Below, piece by piece: positions 1 through 64,000 of a DNA stretch of 64,000 nucleotides; position 1 is the first letter of the stretch, and each line of letters starts with the position of its first letter. This DNA is from Lama guanicoe (lineage: Eukaryota). The notes beneath the pieces were generated by a model. It ran no database searches. It saw nothing but the letters and a program-made list of their open reading frames with translations, and had not been told where the DNA came from. The position numbers and the translations under genes were made by a program. The stretch covers positions 3,871,567 to 3,935,566 of the forward strand of contig MU053629.1 in assembly GCA_013239625.1 (NCBI GenBank), given 5' to 3'.

Positions 1-1215
1 CTCCTTTAGTGTGTATTCACTAGCACTATGACAGATAGGTTGAGCTGGAAGTCGCTGTTAAGAGGAGCTCTATGTTTTAAGCCCGAAAGTTCACCTGGGC
101 AGAAACAAGTTAGAATATTTAGAAAGCAAATGCCTTGATACACAGAGTCCCTGGCATGGGCGGTCCCCCCGCATAGTAATGTCCTTGTCAGCAGGTCCCA
201 CTGTGTGTTTTCTGTAAAGCCTTGGGGCTAAATGAGCGGCTCATATCGTGGGGTAGATGCATGTGGTTTGAAAAGTGGAGATGGCTTGTTCCCTGGGTGT
301 CCTGGCTCCTTCACTGAAGAATCTCAGTGGTGGGGGCGAGTCAGTGTGGCCTTGATAGTACCAGGAGAGCAACTCTGTGGCCCAGGCAGTTCCTGTGGGA
401 CTCAAGCTTTAGAAGTCAGATGGCGTGGCAGTGATGCTAACACATTCCACCCAGTGACCACAAAAAGTGGGTTTTGTTTGGTTTTTGGTAAAGGCCTCTT
501 CCCGGTAGCGTGTGTCAGCATCGTCTGGGAGGTCACTTCTGAGTGTCACAGGCTCTCAGGCATCCAGTCCAGTTTTCTTTCCAGCCCCCTCCCCCCATGG
601 AGTCCAAAGTGCCCCCCGGGTCCCTGCAGCAGTTTGTCCTCCTCAGTCTAGGAGGACAGAGGCTGTCCCATGACGGTGTGTGAGTCAGTGTCTTCACGAG
701 GGCAACTTTCTCATTGTTTTTCCTGAACTATGGTCATCCCGTGGATGGAGGAGCTTTATTTAGCTCTCTGGGGGAACTGGGGAAGTCATCTGGTGAGACT
801 CTGCCTCTTCATAGATGAGGACTCAGGAAGGATGTTCCAAGTGCTGAGCAGAAAGGCTGAGGAGGAAGCCCAGAGCAGCCCCTGATCGGCTCAGCAGCGC
901 CCCAACCTCCCCACCAAGCCTGTCTCCCCATTTTTCTAAGTTAACATAATTGCACTAGGTGCTCAGAAGATCCCTAATTCCATTAGAGAGGAAAAAAGAA
1001 AAAAAATGTTCTTCGTAAATGTAGCACCTGAGTTGGAATGTCAGGCCTCATTGCCCTGAGGAATCGTGGGTCAGCTCGTGATAAAGCTGCAAAACTCAGA
1101 ACACCGTCCAACCGGGCAGAGTGACCATCTGGAACCCAACAGGTGTCCCAGTTATTTTATAAATGGGACAACCGAGACGGAGGAGGAAGTGACACTTGCT
1201 GGTGGTCCTATAGCT

Positions 1216-1536
1216 CAGGGGTCCGCAAACGACAGCCCATCATTTGTATTTGCATGGCTTATGAGCTGAGAATGGATTTTTTTTTAAATGGATTAAAAAA
1301 AAAAAACCAGACCCAAAGGACTATTTCGTGACATGTGAAAATTATATGAAATTCAAATTTCAGTGTCTGTAAAGAAGTTCTGCTGGAACCCAGCCACGCT
1401 CACCCATTTCCGTGTTGTCTGTGGCTGCATCCACAGGACAGCGGCCGAGGGGCATTGCTGCAGGGGAGACCATATGGCTCGCAAAGCTGGAAATATTCAC
1501 CACGGGGCCCTTTGCAGACAAAGTCGTTGACCCCTG
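1216..1536 (+). mobile_element. MER58B (hAT-Charlie MITE) inserted in a MIR
   Basis: TIRs CAGGGGTC...GACCCCTG; diagnostic core gtgaaaattatatgaaattcaaatttcagtgtc; MIR-like flanks at about 1150-1215 and 1537-1600. Confidence 0.85.
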
Positions 1537-2486
1537 AGTTTGCTGACTGGTAGTGGAGGTGGGACTCGAAGCCCGGGCTCCAAATTCCGGATGGGGTTTC
1601 TCCTTAGGGCTCTGAGCGGGGGTCAGAGCAGTTCACCAAGAAACAGGGTTTAGCCTGGGATGTTGCCACTTAGTGGCAGCAAGACTTGGGGCCTGAACGC
1701 TTTGGGAAGATTAGGAATGAAAAGCAAAATTCTTTTGAGAAGTTCCCACCCAGGCCTTGAGGTCACTATTATTATTATTATTTTTAAAGAGATTTTCCAT
1801 CTCTCCTTACTTGCCTCCAAGTGCATTTGACCAGCAGATAACTTTTGCATACCCTGGTAAATAGTCCGAGTTATTTTGTGTATTATTTTGTTTTCCTTGC
1901 ATTGTTACTTTTTCATAAGCACAAAGTCAGTTCACTTCTAAGCTGCTCTGATCACATGAGACCAAAAAACAAAATAAAACTCAGAACCCCCAGTCAGCAT
2001 CTGGCAAGTGGAAAACGAAAAAGAAAGAAAAAGGCCAAATTGGTTAATGTTTCATCTTCCCGCTCCCCAAGCCATGTGGTAAAAGGAAAAAATTCCTACA
2101 GGATGGAATGGAATCCTAGCTAGCTAGGGCCTAAGCTGATGGTTTTTGTCCCAGGAATCCCCAGCTTAGAGCGGCCCTCCTGGAGCCAGGTGGGACAAAG
2201 CTGAGCCAGACCTGGGTTGTGTTGGGTGAGAAGATGAAAAATGCTCCAGGCCTCACAGAAAGAACATGCCTTCTGACTCCTGGACAGACCTGTCCCTTAA
2301 CGGGGACGACGCCCCACTGCTGGTGGCAGAGGCACAGGCCCAGGAAAGACGTTCCAAGTCGGCCTGCCCCACGAGGCATTGGCTTATCCAGCGAGGAGCG
2401 CAGTGTTCAAGAGAAAACAGGGGAAAACAAAATAGCACATGCGATGAAATGCTTGCAACTACTTAAATGACAATGAATGCCTTAAA

Positions 2487-2550
2487 ACACACAGTCACAC
2501 ACACACACACAGTCACACAGTCTCACACACACACACACACACACACAGTC
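2487..2550. repeat. Compound (CA)n microsatellite punctuated by GT
   Basis: acacacagtcacacacac...cacagtc seen directly. Confidence 0.95.
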
Positions 2551-2726
2551 CAGGCATTGCAAGTTGCTCTGTGAGCAGGTTTGGATGTGAGGGAGAAGGG
2601 GAGGGGAGAGAGAAAAAAGTTAATCTGGGAGCAAATGCTTGAGCCCTTAATTAGAGGGGTGTAAGCGGGACAGAGTAAGGATGGCTGGCAACTTGTTAAA
2701 ACAGAGTTTCCCCAGCTCCAGCGGGA

Positions 2727-2750
2727 GGAAGGAAGGAAGGAAGGAAGGAA
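2727..2750. repeat. (GGAA)6 microsatellite
   Basis: Six perfect GGAA units. Confidence 0.95.
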
Positions 2751-3123
2751 GCAAGAAGGAACATCTTCAAGAATTTTAATGGTTGTAATTAAGTACAGCA
2801 ACTATGAATTGTTAACGGGCTTAATTTAACCTTACCCAAGGAGGCTCCAAGTTGCTACTTGCTCGGTCCCCTGAACTTGGGTTATTTCTGTGGTCAGAGC
2901 AATTGAAACTTTTTCAGGTGCCAGGGCTGCAGCCGTCAGCATTTTCCAGGAGAGTTCCAGGGTTGGCTGGCCTGGTCGCGTGTGATCGTGGGATGGGGAG
3001 TGCAGCAGAAAGCTGAGGGGCACACTGCCCTTTGCAAGTGCTTGCATGGTACATATGCACGCGCACACACACATACAGACATGCATGAGAAAGAAGAGAG
3101 GATCAGCCCACAGGCCGACTTAA

Positions 3124-3405
<282 letters not shown>

Positions 3406-3752
3406 TAGGAACAGTCTGTAGGAATGAGACCTCAGGGTGAGAACTTTGCAGGAGCCTGTTGATCACGTGGTGACCATTTGTCTCGTGTGGAAATGATAAA
3501 AACCCAGCAAAACTCTCCATCCCCATTTTTAACAAGGGATCCTCTTCTCCCGGCTACAGAGCGGCGGCGGCAAAATAGATGTGTTTGTTTACATTTATCT
3601 TCGTGGGTTTCTCCTTCTGTCCCCGCTCTGGGGAAGGACTGATGTGAAGGGTTAGAAGAGGGGGAGATGGAGTGGGTAGAATGAGTGTGGGGAAGGGGTC
3701 TAGCAAGTGAGGAATTTTCCAGAGGCTGGTGGTTTTCATGTCCTTCCCTGAG

Positions 3753-3814
3753 CAGTGGATGCTGGGCTTAAGCAGAGAGGTCCTCCACCCGCTGCAGTTC
3801 GGAGATGGCCATAG
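3753..3814 (+). other. SMAD6: Putative cryptic/alternative SMAD6 exon 5' end with in-frame stop (AVDAGLKQRGPPPAAVRRWP*)
   Basis: Pyrimidine tract followed by a GAG|CAG tandem acceptor; in the exon 3 frame it reaches TAG at 3812-3814. Resembles the recalled C-terminus of the MH2-less human isoform. 3' boundary unknown. Confidence 0.5.
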
Positions 3815-5744
3815 GGACCCCCCCTTACATTCTGAGGAATACCTAAATCACGCTTTCCTTAAGAAATGAGAGGTTGGTGGTGCCCTTGGGGGCACTGAGG
3901 GCCAGGAGGGACTCAGGTGTCAAGGTCTTTGGGAGCATGGTGGGTGGGGTGCACTGTGGGGACAGCTGAGGCTCGTGGCCTGGTTCCATGTTGCTTGTGG
4001 TGACAGCCCCTTGGGCTGGAGGTGCTTCCTGAGCCCTTGTGGCTGGATCTCTGTGAGAAGACCCCTGTCTGCTTCTGAACTGTCCTTCCCCGACCCTACA
4101 CCCCTGTCATAATGGCAACGATAGTAATTGTAGCCATTTATTGAGTGTTTACTTTGGGCCACATCCTGTACTAGGTAGGGCCCAGGGTCACAGCGTAGCA
4201 GAGCCATTTGCCGCTATGTCACTGTTTCGTCCCCCACTTCTCTGCAAGGGCCGAATGTGCCTCCGATGAACTTATTTTGCGCGGAGTTCTGTCTGTCATT
4301 CGTGCTGTCCTTTCCCCGTGACTAAGGGTGTCGCGATGTTGGGGGCTCTCAGCTGTCTGGCCAATTCTTGTGGCCAGAGAGCCCTTCCCCACCCATTCCG
4401 TATTCCATCACAGCCACGGGAGATCACAAGAGTATGTCTCTTTTGGAGACACAGAAACAAGAAGCTGGAGCAGGAAGTGACTTGCCCAGGTCGGGGGCAC
4501 AGTGGGGCTCACGGTACAGCTGGTACTGGGGTCCAGGTCTTCTTTGTCCCCTTGTGGTCTCTGGTGGCCCCTCTGATTGGGCCACTTTGTTTTCATCTCT
4601 GCTTTTTGGTCCTACTTGTTAAAAAAGTCTCTCCTTGGAAGACCTAGCCAGATGAACACAAGAAGTTAACGTTTTAATCCATTCTTTTTCCCCTGGGCCT
4701 ATGTGGATGGGAGCCACAAATAATTTTGAAGCAAGAGGCTTTAAAGTATTTCTGACTACATGATTCTCTGTCCCTGCCCACCCTCAGAGCGGATTGAATT
4801 TAAATGGATTGCACTGGCGTCGGTTGTATGGACAGATGGTAATTTTTCAACGTCCCCTCCGCCTTGTTGTTACTCGTGGGACCCGTGTGCCGAGGTGCCT
4901 TACAGATTCATGGTCTCTTCTGATCTGTCACCCCAGGGCTGGCCTGACTTATGGCTCAGGCTGGAAGGAGCAGACCCCAGAGCACTTGCAGGAGGCCCCT
5001 CTGGTTCCCAGGAGAGAGCGCCCCTGGAGGCCGGGAGGTCTCCGCGACCCTGAGGCTGTTGGTTCGGGCTGTCCCTGGGGCCTGGTGGGCCTGTTTGGGA
5101 TTCCCACCTGGTGATCTCAGTCTGTCTTTGGCATGGGCCGCTGTGGCCCTTTACCGTGGATGGGGACTGTGCAGCTCTCATGAGAAAATCTGGCCTCCAG
5201 TGTTTAGAATTCCAAGGGGCTGAAGGAACTGGAGAGGAAGTCTGGGATTTCCTTGTGGGGATTGATTTGTGTGAGCTGCAGGTGGTAGGCGAATAGAGAA
5301 TTCCCCCCATTATGGTCCTCCAGGCCCCTCCCAAGGATGACGTGTGTCTCCTCCTGCTCTGGGGGGCTCACTGCTCAGCTCTTCCATCTTCCTCGTGCTG
5401 TGGGGGAATCTCAGGACCCATGGGTTGGCACTGCCTCCGCCTCCTGGGAGCGCACAGATTTGGGGCTATGGTAGCCGTCCCCCTGGAGGGCAGGCTTGGG
5501 GAGGGAGGCCCTACAGGGTGAGAAGAAGGCCTGGAGGGGTCTCAGTGATGATGAAGGCAAGACTCATCCTGCAAAGATGGGCGGCAGGGTGGTGCCTGAG
5601 GGCAGGGTGGGACGTGAGGTCAGAAAGGTGAGGGGCACAGGCTGGTGGACTGTGTTGGGCCAGACCAGGTGTTTGATGCTCAAGGACAGGTGATAAGGAT
5701 GCTGGTGCTGGTGCTAACATTTATATATTTAACATTTTCCGACA

Positions 5745-5900
5745 TTCACTACTTAGCACTTTGCTAACTTCTCCATCTCACTGACTCCTTACCACAACCC
5801 AGTGAGACAGATGTGATTCCCCCTGTTTTGCAGGTGAGGAAACTGAGGCTTGTTGCCCAGCCAGCTGCCCAAATTCCCACACTAACTGGCACTCTTGGGA
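5745..5900 (-). mobile_element. MIR SINE fragment
   Basis: MIR core cccctgttttgcaggtgaggaaactgaggct. One of many MIRs in the window. Confidence 0.75.
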
Positions 5901-7904
5901 TGGGAGCCTGTGTAGGGTGACTGGCCAGCTCGCCCACCACGTGGGCCCTGTCCAGCGTTCCATAGCGAGGATCCCATCCTCTGCCCTGAGCCACACCTGG
6001 CAAGAGGAGAGTTCAGAAGGAACCTCGGGCAGCCTGTCCTGATCGCAGGACCAGGGATAGGGCTGGGGCCTGGCAAGAGGCACAGGGCTCTGTGCTCATC
6101 TGCCTCCCTTGCAGACACCCAGAGACCACCCCAGGCCCCTCTGTTTCCCTGCATCCCGGAAGCCCGCCATCCCCGAGCGCCTGGCCCCTCTCAGCATCTT
6201 GGGACTGGTGTTGCGGGAGCAGGGTGTCCGCAGCCCCTGGGTGGAGACCGCCCTCGTTTGTCTCACACAGTGGCAGTCTCAGCACCTGGCTTGAGGCTAG
6301 CTATTTTTATCCAGCTCCAAGGTCTCTGCTTCACTTCCCTGTCCTGTTGTTGAGGCCACTTTATGGGGAGTAGGGGGAGTTTTGAGCCACAGCTGGGGGC
6401 AGTTGAGGATGCCTTGGTGGGCAGGGTGGGGGGCAGCAGGAGAGGAGATGGTCTTGTTTCAGCCCTCTGCTGAACGCTTGGCAGAGCCCTCTCATCCGAT
6501 CTCTGTGTCAGCTCCGCATGATCCCCACTAAACAAACAAGAAAACCAAAGCTCCCGAGGACAAGTGACCTCACCAAGGTCACCCTGTGAGGGGCAAGAAC
6601 TCAGAGCTTCCATTAAGTAAAGATACTCTTACAACCTGGAGTCTTCAGTGAGACTTGGGAAAACCTGAAAGCCTAGAAGTCCCTTCTGAGGTACCTTGAG
6701 ATCCTTGACACTCTGGTTTCCTTGCCTTACTGCTGCCCCCTGACTGTCTAAAGCCCTTTCGGTTCATCCTCTTCCTATCTGCAGCATCTCCACCCCTTTC
6801 CCATTCCCTTGATTTCAGTTGAGTTTGAGGAGGAAAGCAAGATGAGCTAGTTAAATTCATACTAAGGTGTGAGTGGCTGGTAGGCAACTCTTCTTGGCAA
6901 TTTAAAGGCAGGATTTCAACAAAATTGCAGGATGAGGGGTCACACGGGCATGGCCATTCTGAGGAGGTCTGGGCTCTCTTGGCTCTAGGCTAGAAGAACA
7001 GAAAGAGCGTGACACAAGGGGCTTTATGCCCTGGATGAAGGAAGGAACAGCCAGGCCAGGCTGAGTGCTGGGTGCTGAGTGAGCTCTGGGCCGTTGACCA
7101 GGGCCTGAAGTGGTGGGTTGCTTTAGAAGCCAGTCCCGCCTGAATCCAGTGCCGTGGGGCTTCGGCACCGACAGGCTTCTTCAGGAGCCAGTGACTCCTC
7201 TCTAATATCCTATTGGGTAACTATTCCAGTGCTTTATTAAGCACCCACTGTATGCAAGGCATGGTATAAGCTGCTTGTCACGAGGACCAGGCTTTCCCTT
7301 TGTCTGACTTTGGATATGTGTACCAGCATCTCAGTCCTTGGAGCCTGCTGGTTTCTCTAGAGCTGCATCAGTGAGGGCGAGCCCCGCATTTTGAAGAGAA
7401 GGCCCAGGGAAGGAAGAGAGCCACACAGGACTATGTGGAGAACTGGGGGCCTTAGCTGGATGTGGGTGTTTTTCCTCCACCAGCCAGATTGTAAGCTCCT
7501 CGAGGGCACAGATCAGTCTCCAGGATTTGTGCATCTGTAGATTGGCAGAGTTTGGGAATAGAGGCTCAGAGAGGTTTGGTGAGTGGCTGGGGGACACACA
7601 GCAAGCAAAAGCAGGTAGAGCCAGGTCACAATCTAGGTGGGTCCACATTGCCTACCCACTTGCCACCTGTCTTCTCATTGGTCCCTGACGAGGTGCCCTT
7701 TGGGGCTGGTGCTGTCTGGTGTGCATTGTCAGTGCCCACAGAACCTAGGAGAGCAGTGAGTTAGTACAGCATCTCTTCCTGCTGCTTCCTGATTCCAGGG
7801 TGGAAGCAGGCTCTCCTCAGATGCCCTGTTCCTCGTTCTCAAACCAGGGTTCTCACTTAGCTCGGTCTCTGTGAGCTGAGCCTCCGTAGCAAGCTTGGCT
7901 GGAA

Positions 7905-8115
7905 AGCATGGGCTGTGCACCAGTGGACCCTGGGTTCAAGTCCCAGCTCTGCCATTTCGTAGTTGCGAGACTTTGGGGCAGCCACTTAACCACTCTGACC
8001 CTCAGTTTAGTCACCTATAAAATGGGGTGGTTGATAACATATCACCTTGTGGTGAGGATGAAATGAGATGATGCCAGGTGAGTCAGCCAAGGCCTGGCAC
8101 ACATGTGGTAGGTGT
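7905..8115 (+). mobile_element. MIR SINE
   Basis: ctgggttcaagtcccagctctgcca...cctcagtttagtcacctataaaatggg...gtgaggatgaaatgagatg. Confidence 0.85.
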
Positions 8116-8124
8116 GGCCATTAC

Positions 8125-8560
8125 GGGTGTGTCAGGCACTGTGCTTGAGCTGGAGGCACAGAGATAAAAATTACATCACCTCTGCCCTCAGGTACTCACT
8201 GACAGGTAAAGACACAAACAGTAATAATGAGAAGTGGTGTAAGAGGCAGTAAAACGGAAGAAAGGATTAGTAACTAACTCTTGTGGTGGAGAGGCAGCCC
8301 AGGAAGACTCCCTGGAGGAGGTGATAACCAAGTTGGGTTTTACAGGACAAATAGAAGTCTGCCAAAGAGATAAGATTTAAGTGGTGGAAGATGCCTTCCA
8401 GGTAGAAGGAATATCAGGTGCAAAAAGGCCTGGAGGAAGAAAAAAAAAAAGGCCTGGAGGTGTGAAAACAGCCTGAATTGAGAAACCAAAGATTAGAGGG
8501 GTTGGGAGGCAAAGCACCTGGAGTTGGTGGGAGATCAGGTATGAGGAGGCCAGGGCCTAG
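8125..8560 (-). mobile_element. L2 LINE fragment
   Basis: tgtgtcaggcactgtgct...cctggaggaggtgat...ttccaggtagaaggaa...caaaaaggcctggagg, typical antisense L2 3' region. Confidence 0.7.
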
Positions 8561-10379
8561 GTAATATTTTTAAAAAACTTTTAACTATAATGTACAGAGT
8601 ACACAGCTAAGTGTTCAGCTTGTTGAATTTTTACAAACTGATCGCACCTCAGTGACAGGTAACTTCCCTGTCACATGACAGGTGCTCAGTCCTGACACAT
8701 AACAGTGCTCAGTGCCTGTGGGTCTAGGGGTGCTCCGTGCTGAGTGAGTGGTTTAAAAGAGAGAGTAGGACCTCAGGGAGTAGAGTTTTAGCTGAAAAGA
8801 GGGTTTCGATTGGCTTTGGAGAGCAGAAGGATGTTTTACCCGGAGTTCAGAGCTGATGGTGCCCTGACACAATTCGCCTTGAACCTAGATCAGTCTGGGT
8901 GGGTTAAGAGTGGCCTTGGGTGTGGCCCCCTCCTGCCCGCCTGGGTCAGACTCCAGCTTGGACGTCTGTGGACAGGTTGCGGCTGAGCTCCCAGACCAGG
9001 ACCAGCTTGCCCTTTCTGATTCAGAAATGGCCCCCGACTCCTTGCCTGTCCTTAGGGTGGGGGTTGGGGAAGGGGGTGCACTCACTTCTGGTTCCAAAGT
9101 CAGCAGTATTTGGATCTTGCATCAAATCTACCTTGTGTTTTTGTTTTTGTTTTAGCTTTAACCAACCAAAGAAAAGAAAAAGCCTTCTTCGCTCTTTAAA
9201 ACCTCCCAGGTGTCTCACAGACGGACCCATTCTTCCTGGGATGGTCGTTTGGGGCTGGGGTAGAGGTGGTGAGGGGTCAAGGGCAGGAGCGACAGAGGTG
9301 ACCCCAGTAATCCTGGGAGGACCAGGTAGTTGTGGAAGGGTCTGGCCAACCTGGTCTGCCAAGAAGCACGTGGGGTGGTGAGCAGCACCCCCGAGCAGGT
9401 TCCAGGCTTGGCCTTGCCATCTACTCTGTGCTGTGACCTCCTCACCTCTCTTGTCTCAGTTTGCTCAGCTGTATATTGGGACTATTAGGCCGTTGATCTC
9501 AGGGGCCTCTTGATACTGATGTGTTCCAGGCAGAGGGTACCAGCTCCTGGGCCTTGAGGAGCAGAGAGCTGAGGCTTCTGGCTTACAGCATCTTAGCTTC
9601 TCATCATTGTCCCAGAGCAAAACTAAGGCCTGGGACAAGGCCATGTGGAGGGTGTCCTGGACATCATTCCCCCCGCCCCCCAATTCCAGAGCACTAAAGC
9701 CTGGGGACTGGAGTGGGGGTATACTTGACCCATGAAGAATCTGAGGCCCAGAGAGGGTGACTGATTTGTCAGATATCACACAGCTCTTACACCCTTCAGG
9801 GTTCCGGACAAAGGACCCCTGGGCTGGTGTGTTTCCTGACTAGGCTTTGGGGTGACAAGTCAATGTACTGACTGCGAGCCAGTGCAGATGATAAAAAGTG
9901 AGGAAAGCTAGGACCTTCCCCTTCAGGAGCTGCTGCTGTGGAAGGAGAGGTAGACAGCAGGCAAACCATGGTGAACGATTGTCCCAAGTGCTGTGGAGAC
10001 GTGGGCAAGGCTTGGCATCAGCACAGAAACAAGAGCAGGAGACTCTGTTGTGGGAATGAGGTGTTCAAGAAAAGCTTCAAGGAGAAAGTGATTCTGAGTT
10101 GGGTTTTGTAGGGTGACTAGGAGTTCACCAGGAGGACAACGGGGTACAGACAGCCTGTAAGAAAGAGTAGCTTGTGTAGAAGCAGAGAGGTATGCAGTAG
10201 TACTGTGCGTTCTGGGTTTTGTCTGTGGCTAGGATAGATAATATGTGAGAGATGGGGTAATGGGTTAAGATGAATCCAGAGATGTCCTGAATCTGGAGGA
10301 ATGAGCTAGAACAGAGAGATGGTGGTCAGTGGGGCCTGGGGAACTTTGGGACATACTTGGTACTTGAGGGGCTCTGGAC

Positions 10380-10457
10380 CTTGTCTGGCATCCAGCACAG
10401 GGCTTTGCCAGTAGCTGAAGGTCGTTGTGGAGTAAATGAATGAATGAATGAATGAAT
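10380..10457 (+). mobile_element. L2 3' end with (TGAA)n tail
   Basis: ccagcacagggc...aatgaatgaatgaatgaatgaat. Confidence 0.65.
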
Positions 10458-12314
10458 TTTTGCCTGACAAAGAGATCTAGAAAACAGAGAGAACACATAA
10501 AAATAAAGACAGAAAGATCATAATGCATGTAATGATCACAGCTAACACAGAGCCCTGTGCCAGGCACTCTGAGTGCTATGCTAAGCATTTTTGTTTGTAA
10601 ATCGTCCCAGTAGTCTAGGAGGTAGCCACTTTTATTAGCCAGATTTAAAGGAGGAGTCCCTGGGGCTCAGGTTAAGTAACTTCCTTCTGCCCAGCTAGAA
10701 AGCAGTGGAACTTGGATCAGAACCCAGGCAGACTGGCCCCTGTTGGGCTCCCCGGGATCTGGAGTGGTACCCTCTCTGCCTCCTGGAAGATACAGGATTC
10801 ATGTGGTTCTTGTGCATCTGGAGCTTCGGTGTTCCTGGGTACCTGAGTGTCAGCATGAGCAACAGGCACCAGGCCCAAGGACGGCTCCGTTCATCGGATG
10901 GTTGCTGGATGAATTAATGAATGGCCGGTGAGATGATGGGCTGGTGGGCTTCTGAAGGGAAGCAGCTGGACCAAGGGGGAGTCCTGTGGCTGTCCAGGGC
11001 TGTGTGCCCCTGAGCTGGAGGCGGACGGCCCCTGTCCCTCACTCCGCCTCGGGTGGCCCACATGATGGGGAGAAACAGCAGGTTTTCTGAGGAGACCTGA
11101 AATTCCAGAAAATGCACTTGGTTTCATCCAGCCTAATCACAGCCATCTGTCTGCTGGGCCCCGTGGCTCGCCATCCTCCTGTCCCCACTGGCACGCTTCC
11201 CTGGGTGTCTGTAACAATTGGGAGCCACGCTCAAAACTTTCCTTGTCAGGGTAGAGCGCCTGCTGCCAAGAGCTCCTTCTTTGATGCAGAAAATACATCC
11301 TGAAGGTACTTTGTCAGATGTTTTTATATGAAACATTCTCTCTCCGTGGCCCATGGCCCCAAGGGAAGCCGAGAAGCATCGCTTTTCCAGTTGCCCTGTG
11401 TGGAAAGAATTCCTCGTGTTCACAGGCCCTTTCCCCACGCCTCCCCACCTTCCTGCCTGCAAGCTGGGGCCCGGCACCCCCAGCCTGAGAGGGTAAGGCC
11501 CAGAGAGGTGGCACTTCTGCAAAGCCAGGGCCACCCTGGCCCGAGGGAGGGACGCCACCCTCACTCTGTAGTAGACGTCTCTCTGGGTTTGGAAAAACAG
11601 AGGTCTCGTGTCTGCAGAGGACATCAGAAGCTCTGCCCCAGACTGCAAGGTGAATCATCGCCCAGGCTTTCATTGATCTTTAAAAGGAGAGGGGGAGCTC
11701 GGAGACAGGAGCCTGGAAGCCGTCTTACTCTCTGAGTTGTCCAGGGCAGCGCCAGCTCTGGACAGAGCAGGGGGGAGCCGGGCTGCCAGGCCTTCTGGGC
11801 CAGAGATGGGGAGAAGGTGGGGAGGTGGGCTCCACCACACAGTCGTCACCCAGTCACCCAGCCTGAAGTCGGGAGGGGAAGGGCCGGGCGGGGCCGGGCT
11901 GGGAGCTCCAGGACCCCTGAGCAGCCCCGGGAAGCCGCTTGGGGCTGGTGGGGGGCTTTGATGGGCAGATGTAGTGAGTGGGGCGTTCTGGGAGAGGGAT
12001 GGGGGCAGAGTGTAGCACCCCCTGGCTCCGGCTCCAGCCTCTTTGAGTCTGGGGAGCACAGGCGCTTGGGGAGGCAGACCCCGTCTCCTCCAATGTGGCT
12101 GCTCAGTTGTGTTTTAGCTGCCTGCCCTCTTCCTCACAGGGCAAAGGTCAGACAGAGCCCCAGGGGCTTCCTCTGAGTCTAAAGGTAATGCCACACCTGG
12201 CCTTGGGGCCAGGAGACCCAGGTTCCAGTCCTGGCTCTGTCCAACACCTCTTGGTGGAATCAGACTGCTTCCACTCGGCTTCTCCATCTGTAAAATGGGT
12301 CTGCTGGTCTCACT

Positions 12315-12835
12315 CATTGGTTCCCAACCATCTTTGCTCATTAGAGCCAACAGAGGAGTTTTAAAGAAGTTCAGACCCCAGGAGGGAGGAATGAATAGAT
12401 GGAGCACAAAGAATTTTTAGGGCAATGAAATTATTCTGTATGATACCGTAGTGGTGGCTACATGTCATTATGCATTTGTCAAAACCCATAGAATGTACAG
12501 CATCAAGAGTGAACCCTAATGTAAACTGTGGACTTTGGTTGATAATAATGTGTCCATGATGGTACATCAATTGTACCAAATACGCCACACTGACGAGGGA
12601 TGTTGAGGGTAGGGGAGTGTATATGTGTGGATAGGGAGGGCTAGTGGGAACTCTATATTTTCTGCTCAATTCTGTTGTGAACCTGAAACTGCTCTAAAAG
12701 AATAAAGTCTATTAAAAATTAAAATAAAAAAAGCTCAGACCCCAGTCCAGAGATGGTGGGGGAGGGACTGGACTTCAGGGTTTTAAAAACTCCCCAGGTG
12801 ATTCTAATATGCAGCCAAGGCGAAGAGCCCAGATC
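12315..12835. mobile_element. MER5A-type hAT MITE split by an L1 insertion
   Basis: Left part cattggttcccaacc...cattagag...gagttttaaa; right part aactccccaggtgattctaatatgcagccaagg. Confidence 0.7.
12382..12730 (+). mobile_element. L1MC-type LINE-1 3' end
   Basis: catttgtcaaaacccatagaatgtaca...gtgaaccctaatgtaaact...aataaagtctattaaaa; TSD aagttcagaccccag (12367-12381) vs aagctcagaccccag (12731-12745). Confidence 0.9.
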
Positions 12836-14221
12836 TAGACGGACCTAGAAGGAACCTAGAGCATCTGGGCCATCTTTGCGTCGAGGCATGAGCCTTGTCT
12901 ATATCTGGGCCCCCAGCCTGTACTCAGTCACTCCTGAGGGTGGGCACCCATGACATCTTAAAGCAGCCTGTTTCGCATGTGGGCTGCCCGGCTCTGGTCC
13001 CGCCAGCTGCCCTGTGTGTCCCAGAGGTTCGTGGTGGGGGAGCACCAGTGAGGTCATGTCTGACCCTCCCTCTGAAGGTCGCCAGAAGGCCTGCACATTT
13101 GATTCTCGACACAACCTGTTGAAGTGGGTGTTGGGACCTCCAGTTTTCAGGGGAGAAATCTGAGTCTGGGAGGTGGTTAAAGCGATGCTCAAAGACACTC
13201 AGCTAAAGGTGAGCGTCGGACCAGCACCTCTGCGGGGATGTTGCTGTCTTCATCTTCTGCAGGAAAGAGGGCTATCTGTGGTGGCTCAAGAAAGCTGGGG
13301 GCAGCCCCATCTGAGCCCCTAACCCCTCCTTGTTGCCCTGATGCCTCCTTTGGGTCCGAACAGCTTTACTGAATTATAAAATGAGCCGCTCGGCGCTACC
13401 CAGGCCTGCTTCTAGACCTTGGAGTAGAATGTGGTGTGAGGGGTTTGGATGACAGGATGCTCGGGGACCCAAGAGGGCTGGGCTGAAAATCCCAGGCTTT
13501 GGGGCCAACAGACCTGTGGTTTAAATCACGTGGCCTCCCTTTTGGGGCCTCACTTCACTCCACTTCTGACAAGTGGGCTTGGGACCTCATGGACCCCGTG
13601 GAGGCCCCATATGTATCGTAGGTGGCCTAGTATCTGGTGCACATTGAGTTTTCTGTCAATGGTAATTGAGTGGATTGGTAACTCAGTATTAGCATGTGGG
13701 ATAGGATTGTGTGAAGCAGAAACCCAAGGTAGGGCCTTCTCGGGAACCTTAGGATCTGATTGGAAAGATTGAGGGGAAAATCACTTCCTAGAGAGGCAGG
13801 GTAAATTCTGTTTCCTAAACGAACAGTGGGGGCTGGGAGGCAGCCCCAGGTGGCTGCAAGGCATGCTGGGAGTGGGGCTGGGGTGAAGGAGGCAGAGGGG
13901 TGTCACCAGACTGAGGGGGAAAGGGCAACCCAGGCCCAGAGGAATGCTGGCCAGAGGCAAGACAATGTGAAGATGCTTGTTCTGGGAAGGGAAGGATCCT
14001 GGCAGGGCAGTGAGAAGTGAGGCCCATGGGGAGGGCCTTGAATGCCACTCTGGGAGGGCCAAACATTCCTCTATGGTGGGCCACGGCTGCACATCCCGGA
14101 AACACTTTGGATTGATTGGTGGATTGACTGTTGCTTTAGGCTCTGTCCTGACTTGGAACATCATAGGCTAGTTTTCCTGTTTTTGAAGCTGGTGCTTCAA
14201 AATGGAAACATACACTGTGGA

Positions 14222-14337
14222 CTTTTCTTTCTTTCTTCCTTCCTTCCTTTCTCCCTTTCTTTCTTTCTTTCTTTCTTTCTTCCTTTCTTCTTTTCCTTTC
14301 ATTTCCTTTCCTTTTCCTTCCTTCCTTCCTTTCTTCC
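14222..14337. repeat. (TTTC)n/(TTCC)n polypyrimidine tract
   Basis: 116 nt of pyrimidines with a single A at 14301; abuts the 3' end of an antisense L1. Confidence 0.95.
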
Positions 14338-14990
14338 AATATAATTTAAACAGAACATTGTATGAGTTTTACGCGTACAACATAATATATGTATGTATTG
14401 TGAAATGATTACCACATAAATTTAGTTAACATCCATCACCTCACAGAGTGCTAAATTTTTTTTTATTTTTCTTGTGATGAGAACTTTTAAAATCTATTCT
14501 TAGGAACCTTCAAATATACAATACCGCATCCTTAACTATAGTCACCATGCTGTATGTTAAGTCTCCAGGACTTACTTAGAATGGGAAATTTGTACCTTTT
14601 GACCCCCTTCAACCATTGTCCCCTGCCCCCACCTTTGGCAGCCGCCAATCTTGTGTCCTCTTCTTTAACATGACGAAGTTTGGGGCTCACCCATACTGTT
14701 GTGAGCACCTGTGATTGCTCATTCATTGCTGGGTAATAGTCCATGGGCACCACCATGGTTCTCCTGGCCTCATGTCTCCATTTCACTCCTGATGGGCACT
14801 TGGGCAGGTCCCAGTCTCCGGCTTGTACCCATGATGTCACTAATCAGAATTCTCGAGCAAGCCTTTCTGTGGACACAAGGACACGCTTCTCTCGGGTATA
14901 TACCTGGGGGTGGGCTCGCTGAGCTCTACGTCAGACACGTGGTCAGCTTTCTTCCCTGCTCTGCTAGACTGTCATCCAAGACCACAGCCG
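14338..14990 (-). mobile_element. LINE-1 fragments (L1MA-like 3' end plus an older L1 piece)
   Basis: ttgtgaaatgattaccac...gttaacatccatcacctcac...ttaactatagtcaccatgctgta; then tctcgggtatatacct. Confidence 0.8.
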
Positions 14991-15369
14991 TCAGGCAGAA
15001 GCACTTCTAGGAGCCTTCGGTTCATCCCACCCATGGCACAGATGAGACCAGAAAGCGGCGGTGCCTGTCCCTGGCTCCACAGCTCCCGGGGGGCAGAGTG
15101 TGGTCCAAACCTGGGGTCCCCGCAGGCCATGCGCGGGTCTCTGCCCACACGGAGGTGGCGCTCAGCCTGCCCCTCGGATGAGTTCAGGTCCCATTCCCCA
15201 CCTCCCCGCTTCCCCTCCCAGGCAGGATTTTAGCTCCATATCCTTTCTGAAGGCCCTGGGCAATGCACTCTGGGAAAAACAAAAAGGAGAAAAGAGTGAA
15301 AGGAAACCAAACATTGGAAAAGAAGTGTGTTTCCAATAAACTGGGCCTTTCACCGGTAGCCAAAACATT

Positions 15370-15900
15370 ACATTCCTGTACCCCGGGAGCAGCCGGCCGG
15401 GTTTGCTTCTCCGGGCTGTAAATCTTGCGGGCGTCGGGCTGGGACTCTCGCCTCGTCCGGGGACACACAGACAAGCAGTGTCCTTGGGGGGCTATGGATG
15501 CCTGGACTTCGGGGGACCTGTCGCTTTTTTGGTGGGCTGGCCGGGGCCCAGCGGGGCCTCTGACATCAGGGCCGCCGGGCCCTTCTGAGGGAGCAGTGTG
15601 TGAGTTACCGTAAGAGATTTTCCCCGCTTGCCCACCCCCTCCCTTTCTTGGGTGCTTTGATGGGTTGGAGGTGTTTATAGGCTTGATTCACGACCGAGTT
15701 ACCAGGGTTTTCCACGGAAATAACTTATTAAAGGGGCCGTGCACACAGCGACATTGAAGTCTGGAGAGGGGCATGCATCAAAGGCGGCCCGCGGCCCCGC
15801 CAGGCAGCCTCCACTGGCCCGGAGCTCCAGACTCAGGCCAGGAGGGGCAGGAGGGGGCGGGCCTGGGCCGCAGGAAAAACACTTGGGCTTAAGAAAACAC
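15370..15900. promoter_or_regulatory. Intronic CpG-rich candidate enhancer
   Basis: Dense CpGs, GC boxes (ggggcgggc), TCF/LEF motif CATCAAAGG at 15776-15784; no recognisable repeat. Confidence 0.45.
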
Positions 15901-17589
15901 TCCCCAGACAAACCCAAATTCAGGTCCCTGGAAAAAAAAAAGGAGGTGGGGAATGAAAACCTAGCATCCCAGGGCAGCCCTCCGACCGACCCTCCTGCCC
16001 AGATGTGGGGACACATGTGGGTACCCGGCTGACGCATGATACCCAGACTTTCTGCTGTCATGCCTGCACCTCCCCTTGGCCCAGGCCTGTTCCTTGGGAG
16101 GAAGTGCCGAGGCTGTGGGCTGCCTGCTGGGTTTTGCTAGGGGTGGATGAGGGAGAAGGTAGGGGTAGAGGAATTTTCTGGTTCTCCCCATTCTTGATGG
16201 CACCTTTCCTTTGATTTAATTATATCTGATTGATCCTTTGAGGTTCAGTAAAAGCCTTCCTTTTCCAGGAAGCCTTCAGGGATTACATGTTTCCAGAAGG
16301 CTTCTCTCTTTTCAGAACTTCCAGTAGTTTTCACCTCTGTACCACTCCCTGGCCGTGGGCTGATTTTGCACTGAGCTTACCTGCCTCTGCCGGCTAGGGA
16401 AACTGCTGGTCCTGATGTCTGGCATTGCCCACCTCCTGCAGGAAGACATGGATTGAAGTCATTCCCTGTCACTCAGTCCTGGCACTTTGACAGTAAGAAT
16501 GACAATAGCAGTAGAAGAAGTAATTACAATGGCTAAAATTTGAGTACCGCAAAACACGTGGCAGGTACTATCCTGTGTCTCTTATTCCTTAAGCTCATTC
16601 AGTCCTAGTCATGTAGGCTCGATTAGGACTTGGCCTCCATTTTCCAGATGAGAATACTGAGGCTCAGAGAGGGGAAGCAGTTTGTCTTGGGGCAACAAGC
16701 TAATAAGTAGCAGAGCTGGGATTCGAACACAAATCCACCTGACCCCAGAGCCTGTGTCCTTGGACAAGTTACTTTACTGCTCTGGGCCAGAATAACCCCC
16801 ACATTCTATTAGACTGATTGTAGAAGCAAGACAAGCTCTCTTGAGGCTGCTTGGGTTGATTTATTAAGATACAATCTATACCCAGTAAAACTTTTTGACA
16901 GTGTCCTGTTCTATGAATTTTGACAGTTCCGTAGCATTATCACATATTCAAGATACAGAACATTTCCATCACCTCCAAAAGTTCCTTGGCGTCCCTTCGT
17001 GGTTCCCCCCGCTTACCCCTCCTCCTGGGCTACTGGCAACCACCCATGTGATTTTTCTCTGATTTTACCTTTTCCAGAACACCCTACAAATGTAGTCATA
17101 TAGCAAGTAGCCTTTTGTACCTTTTTCTCTAACTCAGAATAATCCTTTGAGATTCAACTGTGTTGTGCGGTTGGACATCTGGGTTATTTGCAGTGTTTTT
17201 GGCTATTTAAGCTTTTGTGTTCAGGTTTTTGTATAAACTTAAGTTTTCATTTCACTTGGGTAAATACCTCGGGGTAAGACTGTCGGGTGTATGGTTAAAG
17301 GTATGCTTGACTTTATAAAAAATTGCCAACTATTTTCCAAAATTTGTACCATTTTGCCATCTGACCAGCAGCATATGAGAGTTCCAGTTTCTCCATATCC
17401 TCACCAGCCCTTAGTATGGTTGGCTTAGTTTTGAGTTACTCTAATAGATGTGTAGTGGTATCTTATTGTGGTTTTAATTCACATTTTCCTAATGATTACT
17501 GATACTGAGCATCTTATCATGTGCTTACTTGCCATCTTTTCAGTGAAGTGTCTGTTCTGATCTTTGCACTTTTTAAAAAAAATAACATC

Positions 17590-17733
17590 ACTTTATTTTT
17601 ATTAAATTTATTTTTTGGTAGAGGGAGGTAATTAAGTTTACTTATTTACTTATTTTTAATGGAGGTACTGGGGATTGAACCCAGGACCTCATGCATGCTA
17701 GGCACGTACTCTACCACTGAGCTAGTCCCTCCC
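17590..17733 (-). mobile_element. tRNA-Ala-derived camelid-type SINE (Vic-1-like)
   Basis: tggaggtactggggattgaacccaggacctcatgcatgctaggcacgtactctaccactgagcta is an antisense tRNA-Ala head; tail gggaggtaattaagtttac is shared with the 48064 copy. Confidence 0.88.
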
Positions 17734-18023
17734 GCCACGGTACATTTTTTATATTAGGTTGATTGCTTTCCTATTGAGTTTTGAGAGTTTTTATATAATC
17801 TGGTTATCAGCCCTTTAAGGGATATGTGTTTCGTAAATGTTTTCTTCCAGTCTGTGGCTTGTCTTTTTCTTTTCATAATGGAGTCTTTTGAAGAACAGAA
17901 GTTTTAAATTTTGCTGAAGTCCAACTTATCATTCATTTTTTTCATGCTTTTTGTGCATACGAAGAACTCTGCCAGACCCAAGGTCACAAAGATTTCTCCT
18001 GTGTTTTCTTTCAGAAGTTTTAT

Positions 18024-18093
18024 TTGTGCTGAACACTGGAATTTGACACAACATTGTAAAATGATTATAAATCAATAAAAATGTTAAAAAAAT
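18024..18093 (+). mobile_element. 70-bp 3' tip of a young L1
   Basis: tgtgctgaacactggaatttgacacaacattgtaaaatgattataaatcaataaaaatg plus A tail; perfect 11-bp TSD agaagttttat at 18013-18023 and 18094-18104. Confidence 0.9.
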
Positions 18094-19889
18094 AGAAGTT
18101 TTATAATTTTCGGTTTTACAGTTAGTTTTAGAACCCATTTTGAGTTAATTTTTGTACAAGGTGTGAGATAAGGGTCAAGTTTCTTTCTTTTTTTTCTTTC
18201 TTTTTGCCTAGGGAGGTACAATTGTTCCAGTACTGTTTGTTGAATAGATTACCCTTTCTTTTTCAGATTATGTTGGCCCCTTTGTCAAAAATCAGTTGAT
18301 TGTTTATACGTGTTCTCTTTCTGGATCCTATTCGGTTTCATTGTCTGTGTGTCTGTGTTTGTGTCCTTTTACCAGTGCTGCACTGTCTTGACTATTGTAG
18401 CTTCATCGTAAGGTTTGAAATTGGGTAGCGTGAGTCCTCCAACTTCCTTCTTTTCCAAAGTCGTTTTGGTTATTCCAAGCATTTTCATTTTCATACTAAT
18501 TTTAGAATCAGCTAATGATTATTATGAAATCCTTCTGGGATTTTGATTGGGACTGCATCAAATCTATAGATCAGCTTGGGCAGAACTGACATCTAGGCAA
18601 TATGGAGTCTTCCAATCAATGAATATGGTATATCTCTCCATACATTTAGGTCTTTGATTTGTCTCGTTAGTGTTTTGTAGTTTTCAAGCCATAGATCTTG
18701 TACATTATTGTTACATTTACACCAATGTACTCCATGTTTCTTGTAAAACATTTCCCAATTATTTTTCACTAGTGTCTAATTTTTATACATTGCCGTGGTC
18801 TGCATAGGATTTTAATGGCTATGGTGCTTGGTGCTGGGTGCCACGTTTCAGAGGAAGAGTTGCAAAGTGGAGAATTTTTTGCTCCTGGACTTTTGGGAAC
18901 ATCACCTCTGCCCCATGATGGTCCCTAAGATAGTCAAGTGTGAGTTTATCCTACCAAGACAGATATGACATTTTGGGCGAGTCACCCCAGGCTTCGGTTG
19001 TCAGTTTCCTGTCTGTAAAATGGAAGGCAGTGGAGAGAACTGGGTCAGATGACCTGGTGAGATCCCTTCCAGCTCTGGGCCTGATGTTTGTTCGCATAAA
19101 CCACAGGCGGGGAGATTTGGAAGAGAGCTGAATCCCTCCCTCAGGGAACCCTCTCCTTACTTCACAGACCGGAGAGGGCAGGGGACTTGCCCGGGGTTGC
19201 ACAGGAGCCAATGAGAGGACAGGTCTCCTCTTCCCCAACTCAGGCCCTCAGCCCTGATTTGGACGCGGGAAAGACAGCCCCACATTGGTGACTGGGCGGT
19301 GACTCCACAGCCGGGAGGGAGGGAGAGGCTGGCGAGGCGGCCATCAGTGCCAGCAGCCAAGAGGCCGCCAGGAGCTGTGACCCTCAGAAGTGGCCAGTTC
19401 ACGTTTGGCTGTTTTCAAAGTATGAAAGCACCGTGCTTGGAAATGCGGGTTTTGGCTGACCTCGCCCCGAGTGTGGAGTTTAAAGGCCTTTGTAACTCTT
19501 TGGTTTGGAACCGGGTCTGGGCATGGCTAAGGGAAAACACTGGAACCCTTTAGTCCTCATTCCAGTTGCTCTGCCTCTAGGAGAGGGAAGCAGCCTCTTC
19601 TTTCCTTAGCCGCTGCAGACAGCCCCGGGACTGAAAGGGTACAAGTCGGGAGGAGAGGGGAAGGGGGAAAAGAGCATCCCCAGCCATGGAGACCCCAGCC
19701 CAGCCTGCATTTAAAAGAGCCAGGAGCAGCTCAGCATTCGATACCCATTAGCTTTGGTTTTCATGGCACCTTTGAGTGCTTATCCCATTTTACAGATGAA
19801 GAAACTGAGGCTCAGGGTCACACAGGGAGCCAGTGAAGGAGCTGTGACCCAAACCCAAGTTTTCTCTGAGCTCAGAAGCTGGCCTGTGG

Positions 19890-20068
19890 GGAGGGGCTGC
19901 TGATGGGCACAGGGTTTCCGTTGGGGTGATGGGAAAGTTCTAGAACTAGATAGTGGTGGTGGCTGGCTGCACAGTGTTGTGAGTGTCCTTAATGCCACTG
20001 AACTGTACATTTGAAAATGGTTAAAATGGCTAACTTTTATTGTGTCTTTCATCACGATTTGAAAAAGA
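19890..20068 (+). mobile_element. L1MB-type 3' end
   Basis: ggggtgatgggaaagttctagaactagatagtggtg...cttaatgccactgaactgtacatttgaaaatggttaaaatgg. Confidence 0.85.
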
Positions 20069-20696
20069 AAGCTGGTGTGCCTTTTCCCCCATCCGTGCTA
20101 CCTCCCATCGAAGCAGGCTCCTCGGTGTGGAAGAGGGTGGACCCTTGCCGCTGGGCCTCCTAATTGGTGGGACTGCCCAGGGGCCAGGCAGAAAGCTGGG
20201 TGGGGACTTCGGCCAGCGGGTAGCCACGGCTGGGTTGGCCTTTCCGTGCCATCCCCTTCTTTAAGAATAGAGAGACACTTAAACCCTGGCAGCGTCCCCA
20301 AGAGGATGCTGGGACACTGTCCCAGAGCTCTTGATCCACACAAAAGAGGTGGGACCTGGGGTGACCAAGGCCTGCTGGCCACCAAAGCCACGCCATAGTC
20401 CAGGGCTGGGCTGGAGCCAGTGTAGATGGCCTGGTGCCCGCCTGGTTGGCCTCTGGTCTCTGTCCCTTGGCACCGCTGGACGCTATGACTCTTTCCCCCA
20501 CAAGAGCCTTCCCCCTTTGGGAGGGAAAGCAGGGAAGGAAGTCAAAACCTTAGCTGCTCACATTTTTTTAGAGATGCATAATGAAGGATGTAGGGGGAAA
20601 TGATAGGCGCTACTTTAGCCAAAACAAACATGCAAATAATTAAATAAAAGGGGCTGAATGAAGCAATCTTAATAATTGTTGAATCCGAGTGAGAGT

Positions 20697-21104
20697 CAGT
20701 TTAGTTTGGGGTCTGAGAAACAGAGCCTGAGATGAGGATTGGGACGCATGCAGCTGACGGGGGGGCGGGGGGGGGCGTGTTCTCGGGAGAAGCCAGTGAG
20801 GGCAGCAAGGATGTGGGCGCAGCTGGAGTCCAGCCTCAGCCTGACCTGCGGGGAGCCCTGGAGCGGGAACTGCACCTCGGAGTTGGTCACACCTTGAAGC
20901 GAGGGGTCAGCCTCTTGTTCCCATGTCCGTTAGTCACTGGCTGTGGGCGGGCGTGCGCTCACGCGCTCTGGGAGGGGGACTCTAATCGCCTGCCCCAGGA
21001 CAGTTCTCCCAGGAAGGGGCATCTGTGAACCATTAGCAGCCCGCACCTCCCAGTAGCTGGGGACGGAGGGATGCTGGGCGGGGCGTGTAACAGCATCCAC
21101 TCCG
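20697..21104 (-). mobile_element. LTR16-family (ERVL) solo LTR
   Basis: ttagtttgggg...aaacagagcctgagatg at one end; ctgggcgggg...aacagcatccact is the reverse complement of the LTR16 5' end. Confidence 0.7.
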
Positions 21105-21304
21105 TGGGCACACAGGAGTTTACTGTTACTGTTCTTCCTACTTTTGCTGTATGCTTGACATTTTTCATCAAGAAAAGAAGATCTCTACTGAGACCGGGTT
21201 CTGAGAGGAAAGGAAGAAGAAAGTAACTTTCACCCACTGAGTGCTGGCTTCAGGCCGAGTGTCTCGCTGCCTTTTTTCACCTGGGTGACAAACGGAGACG
21301 TTGA

Positions 21305-21391
21305 TTTGGAATATACTTACACTGAAGTTATTTGTGGTTCATCTGAAACTCACGTTTTAACCAGGCATCTTGTATTTTACCTGACAGCCCT
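21305..21391. mobile_element. MER53 hAT MITE half
   Basis: atacttacactg...tcatctgaaactcac...ggcatcttgtatttt...ctgacagccct. Confidence 0.6.
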
Positions 21392-24300
21392 CCCTAGGGC
21401 GCATAACTTGTAAGTGGTGGACCTAAGATTCATACAGATGAATGAGGCTGACACCAAAGCTTATGTTTTCCAACTCAGATGGGTCCAGCACTAACAAAAG
21501 GTTTTGGGGGGCAGTATCTTGCTTCAACAAGGCATTGCCTGACAGCAGAGTCCATTAGAATCATCTGGCAGCTTTGAAAAATGCTGATGCCTGGGCCGTT
21601 CAGTTTCATTGAGCATGAACGTGGAAGGGAATACACCAGAGACCAAGAGGGAACCCTCTGGTACCTGAAAGTCCGCAGAGCCCCTGCCCTGGCTTGGGCC
21701 GGGGAATGTGCTGGGGAGAGGCAGGGAGCCTGGGCCCCATTCATCACCTCCCCAGTTCGGCGTCCTCCCACGGCTCCCTGCCACCAGCAGGCGGAAGTCC
21801 AGCCTGGCACACAAGCCCTACCCCGAGCTGCCAGCACGCCAGGCTCTCTCACAGCCCCCGAACTTTCGCTGCTCCCTCTTCTTGGAGTGCTCTGCCAGGA
21901 GGTTTTTGTCCACCGGGCCAACTCTTCCTTCCCAAGGTCCAGCACATGCCACCTCCTCTCTGGAGCCTACCCTGGCCCCCACAGCAGAGCTGGTCACCCC
22001 ATCCTCCATCGACTCATGGCACAGACTCAGTGATAGCAGTTCACGTCTTAGCAGGGACGAGCAAGGGGTCTGCCGGTCCCTTTCACTGCTAGCTCGATGC
22101 TTCTCCGTGTCTGAGGGCGGTGCCTGGCACGGGGAGGCACTTGGTAAACGGATATTGAATAGGAGGGAGAAGGGAGGATTTTGTTGAGGGAATTGGGGGG
22201 TCCCATCTTCCCTTCTCACCCCATTGTCCCTAGGAGGGTACCCCTTTCTTGCCATTCCTCGTGGCTGGCACCGAAGTTCGTTTGCCTGGAGCCTAGGCCC
22301 TCTGTAGCCCAAAGGTAAACAGGTTTAAATGACTTGAGAGAGGAAAAAAAAATGCAAGTGAGCCAGGAAGTCATGCAGTGCCAGCTCTGGACCTGGGTAG
22401 GTGGAAAAAGGCCCCTATGGCAAACCCGGAGCCTTGGAGCCAGGCCCCAGCCAGCCTGGGCTGAGCCTCCGCTTCCCAGAACTCCACTCTGGGTAAACAC
22501 GGAAGTGAGGAGCGCAGCTGCCCCCCTTTAGAGATGGGCCACGGCCCAGTGGGAGGCAGAAGAGCTGGGGAGGAAGAGGGGGGCCAGGACCCCACTGGGA
22601 GAGGGAGCCCTAAGACCCTTGCTCTTTTTGGCATTTAAAAAAAAAAGGCTTTTTAAAAAATTGTTGCAAAATACACATAATGTACAATTTACCGCTTTCA
22701 TCATTTTTGCAGTGTCCCATTCAGTGGCATCAAATACATTCACGTTGCTGGGCTCAATCACCAGCCAGCCACAGATTCTCTTCATCTCGCAAAAGGAGAA
22801 TGGCTTTTTAAAGCCTGGTGTTAAATTCTGTTGAAAATATACACTGAGAGGCTGTTTTCGCATCACTGGCTGGGGACACAGATAAATGAAACAGCCCCTG
22901 GCCTGTAGGGAGCTCTTTCTTGTGGGACAGATAGGACCAAGATGCTAAGGAAGGTTGGACCCAAGAGAGTGGTGAGGGCACAGCTGAAATGTGTGTGTGG
23001 TGGGGAGGGCATTGCTGGTCTCAGGCTTCGAATGGGACACCGGATGATTGTGCACACGGGCCACTCTTATAAATATATCTGTTCATGCCATCGCCATGAA
23101 AATTGGGGGGGGCATGAAACGAGTATGGCGATTAACAGGGAGTTCAGAAATAGAAAAAAGAGAAATCTCCCTTACGCAATTGCCATGCTCTGTTTCCTCT
23201 CTGTCCTTGAGTATCTTGTCTCACCGGTGGGTTTTTCGTGCTGTCACGCTGCCATGGCAAAGAAGACAGTGTTCTGTCCCTGCCCTCCTCACCTAAGGTC
23301 ATGTTAGAACTACTTTTCCACACTGCAGCCCCCAGGCATCTACGTGGTTATGGCAGCCCTGCTTTATCGAGGGAGCAGTCCTCCTGATCGCCCCCTCCAA
23401 GGGGCGGGCTGAGTATGGGAGTGCTGGCTACGTCTGGGGCCAGAGCGCAGGTTCAGATGGAGGGGCTGAAATGCAGAAGGTGTAGCCCCGGGGATTCGGG
23501 GCTTGTGGGGCACCTTGTTTTTGGAGCAAAGTAGTGGACGGTGGACTCCGGGAACATTTGTGCAGCATCTTTTGAGTCCATGCGGCGCATTCTCAGGCGT
23601 CCATCTCTTGGTCCTGTATCACCTGTGGGGAGCTAAGGCCCTCGCCTGGCGGCACAGGGAACCCAGGTGAGGGTTGCTCAACCCATCAGCCTTCAGGACC
23701 CTAGAGGTGGCCAGTGAGCCTGCGGGATTACGTGTCCATCTTCCCTGGGGCCTCAGATTGTCACCCCAGGACCTCCTGGAGAAGAGAGCCTCACTCAGGT
23801 TGCGTCTGCCCGTGCAGCTCCCTCATCCTTGTCTGGGGGTTCGGCAGTGGCATCCTTTTGGTTCTCTTAAAACACACCTGTTTGCTTTTGTTTTTCAAAG
23901 AAGCACGTGGCTCGCTCTAGAAAATGTGGAAAGCATAGAAAAACGCAAGGAGATCATTCTTCCCTGCAGAGATAGCCACTGGGAACGTTTTTGGCTTATT
24001 CTGTTTAAATTTTTTTTCTGTTAAAAAATACAGCTTTGTATTCCGCCTCTCCCCCTCCGCATTACGTAAATATTTCCCCGCGCCATTACCACTCTGCGTA
24101 AACAGTGTTTTTGATGGCTGCATCCTATTCCAGCCTATGGCTCTCCCAGGGCTCGGCAGCTGGACACCTGGCCTGCTCACAGGGCGGGCAGTGCTTCTCG
24201 ATCCTTCCCTGACCACTTCTCTGGGCTGTGTTGCTCCCTGTCTGGGCCGGGCCCAGGGAGGTGGACACCCAGCTCTGCGAGCGTTAACGACCCCTTCCTT

Positions 24301-27300
24301 GGAGCTCCACAGCCCTGGGTGCACGTGGTATGGCTTTTGCAGGTTACCTTCTCGGAAGCCTTCTCTGGCCAGCCCCGCTTGGGGTGTCCAGTGGGTGTCT
24401 GCCCTCCTCTGTCAGCTCCCAGGAAGGAGGAGCCTTTGCACATACGCCTAGGTTGTGTGTGCCCACAGCATGGGCATCACCCCTGCCACGTTTGGCCTCT
24501 ATTTTAACTTGCTTCGCAGAGTCCTGGCTTTAGAGGGAGGCCTTACTGTTCACTAGCTGTGTGCTTTGGGGCAAGTTTCTTAACCTCTCTGAATCTTGTC
24601 TGTAAACGAGAGTGGTAATAATGTCCAGTTTGTTTGATTGCTGTGTAAACGAAAAGAGATAATATATGCCAGGTGCCTTGTGCTGTCTAGGAGGCTGCTG
24701 GGTGCCTGATAAGGGTGGGGGTCATTCTGAGTGTCACCGCAAGGTTGTACTGCCCTGCCATCTCCCCGATCACCCACAGGAGTGAACCGCGCAGTGGGGA
24801 ACGTTTGACCCCAACTATGCTTGACTCAGCTACGGTTGAATGAACTCCTTTTCTTCTGCCCACACTCTGGTTGGGGAAACTGAGGCCACCCTGAAGTTCC
24901 GCCTCCACTCGGTGACTCTTGGCAGATCCCGTGAGGGTGGCGTAGGAAACGTCTTTGGAGATTCAGGAACACACTGGATACATCAGTTGGTGAGCCAGGG
25001 AAATTAGCAGTAACGAGCTCATTTCGATAGCAATGAGCTGAGTCTCCCTCCAGCTGCCAGACATTTATGAGGCTGGCTGGGTGCCGGCGGCGGGAGGCCT
25101 CCAGTGGCCCTCATCCCTCTGCCTTCCGGCTGGAAATAATTCGTATTTAAAAAATAACAATAATAATAATTTAAAAAAATCGCCCTCTCCTCTGGTCTTC
25201 TGGTTCCTTTGGGTCCAGGTGGGGAGGGGGTGGATGCCCTTGCCCCGTGAACTCTGTGTGGGGCAGACAGGAAAGGATCTTGCAAGAGCTTTGGGTCCCT
25301 TTTTTTTTTTTCCCCCGCTTCGAGCCTCAGTTTCTCCATCTGTAAAATGAGGGAGGAGATTGATGGCGAGAGTGTGACTTTCAGATCCAGCCTCACATGG
25401 AAACCAGGGTCCCAGAGTTGGGTGTTTCCAGCCCTGCCCGGGAACCACCATCACCCACAGCACTGCTAAATGCAGACTCTCAGGCCTGGGCCTCCTGACT
25501 GAGGAGCTCCAGGGTAGGGTCTAGCAGTGGGGGCAGTTTTTAAAATTGAGATTAAATTCACATAACATAAAATTCACCAATTTTGAAGTGTACAGTTAAC
25601 TGGTTCTTGCTGTATTCTCAATGTTGTGCACCCATCACCACTAGGGAATTTCAGAAGGAATGCACACTTTGAACAAATGCCCCTAGAGATCCCAGTGCCA
25701 CCCGTCCCTCTGGGACTCCTGCTAGGTTCTGAGGCATTGATTTGAACCCTTGGGTACCAGGAGGTCAGGCTGCACCCTGCTTCAGTTCCCTGCTAAGAGA
25801 ATCAGGTGCTCAGGACCTCCGTGAATTAAGATGAGGGAGTCTCTGAGGAGAGGAGGCCAGACTCGGGGAGAAGCAGTCCTGTTTCCCCACAACTTTCCAG
25901 GGGAGCAGACGGCCTCTCCCCATCCCTGCCCAGTGTACCCACAGCCTGCAAGCTGCTGAGCAGTCATTTACTCATATCTGGTGACCCTTTAACCTCTGGC
26001 CTGGGGTTTTGGGGGGCAACTTGGGCAGCTTTGGGCTCACAGCCCAGATGCATACACAGTGATGGTCCATGAGGCTCCTCCCACCCCACGGATGCCTGTC
26101 CTCTTTCTCAGCCCACTCCTGGTGGGGATCGGTGTCCTCTTGCTGTCCTGATCAGGTACCCCTGCTCCAGACACTAGGGGCTGAGGCACTGTCCCTTGTA
26201 GTCCTGCCAATATCGCACCCTCCGAGAATTCCCTTCCAAGCAACTTGGGGCACCTGGAGACTCCCCCACCTTTGTGAGCCTCACAGAACCTGGAGGAGGG
26301 CAGTTACTTTAGCTCCTACCTTGTCAGTGAAAGGGATGAGTTCACTCCCCATGTGCCCTTAGCCCCCTGCAGCTGGCATGAGGCTTCGCCCTGGCTGAGG
26401 GCGTGTCTGGTGATCTTAGGCAGCGTCCCCCGCCCCTGCCACCACAAGAGTCTCCCCAGGCAGTGAGACGGTGCACAGGGTCCTCTGCGGCCCCACTGTC
26501 TGTGGTCTCAGGGCCCCACAGGGTGTCCAGCCAGCTTCCTCGGCAGTAATTGGTAGTCCCAAGGATGGGTCTTGGCCATGATGCTCTTGCTGGTTGACCC
26601 TTCCCCCGGGAAAGGGGTGGCCCCCTGGCTCTGTGCCCCTTCCTGATGCAGCTGGTGGTTCTCAGGTCACCCCTGGTGTCTCTGACCCTGTTCACAGTCG
26701 CACCCCTTCCGGAGCCCCCAGCCTTACTTAAGGAAGCCCAGCGGGATTGGTACATGTGGCCTTTGCTCGGGACTGCCCACTCGGCTCTCTGGCCCCAGCC
26801 CAGGCTCTGCTTCTGGCTTTGGGTGGGTGCGTATACTGAGTTCTCACCTGAATCCTCGGCCCTGAAATTCTTTTCCCTGGAGATCGCCCCCAGCCCCCCG
26901 ACCTGGAGGTCCTGCATTCTAGAGTGGCTGGCCCTCCGTGGTCAGCATGTGGTAGGGCCACACCCTGACTGTGTGACTTTTCCCTCTGTGGGCCTCAGTT
27001 TCCACATCAGGACATAACCGTGCCCTGCCCTTCCATGAGTCACTCCTGCCCCGGCTGTGGCAGCTGCCCAGGGAAGGCTGAGCGAATGCATGGACGCACC
27101 CACCAGCCAGAGACCCTGCAGGGCCTGTTCCTGTGAGATGCTGAGAGTCCCCTGCAGTGTGCAGTGAGAGGCTAGCAGCTGAGAGGTTGTATTCTTGGAA
27201 GGCTTGGTGGCTCCACGGTGGGGCAGATTTCTCCTAGCTTCCCACCCAACCCCCTGCTCCCAAACAATCCCACAAGGTTGACGTGGCCTGAGTTCTCTTG

Positions 27301-27564
27301 GGGTGGCTGGCAGTGCGGCTTGGATGGTAAGCAGAGGCCTCTGGGCTGACATGCAGTCAGTTTGTGCACCTGTAAAGTGGGTATCCATCTGAAAGGGCTT
27401 TTGTGGGTGTGGAATGGGATGGTGTATGCCAACAATTGCGCAGGTATTGTCTTCCTAGCGGTCAGTGTCACTGATGTCCTCCTCAGACAACAGAGCAAAG
27501 GAGGCTCCCACAGACATCAGATGGCATATTAGTGGTGGGGGAGGGGCAAGCCACGCCCCAATAG

Positions 27565-28180
27565 CATTTCCTTTTTTTCTTTTTTTTAAACTAATGCATG
27601 ATTAATGCAGAACATTTAGAAAACAAGAAAAGCACAAAGAAAAAGCAAATTACCATTAACTTTACCACCCTGACAGAAAATCATTATTATTATTTAACTA
27701 GCTTGGAATATTCATTTTCTTGTCATCTTTCTTAGCAAAACCTGGGAAGTAGAAATCCGCTATACACACGTATATACATATTTCCAGATGAAAAGAAGGA
27801 GCTGTAAAAAGTATATACAGCTGTTTGTAGTGCCCTGTTTTGCTCTTAGCAATATTGAGAACATCTCCTTAATTCAACATATATTCTGTGTGCTTTTTAA
27901 GGTGCGCTTAGCATTCCATTTCATGAATGTGCCATATTTACTGACCAGTCCCTCAGGGCCTGGACATTTAGGTTGTTGCAGTGATTTAAAAAAAATTTTT
28001 TTTATAACCATCATGAACATTGCCTCCTGGCGAGCATCCTCACGCGTATGTCTTTGTGCGCAACACTGGCTGGTTCCTTAGGATAAATTCCTAGAAGTGG
28101 GAATATTAGGTCAAAAGTCATGCACATTTAAGGTCAGAGTGCTCTCCGGAAAGGCTGTATCCGTTTTCTCTCCCAGCAGC
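27565..28180 (-). mobile_element. Old LINE-1 (L1ME/MC-like) fragment
   Basis: tggacatttaggttg...ttccttaggataaattcctagaagtgggaat. Confidence 0.75.
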
Positions 28181-31100
28181 CATGGAGGAGAGAGCCCGGA
28201 TCTTGTAACTCACAACCCTTTGCTATTTCCAAACCACGAGCCCAGAAAGAGTTGGAAAAAACAAAACAAAACAAAACCACCGTGCTGGGAGCGACTTCCT
28301 GCCAGAGGAAGGGAGGCATTTGGTAAATAGTCCACTCCCAGGTTTTGAGTGGATGCTCTGCCTCGGGCCGGGCCATTTGGGAGAAGAGAGCAGAGCTGAG
28401 ACCTCATCCCTGTCTCACACGGCTTCGCATCCACCTGGACAGGGAAGATGATGGCCACCTGAAAGGCCACGGGAGCGTGAGCCCAGGGCGTGTGACAAGT
28501 TCAGGCTCAGGGCAGGGCCACCACGGCGCCTTGGCCGTCCTGGCGTCTGGTTTGGGGCTCGCGGGGACTAGACCTGCAGTGAATGTTTGTCAAACAACAA
28601 AAAGCAGCTTGTTAGCAGCGGAAGCCGATGTGAGCTCTTTGAAGTAGGGTTTGAGTCTTGTTCACAGTCGGCTACACCCCGAGCCTAGAACCGTGTCCAT
28701 GCTCCATAAACACTGGCCGGGTGAACGAAGGCCCCGTGGGACAAGCGAATCCAAGAACGTGGCGCGAGGAGTGGTCCAGGTCTCTGCAAGAAGATGGATG
28801 AGCCGTCGTGCTGCTCGGACACCCCTCACCCCTCCCGTAGGTGCTGAAAGGCACTGGACAGGGAATCTGGGTGCCAGTTTCATGCCCTGGCTCCTGTGTG
28901 ACCGGCGCGGTTGCCGCACTGTCTGAGCCTCAGTTTCTTAAGGGACTAGACTTTGTTCCCGGGGGCCCCCTTATGGCTCTCAGGCCAGGAATCTGGGAGC
29001 CCATGGTCAGGATAGGGGCGGGGAGGTGTCAGTTGGCAAGACTCTGGCCCCACACATCCAGCAAGAAGGGGGTTCCCCCCCCCCGGGTGACCTCTGGGTG
29101 GAGGGCAGCTGCCGTCCAACCCTAGTCTCTGCCATTGTCTCCCACCTCATCCCTCCACAGGGCCCTGGAGGTAGCTGGTGGCACTCCCCTGGGGAGAGGA
29201 TATGGAAATAAGGTGATGGCCCTTCCCCCAAGGTGCCCCTATGTTTTGAATAAGGTTGTGGATTGTTTATTTAAGAGAGAAGAGGCCCCAGCCAAATATC
29301 CTGCTTTTAAAATCCAGAGCTCCAGCCCCTGGCCCTCGAGCCCCACCCCTCTGACCCAGGAGGCCCCTCTTTTGCAGCCCCCAGGCTGGCATGCCTTCTG
29401 CCCCTCAACTTGACTCCCCCATGCCCCAGCATCTCCAGCAGCTCCTGGTGGCTCCCTTCTCCCTCCTGTCCTGTCCTCTCCACTCCTTTGCCTGAATTTC
29501 CCCTTTGCTCCAGCTAAGAGAAGGGCTTCCTACTCGAGGGGGCACTTTTACTTTGGCAAAACACTTTCCCATCTTGAACTTGTATCTTCAGGGACTGAAT
29601 GCTGAATCCATTTTGTTGATGGGGACACTAAGCACCAGAAAAGTGAAGCCCCTTGCTCAGGGCACGTGGTGTATCAGCAGCCTAGCATGGGACAGGGAGT
29701 CAGGCTGGGGAAGCTGGGGTTCCAGCCCAGCCTCTGCCTCCAGCTTGCTGTGTGACCTCAGACAAGTCCCATTCCCTCTCTGGGCCTCAGCTCGCTCATT
29801 CACAGAGCGAGTGGATGATCTCTTGAGTGCCCTTCCACCTCTGCTTCTCTGTCACTAGGTGAGGATCACATGATAAGAAGTGGGGAGGCCCCTTGTTGTG
29901 TCTCTGGGGCCTACTGGCACCCCTACCCCTCCCTTGTGCCCCACTTCCCTCAGCCAGTTTGGAGCCAGAGACAAAGGCCTGCTCTGGGCGGAAGGTGCGG
30001 CCAGTGGGGATGTGTGCTGGTGCCTGGCTGGCGGGCCCTGATAAGAGGCCAAGCGAGGCTCCCCGTGGATCAGCTGGAGGTGCTGGGGGCTGGGGGAGAC
30101 AGGGCAGGCTGGCACTGGTCTCACCGGCCTCTGCCCTGCCCACACCCTCTGGGGCCTCAGACAGGTGAGAGGTTTCAGGACACACGCCGAGAGGAAGGGC
30201 CTCCATCTGCTCTGCAGTGTTGGTGACTCTTGTCCTATTGTGTGTTTGCAAGCCTGGGAGTTTTCTGGCCTTAACAAACCTGGGAATCTTCAAAAGGCCA
30301 TGTGACGCTGGGGCTCTCCCGGTATGTGGGACAACGTGTGGGATGGGACGTGTGTGGTTTCTGGAAGTTAAAGGTCTCCCTTCCCGGCGAGCCAGCTCTT
30401 TGTTCCACATCCTCAAGGACCCTGACTTCAGCCTATTGTTCCTGCTGCTGACACAGAGGCTCCGAGTTCCTCTCTGGACTTGTGCTGGGGCAGGGGGTTC
30501 CTGGTGTTGGTGGCGTGGCGGGGGGGTGGCTGCGGGCTGGGATCTGTGCATACCTGCTTATGAAAAATCATTCGCACGCTCAGGGAAAACATCATTTGGG
30601 GACACCCTCTTGGCTGTGTGGGCGACTGAGATGGTGACCGCCGATGCTCTTGTATCTTGAGTTTTGTCAGCCTGAGGCTGGACCACTTAGAGCTGTGGCC
30701 GGTTTTGTTGTCCTTGGTGGGTGTGCTAATTAAACTGCTCAGGCGGCCGGTCAAGGATGAGGTTTAGTTTGACGGTGGGGGATGGAGGTAGCGCAGAGAG
30801 GGCTCACTTCTGGATGTGACCGTTATGGTGGAAGTGAATGCAGCAGGTCCCCCCAGAGTGGCTTCATGGGGCATTCGAGTCAAAGTGTGAAGAACTGAAT
30901 TCTTCAGAGTTGGGAGGGTGATCCCAGGATGCACAGACATTGGCTCTGAAGGGTTAATCTTGTTTTAAAATAAAAGTGAGGGAGGGTGTATTTAAGCTAT
31001 GCATTTGGACATTTAGTATGTCAGTTATTGGTATAACAGTGCTAATATGCAAAATTCCTTCTGGCCTGATTTGCAATTGACTAAGAACAACCCAGCTGAT

Positions 31101-31979
31101 CCAGTTGGTCTTCCCCGAGAGGATCCAGCCAGGAAGACAGAACTTCTTAGCTTGGCTCGATGGTGGGGAGACTGAGGCTTGGCAAGTTGCACAGTTTGCT
31201 GAGGGCATGCCAGTGGGGTGTGGATGGGCCCGGGGTCTCTGGCTGCCAAGGCCTGGCCCTTGCCACCACACCTGCCCTTGACTTGAGAGCCTCCTCTGCC
31301 CCTGCTAACTAGTTCGTCCTTGACTGGGGCCCCCTCGGTCAGAGGGAAGCTCTGGCCACACTCCTCAACTTCCCCGTGGGGGACCCAGCCTGCCTGTCCC
31401 AGCTGGTCTCTGAGGGTCCCTGGCCCCGTCTTCTTGGCTGTTCCCTGCGAGTAGAGGGGTCTCATGGTCAGGGGGCTGGAGATGCTGTTTACAGATCCCA
31501 CTGGGCCATGGCCACCTCCCCATCTGCCCACCAGCATTGCTTCTTCACCTGGAGATCTATTCACAGACAGTTCTTAATTCCAGATTAGCTTTCCCTCGAC
31601 ACTGTGGTTTCCCCCTTAGTCATATATGTACATAGTAAAAGTTGAAAATGAGCAGCGTAAACTTGACAGAGGTTGGGCTGCAGGGCACATGCAGGGGACT
31701 TGGGGGTCATCAGACGTCAGGGGTTATCTGTGGTGGCGACTGCTGGTCCAGCCACCATTTCCTCCGAGGGCTGACTGCAGCCGTCTGTCCTGTGTGGGAA
31801 CCACTAACTCACCCTTCTCACCCCTGCAGCGGTGGCCTAAAGTTTCCCGAGAGCCCTTTGGTTCCCCCGCCTCTGCCCTATCACAAGGCGGTGTTTTGTG
31901 GGGGGCACACAGCCACCCCCCCATATCCTAACTTGCCCCACTGCAGCCAGACCCCTCCCCGAACCACGAATCCTGCCGG

Positions 31980-32610
31980 GGCTCCATAAATCACCCTAAG
32001 AGCACATTCCTTAGGGGATTTGTAAAATAATCAAAATATTTGGGGAAAAGACCTTAAGATTACTTATGGCTATTAGTGGGATCCATATATTTTGGCACCA
32101 AGCATGGCTTAATTGGAAAAATATGTGAACTTGGTGATTTCTTTCTTTCCATCTTTTTTTAAAATTTTTTTATAAGGAGTAGGCCCAGAGAGAAGAGTGG
32201 TTAGGAAAAAAACCAGGGAGGAATTGAATATCAAAAGGATTTGTGTGGAGGAGCTGTTTACAGAGTTGTGGAAAATATAATGCTAAATGGAAAGTCAGCC
32301 CTGCCTATATAGTCCGGGATTATTAATAGAACGGAGTTACCAGGCACATAATGAACCTTTTAAGAGACCTGGGACAACTTTCCCCGTTGCAAAACAAGTT
32401 TCCTTCGAATAGCACCATTCACGCAGCTAAGGGCATTGGGTTACAACAATAAATAAAAATGAACAGTGCCCTGAGAAATTTAAGGAATGCACAAACGATT
32501 CAGTGATTTAGTATGAGAAAACACCACTTAAACATTTAATTGAATCGCGTACTTTCATCTTTAAAACGTGAGCGTTTGAACTGCCACCTGGGTCTCTCGC
32601 TTTCCCTTCA
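31980..32610. promoter_or_regulatory. AT-rich, repeat-free candidate enhancer
   Basis: PBX-HOX site CCATAAATCA at 31984-31993, several TAAT cores, ACAAT SOX-like motif. Confidence 0.45.
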
Positions 32611-33873
32611 TTAGATGGCGAGGCTCCTTGGGGGGAGGGGTCACACGGCTGCCCCTCCCCGGGTTTTTCCCCTTCCCTGCTGCGCCCTCACTCTCTCTAG
32701 CCCGGAGATCATCAGGAAAAGGAGACTGGCTGGGAGTTTCCTTGTGAAGCTATAGGGAGAGGCCTGTTATGGGATGTGTTTTTCCAAAAGCTTTATTTGC
32801 CCGGATTTGGTGTGCGCTTTGAAGCCCTGGGTCAGTCCACCGTCCCTCCTGGAGACTCAGTCTCCCCTCTGTTTACAGAGGGACCTTTGTCACAGTGCCC
32901 GTGCCTGGTGCCCAGTCTGATTCAGTGGGTTCCCCAGGTGCTCATGTCGTGTCTTCCTGGTTAAAACTTGCCGGAGTCGGAGCTCCTGGGGGCCCTTCCT
33001 GGTGTAGCAAACCAGAGGGCGGGGACAGAGTGACCACGTGGTCCTGGCGCTGCGCACTGCCTCACTGAATCCTCTGGTGTCTAGAGGCTTCTCGATTTTA
33101 ATTGCAGGAGGTGGGCTGGGCTGATACCTGCCAGAGGAGGCCTGACCCCAGGTGATGTCCTGGAGCTAAGTCTCTTGTGTGTGGACAATGATTCCGAGTT
33201 GCCCGGACAGTGAAGCCGCCCTGCCAGGTTGGATTTGGCGTCCAAGAGAGAAAGGGGAGATCACGGGTCTGCAGCACAGCTTCCAAACCTGGCCAGTTGC
33301 TGTTGTTCAAGGTTAATGTGTACACCTGGGAAGCACACATGGGCACCCAGTCAAATGTACACTGTGGCCAGGGCTCCTGGTCTTTCCTCGGAGATTAACC
33401 AGTGGCCCTTTTTTGATTTCTTTCATGTCTGGGGCACATAGCTGAGTTGCTATGGGGGACGCAGAGGGGCTCCCCTCAACCCTGACTTTGAGGAGCTTGT
33501 AATCTGTTTTCACACTAAGACAGAAGAGCCAAAATTCAGTAAGACCCATAACCTTTATCCAGATGCCTGGAAAAAAAACCCTGCTACCAGATTCCTCCCT
33601 CTTTCTGTGAACTGTTTTAAGTCTCATCTCCCAGCTAGACCGGGGACTCTCCGGGACAAGGACGAGTATTCCATGTGACCGCTCAGTGAGTGAGCCACCT
33701 CATGTTCATTGTGCTCCATTTACCGGCCCCTCCTGGGAACCCAGTCTGTCTGGTGCTGGGTTGCAAGGCAGGGAAGACCCAGCCGCGGTTCTCACAGCAC
33801 TTCCCGTCTCTCTAGGAACTTGAGCTTGGGAATGGCTCCCATCCCTACGATTAGTTTGGTGCCAACGCAAGGT

Positions 33874-34296
33874 TTTCTTACTTTGGGGGTTCCCGGAAGC
33901 AGACCCTGAGACAGAAATTTGAGTGCCTGATTTATTGGGGGCGGGGGTTGCCCAGGAAACAGTGGGGAAGGGAAGGCAGGAGGCCAGCGCAGGGAGCATT
34001 ATATGAAGCCAGTGACCTCTGGGGGCACTTGGAGTGGAATCCTGCTGGGGACTTTGGGAAACACCTCAGAGTCCCGTCCCCCCCCGCTCCTTTGAGGGGT
34101 GAGGGAGCTAGGGTACTAATCCATCACTCCTAGGGTGTGCCATTCCTGGTACTTCCCAGCTCTCGCAGAGCAAGCCCCCACAGCCAGGGCATGTCCCTGG
34201 GCAAGAGCAGGTGCTGGCGTTTGGAAGCTGGGCCACGCCCAGAATTGTTGCGGGCTGTGGGGATGTGGGCAGAGCACCAACGGGGGTGTTCGTGCA
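33874..34296 (-). mobile_element. LTR16C-like (ERVL) solo LTR
   Basis: cttactttgggggttcccggaagcagaccctgagaca...gggatgtgggcagagcaccaac. Confidence 0.7.
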
Positions 34297-37200
34297 ATTC
34301 ATTCACCCAGTCTTTGTTGGGCTCCCTCCATGACCCAGCCTGACGGTGGCCCTGAGACCCTGTCTCGGCTTCCTGGAGCCGTAGTTTGTTCTCAGCGAAG
34401 GAGAGCCTAACGGGCCCCTGCGCTCTGGAGGGCAAGTGCTGAGATGGGCCCTGTGTGTGTGCTTGTCTGGGTGAGAGTGCTTTGCACATTGTTGAGTTCT
34501 GTTCTGCAGGGGTCAGAGGATGATGGTGGGTGAGCACAGCTCTGCATCAAGGGCTCAGACCATCTTACTCCAGAATCAGAAGACAGGCCCAGTCGGTATC
34601 CCTTGACTGGGCTGTGACCTTGACCTTGCCGGCTGCCTGTGAGCTGTAAGTGGTACCCAGATGCAGGGCTCAGTCTGCTGCCTGGCACAAAGATGCTCAA
34701 GAAATGGTCAAGCCCGCTCCCATCCCTTACAGGCTGATAGTGCGTCCCTCCACCCACCCCACAGGCCATCCTGTGGTCGGCGGGAAGGGATCTGTTGCTG
34801 CCTCTCTCAGAATAGGAAACTGAGGCTCATAGATCGAAGTCCGGGCCTCCTGAGCCCCTGGGCCATGCTGCTTTCCTGACGTGACCGGCGCGTGACAAGG
34901 TCAAAGCAAATCACAGAGCCAGCCTGGGAGCGAGGAGGAGAGAGGCCAGCTGTGTGCCCTGGCTGCGGCACTCACCAGTCTTGAGCAGATCCTTGCATCG
35001 GGGTATTTAGCTCCTGATCTGTGCACACTGCGTCCTCAGCGCCTTGACCGTGCTGGGCACGGAGCGGGATGTTGGGGCCGGAGGGGCTTTGGCGGTCAGC
35101 CAGCCCAAACCTTTGTTTTGTTGGGAAGAGGAAACAGTCCCAGAGACACCACTGACTTCCCCGAGTCACAGTGACTTATTGACGACCAGAACTGCAGCCA
35201 GGTCCTGGCTGGCCAGCGTGCTTTCTTCCTCCTCCTTCCGTAGGAAGCTGCTATGTAAAGTATGTTTTATTATAGTTGCTTATAAACATAATAAAAATCC
35301 CTTACATTTCATGGTGCCTTTAAAAAAAAGTGGTTTACCACCCAGCTTTTCACTTGCTCTTTAGGAAACCCATTGAGGGGCAAACAGGCATCACCCATTT
35401 TCAAGCTGGAGTAATTGAGGCCTGGGAAGCTTGCTGGGCCCTGGAGACTCCCAGGGCTTGGTCTTTCTGCCATACTCAGACTCTGGTGGGTCAGGACGGC
35501 CAGGGACAGTGCCCGAAGCCTTGGCTGTGAAGTACCCTCCCCACTTTCTGACAGATCGCAGACCTTATTGGGGGACGGCTTCTGCGGAGAGAGCCCCAGG
35601 CCAGTGCTCAGAAGGCTGGGGTTCAAGGTCACCTCTAGCCCTGGCCCTGGCTTGCTGTGTCACTGCGGGAAGTCACATCACCTTTGTGCTTTGAGTTCAC
35701 CCCACCAGCTCTGGCCTCTTCCCTCAATGGGAAGCAGACACCTAATTAAAAATTTACAAACAGAAATCTTTATTATAAAAACCTGAACAGATTGCTCTGG
35801 GATCCCAGCAGGGTTGCCTAGGTGAGTGTGGGAAGGCTTCACGGAGGAGGTGACATTTAGCCCTGAGCTGGGGACAGTGAGGGACACTCCAGGGAGAAGG
35901 TGTAGGGGGATGGCAGTAGCGTTTGCCAAACAGGTACCACGTGTGCTGTGTACTGACTTGTTGACTTCTCACGACGAGCACCTGGAAAGGTTGTTTTTTA
36001 ATTATTGCCATTTTGCCAATGAGGTCATTGGGCCCCAGAGAGGGGAGATCGTTTGTTTGGGGTCACATGGAGTGGGTTTAAAGCCCTTGTCTTCCTTCCA
36101 CCTCTCCACAGCCTCCTGTGCCACTGCCACAAAGGCCCGGAGGCCTGATCAGACCTTCCCACCACTTTCAGGATTTGAGATCTGCAAAAGGTGATGAGGC
36201 TGAGTGGTCCTGTAAAACAGTGTGCGCAGGGTGGGAGTGGCCATCCCAGTGCCCACCTCAGTACCAGCAGCCTCGTCCCCTGCCCTGCCCGTGTATCATC
36301 CCAGCTGCGGGATCTGGGCAGAGTTGGGCCTTCTGTGAGTCAGCCATCTCCAGGGGGCCCCAGGGGCTCCTCCCTGTTCCCAGATCCTTCAGTACAGCCC
36401 CCCAGGCACCGTCTCTCCACCTCTGCCCTCTTCTTGCCTCGGCTCCCTGGGGAGGCCTCCGACCTGCACCAGGGCCAGGCAGGCATGGCCAGGGTGGCCT
36501 CGGCGTGCCTGCTCCCCTCCCAAATCTCTAGGTGGCCTTTTTAAGGGTCCTGGCTTGTGGGCCTGGAACATAAGGGGTCACTCAGCTCAAGATTTCATTG
36601 CACAGATGGGGTGGCCGAGGCTCTGAGAAGGGGAGGGACTTGCATAAGGGCACACTGTATTAGGGGCTGGGCCAGAGCTCCTGGTGATCCCTGGCGAGGA
36701 GTGACCGTGGTGGACCCTGTGGCCCTCCGCCACGCCGGGATGGCTGGCGGAATCCTTTATGTGCTCCCCGCCTTACACAGCTCGGGCCCCTGACCCCAAA
36801 GAGCCTCACGAACTTGAGATGGAAACTTAGAATCTTTTTCTCCTCTTGCTGCAAGGGCTTCATTACTCTGTCGGAGATTTGTGGGGACAGGGCCTTGCTG
36901 GGGGAAAGCGCACCAGCCGGGTGACGCTGGGCCTCCGTTCCCTCGCCCAGCTTCCTGGCACTGCCCGCCTTCCCCATCGGAGGGCGCTAATGGCAGCTTG
37001 TGGGATGCTCTGGAGTTTCAAGCTCTGGGGTCAAATGTCAGCCCCGCCACACTCACCGTGGGTGGTCATGAGCTCATTTGTCCTCCTCTGTAAAAGCAGG
37101 GGTGATGGTAGCCCTACCTCAGGGGGCTGAGTTAATAACACACAGGGAGGAGATGCCCCATGAATGGGCGATATTGTTATCTGGTCCTCAGAGACAAGGG

Positions 37201-37997
37201 AATGTCTTTCATCCCTCCTGTCTCCCCATCTGACTCTCTCGTGTTCTCCGGACTCGCTCAGTCACTCTTACTGAGTGGCTTCTTGCTCATGCGCTCCTTA
37301 AATTAAGGCAGGAATCAAGCTCAAACTCAAACTTGCAAAAGGGTCAGAGTTTGCTGGGGGCTTCAGGTGACACTGACTGTGGAGTAGGTGGGTCCTCGCT
37401 GCGCTGCTGGGAGACTTGGCTGCAGTTTGCACAAAGCAGGGGTTCACACCCACTTCTTCCCTGAATCTCCCACCGGCACACGAGCATGCGCAGATCACCC
37501 AGATCCCTGGAGTGATGTACAGCTGATGGTACCTGGTAGGAGTACCAGTAGGAGCTGGTGGGAGCTCAGTAAATGCATGTGCCTATTTTATTTTCTGTCC
37601 TTCAGCGATGAGGTGACCAGGTGGGTGTCTTCCATGCTGGGCATTATAGTAAGTGCCTACTAGCTGTTCAGCGCAGCACTGGGCATTTTACAGAGTGTTC
37701 TTATAACCTGTAATCCTTAAAACAATTTTGGGTGGAGAGGGTATAGTTAATTATAATCCCCATTTTACAGGTAGGTTCACTGAGGCTCAGAGAAAAGGTA
37801 CACGTCAAATTAAGGTAACAATACAGGGGTTAAAACTTAATCTGAGACAACAGTGCAGAGGACAAGATGGGGCCCTGTGGCTTCCTGCAGAGGTAGCAGT
37901 GGGGAGGGGGAAACAGGGGAAGGCTCTGTGATTTAGGGGTGCAATGTGTCTCACCTCACTAAGGAGGTAAGACTTTAGTTGGGATAGGCTGGCTTTT

Positions 37998-38334
37998 GAG
38001 GTTTTTTTCCTAATTTTATTTTATTGAATTATGGTCAGTTTACAATGTTGTGTCAATTTCCAGTGTAGAGCGCAATTTTTCAGTGATACATGAACATACA
38101 TATATTCATTGTCGCATTCTTTCTCATTGTGAGCTACCACAAAATCTTGTATATATTTCCCTGTGCTGTACAGTATAATCTCGTTTATCCATTCTATATA
38201 TACCTGTCAGTATCTACAAATTTGACTTTTAACTCCCAGTCTGTCCCTTCCCACCCCCCTCCCCCTTGGCAACCACAGGTTTGTATTCTATGTCTATGAG
38301 TCTGTTTCTGTTTTATATTTAAGTTCATTTGAGA
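37998..38334 (-). mobile_element. Lineage-specific L1 3' end
   Basis: cagtttacaatgttgtgtcaatttc...ggcaaccacaggtttgtattctatgtctatgagtctgtttctg; partial TSD gataggctg at 37983-37991 and 38335-38343. Confidence 0.9.
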
Positions 38335-39569
38335 GATAGGCTGTTTTATTCTTGTCCCTAGTACCCCTCTGCTGTTTGCTTGCTGTGTGACCTTAGGCAA
38401 GCCCCTTTCCCTCTCTGGGCCTAAAAGAACGGCACATTCATTCACTCTGTCTCTGGATTTTCTGGAAACTGGCAGCCTATTAGATGTGCACGGAAAGGAG
38501 CTGTGTCTTTATTGGTTCCAGTGCTGTTCTTACTCTTCAGAAGCTCCTTAGGACTGTGAGGGTCATGGCCCAGCTCTGGGAGTCACCTTCCTGTTGAGTG
38601 GTCACCCCCAGGTTGGGGAGCTTACAGAAATTCCTGTTTGCTCACAGGAAGGTGCCAGGCAGACCCCTGTGGATTCCCAGGTGCCATCACATGCAAGCAG
38701 GGCTGCACTTTCCAGAGTCCCCGCATTCCCTGAAATCCACAAACCACGGTCACTGATGACCATTGCTGGGCCTCAGTTCCCCCTTTTGTACCGGGAGAAG
38801 AGAGGAGCCAGCCTGAATCTGTGGTTTTCAGAGTCTTACAGGAGCTTCTCCAAAGCATGAGGGAGGGGGCAGCTGTACTTTCACGTATTTCAGACCCTGG
38901 GATTAACAGTAAGATTCTATATGGGGGAGAGAGGGTGGTGGCTATTCCACTGCTAAATAAGAAGGCAAATTTTAAGAACCAAGTAGGTGATTCCTTCCTG
39001 CTCAAGTCTCTTATGCTGAGACTATTACTATGTTAAGGTCATCCTTGGGTGGTGCCCCAGGGAACCCCAAAGGGGGAGGATGGGCTGCTGCATACAGGGT
39101 GTAGGGCAGGATCCTGCGTATGAAAAGCTCTGTTCGTGATTGCCTGCCAGTCTGTGAAATCTCCCTGCAGTCATCTGCTTCCCTGCAGTAGTGGCCCTAC
39201 CTGGGCTCCAGGTGGAGGAGCCCACGGTGCATCCCTGGGCTTTGTGGGTACTATGTGGCTCGCAAGGGGCTCACTGCTGGTCTCCCAGCACTAGCCTGGC
39301 CGGGCCGGCTGCGGTTATCACCCCATTTTATGGATGAAAAGCTGAGGCTCAGGGAAGGAGGAGCCTGCCCGCAGTGAGGGGCTGAGTGAGTGGCAGGGCC
39401 CTCTCAGTGGGGGCCGGGCAGTCATCTCCCCCTCCCTGGACAGGGCTGGGCTTGGCCCCTACCTCTGCATGGGGCTTCCAGCCAGGGGAGCCCACAGTGG
39501 GGTTAAACAGAAAGGCCTCCTGGAGGAAGGGAAAGATTCCCAGAGTTCTGTGCTTCAAGCCATTTTGGT

Positions 39570-40110
39570 AAAAAAAACCTAATTAGAGGTGACAATGGTG
39601 ACTTTGTCTGTGTGCTCACTTTTTCCTCCCTCTTCCCTACACCTCCCCCTTCTCTCTGTCCCTCATTTGTTACATCCATGGGAAAACTAGGTAACATTAT
39701 AATTACTGAAAATATTGTGGGTCCGTGGAAGCTAGGGGGAGGGGCGTGCCTGGGAGTGCAGGAGGCCCTTTTTAAAAAAAAAAAGAATTTTTTTTTCAGG
39801 TTTTATTTTATTTTTTTCCTTTCGCTTGGAAATGGAGCCCTTTGCAGTCATGCTGTCACAGTTAAAATAAGGTTTAAATTACAGGCCAGCCCGTGGCTTT
39901 TCCCCTTTCTTTCAGAGTTTTTGCCAACTTGCAATTTACTTAATGAAATCCTGCTATTCCATTTAACGGGGATATTTTTTGCAGATGTTGATTTAACTTA
40001 GCTTTGCAAAATATGTGAACTGTACCGTTTCTTTTCCTATTTTTAACGGTTTCAGGATTCTGGTTCAGCAACTCCACCGGCCCCACCATGCCAACAGTGG
40101 TGTTTACTCC
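39570..40110. promoter_or_regulatory. AT-rich, repeat-free candidate enhancer
   Basis: CTAATTAG, ACAATGG, TGTCA, TTGCAAT and multiple TAAT motifs in non-repeat sequence. Confidence 0.35.
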
Positions 40111-41989
40111 CGTCCCTTGAAAATACTTGTTTTCCGTTGCTCTGTCTGCCCTCCCCTCCATCCCACATGCCCACAAAGGGGAGGGGTCCCGTACACAGCA
40201 GAATCTTCCAGAGGAGACTCTACCAGGTTTAGTAATGGACGGAACTGGACTGAAGGGACCCCAGAGTTTCTTATAGTCCAGCCCCCTTGTTTTGAAGGAA
40301 TAGAGGCTCAGAGTAGGGAAGTGACTTGCTTTAAGTCACACAGCAAATTCCGAGCATAGTGGCTTGAGGCGTAAGCAGGGTCCTCTGGACACAGGTGAGA
40401 GTGGGACGGAGGGGGTTCTTGCCTTGTGGCTATTTTGACTGATTCTCCCCCCAAGGAAGAGAGAGACCTTTCTCCTTCCCCCTCAGGGAGCTTTGGATTT
40501 GACCCTCATGTATTGGGAGGAAGTTTTGCTTCATATCTACCTGGGACAGCTACAAACCCACAAGAGTCCTGAGACTTGGGGTTGTAAGGAAAGGCTTCTA
40601 CTTCTTGACTGGCTTCTGTGACCTGGGTAAATTGCTTCCTCTCCCCGAGCCTCAGTTTCCCCATCTGTACAGTGTAGGTGATCGTCCTCGTCTCCTATAC
40701 GGTTGTAAGGATCTAAAGGAGGAGGGCGGTGTGGGAAGGTCTGGCATGAAGCCCAGCAGGTGTCCAGGGAATGCTTTTTTTAAAATTACATTCTTGCACA
40801 CCGGCAACTCCGATCCCCATGGGAGGACGCAGGTGGAGGGATGTGACAGGCGAGTGAACCTGGTGTCTGTGGGTGCCCAGGATCCACCTCAGGCGTAGCA
40901 GGACATGCTCCTCTGTTTTCAACTGGGGACCTCCAACAGCCACCCCTTCCTTAATGTGGAGTCACCCAGAATGACAGGGACTCATGTGGACGCAGGACAG
41001 AGTGGGCAGATTATTTTGCTAGGCAGGGCACTGGCCCAGAGACAGCAGGGGACTTGCCAGGGGCAGCGCCTGAACCCAGGGCGTCATCCCTGATGGTTCC
41101 CGAGGTGTGGTCCAGCCGCCAAGGATGGGTCTCTCCCTGACTCCCCAGGTCAGGGGCTGGTGCATCCTGATCCCGGCCCTTTTGGGGCCTCGCCCCCAGC
41201 CTCTCCGAGGGCTTGCCTGGCTCCAGCATCCAGGCTGATGGAAATTGTGGAGGTGGGGCCGGCAGGGCAGGAGCGCGGGGGCAGCGGTTCAGGGCTGGAG
41301 GGCGCCGGGCTGGGCTTGCCCCGAGCGCCGCATTCCTCACACACGCCCTGGATGCCGGAATGTCCACTGAGCTGCGAAGGAAATGCTGGCAGGACAATAG
41401 AGCCTCGGGCGGGCGGGTGGGCAGAGCGCGATGGGCCGGGGCACCGGGGATCAGGCCCTCTGCAGACGTGGAGGTCGCCCGGCTGGGGCCGGGAGGGAGG
41501 GATGGCCGCCTGGCACGCCAGGGACCTCAGGGAGCAGTTTTCCGCGGCCCTCAGGGGCCGATCTCTGATGAGGCTGACTGAGAGGGCCAGGGACCCTCCT
41601 CGAAGCTGACTCCACGATCCGTAAACCCCATTGCTATCAAGTTGTTGTCTTGCGTGTGTCTACGGGTGGAGGCGGTGGGAAGGAAAGTGTGACTGGAACT
41701 TTCGTTGCCTGAAGAATTCATCACACGGATCCCTGTATATTCATGACCCTTGGTTCTTTAACACGCTCCTTTTTATTACTAAATATAAAGTCACGTGTCA
41801 TCACGCAAGCAATGTAGTTGTGGCCTCTTTATATAACGTTCAAAATGTACTGATAAAGCCGTCATCTCCGTTTCTTCCCCATCCCGCTTTCCTCCTGAGA
41901 ATTAGCTACTCTTAAACTTGGCAGGATGAAAAAAGTAACAAGACATGGTAGGTTAAAATGCATATATACAATGACGCGGCAAGTCCGAA

Positions 41990-42640
41990 CGCTAGTGACA
42001 GTAAGTGTCACAAAAGCTCTCAGACTGTGTTTTTATAAATCCAGCTCTATGCTGGATTTCTAGGAGAGACACTCCTAAACAGAATCCTACAGGAAGGTTG
42101 AAACTAAAGAGAATGGGGGAGAAAAGACATACTGAGTCAGTGCTAAACAAAGCGAAGGCAAGGACAGCGGTATTAATATGAGGTAACATAGTTCCAAGCA
42201 AAAGAGCATTAAAAGGAACAAAGTAAATTTTACAAAGATCAAGGGTTGGCAGACTTTCCATAAAGGGCCAGATAAACATTTTCAGCTTTGTAGGCTGTTC
42301 AGTCTCTGTCCCACTGCTCAGCACTGCCCTTGTGGCATCCACAGACGATACGTAACACAACGCAGGTGACTGTGTTCCAGTAAATTTTTAGTTACCAGAG
42401 CAAGCGGTGGGGGCAAGGTTCGGCTTTTGCTGACCCCTGACATAGATCAAAGCTAAGATGGTCAGGAAGACAGAACAGAACGATCAAGAGTCTCTATACA
42501 CTTAACGACATAGCTTTGAAATCTCTAAATCAAAGATAGAAATAAAAAAGGGAATTTAAGAAACTCACAGAAGAATGGGACTTTATAACAGAGCTTTCAG
42601 AAGTTGGCAGATCCAGGAGAGAGAAATAGGGAGAATTACG
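41990..42640 (+). mobile_element. Decayed L1 ORF2 endonuclease-region fragment
   Basis: Degenerate similarity to the L1 EN block (gagacactcct, ggttgaaactaaagagaatgg, gcggtattaatat, gggactttataaca); interrupted by MER58A. Confidence 0.6.
42240..42439 (+). mobile_element. MER58A hAT MITE
   Basis: caagggttggcagacttt...taaagggccagata...tttgctgacccctg; 8-bp TSD acaaagat (42232-42239) vs acatagat (42440-42447). Confidence 0.88.
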
Positions 42641-44043
42641 AACCGCACTGCAAGCGTGTTGGGACGTATGTGTGTGTATCCTACAGGTGCTTGTCCCGGT
42701 GTACTCTGCTCACTCCTTGGATGTTTTTTAACTTTTTAAATTTTTTTTAACTCCTTAACTCGAATAGTCAATCTGATCTCTAAATGGGCTTGACAAATAA
42801 AGAGGAAGTAGAAGGTGCTGCGTACAGTCTGAGTTCCCGCTTGTAAAGTCCACCTGTCTCCCAGCATTAGCCACGCCCAGTTGTAGGCGGGTCCCTGCCC
42901 TGAATGAGCCTTGGTCTGTGGGGTGTGGGATGTACACCCATGAAACGGGGGAGAACTGGCCGGGTCCTGACCCTCCTTGCCGACCACCTCTCCGTGGCTC
43001 CCTGTGCCCGCAGCATGCCACAAGGGCTCGGCCTAGCCAGTCCTTGCAGACTCTCCTTCCTCCGCGAGCCCTTCTGTGCTCTGTGATCTGGCCTCGGGAG
43101 ACTGTTTCCACCTAGACTTTGCCCAGCCCTGGAGCACCGCTTTCCCTACCCATCCCTCCCATTGCCTCATCTTCCCACTCGGCACCCTCCCCCGCTGGGT
43201 GGAAGGTGGGTTTGGTGGTCCACCCTTCTCCCTGCTGCCCCTCATTTATGATGCTCTTTGTGGTCCTATCCTCTCTTCCCCTGGCTTGGAGCTCTGAGGG
43301 CGGAGGTGTATCTGGACCCCTGATACCCCAGGAGACCAGCACTGTGGGTCTGGGCAGTGCCCGTGCATGGAAGGGGGCACCTGTGGAGAGACAGCCTCCC
43401 TGCCTGCTGCGCGCCCCGCCGCAGTGGAGAGGTCAGACTGCATGTTTGTGAAGCCCGGAACCACCCCTTCACCAGTTGGTGACCTGGGATCGATCGGTCC
43501 GGAGTCCTCAGTTTCCTCCTTGTCTGTCAAATGGAAAACTAACAATATTTGCCCCCAGGCTTGTGGGAACTAGGTGGCACACTCCAGCACGTAGCCAGCT
43601 GGCAGGACATGTCAGCTGTTAGTGTGGTGGTTCCCCCTTGTCCTGGGTGCCCTTGATCCCACTTCACAGATGGGGAATCGGAGGCCCAGAGAGGCTGAGG
43701 CCATTTGTCCCTGACACACAGTTAGGAAGTGGCAGAGCTGGGATTTGAACTGAGATCCTTGATGCCGACTCCTGCGAGGAGATGCATGCTGTCCCCGGGG
43801 CCTGACCTCCAACACACCCAGACGCACTGAGTCAGGGCCATCCGCGGTGGCTCCAGAGTGTCGCCTTCCCTGCTGGTCCCCCGGCCTGGCGCTGGGACCG
43901 CCACGTCCGTCCTATGCTAGGAAGTCGATCTAGTTTGGTCTCCTTCCTGCCCGTCATCCCTCCCTCGAGGAAGCCAGCTCCCTCACCACTGTGCCACGCA
44001 GTTGAACCCTCCGCTCATGGGATCGTGACATACCAGCCAGAAA

Positions 44044-44170
44044 AGGGGCCTCTTAAATCTTGTGAAAAACATAGATTCCTGGGCTCTACCCAGGACCCAT
44101 GAATCAGAATCTCCAGGGGCGGGGCCTGGGAATCTGGACACAAGGGCCCAAAGTAGGGGAAACACGGCTC
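44044..44170. mobile_element. MER5A-like fragment
   Basis: agattcctgggc...gaatcagaatctccaggggcggggcctgggaatctg. Confidence 0.65.
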
Positions 44171-45771
44171 TTTTAACCCTTTTATTTTTTGGTTGAGGAA
44201 GCCAGGCTTCACAGAAGGGTCTGCGTTGCAGGGAGGCCCAGTGAGCCCTGGGGGCCTGGAAAGCCCTCTCTGGACTCTTCCCGGGGCTGCAGCTGCTGCC
44301 CCCTCCCAGCACTGTCCCCACGCCTCCCTCCTCATCCCCTGGCCCCGAATCTCTAGGAACCCTGTACAATGGAAGTGGTTGCAAATGAGTGTGCAGAGAC
44401 CTTCTGGAAACGCAGGCTCTGCTCGGAGACTTCCTGTGTCTTACAATGTTATCTTCAGAATAGGAAACTTTGCCCCATTTTTGCAACGCACATCCTTTGC
44501 CTGAGAGTCTGTGGTGGTGCCGGCCAGCCGGGGCGGGTCCCTTCTCAGGCAGAGGCGGGGAGTTGTTCTGACAGCCGTGCGAGGAAGGACTCTCTCCCTG
44601 CTACCCACAAGAACAAACAAACAGACCCTTTTGCAAAAATAATTCATGTTGGCCAGACTCATGAGGATTATTTGTTCCTTGAGCCCAGTGGTACTGAGGA
44701 CCAAGTCATTCGTTGAGAGACAGGAGCCCTCGCTGAGAGGCCCAGCCCTGCTGCCTGACCTCCGGCAAGTGATTTCTGCTCTCTGAGCCTCAGTTTCCTC
44801 TTCTGTAAAGGGAGGCGGTGGGGCCGCATGAGCTCTAACTCTGACATTGAGCAGTCCCCCAAGAATCCCTTGGATTCCCCTGACCTCCTCCAAGCTTCTC
44901 TTTGAAATAAGCATGATGTTGCTGTTGGACAGAATGTCCCCGGCACCCTGTAATTTTCTGAATTTCCACCAATCCAAGAGTGGCATGCCCCTTCCTCCCT
45001 CAGCCTCAACTCTTGAGACAGTCACATCACCCCCTGGGGTTGGCGGGTGGATTCCCCGAGTGACAGGTTCCATTTTGAATCGGGAGCAGGGAAGTGCCCC
45101 TCGGAGCTCCCCGGGAGTGGGATTTTTCTGCAGGCTTGCAGTTAGTGACTGGCCCCGGCGAGCACTCGCCTCCTATAGGCCAGCTGCAAAGAATGTTTAC
45201 ACTGTTTCTTTTATTCCCCTCAGGCTGGAAGTCTTAGGGCTATTTGGTGTGAGGGGGGAAAAATGTGTGTATAGCCCACTGAATAACTTGCAACTGACCA
45301 GAAGGAATGGTGTTTACAGAAACAACAACCTGTCTGATTTCCTTCGACATTGCCACTGTCCTCTCGCCACTTCAGCCTCCGGAACATCCCTTGCCACAGA
45401 ATTATGTGTTCTTCCAGGGGGCCCAGGTTGGTGTGTCCTTGCACACAGTAGGCATTTAGAGAGCGTGAGAGAGGAGTCCCGCCTCCCAAGCACATGCACT
45501 TCTTGCCTCTCGTTGGCACTTGTGTTGGCTGGACCCCAAACCCACAATGAGTGGTTCTTGAAAACATCCTACCCACTCTTTCCCCTCAGGGAATTTGCTT
45601 TCAGGGTTTTCAGGGTGGGGCTCCGCATGTTCCAGGCCTGGGCAGGGCGGCTCTCGTGGCTGGCCGGGTGCGGTCAGGAGGGGGCGCTCTGTTGGGGGAG
45701 GTAGAGATGGCCAGACGCTGGTGTGACGGACCTGTGGTTCTTCGTGGGTCTTTAGAAATAAGCGAGTCCCA

Positions 45772-45868
45772 GGGTGGGTATAGCTCAGTGGTAGAGCGCG
45801 TGCTTAGCATGCCGAAGGTCCTGGGTTCGATCCCCAGTACCTCCACTAACAACAACAAGAAAAGTAAA
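45772..45868 (+). mobile_element. tRNA-Ala(AGC)-derived SINE / tRNA retropseudogene
   Basis: tRNA body at 45774-45845 with intact A and B boxes, A-rich tail, degenerate TSD agaaataagcgagtc / agaaaggtgtgagtc; anticodon stem disrupted. Confidence 0.88.
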
Positions 45869-47289
45869 AGAAAGGTGTGAGTCTGCCTGCCTGTTTTACA
45901 GTAAAGGCCATGAGGAGGGAGAGGGTTAAACCAAGTGGGTACCCAGATTCCAAGAAGATCTTTCTGGTCAAACTGCAGGTCAACTTCAGAACCCATGACG
46001 CTGTGGCAGGACGTCCCTCTGTGGGCAGGACGCATGCGTGAGGCAAGCCCCAGCGTCTGTTTTTGTTTCTCTTACCTGATGGCAATTTTTGAAGCCCAAG
46101 GCTGGGAGGGTGCAAAGGGATTGGAAGGGAGAAAAAGCATTGCCAGTACACCTGGCTTTCCTGCCCCCCCAGATGAATCTCCCCCCACGAGACACAGCAG
46201 AGAGGCCCCTGCTAGCCTCGGGAGCACCTCTGAGGCTGGTTCCATCACCCAGTGGGTGCTCTCAAGGTCTTGGAGTTCCAGAAAATGTCTGGGATGCGCA
46301 GAGGGCAGTAGCCACAGAGTGGTGGTCTGCCGAGCAACTCCAGAACTAGGAGACAGAAGGTGGAGGGAAAAGAACCATCTTCCGGCCTTTGGCAGGCTGG
46401 GTCTGACTTGTCGCCCACAGTCAGTGCCACTTGGAGGGGCTCTGCCTTCCTCTGGTGTCCTTAGGCTGGCGGGCTGCAGGGTAGTGCCAGGACAGAGGCA
46501 CCCTGGGGAGGCTGGCGGCTCTGGGTCTCCCTGGCACAGCTCCAGCCCCCACGTGCCCAGAGACGTAGGCGGTTGCTCCTGACTCGGTGGCCTTGGGGAC
46601 CCACCCGGCCGGAACCTGCCATTCCCCTGTCAGTGCCGCCTCCCCGACTTGGCAGGGCCATCTCCTCGAGCTGGAGCAGCCTCTGGTATTTCCAGCTTGG
46701 CCCTCTGCCCACCTCTCTGGGGCCTCGCAGTCTGTCCTCTCGGGCCAGGACCAACACACCCTCTCAGCATGACGGCTTCCCAGCCTTGTCCGGGCCTCTT
46801 CCTGCCACCGCATCCTCCCTACGCAGAGTCCGTGGTCCCCTCACCTGGCCTGATTCTCAGAACACATTAGTGACCCCGCCGGAGCCGAAATGTGCTTCCT
46901 CCTAGGGAGAGAACAGGGGGCCTGCCTCATGTGGAAGTCACCAAGGAGGCATAAACAACCGGGGTTCCCCGACTGCAGGTGACGCCTGAAAGGTTTCCAT
47001 ATGGGGTGGGGCCCCTCCCCACCTGCTCTCCCGTGGAAACGCCCCAGTTGGCTGGGTCCCCTGGCCAAACGCCTTAGGAAACGCCACTTCTTTCAGATGG
47101 GCATGGAGATAACTGGGTGGCACGTTGGCGTGCCGGAGCCAAGGGCCACCACTCCTTCCTGGGTGGCCGCAGGAGGACCTGGTGGCGCTGGAGGTGCAGC
47201 CGTCGAAATGGCATTCCCCCCCCAGATGCACAGAAAGGAAGCACGGACAACTCAGGACTCCTCACCAACTCAGGCGATCGGGTGGTGGG

Positions 47290-47640
47290 TGATTGGCAAG
47301 CTTACTGTCTAGAAACCCACTTTTGTGATTTTCAAATACGCGATGCTAACCGGATAACGTTTCCTGTTAGAGGTCATTCGGAGATCTGCTTTAGTGAACA
47401 GATAAGAGCGATTTGTAATTGGTATTCCCGTTGTTTATACAATGCTAGTAGCATAAACAGTCCTCCTGAACCTTATTTATATTTTGCATTTGTTTATCAA
47501 AACTTTTTTTTTTAAACTTCAACCCAGCTGCTTTCGGAATTATTGCAAGCTCTGGATTTATGGGTCCTAATTCACGGTACTTCATTTGTGCACAATAATT
47601 TCTCTCAGCAATATGCATGCTTTATCCAAGAGCCCCGGTG
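47290..47640. promoter_or_regulatory. Motif-dense candidate enhancer
   Basis: AGATAAG (GATA), TGTTTAT twice plus ATAAACA (FOX), TTCCTG (ETS), GGATTTATGG (HOX-like); non-repeat and retains CpGs. Confidence 0.5.
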
Positions 47641-48063
47641 CTTAGGGTGAGGAAAGCCAAAAGTGCCCTTTCCTCCCCAGAGTGTCAGCGTTACAGGAAG
47701 ACACGGTGGGGACAAATCGTTTGTTTGCCTTATCTGATCAAAAGCAGACAGGTTATGGAGCATCGATAAAGCATGAGCTTTCAAAGAGCTTTCCTAGACT
47801 GTACCCTAAGGTGTGAAGTCCCCAGAGCTTGACTGAGACTCTGCAGGTGGGGCTGACATACTGTGGGGCGTGTACGGGCCAGTGGAGGATGGAGGAGAGG
47901 AGGTGACCAAAGGATTCCTGATGGCAATTTCCAGCAACCAACAAATGTTTATCCCTTTTTAGGACCTGGTAAGTTCCCTCTGTCGTTCTGTACTTCACCC
48001 GTCTTACAGCTCACCCTTGATTGGCATCAGCACTCCTGCGTTGCCTCCAATCAGGAATTAACA

Positions 48064-48195
48064 GGGGAGGGTATAGCTCAGTGGTTAGAGCACATGCTTA
48101 GCATGCACAAGGTCCTGGGTTCAATCCCCATTAAACTGACTAACTAAATAAACCTAATTACCTCCCCTACCCGAACAAAAAAAAAAGAAAAGAAA
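48064..48195 (+). mobile_element. tRNA-Ala-derived camelid-type SINE (Vic-1-like)
   Basis: ggggagggtatagctcagtggttagagcacatgcttagcatgcacaaggtcctgggttcaatcccc, then taaataaacctaattacctcccc and an A tail; TSD aggaattaac / aggacttaac. Confidence 0.9.
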
Positions 48196-48403
48196 AGGAC
48201 TTAACGGTCCTACTTGGCCCAGGGGTGCAGCACTGATCTCAGGAGAGCTGCGCTCCCATTTCACAGTTGGATCTCACTGTCGTATGGGGCTGTGTTTCAC
48301 ACCAAGCCTGATCACCTTGTTCTGTTGCCCTGCACACTCCTTGTGTCTGCAGAGCCTTCCCGAAGGCTTGACCCAAAGAGGGGCTCGCAGGTGTGTCCTC
48401 TTT

Positions 48404-48590
48404 GCTGACTGCCTGGTGGAACCAGTATAGGCCAGAAGTTGATGCCCCCCGGGGCACACGCTGCAAAAAGCGATGGAAGGAAGAGGAGGTGTGGAGTCCG
48501 GCTGCCCTGGGTTCAAATTCTGACTAATTGGCTGTGCGACCTGGGGTAGAGGGCTTAACCTCCCTGAGCCTCCATTTTCTTCTCTATAAG
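48404..48590 (+). repeat. Local direct duplication, copy 1 (copy 2 at 49493-49684)
   Basis: gctgactgcctggtggaaccagtataggc...ggagtccggctgccctggg...agagggcttaacctccc is present twice, 1089 nt apart. Confidence 0.95.
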
Positions 48591-49492
48591 AGGACACAGG
48601 TGACCCCAAAATCACCTGAGCCACTTCACTAAACCTAAACTAAACTGCAGCCTCTCCGGCCCTGTGCTCACCCAGCTGCTGATCATTTTTCTTCATCCAG
48701 TGAGGATAAAGCGAGCAGGTGAAATTAGAGACGGGCCTTCCCCAGCCCAGCCTCTGGATTGCCTCTTAGCTCTGTTTTGGTGTCTTTCTGGGTAGTGAGA
48801 ATTCTCATAGGGGAGGGCTCACTGGCTACCCTCTTCCTACGCACACACACACAGCAGCTTGCATGTTGGGCGAGCGTAGCCCCATTTCACAGATGAGAAA
48901 CTGAGGCATACCAGGCTTTAACAATGATGGTTGCACACAGGTTGGGTTGGCGCTGTGGGATGGAGTTGGGAAAGGAGACTCCTGGGTGTTTGGGGTTTCT
49001 GCTGTTATTTTTAACTCTGGTTTTAAGCGTCTTTCCTTGCAGCTATGGCCACAAGATAGGGCTGGGATGTTGTGAGACGCTTGATGTAACTCAAAGGGCC
49101 TGGCCTGTGAGTTCCTGACCGAGGAGGAAGTGGTTAGGTGGCCAAGAATGCAACCTGCACCTCCCAGATTAATTAATAATTGAGTGCTGGCCCCCGGCCA
49201 GGCGGAGCCGCGGGAGATACAGTGAACCAAGAGTGGTTAACTACCGTGGGGGAAGGAAAAGTTTGACTTTGCCTGTGGCTAAAAGGGAAATTCACAATGG
49301 CCATGATTTATGGGCTGAATTACTTCGGATCCTCCTTAGTGGGCCCAGCTTGGGCATGTGCTCCAGGAATGCAGACGCTGGCAGCCTGCAGGGCCATTTG
49401 TGCCCACGGGGAAAGGGGAGGGGACTGCAGGGCAGGCGCCAGCCTCGGTGGAGGAGGTGTCACACTCGTGGGAGACGGCAGGGAGAGACTGC

Positions 49493-49684
49493 GCTGACTG
49501 CCTGGTGGAACCAGTATAGGCTAGAAGTTGAGTGCCCCTCCCCCGGGTCACACGCTGCAGAGAGGGGTGGAAAGAAGAGGGGGTATGGAGTCCGGCTGCC
49601 CTGGGCTCAAATTCTGGCTAATTGGCTGTGTGACCTGGGGCAGAGGGCTTAACCTCCCCGAGCCTCCATGTCCTCCTCTGTAAG
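49493..49684 (+). repeat. Local direct duplication, copy 2 (unique sequence plus MIR head)
   Basis: Aligns by eye to 48404-48590 with scattered substitutions and small indels; the MIR continues downstream only in this copy. Confidence 0.95.
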
Positions 49685-52138
49685 ATCTACTCACCTCCCA
49701 GGATTGCTCTGTGTTAAATGAGATGGGGGTGTGTGGATGGACAGCACCCAAGAGTAGCTGGATTCCCACACGATGACTGGAGGCGAGGCCTCAGTCATGG
49801 CAGGATCATCACTTAGCAGAGCTCTGCTAGTGTTTGCTGGGCCCACGCGTGCCAGGTGTGTGCTGCTTGCTAAGGGAGACACGACTGATAATTTAACCTC
49901 CTGCCCCAAGAGCCCCTTCAAGCTTCCCTGTGATTCGGGGAAGGCACTCCTCCCTCCCCGTATCCACACAGGTCCCTGTGGCTGCAAACAGCCATCCGGA
50001 GCCTTCTAGAAGGCACTTGGGTCTTGCCATCGGTGGGGCTGAGCCCACATGTCTCCCCGGAGCCCCTTGTCTTTCCTGGAAGACACTAAGGATTATGGGT
50101 TGGATTGTGGCACATAAACCTCATGCCCCTCTCAGCCTTGGGAACAGAAGCCCAAACAGAAAGCACAGCTGACAGTTGTAATGAACTCTCCTGCATTATT
50201 GCTGCGCTGACTTGAGTTGTGCAGTGTGTATCCAGACAGGGGCTAAAGAATTACTTTGAGAAATAGGAAGCCATTACTGAACTGGCAGCTGGCTTTCCCA
50301 AGACGCTTGGCAGGAGGCAGGGACAGTGGGAAGGAGTACCTTTGGCCTCAGCAGACGTGGATGAGTCCTGATCCTGCCTTCTGGTTAGCCCGGTGGGCAG
50401 TCACCCCGCCTCTCTGAGCTTTATGTTCCATAACCTGAAACGGGATCATTTATGAATGGGCTGGGAGAATTGGAAGATCCCCCACCCTCCACAGTTAGAA
50501 ACAGCATCGCAAGGTCACCTTGGATAGGGGTAGCGTCTCCTTCTTGGCTTGGGCTACAGGGGCGGTGGGAACCAAGCTTGGCCTCCTTTTGCTTTGGAAA
50601 CCGGTCTTGGTCTTGGACTTGAGGCTTGGGGCACTGTGGGGCTGTGTCTACCTGCCAGCCTGATGGGATGGGTGGACTGCCTGGCCCCCTCTCTTCTCCC
50701 CACCTTCGGCTCCAGATCAAACAAGCCACCCCTTTGCAGGCAGCTTGGAGCTTGGGCGTGGACGGTGTGTAGTAGCTTCAGCCGCGCACAGTAGCGCAGC
50801 CACGAACAGGGGACCGGTTCGCAAGGGTGAGCCGCTGCCAAGCCCTAGGTCATTTTGCAGCATTTTTGCAGGGAACGTTTAAATCTCATGTTACTGTGTC
50901 CTTTACAGCAAATATGAGTATTTATGCTCAATGATCTCTCCAGTCAATATTAGCCTTTTGCTTATTATAAAAGCCCTCCTGTTTGTTCCAGAAATGAGTA
51001 AGAGTGATCCAGGCAACCCTCCCTTTAAGAAAATCCAGTACGTAGGACTCTGCATTCACAAAAGAGGCGTGGATTATGTACCTTTGTGTTACAAAAGGTT
51101 ATTTTAAAGGGAAGGATTTAATGCAAGGATTACTTTTCAATTGAATGCCCCCAGCCCTGGGACCTTGATTTGGGGGAGTTTAATCCCAAAGTGCGTCTTG
51201 AATGTAAATAAGGCAGGTGTATTTGACTTGCAAAGCTCACGTGACACTGACTCGTTAGTAAATAACAACAGGCCGGTGCAAGACGAGGCTTATTTTTGAG
51301 AACTTTGCAAATAAGGAAAACGAGCTCCCCACCCCGTTTTTGGCTCTTCCCTATTCTGTTCACCTTCATAGACTTAGCAAGCCGGAGACATGAAACCCAC
51401 CCCCAGTGCCAGATGAGATGAGTCTGGGCTTTAGGCAATTTTTTTTTTTAAGCCACTGAAACAGGCCTGGCACGTAGCAAGCTCGTCTGGCATTCCACTG
51501 GCCGGGCTACATCCTGAGGGTCAGCCAGCAGGGATGCAGGATGCCACTTCTCCCTGTCGGTGTCCTGGCCTCTGAGCCTCAGTAGTGTCATCTGTTCCGT
51601 GGGAACAGTTCTGCTGCGTCTTTTTCACACGTGGGGAAAGCCCGATGATTTCCCAAGTGCCCTCCCAGCTCTCGAATATGAAATTCCATCCCAGTCCTGC
51701 TGTTGAGAGCACCATCGTCAGCCAGTGTGGTGCCGGGCCCTGGGGGAGGAGGGGCAGAGGTGAGTGACGCCTCATCCCAGGTCAGCCTGCTCGCAGGTGG
51801 GTGCGGTGGAGACACATGCCCTCCTGGTGACAGCATCAAAGAGTGTCACAGAGGAGGGGCCCTGTGAGTCAGACCCAGGCTTTTTAAAGGAGGTGACATC
51901 AGGGTCTTGACGGTTGGGTAAGGGTCTGACAGACTTTGGGGGATGAGGAAGGAAACGTGTATTCATCAAGTGCCAGTTACTGCTGTTAGGCCCCTTGTGA
52001 CCCCCACCCCCACCCCACCCACGCCTTCCAGTGAGTTACGCCGGCTTCATGGGTGTCCAGCCTGTGCCCCACCCAGGGCCCCCGCGCAGAAGGGGACTCC
52101 GCTCAATTTAATGCTCTTCTTTCACCATTGAAACCCTG

Positions 52139-52443
52139 AATAAGTTCACTTGTGTCTTTTTAAGATTCCCCATATAAGTGATATCATATGGTATCTGTCA
52201 TTCTTTTTCTGACTTACTTCACTTACTGTGATCATCTCTAAGGCCACCCTTGCAGAGACATGCTGCTATAGATAAAGTAGATAAGCAACAGGGGCCTACT
52301 TATAGCACAGGGGACTATATTCAATACCTTGTAAAGCCTATAATGAAAAAGCACATGAAAAGGTATATATATATATATATATATAAAACTGAATCACTGT
52401 GCTGTACACCAGAAACTAACACAACATTGTAAATTGATTATCC
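52139..52443. mobile_element. 5'-inverted L1 fragment (antisense about 52139-52249, sense about 52252-52443)
   Basis: Both parts match nearby segments of the uninverted L1 copy at 55088-55585, in opposite orientations; includes (TA)n at about 52364-52385. Confidence 0.8.
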
Positions 52444-52485
52444 TTTTTTTTTTTAATAGAGGTACTGGGGATTGAACCCAGGACC
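52444..52485 (-). mobile_element. 5'-truncated tRNA-Ala-derived SINE
   Basis: T tract followed by aatagaggtactggggattgaacccaggacc. Confidence 0.8.
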
Positions 52486-53129
52486 TTTTGAACAAGGGGC
52501 CCTGCATTTTGCACTGGGCACTTTGCACTGGGCACCCCCCAAATTAGGTAGCTGGTGCCAGCACTCAAGAGATAGAATCACCTGCCCACAGTAATCCAGC
52601 TGTTGGGATCTGTACCAGTTGACCTCTCTGCTGCCAGGGGTCTGAGAATTTTCTAGATCAAGAGGGAGTGGGATGGACAAAGTACATACAGAGTGGGGTG
52701 TTCAAGTCACAGGGAGCTACGGGATCCCAATAGCAGGCGGTGGTGAGGGCAAGGGTTTGAGGGGCCTGGGCTATGGGGGCCTCACCTGGTTACCCCCCAG
52801 GATATTTCTGCACCAGTGTGGGTTTCTTCCCGAGAGGTGATGAGACAGGCTGGTGGAGGGCAGTTGTAAGGTACTGGGTTTTTATGGCTTTACACTGTGT
52901 CCACGTAGAAAGTCTGAGGCAGGAGGTTTGCCAATAAAACTCAAATTGTATTTGGAAGTAAAAGAGAAATGGAGGTACCCCGAGTTCCCCCAGCTCTGGG
53001 AGCCTGCAGGGCAGGACGGTGCCCGCACGTGGGCTCCCTCGAAGCACCCCGCCAGCTGCCGCAGACCAGCTTCCCTGCCCCTCTGACGCATGCCTGGGCT
53101 GTCCCCGTCTGACCCCCAAAGGGCCGATT

Positions 53130-53600
53130 TTGTTCTCTGGGGTCTCAGATTCAACAGGGAAGTTGAATTGAATCAGCGAACTTTGGCACTTGAAGCCGAA
53201 GGTGAAAACCCGGGCTGAGACAGGAACCCCCGTGGAGCAGCCCCGGGGCCTGGTTCACACGTGAATTCAGTTCAGCCCTCAGCGGTGCAGACCTGCAGGC
53301 GGGGAGGATGTGGGGGGCCTCTTTCCTGGGGACCCAGGTACCCAGCTGCAAGATCTTGCACAAACAGCGTTGTTTTAGAATCTTTCCAGGGGCAGCATGA
53401 AAAGCCGAGCTTTCGCACCCCAGGGGGTCTCTGAGGACGAAAACAAACAAACTTAATTCAGAGCCTGACTTTGTGATAAAACAAAAGAGGACTTGGAATG
53501 GGAGCAAAGTTCAGAGTGTTTTGTTGCAGAAACTGGTTCCCTCTTGAAAATGCGGACTGATTTTATAAGCTGCTTATAAGCCAGCCCTCCCCTCCCCTCG
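53130..53600. promoter_or_regulatory. Candidate endodermal/hepatic-type enhancer
   Basis: GCAAAGTTCA and GAACTTTGG (HNF4-like), AAACAAACAAAC (FOX), TGATAA (GATA), palindrome TTATAAGC-T-GCTTATAA. Confidence 0.4.
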
Positions 53601-55087
53601 CAGACAGACACTTTTCACGGTCCTTCCCTCCAAGGGCACAGGGAACCAGAATTCTCCCACTCACACTCGGTTCCCTGCCAGAGATCTGAGTGGTTTCCCC
53701 GCCCTGCCTCCTTGAAGTTTCATCTTTTACGGTTGTTGGGGCTTCCTTTACGGGGGTCGGGCCGGGCTAGGCAAGGCACCCCAATGCCTCTGGGGTACAG
53801 TCTGAATGATCAGGGCCGGTGGAGATCAATGCAGTGGCCTCAGTGTGGCTCTCAGAAGCTGTAGCTGCCTGCAAGGTGTTTTTAAGAAGGGAGCTTGGAC
53901 TACAGGGCACTGAGGCCTGGGGAGAAAAGCCAGTGCCCCTGGGCCCAGGGGACCTGGAACAATCTTGCCGGGGCTGCAGGGCAAGAAAGATGCTGATGGA
54001 AGCGGGGGCCCTTGCCCACTGGAGGAGTACATCCTGGTAGGTGCTGGGGAAGCTGCCTGTCGGGGAGACCCTGAGCACACCTGCACATTAGGGCCCCGGT
54101 AAAAGTTTGTTTTATGTCAGGATTGCAAGAGGAGCTCATTTTTTCAGGACTGGTCTGAATCCTGCACGAGATACAAGGCTGGAAGCCTTACCCACCTCAG
54201 CCCGGGCCTCCACTTTGTTCCACTGGAGACGTGGGGCCAAGCAGGCCAGGGTCAGGGCGCCAAGGCCGAGAGAAAGTCCTTCCTGCCGGGCCCAGCAGGC
54301 CTCTCCCTGGAGAAGGTTGCTTATGACCCAGCTGGGCGGCCACTGACTCCTTATACTCCCCTCCCCATAAACCCCTCCGGGGTTGGGGCCCCCAGGGACT
54401 CCTCCGAAGAGCAGAGGGAGCAGATGAGGCAGCACGAAGGGCAGACGGAAAATGGCTCTGAGTCAGGCCATCCGGTGAGGATTCCCGCACTGCGTTGCTG
54501 TGTGGCCTCTCTGACTTGGGGTGTGTCCTCTGAGAATGGGGTTATTTAATTCTCCCTCCTGGACTTGGGACAGTGGAGATGCAGACCGGGTGAAGAGCAC
54601 CCAGCACCCAGCACCTCCCATCCTCTGGGGACTCAGCCAGGGTGAACAGCCCTATTCCAGGATCACCCTTCATTATTTGCAGGGCATTTAGAAAATACTG
54701 TGTGTTGTGGTGGTGGGAGTGCATGGGAGAAACTATATATATAAGTGTGTGCATTTTCAGGGCTGCATAGGGCCATAGGTAGCTGTTACAAGGCATGGTG
54801 TTTGAAAACCCACTGCCTTCCCTGAAGGTGGGCAGCGTGTGCTGGAGCAGTGATCCCCACATTGCCACATCCTAGGGCCCCTTTGAATGTCCAGCCTATA
54901 GGTTGCAACCCTGAGAGCGTAATGCAAAGTCCCTGTCTCTAGAGAGACGTGAACTTGACTCCCAGCTTTGCACCTCCCAGGTGAGGACTGTGGACACATT
55001 ACCTGACTCTCAGGCCTTAGCTCTCCTTAAATGGGAATCACCAAGAGGATTAACAGTTGAGATCGTGCATTTAAAGTGCTTTATACT

Positions 55088-55585
55088 AGCAACCTCAATA
55101 CCCATCAACAGATGATTGGATGAAGAAGTTGTGGTGTAGATATTTCTACAGTGGAATACTACTCAGCCATAAAAAAGAAACGAAGTCCTACCATTTGCAG
55201 CAACATGGTTGGACCTAGAGATTATCATACTAAATGAAGTAAGTCAAAGACAAATGTCATGTGACATCACTTATATGTCGGACCTAAAAAAATTATACAA
55301 ACAAATTTATTAACAAAACAGAAATAGACTCACAGACATAGATAACAAACTTAAGGTTACCAAAGGGCAAAGGGTAAGGAAGGGATAAATTAGGAATTTG
55401 AGATTAGCAGATACAAATTACAGTATATAAAATAGATAACAAGGTTGTACTGTAGCACAGAACTATATCCAATAACTTGTAATAATGAAAAAGAATATAT
55501 TTATATAACTGGATCAGTACACTGTAGACTGGAATCTGCCACAACATTGTAAATCAACTATACTTAAATAAAAAATTTAAAAATT
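55088..55585 (+). mobile_element. Lineage-specific L1 3' end (ORF2 tail and 3'UTR) inserted in a MIR
   Basis: gtggaatactactcagccataaaaaaga...ccatttgcagcaacatgg...acaacattgtaaatcaactatac; TSD aagtgctttatact / aagtgcttcatcct. Confidence 0.92.
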
Positions 55586-56615
55586 AAGTGCTTCATCCTC
55601 TGCCTGGAATTTGGTGAAGGTTCAGTAAGTGTTGGCTGGTATATCAATACGACTGGCTGGTTTATTTTATTAATATTACTACTAGTTCTACTAATATTCC
55701 TCTTAGTACAATTTCCCCTCAAGTCTCAGACTCTATTGGCACATTTTATCTTTGCAGATATAATTCTAATTCTGATATGAATGCGAATACTAACATGAAT
55801 ACCCTTATGAACTATACAGGCTGACTCAATCTATTAAATAATTTATACAAATAACAGAGATAAGACTGGATGATGATAATAATATTAGTTTTAAAAAAAC
55901 CCCAATAAGTGTTACTTAGTGCTTAGTTTTGAATTGGGCATTATTTGATGTACTTGAAATTACTCCCAACAGCTCGAGGCAGTAAGCTCTGACTGCATTT
56001 CCATTTTACAGATTAGGAGACTGAGGCCCAGGAGATTGAAGTCACTTGCCTAAGATTTCACAGCTGGCGACTGGCAGAGCTGACATGCACATGCAGGCAG
56101 CCAGCTTTGCTCTGGCCCACGCGCTTTCTTTCTCTTTTTTTCCTCCCATGCGCTTTCCTGATCCAGCCCCTTGCAGGAGAAACCCAACTGGTCCGAGCAG
56201 CCCTATTGCTAATTCCCCCGGTAACCTTGGCAAGTTACTTTACCTCTTTGGGCCTCAGTTTTTGCATCTGCAGAATCGTGACTTCTGGCCACATGGACTG
56301 CGCGTTTCCTGGCCTCCCTCCTCCCCTCGGTGTCATTCTTTCTTGGTATTCCCGCTTCTTAGGGGTAAGCCACCCCCCAAGCAGAGCGGCCGGTCAACTG
56401 TCCGGAGGGTGGTGGCAAAACACAGCCCTTGGCCCCAGAGACCAGCAGCTGAAAGGGCCCCTAGGTGGACCCAGTGCAGGCGGTGGCGGTGGCCAGACCG
56501 CCCGTGATGTAATGACCGATTAGGAACTTCCTCTTGGAAGCCTTCCTTCCTCTAGGGGCCAAAGGTGCTGGAGCTGAGGTGGGGGTGGGGAGGGGCGGGT
56601 GGGAGCGAATAAGAG

Positions 56616-56701
56616 GAAACTCCTGTCAGCTGGGCCCTGCTTTTGGAAAGAGTTCAGCAAAACTGATGTCAGCTGGGCCCTGCTTTTGGAAAGAGTTCAG
56701 C
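56616..56701. repeat. Two-copy 43-bp tandem duplication
   Basis: 35-bp core tgtcagctgggccctgcttttggaaagagttcagc is identical at 56624-56658 and 56667-56701; 40/43 identity overall. Confidence 0.97.
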
Positions 56702-58049
56702 GGAGAGGCTCGTTCTAAGCTGTTGACCATTAACATGGCCCTATGCACATTCCTTCTCTGCTTTTACTGCCGGAGCCCAGTGGATAAAGGGCTAGTCTCC
56801 CCCTCCCTTGACAAAGAAAAAAAAAAAAGGAGCCTCTAATTAATGCTGCATCTCTGGACTTGCTGCAAAACCTGAAGCCATTTCTGCAGCTTAAAATGAC
56901 AAAGGAAGGTTAAGTGGAAACTTCTTTTTCCCCCTTAAGTTTGATAACAAAAACTACTTATCTAATGGGCAAACAAGGCTTTTAAAGGGGTGTTAGGTTA
57001 ACCAGATGCAGGGCCACGTAATTACTCCCAGGCCTGGGAGCCGCAGATGAAAAAGCTGCCGGTTGGACGGGAACTTAAAGCCACAGGCATGACATGGGAC
57101 AGAAGAAAGGCGTTTTCCAGGAGGGCAGGAGGCCCCAGCGGGGCCCTGTGCGGAGGGGATCGGAAAAGCCAGCCCTCGGCCCCTCTCTGGCTCTGCCACC
57201 AACTTGCTGGGTGACCCTGGGCGAGTCACTTAACTTCTCTGGGCCTCTGAGTCTCCGAGTCTCCCTTCCCAGCTCTCAGTGGGGTCTGCTGCTGCTTCTT
57301 TGCTCTCTGAGGTGTGGCTGAGCCAGCCCTTTCCACCCAGCCCCAGGAGAGGCAGAGGCTGCTGTGGCCCAAGGCAGTGTGAAGCAGCAGCCAGAGCTTT
57401 GAACTTGGAGGAGTATGAGCGATCCAGCTCATGCAGACTCTGAGCCTTACATCGACCTTCCTTCAAGTCTAAGGGGTGGGAGACTTGAATTTGGGCACAT
57501 CTCTGGTTCGCCTCCCAGGATGGATGAGTCCAAGGCAGTCTGGCCCACTGGAAAGGGGGGAATCACAAAGAAAACAAGCTGCCTTGCGTGCACGCAGGCT
57601 TTGGGAGCGTGCAGCCCACGGGAGAGCACAAAGGAACGTTCCTGCCCTTTGTTTTGACAGAAAACTGCTGATTCGAAGAAGCTAAAGGCTTTTCTTAGGA
57701 TTTCAGCTCTCCCCGCCTCCCTCAGACTGCAGTTGGCCCCCTTGGTGCCCCAGCACCCCCACAAAATTACACGTTGGGCTCACAGCACCCTCCCTGGGCA
57801 GAGAGACCACGAGGAGGGAATGCCAGCCATTGGAGGGGCCGGCTCCAGTGCAGGGGAGAGGACCCACTGGCGGGCCAGCCGTCTCCTGCCCACCGCAGCC
57901 ATCCACCACCCTCTGGTGGCAGGAATGTGGGTGTCACCGGGAGGCCAGGCCAGGGTGGAAACACAGGGGCTGTCCCCTGCGCTGCCTCGGAGCGCTGCTG
58001 GGGCCACTCCAGGACAGCCACGGAGGGCTGGCCTCGCAGTGCACGTCCA

Positions 58050-58805
58050 ACTTTCTTCATTGTAATTCTTTCACGGCATCCTACCTACAATGAGACACAC
58101 ACAGCTCCCTAGTGACAACCCGGGTTCCTATGGTACCAGTCAAGATAACAGATGTTTCCAGCACCCCGGAAAGTTCCCTTATAAAAGCGCCTTCTCCATC
58201 ACCCCTGCTCCCCAGAGGAGTATCTCTGCTCTGATTTCTGTCACCATAGGTTAGTTTCGTCTACTCAAGAATTTCATATAAATGGAAACAAACAGCACAT
58301 TCTTTTTCGCTCAGTACAGTGCATCTGAGATTCACCCACATTGTTGTGTATGTCAGTAGTTTTCCTTTTATTGGTGAGTTGTGTTCTGCCGTATAGATGC
58401 ACTTTATTTTTGTTTATCCATTGTCAGTCTGGGCAACGATACCATAAATTGGGTGGCTTAAATAATGCATCTATTTCTCACAGTTCTGGAGGCTGGGAAG
58501 TCCAAGATCAAGGTGCCCCTGGAGTTGGTAGTGAGAGCCATTTCCTGGTTCATAGATGGCTGAGTTCTTGCTGTCTTCACGTGGGTGAGGGAGCTCTCTG
58601 GGGTCTCTTTTAAAGGGCACTGATCCCCATTCATGAGGGTTCTAGCCTCATGAACAATCACCTCCCAAAGATCCTACCTTCTGTCACACTGGGGGTTAGG
58701 ATTTCCAACATATGAATTTGGAGGGGCACAAACATTCAGTCCATAACATCCATCCTCCTGTTGATGGGCTTCTGAGCTGCTTTCCAAGTTAGGGTGATGA
58801 CAACA
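58050..58805 (-). mobile_element. Old L1 fragment interrupted by MLT1A
   Basis: tttccagcaccccggaaagttccc...gaatttcatataaatggaa...gagattcacccacattgttgtg; resumes at cctgttgatgggc. Confidence 0.75.
58422..58748 (-). mobile_element. MLT1A-type MaLR solo LTR
   Basis: TG...CA ends, tttctcacagttctggaggctgggaagtccaagatcaaggtg, acaaacattcagtccataaca; perfect 5-bp TSD tccat at 58417-58421 and 58749-58753. Confidence 0.92.
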
Positions 58806-58919
58806 TTCACGAAATCACAGAAACGTAGAACCCATTGTTCAGATGGGAAGACTGAGGCCAGGAGAAGGGAGCTAACCTGCCTGGTCAGGGCCAGGAGGCA
58901 GGACACCTGGCTGCAGGAC

Positions 58920-59210
58920 TCCTGAGCCGCGGCCTGGCGCTGCCCTGCCAGATCGACGACCCCAGCCATCGCGCCAGACCGCGCCCCTCCTCTCCTTCTC
59001 CCCCTCCCCCCGGAACCCTCCCCGCCGGGACCCAGAGTCTGGCTGGGAACTAGGCCAGGCTCTGAGCAGGGGGTAGTGAGCAGGAGTTTCGGTCAGAGCG
59101 CGGTCATCTTTGATGTTGTTCACTCGGGTCTGACTCCCTGGTATTTATTTGCAATTAAGGAGCTGGTTCCTAATTAGGCTGATGGCGGGACCGCAGCCTT
59201 GGAGCCACGA
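58920..59210. promoter_or_regulatory. CpG-rich candidate SMAD/TCF/homeodomain enhancer
   Basis: GCGCC-AGAC-C-GCGCC at 58971-58985, CTTTGATGT at 59108-59116, CCTAATTAGG at 59169-59178. Confidence 0.45.
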
Positions 59211-59411
59211 GAAGAAAAAGATCTTCTGCAAGAGACGGTTCCCTCGCACCCTGAGGGGCAGCCCAGGCTGCAGACGAGAGGCGTGGTGGGTGGAGTGGGG
59301 CTCTGCGTCTGTGGGAAGTGGAGGGGGGACCCTGGGTTTGGGGGCACCTGCCTTCTCGCTCCCAGAGAGCATGTCAGCTGGTGTTGAACATATGGCATAA
59401 GGTCTGAATAC

Positions 59412-59440
59412 GTGTGTGTGTGTGTGTGGTGTGTGTGTGA
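59412..59440. repeat. (GT)n microsatellite
   Basis: Seen directly, one interruption. Confidence 0.9.
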
Positions 59441-60001
59441 GTGAACAGAGTCCCAGGAGCACCCATCTTTGTTCCACACATTCAGTTACTCATTGCTTCA
59501 TCCCTCATTCCTTTTCTTACAGAGCACCTCTCTGCCCCTCAGGTACCACGCTGGGAGCTAAACCTTAACATGTGTAAAGTGCTTTACAGTTTACAAAGGG
59601 CATTGCTATCTACTGTCCTACGGTAACCGCCCATGGCGATGACCTTGGGTCATGACCCCCGAACACCCCTAAAGAGCCCTGGCCCCGGAAGGGTTAGGCC
59701 AGCGCTGGGACGAATAAACATCAACTTCTCTCTGCTCCCAACCGATCTGCTGCCGGAGTTGTCCATTTTACAAATGGGGAGACTGAGGCTTGGGGACATT
59801 GAGTGGCTCATTCATGGTCATACATCCAGTCAGTGGTGAGAGCTTAGGTCTGTCTCACTTGGAAAGCTTTTGGATCACGTGACATGCATTAGATTAGAAT
59901 TCCGGGGTCTTCAGTTCTGCCACCCAGTGCTGTGTGTCCTTAGGCGAGGTACCCTGGACCCCTGGGAGCCATCTTAGGGGCACAAGGACATTGGACTCAC
60001 T

Positions 60002-60223
60002 TGGTGGTTCCCACAGGCCAGTCTCGGGACTAAGTTGTCATTAGCCCACAGTGAAAGAAAGAAGAAAATTTCTTAAAATCTAAATGTATGAGCTTTAAAT
60101 TTCTGACTTAGGTCCTACGTCTTTTGTTAGTATCAGATTATACTTTCTTTTGTGTAGTGACAGGAGGCGGTCATGGGGTTTTTAGTAAATCTGTATGTGA
60201 CAAAATAAAACCGTGGTAACCCT
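60002..60223. mobile_element. Probable old hAT MITE (family uncertain)
   Basis: AT-rich block bounded by gtggttccca and tggtaaccctg, which resemble hAT TIRs. Confidence 0.35.
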
Positions 60224-63200
60224 GTGACGTTCCCAGCCCTTCTGTTAAATAGTGTGTTGGTCTGTAAAAGCCCAAAGCATTGGGGCTCCCTGGACAAGAT
60301 GATGCCAGAGGGGACCCTCAGCCTCTGGAGCCCCGAGACCCCAAGAGCTAGGTGGGGATGGGGAGCCCCAGCCTGGTGATGGCCTCACCTGCTGGCTTGC
60401 TCTCTCCGGACCAGACCTGAGACACTGGTCCTTGCCCAGTGTCCCCCTGGGCCTGAGGCCATCGGCCCCACCTACTGGGCAGGATTCCCATGGCGGGTAG
60501 GGGTGAGGGCAGTGTGCCGACACTTGGGCTGTATTTTATTTCCTTCCTCCTCCCCTTGTAGCACGTTCTAAGCGCACCCAAGGGGTATATGCAGACTTGG
60601 GACAGACGCAGAGAGGACTGAGACCCACCCCTTCCTACATGAGAGTCGAGGCCAGCCAGGGGCACTGACCAGCAGCACAGACACCTGCTCAGGCCAAGGG
60701 AGGGGCTGCATTTAAGGCTCTAGGTGCACGGGACGGAGAGGTCAGAGAGGGCTTCTCAGAGGCAGCAGTCTATCTCCTGGAATTTGGACGACTTGGCCCG
60801 CAGCCTAGGCCTGATGAGGTGTTACCCAGTCTGCTCAACCAAAGAGGCCGTGGGAGGTGAGGCCTGGCCCAGGGAAGCGTCCCTGAGCCAGACAGTTGGG
60901 GTAGGCTGAACCCTAGGGCACAGGGTACCATCCCCGTGAGGAGCCCTGGGGCAAGGCCAGGACACAGATCTTGATGAGGTGGGAGGAGAGGATGGGAGGG
61001 CATTTGGCGGGGCTGGGGTGGGAGGTGCTGAGACTCAGAGGGGGACAGGAAGGCACACTTGGCCTTGAATTAAAAGCCTTTTAGGAGCTGGGAGAGAGGA
61101 AGTGCCCCACCCCCTCAGTCCAATTACCCCACACTCCCTGACCGTTAAAACTGCCTCTTTGCCTTTTAACAATGGAGTGGCTACACCCTGGGACAGAGCT
61201 GCCACTTTCAGACTAGGGCGCCCCTCTCTGAGCCTTATCTGAAGGGGGGAGTAACAGGAATCCCTCCCTCAGTAAGACTGTGTGTCTTCAGGAAGCTGGT
61301 GGGTAAGCACCATGAGAGCAGCCGTGGTTACAGAGAGGGAAACTGAGGCCTAGCAGATGGGGAGACTTGCTTGGTACATGGGTTTCATGGGGAGCCTGCA
61401 GGGAGTATGGAGGAGGGCTCCCCTCGCGAGTGTGGCTCCAGCACTCACTAGTGTGTACCCTCGACCCATATAGCACCTCCCTGGGCCTCAGTTTCCACTT
61501 CTGTGAGATGGGGTGATAACAGAGGTGGACCAGGGCTGGTATACAGAAGGCACCCAGCTCATGGAAGGCACCCCGGGATGCCTGTTGCCCATCTTGTCAC
61601 CGCACGTTCTTCGGGCACAGCGTCATTGCTTCCCTACCTCTCTGTGCCCAAGGCACTCAAGGAATTCTTGTTGCTGGGGGAGAAGGTTGATGCTGCAGTT
61701 TCATGGCCAGGGATGGGATGTGGTGCTCTCCTAGCTCTTGGGAACGCTCAGGCCAGTGCCGGAGGGATGGGTGAAGAAGAGGGCAGTGGTTTGGGGTGTT
61801 CCTGGCTGCCCACCTGCTGGGACTGGCTTAGTGTCCGCACCTGCATCACCCACTGAGGGCTAGAGCTGTCTCTTTGCCTGCTGGCTAAGGAGGAAGTCAG
61901 CTGAGGGCAGAGAGCAGAGCCTCTTTCCAACCCCCGCCCAGAACATCAGCTGGAACCATGAGGGGCCTGGATGGGGACTGTGAGACAGAATGATATGTCC
62001 TTGGAAGGGAGGGGGGCAGAGGGGGGCTGGGGACCTGTGGCTGGGACCTTAATGCCAGGCAGAGGGTGAGGAGCATGCCCTCTGGGGCTGTGCCCAGGCC
62101 TGGGCCACAGTAGAGCGGGCAGCCTACAGGAGGCCCCTTAGGAGGACAGTTTCCTGCCAGGGGCTAGGAGGGCCAGCCCTAAGAGGACATCAGGGGCCCT
62201 GTCACCCTGCGGCTCTGGGGCTTCCAGACGGGGCTGGGCTGAAGGCAGACAGAGCTGACCTCACCCAAGCTCCTGCATGAAGTTGTCAGCAGTGCTTTCT
62301 CCCTTGGGTTTGACTGGACTTTGATCAGTTTCACTTGGAGAAGCTGCGCCATTAAGGGCCTCCGGCAGGTCCTCATCCGGCCTCCAGCGGACCTCCTCCC
62401 TCTGCAAAAGCCCCAGCCCAGCCTGTGTGGGAACCCATCACCCCGCTGGGCAGTCATGGGTGCCCACCTGCTTCTCAGAGCCGAGAGCTCAAAGGAGAGG
62501 CCAGATGTCAAAACCCTGCAGATCCTGAGAGCCGGCCACACACAAAAGCAGTGAGGAGGGGGCTGCCCTTCAAGACAGGCCCCGGCTTCTGTGTGGTGTA
62601 GGTCTGCGCTCAGAAAACTCTTACATTCACACAGTCAGGCAGAGCTGCCCCGAGCTGGAGTGAGAAGGGATTCCACACATCATTCCAGACATTCCTTTTG
62701 GCTGTCTGGGGAAACTGAGGCCCAGAGAGGAGCCGCACACATCTGTGAGGGCTGGCGACCTGCAGCCCTTGAGGAGCGATTTCCTTCAGCGCTTAGAGGC
62801 CCTCAGCTTCTCTGTCTCACAGGGGGTGCTGTGGTTCTGGTGGAAACCTGCACTTCCTGCCAACAGAGGAAACTAGAGGACCGGGGGTTGGGGGTTACTG
62901 GGAGACTCCGCAAAATGCTCAAGGCTGAGGCTGAGACCTCGATTCCGGGCTGGAACGGATCGAGGAGGCCATGTTCCTGACTCTACCCCGCCCTGAGTCC
63001 CCTCTATGGGGTGATTTAGGCCCCCGAATAGTTCAAGTTGAGGCTTGGACTGACCGGGTGCAAATCCTGGTTGGTGCCCCTCACTGACTGTATGGCTTTG
63101 GGCAGGCTGCTGGTGTCTGCCAAACCTTGGATCCTCACCTGTAAAATGAGAAGGTGGCCTCCTCAGAGCTGTGGGAGGACCCAGCGAGTCCCCTGTAGAC

Positions 63201-63285
63201 GGAGAAGTGCAGGGCACAGCACCTGGAACGGTGGAGGGGCTCAGCGTTCCTCCCTCCTTTGGATGTACGGGTGCACGTCCTGCTG

Positions 63286-63293
63286 GCGCACGC

Positions 63294-63324
<31 letters not shown>

Positions 63325-63333
63325 TGTGTGTAC
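63286..63333. repeat. (CG)9(TG)11 compound alternating purine-pyrimidine tract
   Basis: 48 nt of unbroken alternation. Confidence 0.97.
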
Positions 63334-63427
63334 CTACAACATCTGGCGCACAGTAGGTGCCTTGCCTTCTCTGTAGGTCCTTCGTGTGTGTCTGGGGGTG
63401 GGGGGCGCCCCTGTGTGTTAAATTTGA

Positions 63428-64000
<573 letters not shown>

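Follow-up and report, generated by a model that had tools for sequence, protein, structure and literature searches.

A predicted stop-containing exon in SMAD6 intron 3 as a likely counterpart of the human SMAD6 poison exon

A stop-containing segment shortly downstream of exon 3 of SMAD6 raises the question of whether it is an exon at all and, if so, whether its inclusion yields a protein lacking the MH2 domain, an NMD substrate or a splicing switch on a BMP feedback inhibitor. We analysed a window of 64 kb (64,000 nucleotides) from Lama guanicoe, and the sequence and its translation place the 3' part of mammalian SMAD6 on the + strand, on which all features described here lie. Exon 3 (3149..3226, 78 nt, phase 1) ends in GEFS plus one base and is followed by the donor CAG/GTTGGC at 3227; an identical exon 3 peptide is present in retrieved SMAD6 proteins. 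The last exon, exon 4 (63549..64000), encodes the MH2 domain and runs off the window. Its protein showed 95–100% identity to most mammalian SMAD6 matches, and the search returned 289 proteins at E <= 1e-60; among the 120 listed, every named mammalian protein was SMAD6. Intron 3 spans 60,322 nt in the window and 64,498 nt in human, the latter from coordinates in the supplement of PMC10123112.

The candidate exon is preceded by a polypyrimidine tract (3733..3749) with 14 pyrimidines of 16 before 3753, a quality equalled by 1.4% of intron 3 AG sites. An AG-free zone of 26 nt leads to the tandem (NAGNAG) acceptor GAG/CAG at 3750..3755 (G3750-A-G3752 and C3753-A-G3755), which would start the exon at either 3753 or 3756 in one frame. 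Tract and acceptor lie where the initial annotation had put them. Its distance of 527 nt after exon 3 gives the position correctly as an offset, the intron from exon 3 to 3753 being itself 526 nt long. Joining exon 3 at 3753 continues the protein as AVDAGLKQRGPPPAAVRRWP, 20 residues that end at the TAG at 3812..3814, and joining at 3756 removes the first residue and leaves the frame and this stop unchanged; translation thus bore out the proposed continuation of the SMAD6 frame for either AG. More in-frame stops follow at 3833 and 3860, and stops are present in all three frames of the candidate exon. The in-frame stop alone is unsurprising, because 2667 of 5000 random 120-nt intron stretches carry one that is 50 nt or more from their end. 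A recursive splice site was considered and rejected, since neither AG is directly followed by GT (3753 starts CAGT and 3756 starts TGGA). A motif scan found no AATAAA or ATTAAA in 3227-8000, and hence no sign of a terminal exon nearby. When the window was compared with itself, the stretch 3650-3960 had five matches elsewhere, all at E 0.66, and a control stretch had 12, the best at E 0.002; the comparison was made without a repeat library.

We then compared the predicted tail with those of database proteins. The MH2-less human isoform that the initial annotation had described does exist: isoform D (UniProt O43541-4, CAP20377.1, P0227) has 338 aa and a 21-aa tail. We take it to be the Smad6B of Konrad et al. 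2008 (PMID 19032685). Cluster look-ups also retrieved two predicted models, chimpanzee 'isoform 3' (P0233) and Weddell seal XP_006750011.1 (RefSeq, P0216), which show DNA and not splicing. After GEFS, the tails read AADAGIGSRGNRGLESSVPCS in human, AADAGGSRGNRGLESSVPCS in chimpanzee and AVDAGLGSRENPSLESPKPLQ in Weddell seal. Of 4588 AG sites in intron 3, 3753 ranked first against the human tail (score 31, next 19, over 10 residues) and against the seal tail (29, next 20); against the chimpanzee tail, which is one residue short, it ranked only 4th and 11th. As had been claimed, six of the first ten residues of the candidate tail are identical to human, though the RG pair that accounts for two of these (residues 9 and 10) probably matches by coincidence, out of frame, because the seal-based alignment shifts the frame after codon 6.

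The candidate shares with human isoform D its insertion after GEFS, its phase, a stop after about 20 residues and the loss of MH2, and it sits at the corresponding position in intron 3, with 526 nt between it and exon 3 as against 510 nt in human. It differs in tail length (20 aa against 21 in human), in having no identity past residue 10, in reaching its stop in another frame and in length, being shorter than human by about 16 nt as far as the human stop. The seal model shares tail residues 1-6 (AVDAGL) with the window and gave the best back-translation fit but, unlike the window, keeps the human frame for about 16 codons and is identical to human at 12 of 19 residues; it is a partial predicted model. 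Judged from the first rank among AG sites and the matching intron position, the segment 3753-3872 is very probably orthologous to the human isoform D exon, in support of the orthology proposed at the outset. A search for orthologous DNA with the 17-nt acceptor motif gave 119 metagenome loci in the 38 of 64 parts scanned; none extends beyond 21 nt, and all are chance matches.

In human the exon is not new: it gives rise to the Smad6B isoform, and two published catalogues class it among NMD exons. Tables ST2 and ST7 of PMC10123112 give it as an annotated poison exon with a stop within it (hg19 chr15 67009347-67009478, between 67008836 and 67073335), 132 nt long and 510 nt after exon 3. Supplementary Data 2 of PMC7347940 lists hg38 chr15:66717012-66717140 as EI_NMD, which is 129 nt on inclusive coordinates, as the adjacent SCN1A rows show; to be entered in that table, an exon needed three or more junction read pairs and an inclusion of at least 3%. 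If the two forms share one donor, they start 3 nt apart, which would fit a tandem acceptor in human too, and from its position and internal stop the catalogued exon presumably encodes the isoform D tail. Like the human exon, the one predicted here contains its stop and has a length that is a multiple of three (120/117 nt against 132/129 nt). Inclusion is documented in human, whereas the exon in the window is predicted from sequence, and the stop lies 67 nt (computed) before the junction in human and 58 nt (predicted) in the window. No row for a SMAD6 exon was present in the supplements of PMC11632617 or in the supplementary files available for PMC11387194, and the available supplement of PMC13078869 holds SMAD6 only as a gene-count row, with no exon row. 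The SMAD6-deficiency review PMC9681871 makes no mention of isoforms, splicing or NMD. A full-text search of mainly open-access literature found no paper testing this exon among the matches listed.

The 3' end of the exon was estimated from peptide bookkeeping, by subtracting 16 nt from the human length of 132 nt; only the back-translated tails were aligned, and the end does not come from a DNA alignment. This gives an end at about 3868, and the closest GT, within 5 nt, is at 3873. The predicted exon would therefore span 3753..3872 (120 nt, or 117 nt from the distal AG), with the predicted donor GAG/GTTGGT at 3873..3878, which resembles that of exon 3. On an approximate matrix applied to 3334 intron GT sites, 3873 scored at the 91st percentile and the exon 3 donor at the 87th. 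The donors at about 3917, 4000 or 4022 that had been proposed earlier (86th, 84th and 88th percentiles on the same approximate matrix) give exons of 164, 247 and 269 nt against an expected length of about 116 nt; these misfit the human exon, and we rejected them as orthologous donors in favor of 3873 as the likely one. The GT at 3940 scored higher (97th percentile on that matrix) but gives 187 nt; it could still serve as an extra donor. A usable predicted acceptor and donor thus flank the intronic segment, with the tandem AG and the 14/16 tract on one side and, by the approximate matrix, a GT scoring like the exon 3 donor on the other.

A stop is expected to elicit NMD when 50-55 nt or more separate it from the last junction downstream. 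With the predicted donor at 3873 (junction 3872/3873), the distance is 58 nt, which lies above this range though close to the threshold, and it becomes greater with any later donor. Lim (PMC7347940) set the threshold at 50 nt. Of the earlier proposal of a poison exon and NMD substrate, the geometry is supported, with an in-frame TAG 58 nt before the predicted junction, and the proposed donors are not.

The peptide has fared differently from the splice sites. Frameshift-aware alignment of the back-translated tails to the window gave a total gap of 16 nt against human and 17 nt against seal, consistent with a 2-nt loss after codon 6 and a 14-nt loss about 10 nt later (3769..3780) that would have shifted the frame relative to both. 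The alignment with seal is compatible over the whole of the exon's first 18 nt and, past the 2-nt gap, over the following 10 nt. Among residues 11-20 of the candidate tail, none of ten matches human and one of ten matches seal, whereas human and seal share five of ten; the loss of tail identity probably came about through the frameshift after codon 6. The ends of the human and seal tails appear to fall in the window's two remaining frames, a pattern of 'three lineages, three frames' that we offer as a suggestion only; the distal block alone was not significant (158, 149 and 54 of 300 controls; 488, 977 and, jointly, 191 of 3000).

This divergence bears on the possibility that the transcript escapes decay and yields a functional MH2-less protein of the Smad6B kind, an N-terminal fragment of SMAD6 that would interfere with the full-length protein. 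Smad6B is described, in a passage of PMC4990216 citing Konrad 2008, as a human isoform with an alternate exon 4 and without MH2, PMC4990216 itself deals with a truncated Smad7 variant, and isoform D is present in UniProt. The stop is close to the NMD threshold, and a fragment could act regardless of its tail. Yet a conserved isoform would have a frame and tail peptide common across species, and neither was found; the diverged tail argues against a conserved MH2-less protein, and the initial suggestion of such a product does not hold up as a conserved one. Moreover, the GENCODE-based table ST2 of PMC10123112 labels the human transcript as NMD, and the isolated N-terminal domains of Smad6 and Smad7 are reported in PMC4990216 to be unable to repress signalling. 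We regard a functional protein product as very improbable.

Could the exon instead be a regulated switch, in which BMP signalling or a splicing factor alters inclusion and thereby sets SMAD6 dose in BMP feedback? Human, seal and the window have its geometry in common but not its peptide, which is what one would expect if the stop were all that mattered, and human inclusion was above 3% in Lim's screen (PMC7347940). Against this, the human GTEx row in PMC10123112 is marked significant = 0, with a spread in inclusion between quartiles of 0.0085 (less than one point) and with expression higher in the high-inclusion quartile (+0.58, z +9.4, where the threshold is z < -5, testis excluded). The low spread and the absence of inverse coupling to expression argue against a switch, and the splicing switch on a BMP feedback inhibitor envisaged by the initial annotation is not borne out by this row. 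True inclusion is hidden by NMD, a bias that PMC10123112 itself points out, so the GTEx result lowers the probability of a switch and leaves some room for it.

Plain intron just behind exon 3 aligned to pig and degu read-through peptides at a level that none of 500 controls reached for either species (for vole, 18 of 500 did), and the exon aligned to the human and seal tails at levels matched by 6 and 7 of 500. In this peptide-level proxy, which is rough since the intron read-through peptides are longer, the exon showed no excess conservation over neighbouring intron. The candidate exon region also showed no unusual or stable RNA fold (z -0.40). Like SCN1A exon 20X/20N (PMC7347940) and the SR-protein poison exons, the candidate would be a cassette whose premature stop links splicing to decay. 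Regulated poison exons such as SCN1A 20X/20N reach up to 96% human-mouse identity and up to 89% inclusion under NMD block (PMC7347940), whereas the SMAD6 candidate carries indels and, in the peptide-level proxy, no excess conservation. No paper testing regulation was among the literature matches listed. We consider a regulated switch unlikely. A boreoeutherian-wide SMAD6 poison exon that keeps its splice sites and stop, drifts in frame and is included under regulation to set the dose of the BMP inhibitor would be similarly improbable.

Public RNA did not discriminate. Of 24 listed runs, 14 were RNA or guessed RNA (5 on record as RNA) and held the stretch 3000-4400, and their share of its 145 words was 0.28-0.38 in 13 runs and 0.17 in one. 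The share expected is 0.035 from exon 3 by itself and 0.10 from exon 3 with the poison exon; shares above 0.10 must come from intronic RNA, from DNA or from a related species, and are uninformative on inclusion either way.

We favor the reading, and hold it somewhat more probable than not, that 3753-3872 is a minor unproductive cassette exon, occasionally included and then degraded, and probably orthologous to the poison exon of human SMAD6. Its acceptor, predicted donor and stop are all present despite the frameshift. The CAG acceptor of a tandem pair is generally likelier to be used than GAG. During transcription of the 60-kb intron, the spliceosome may now and then pick the tandem acceptor together with the weak donor at 3873. 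The included stop, 58 nt before the exon 4 junction, would bring the mRNA under the 50-nt rule and lead to its degradation. The outcome would be a slight but steady drain on SMAD6 output, with neither a regulated switch nor a stable MH2-less protein.

A silent remnant, orthologous DNA that is no longer spliced in this lineage and survives as a slow-evolving part of intron 3, is a real if lesser possibility. Flanking intron aligns as well as the exon, three unrelated database exon models also map into intron 3, and the segment has two inferred deletions, a weak donor and GAG at the proximal acceptor. Tails of this kind occur in only 3 of 388 stored proteins (human, chimpanzee and seal), none from transcript assembly, but protein databases under-represent NMD isoforms by design. 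Retention of the tract and both AGs, of the first 18 nt and of a GT no more than 5 nt from the predicted end speaks against a remnant.

To what is known of the human exon, the window adds a corrected exon end and evidence for a tail that can drift freely. A non-primate orthologue that keeps splice anatomy and stop, and not the peptide, favors a view of Smad6B as an unproductive transcript over a protein isoform. The predicted junctions can be given exactly (3226-3753 or 3226-3756, and 3872-63549). If inclusion were high under NMD block and responsive to BMP, the exon would offer a way to adjust SMAD6 dose; this is unlikely, as published human data point to low, uncoupled inclusion. Were regulation nonetheless to apply, blocking the exon would raise SMAD6 in haploinsufficient disease. 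SMAD6 is linked to familial bicuspid aortic valve in Lim's table (PMC7347940), and SMAD6 deficiency is reviewed in PMC9681871.

Several further features of the locus were observed. Parts of intron 3 match pig, warthog, donkey and degu peptides that were read from intron DNA. The first 180 nt of the intron (3227-3410) align beyond chance to pig and degu read-through peptides, and the pig entries P0128 and P0210 (Logan assemblies) run through the exon 3 donor, which may point to a retained intron or to a conserved element. Several putative lineage-specific cryptic exons lie deeper in the intron. SMAD6 model P0229 has an in-frame insert of 22 residues, and positions 51695-51759 match it at 19 of 21; here AG to GT (GAG/GTGAGT) measures 65 nt, and inclusion would change the frame. 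The extra exon of warthog model P0208 starts at 35365 (14 of 15 residues, a TTTAG acceptor and a good tract), and that of donkey model P0125 at 36856, with an AAG acceptor.

Within exon 3, 12 nt inside its end, an alternative donor CAG/GTGAAT at 3215 scores at the 99th percentile, above the regular donor. Its use would remove GEFS in frame, and GEFS is absent from 10 of 239 retrieved proteins that have exon 3. At 63549-63556, residue 2 of exon 4 is Thr, as against Ala in 198 of 199 retrieved motif-matching proteins. Upstream of exon 3 lie CA-rich and GGAA microsatellites (2490-2550 and 2725-2760). The human circular RNA hsa_circ_0036005 (exons 2-3, hg19 chr15:67004005-67008836), filed under NR_027654 in a table of PMC6603403, ends at the exon 3 donor.
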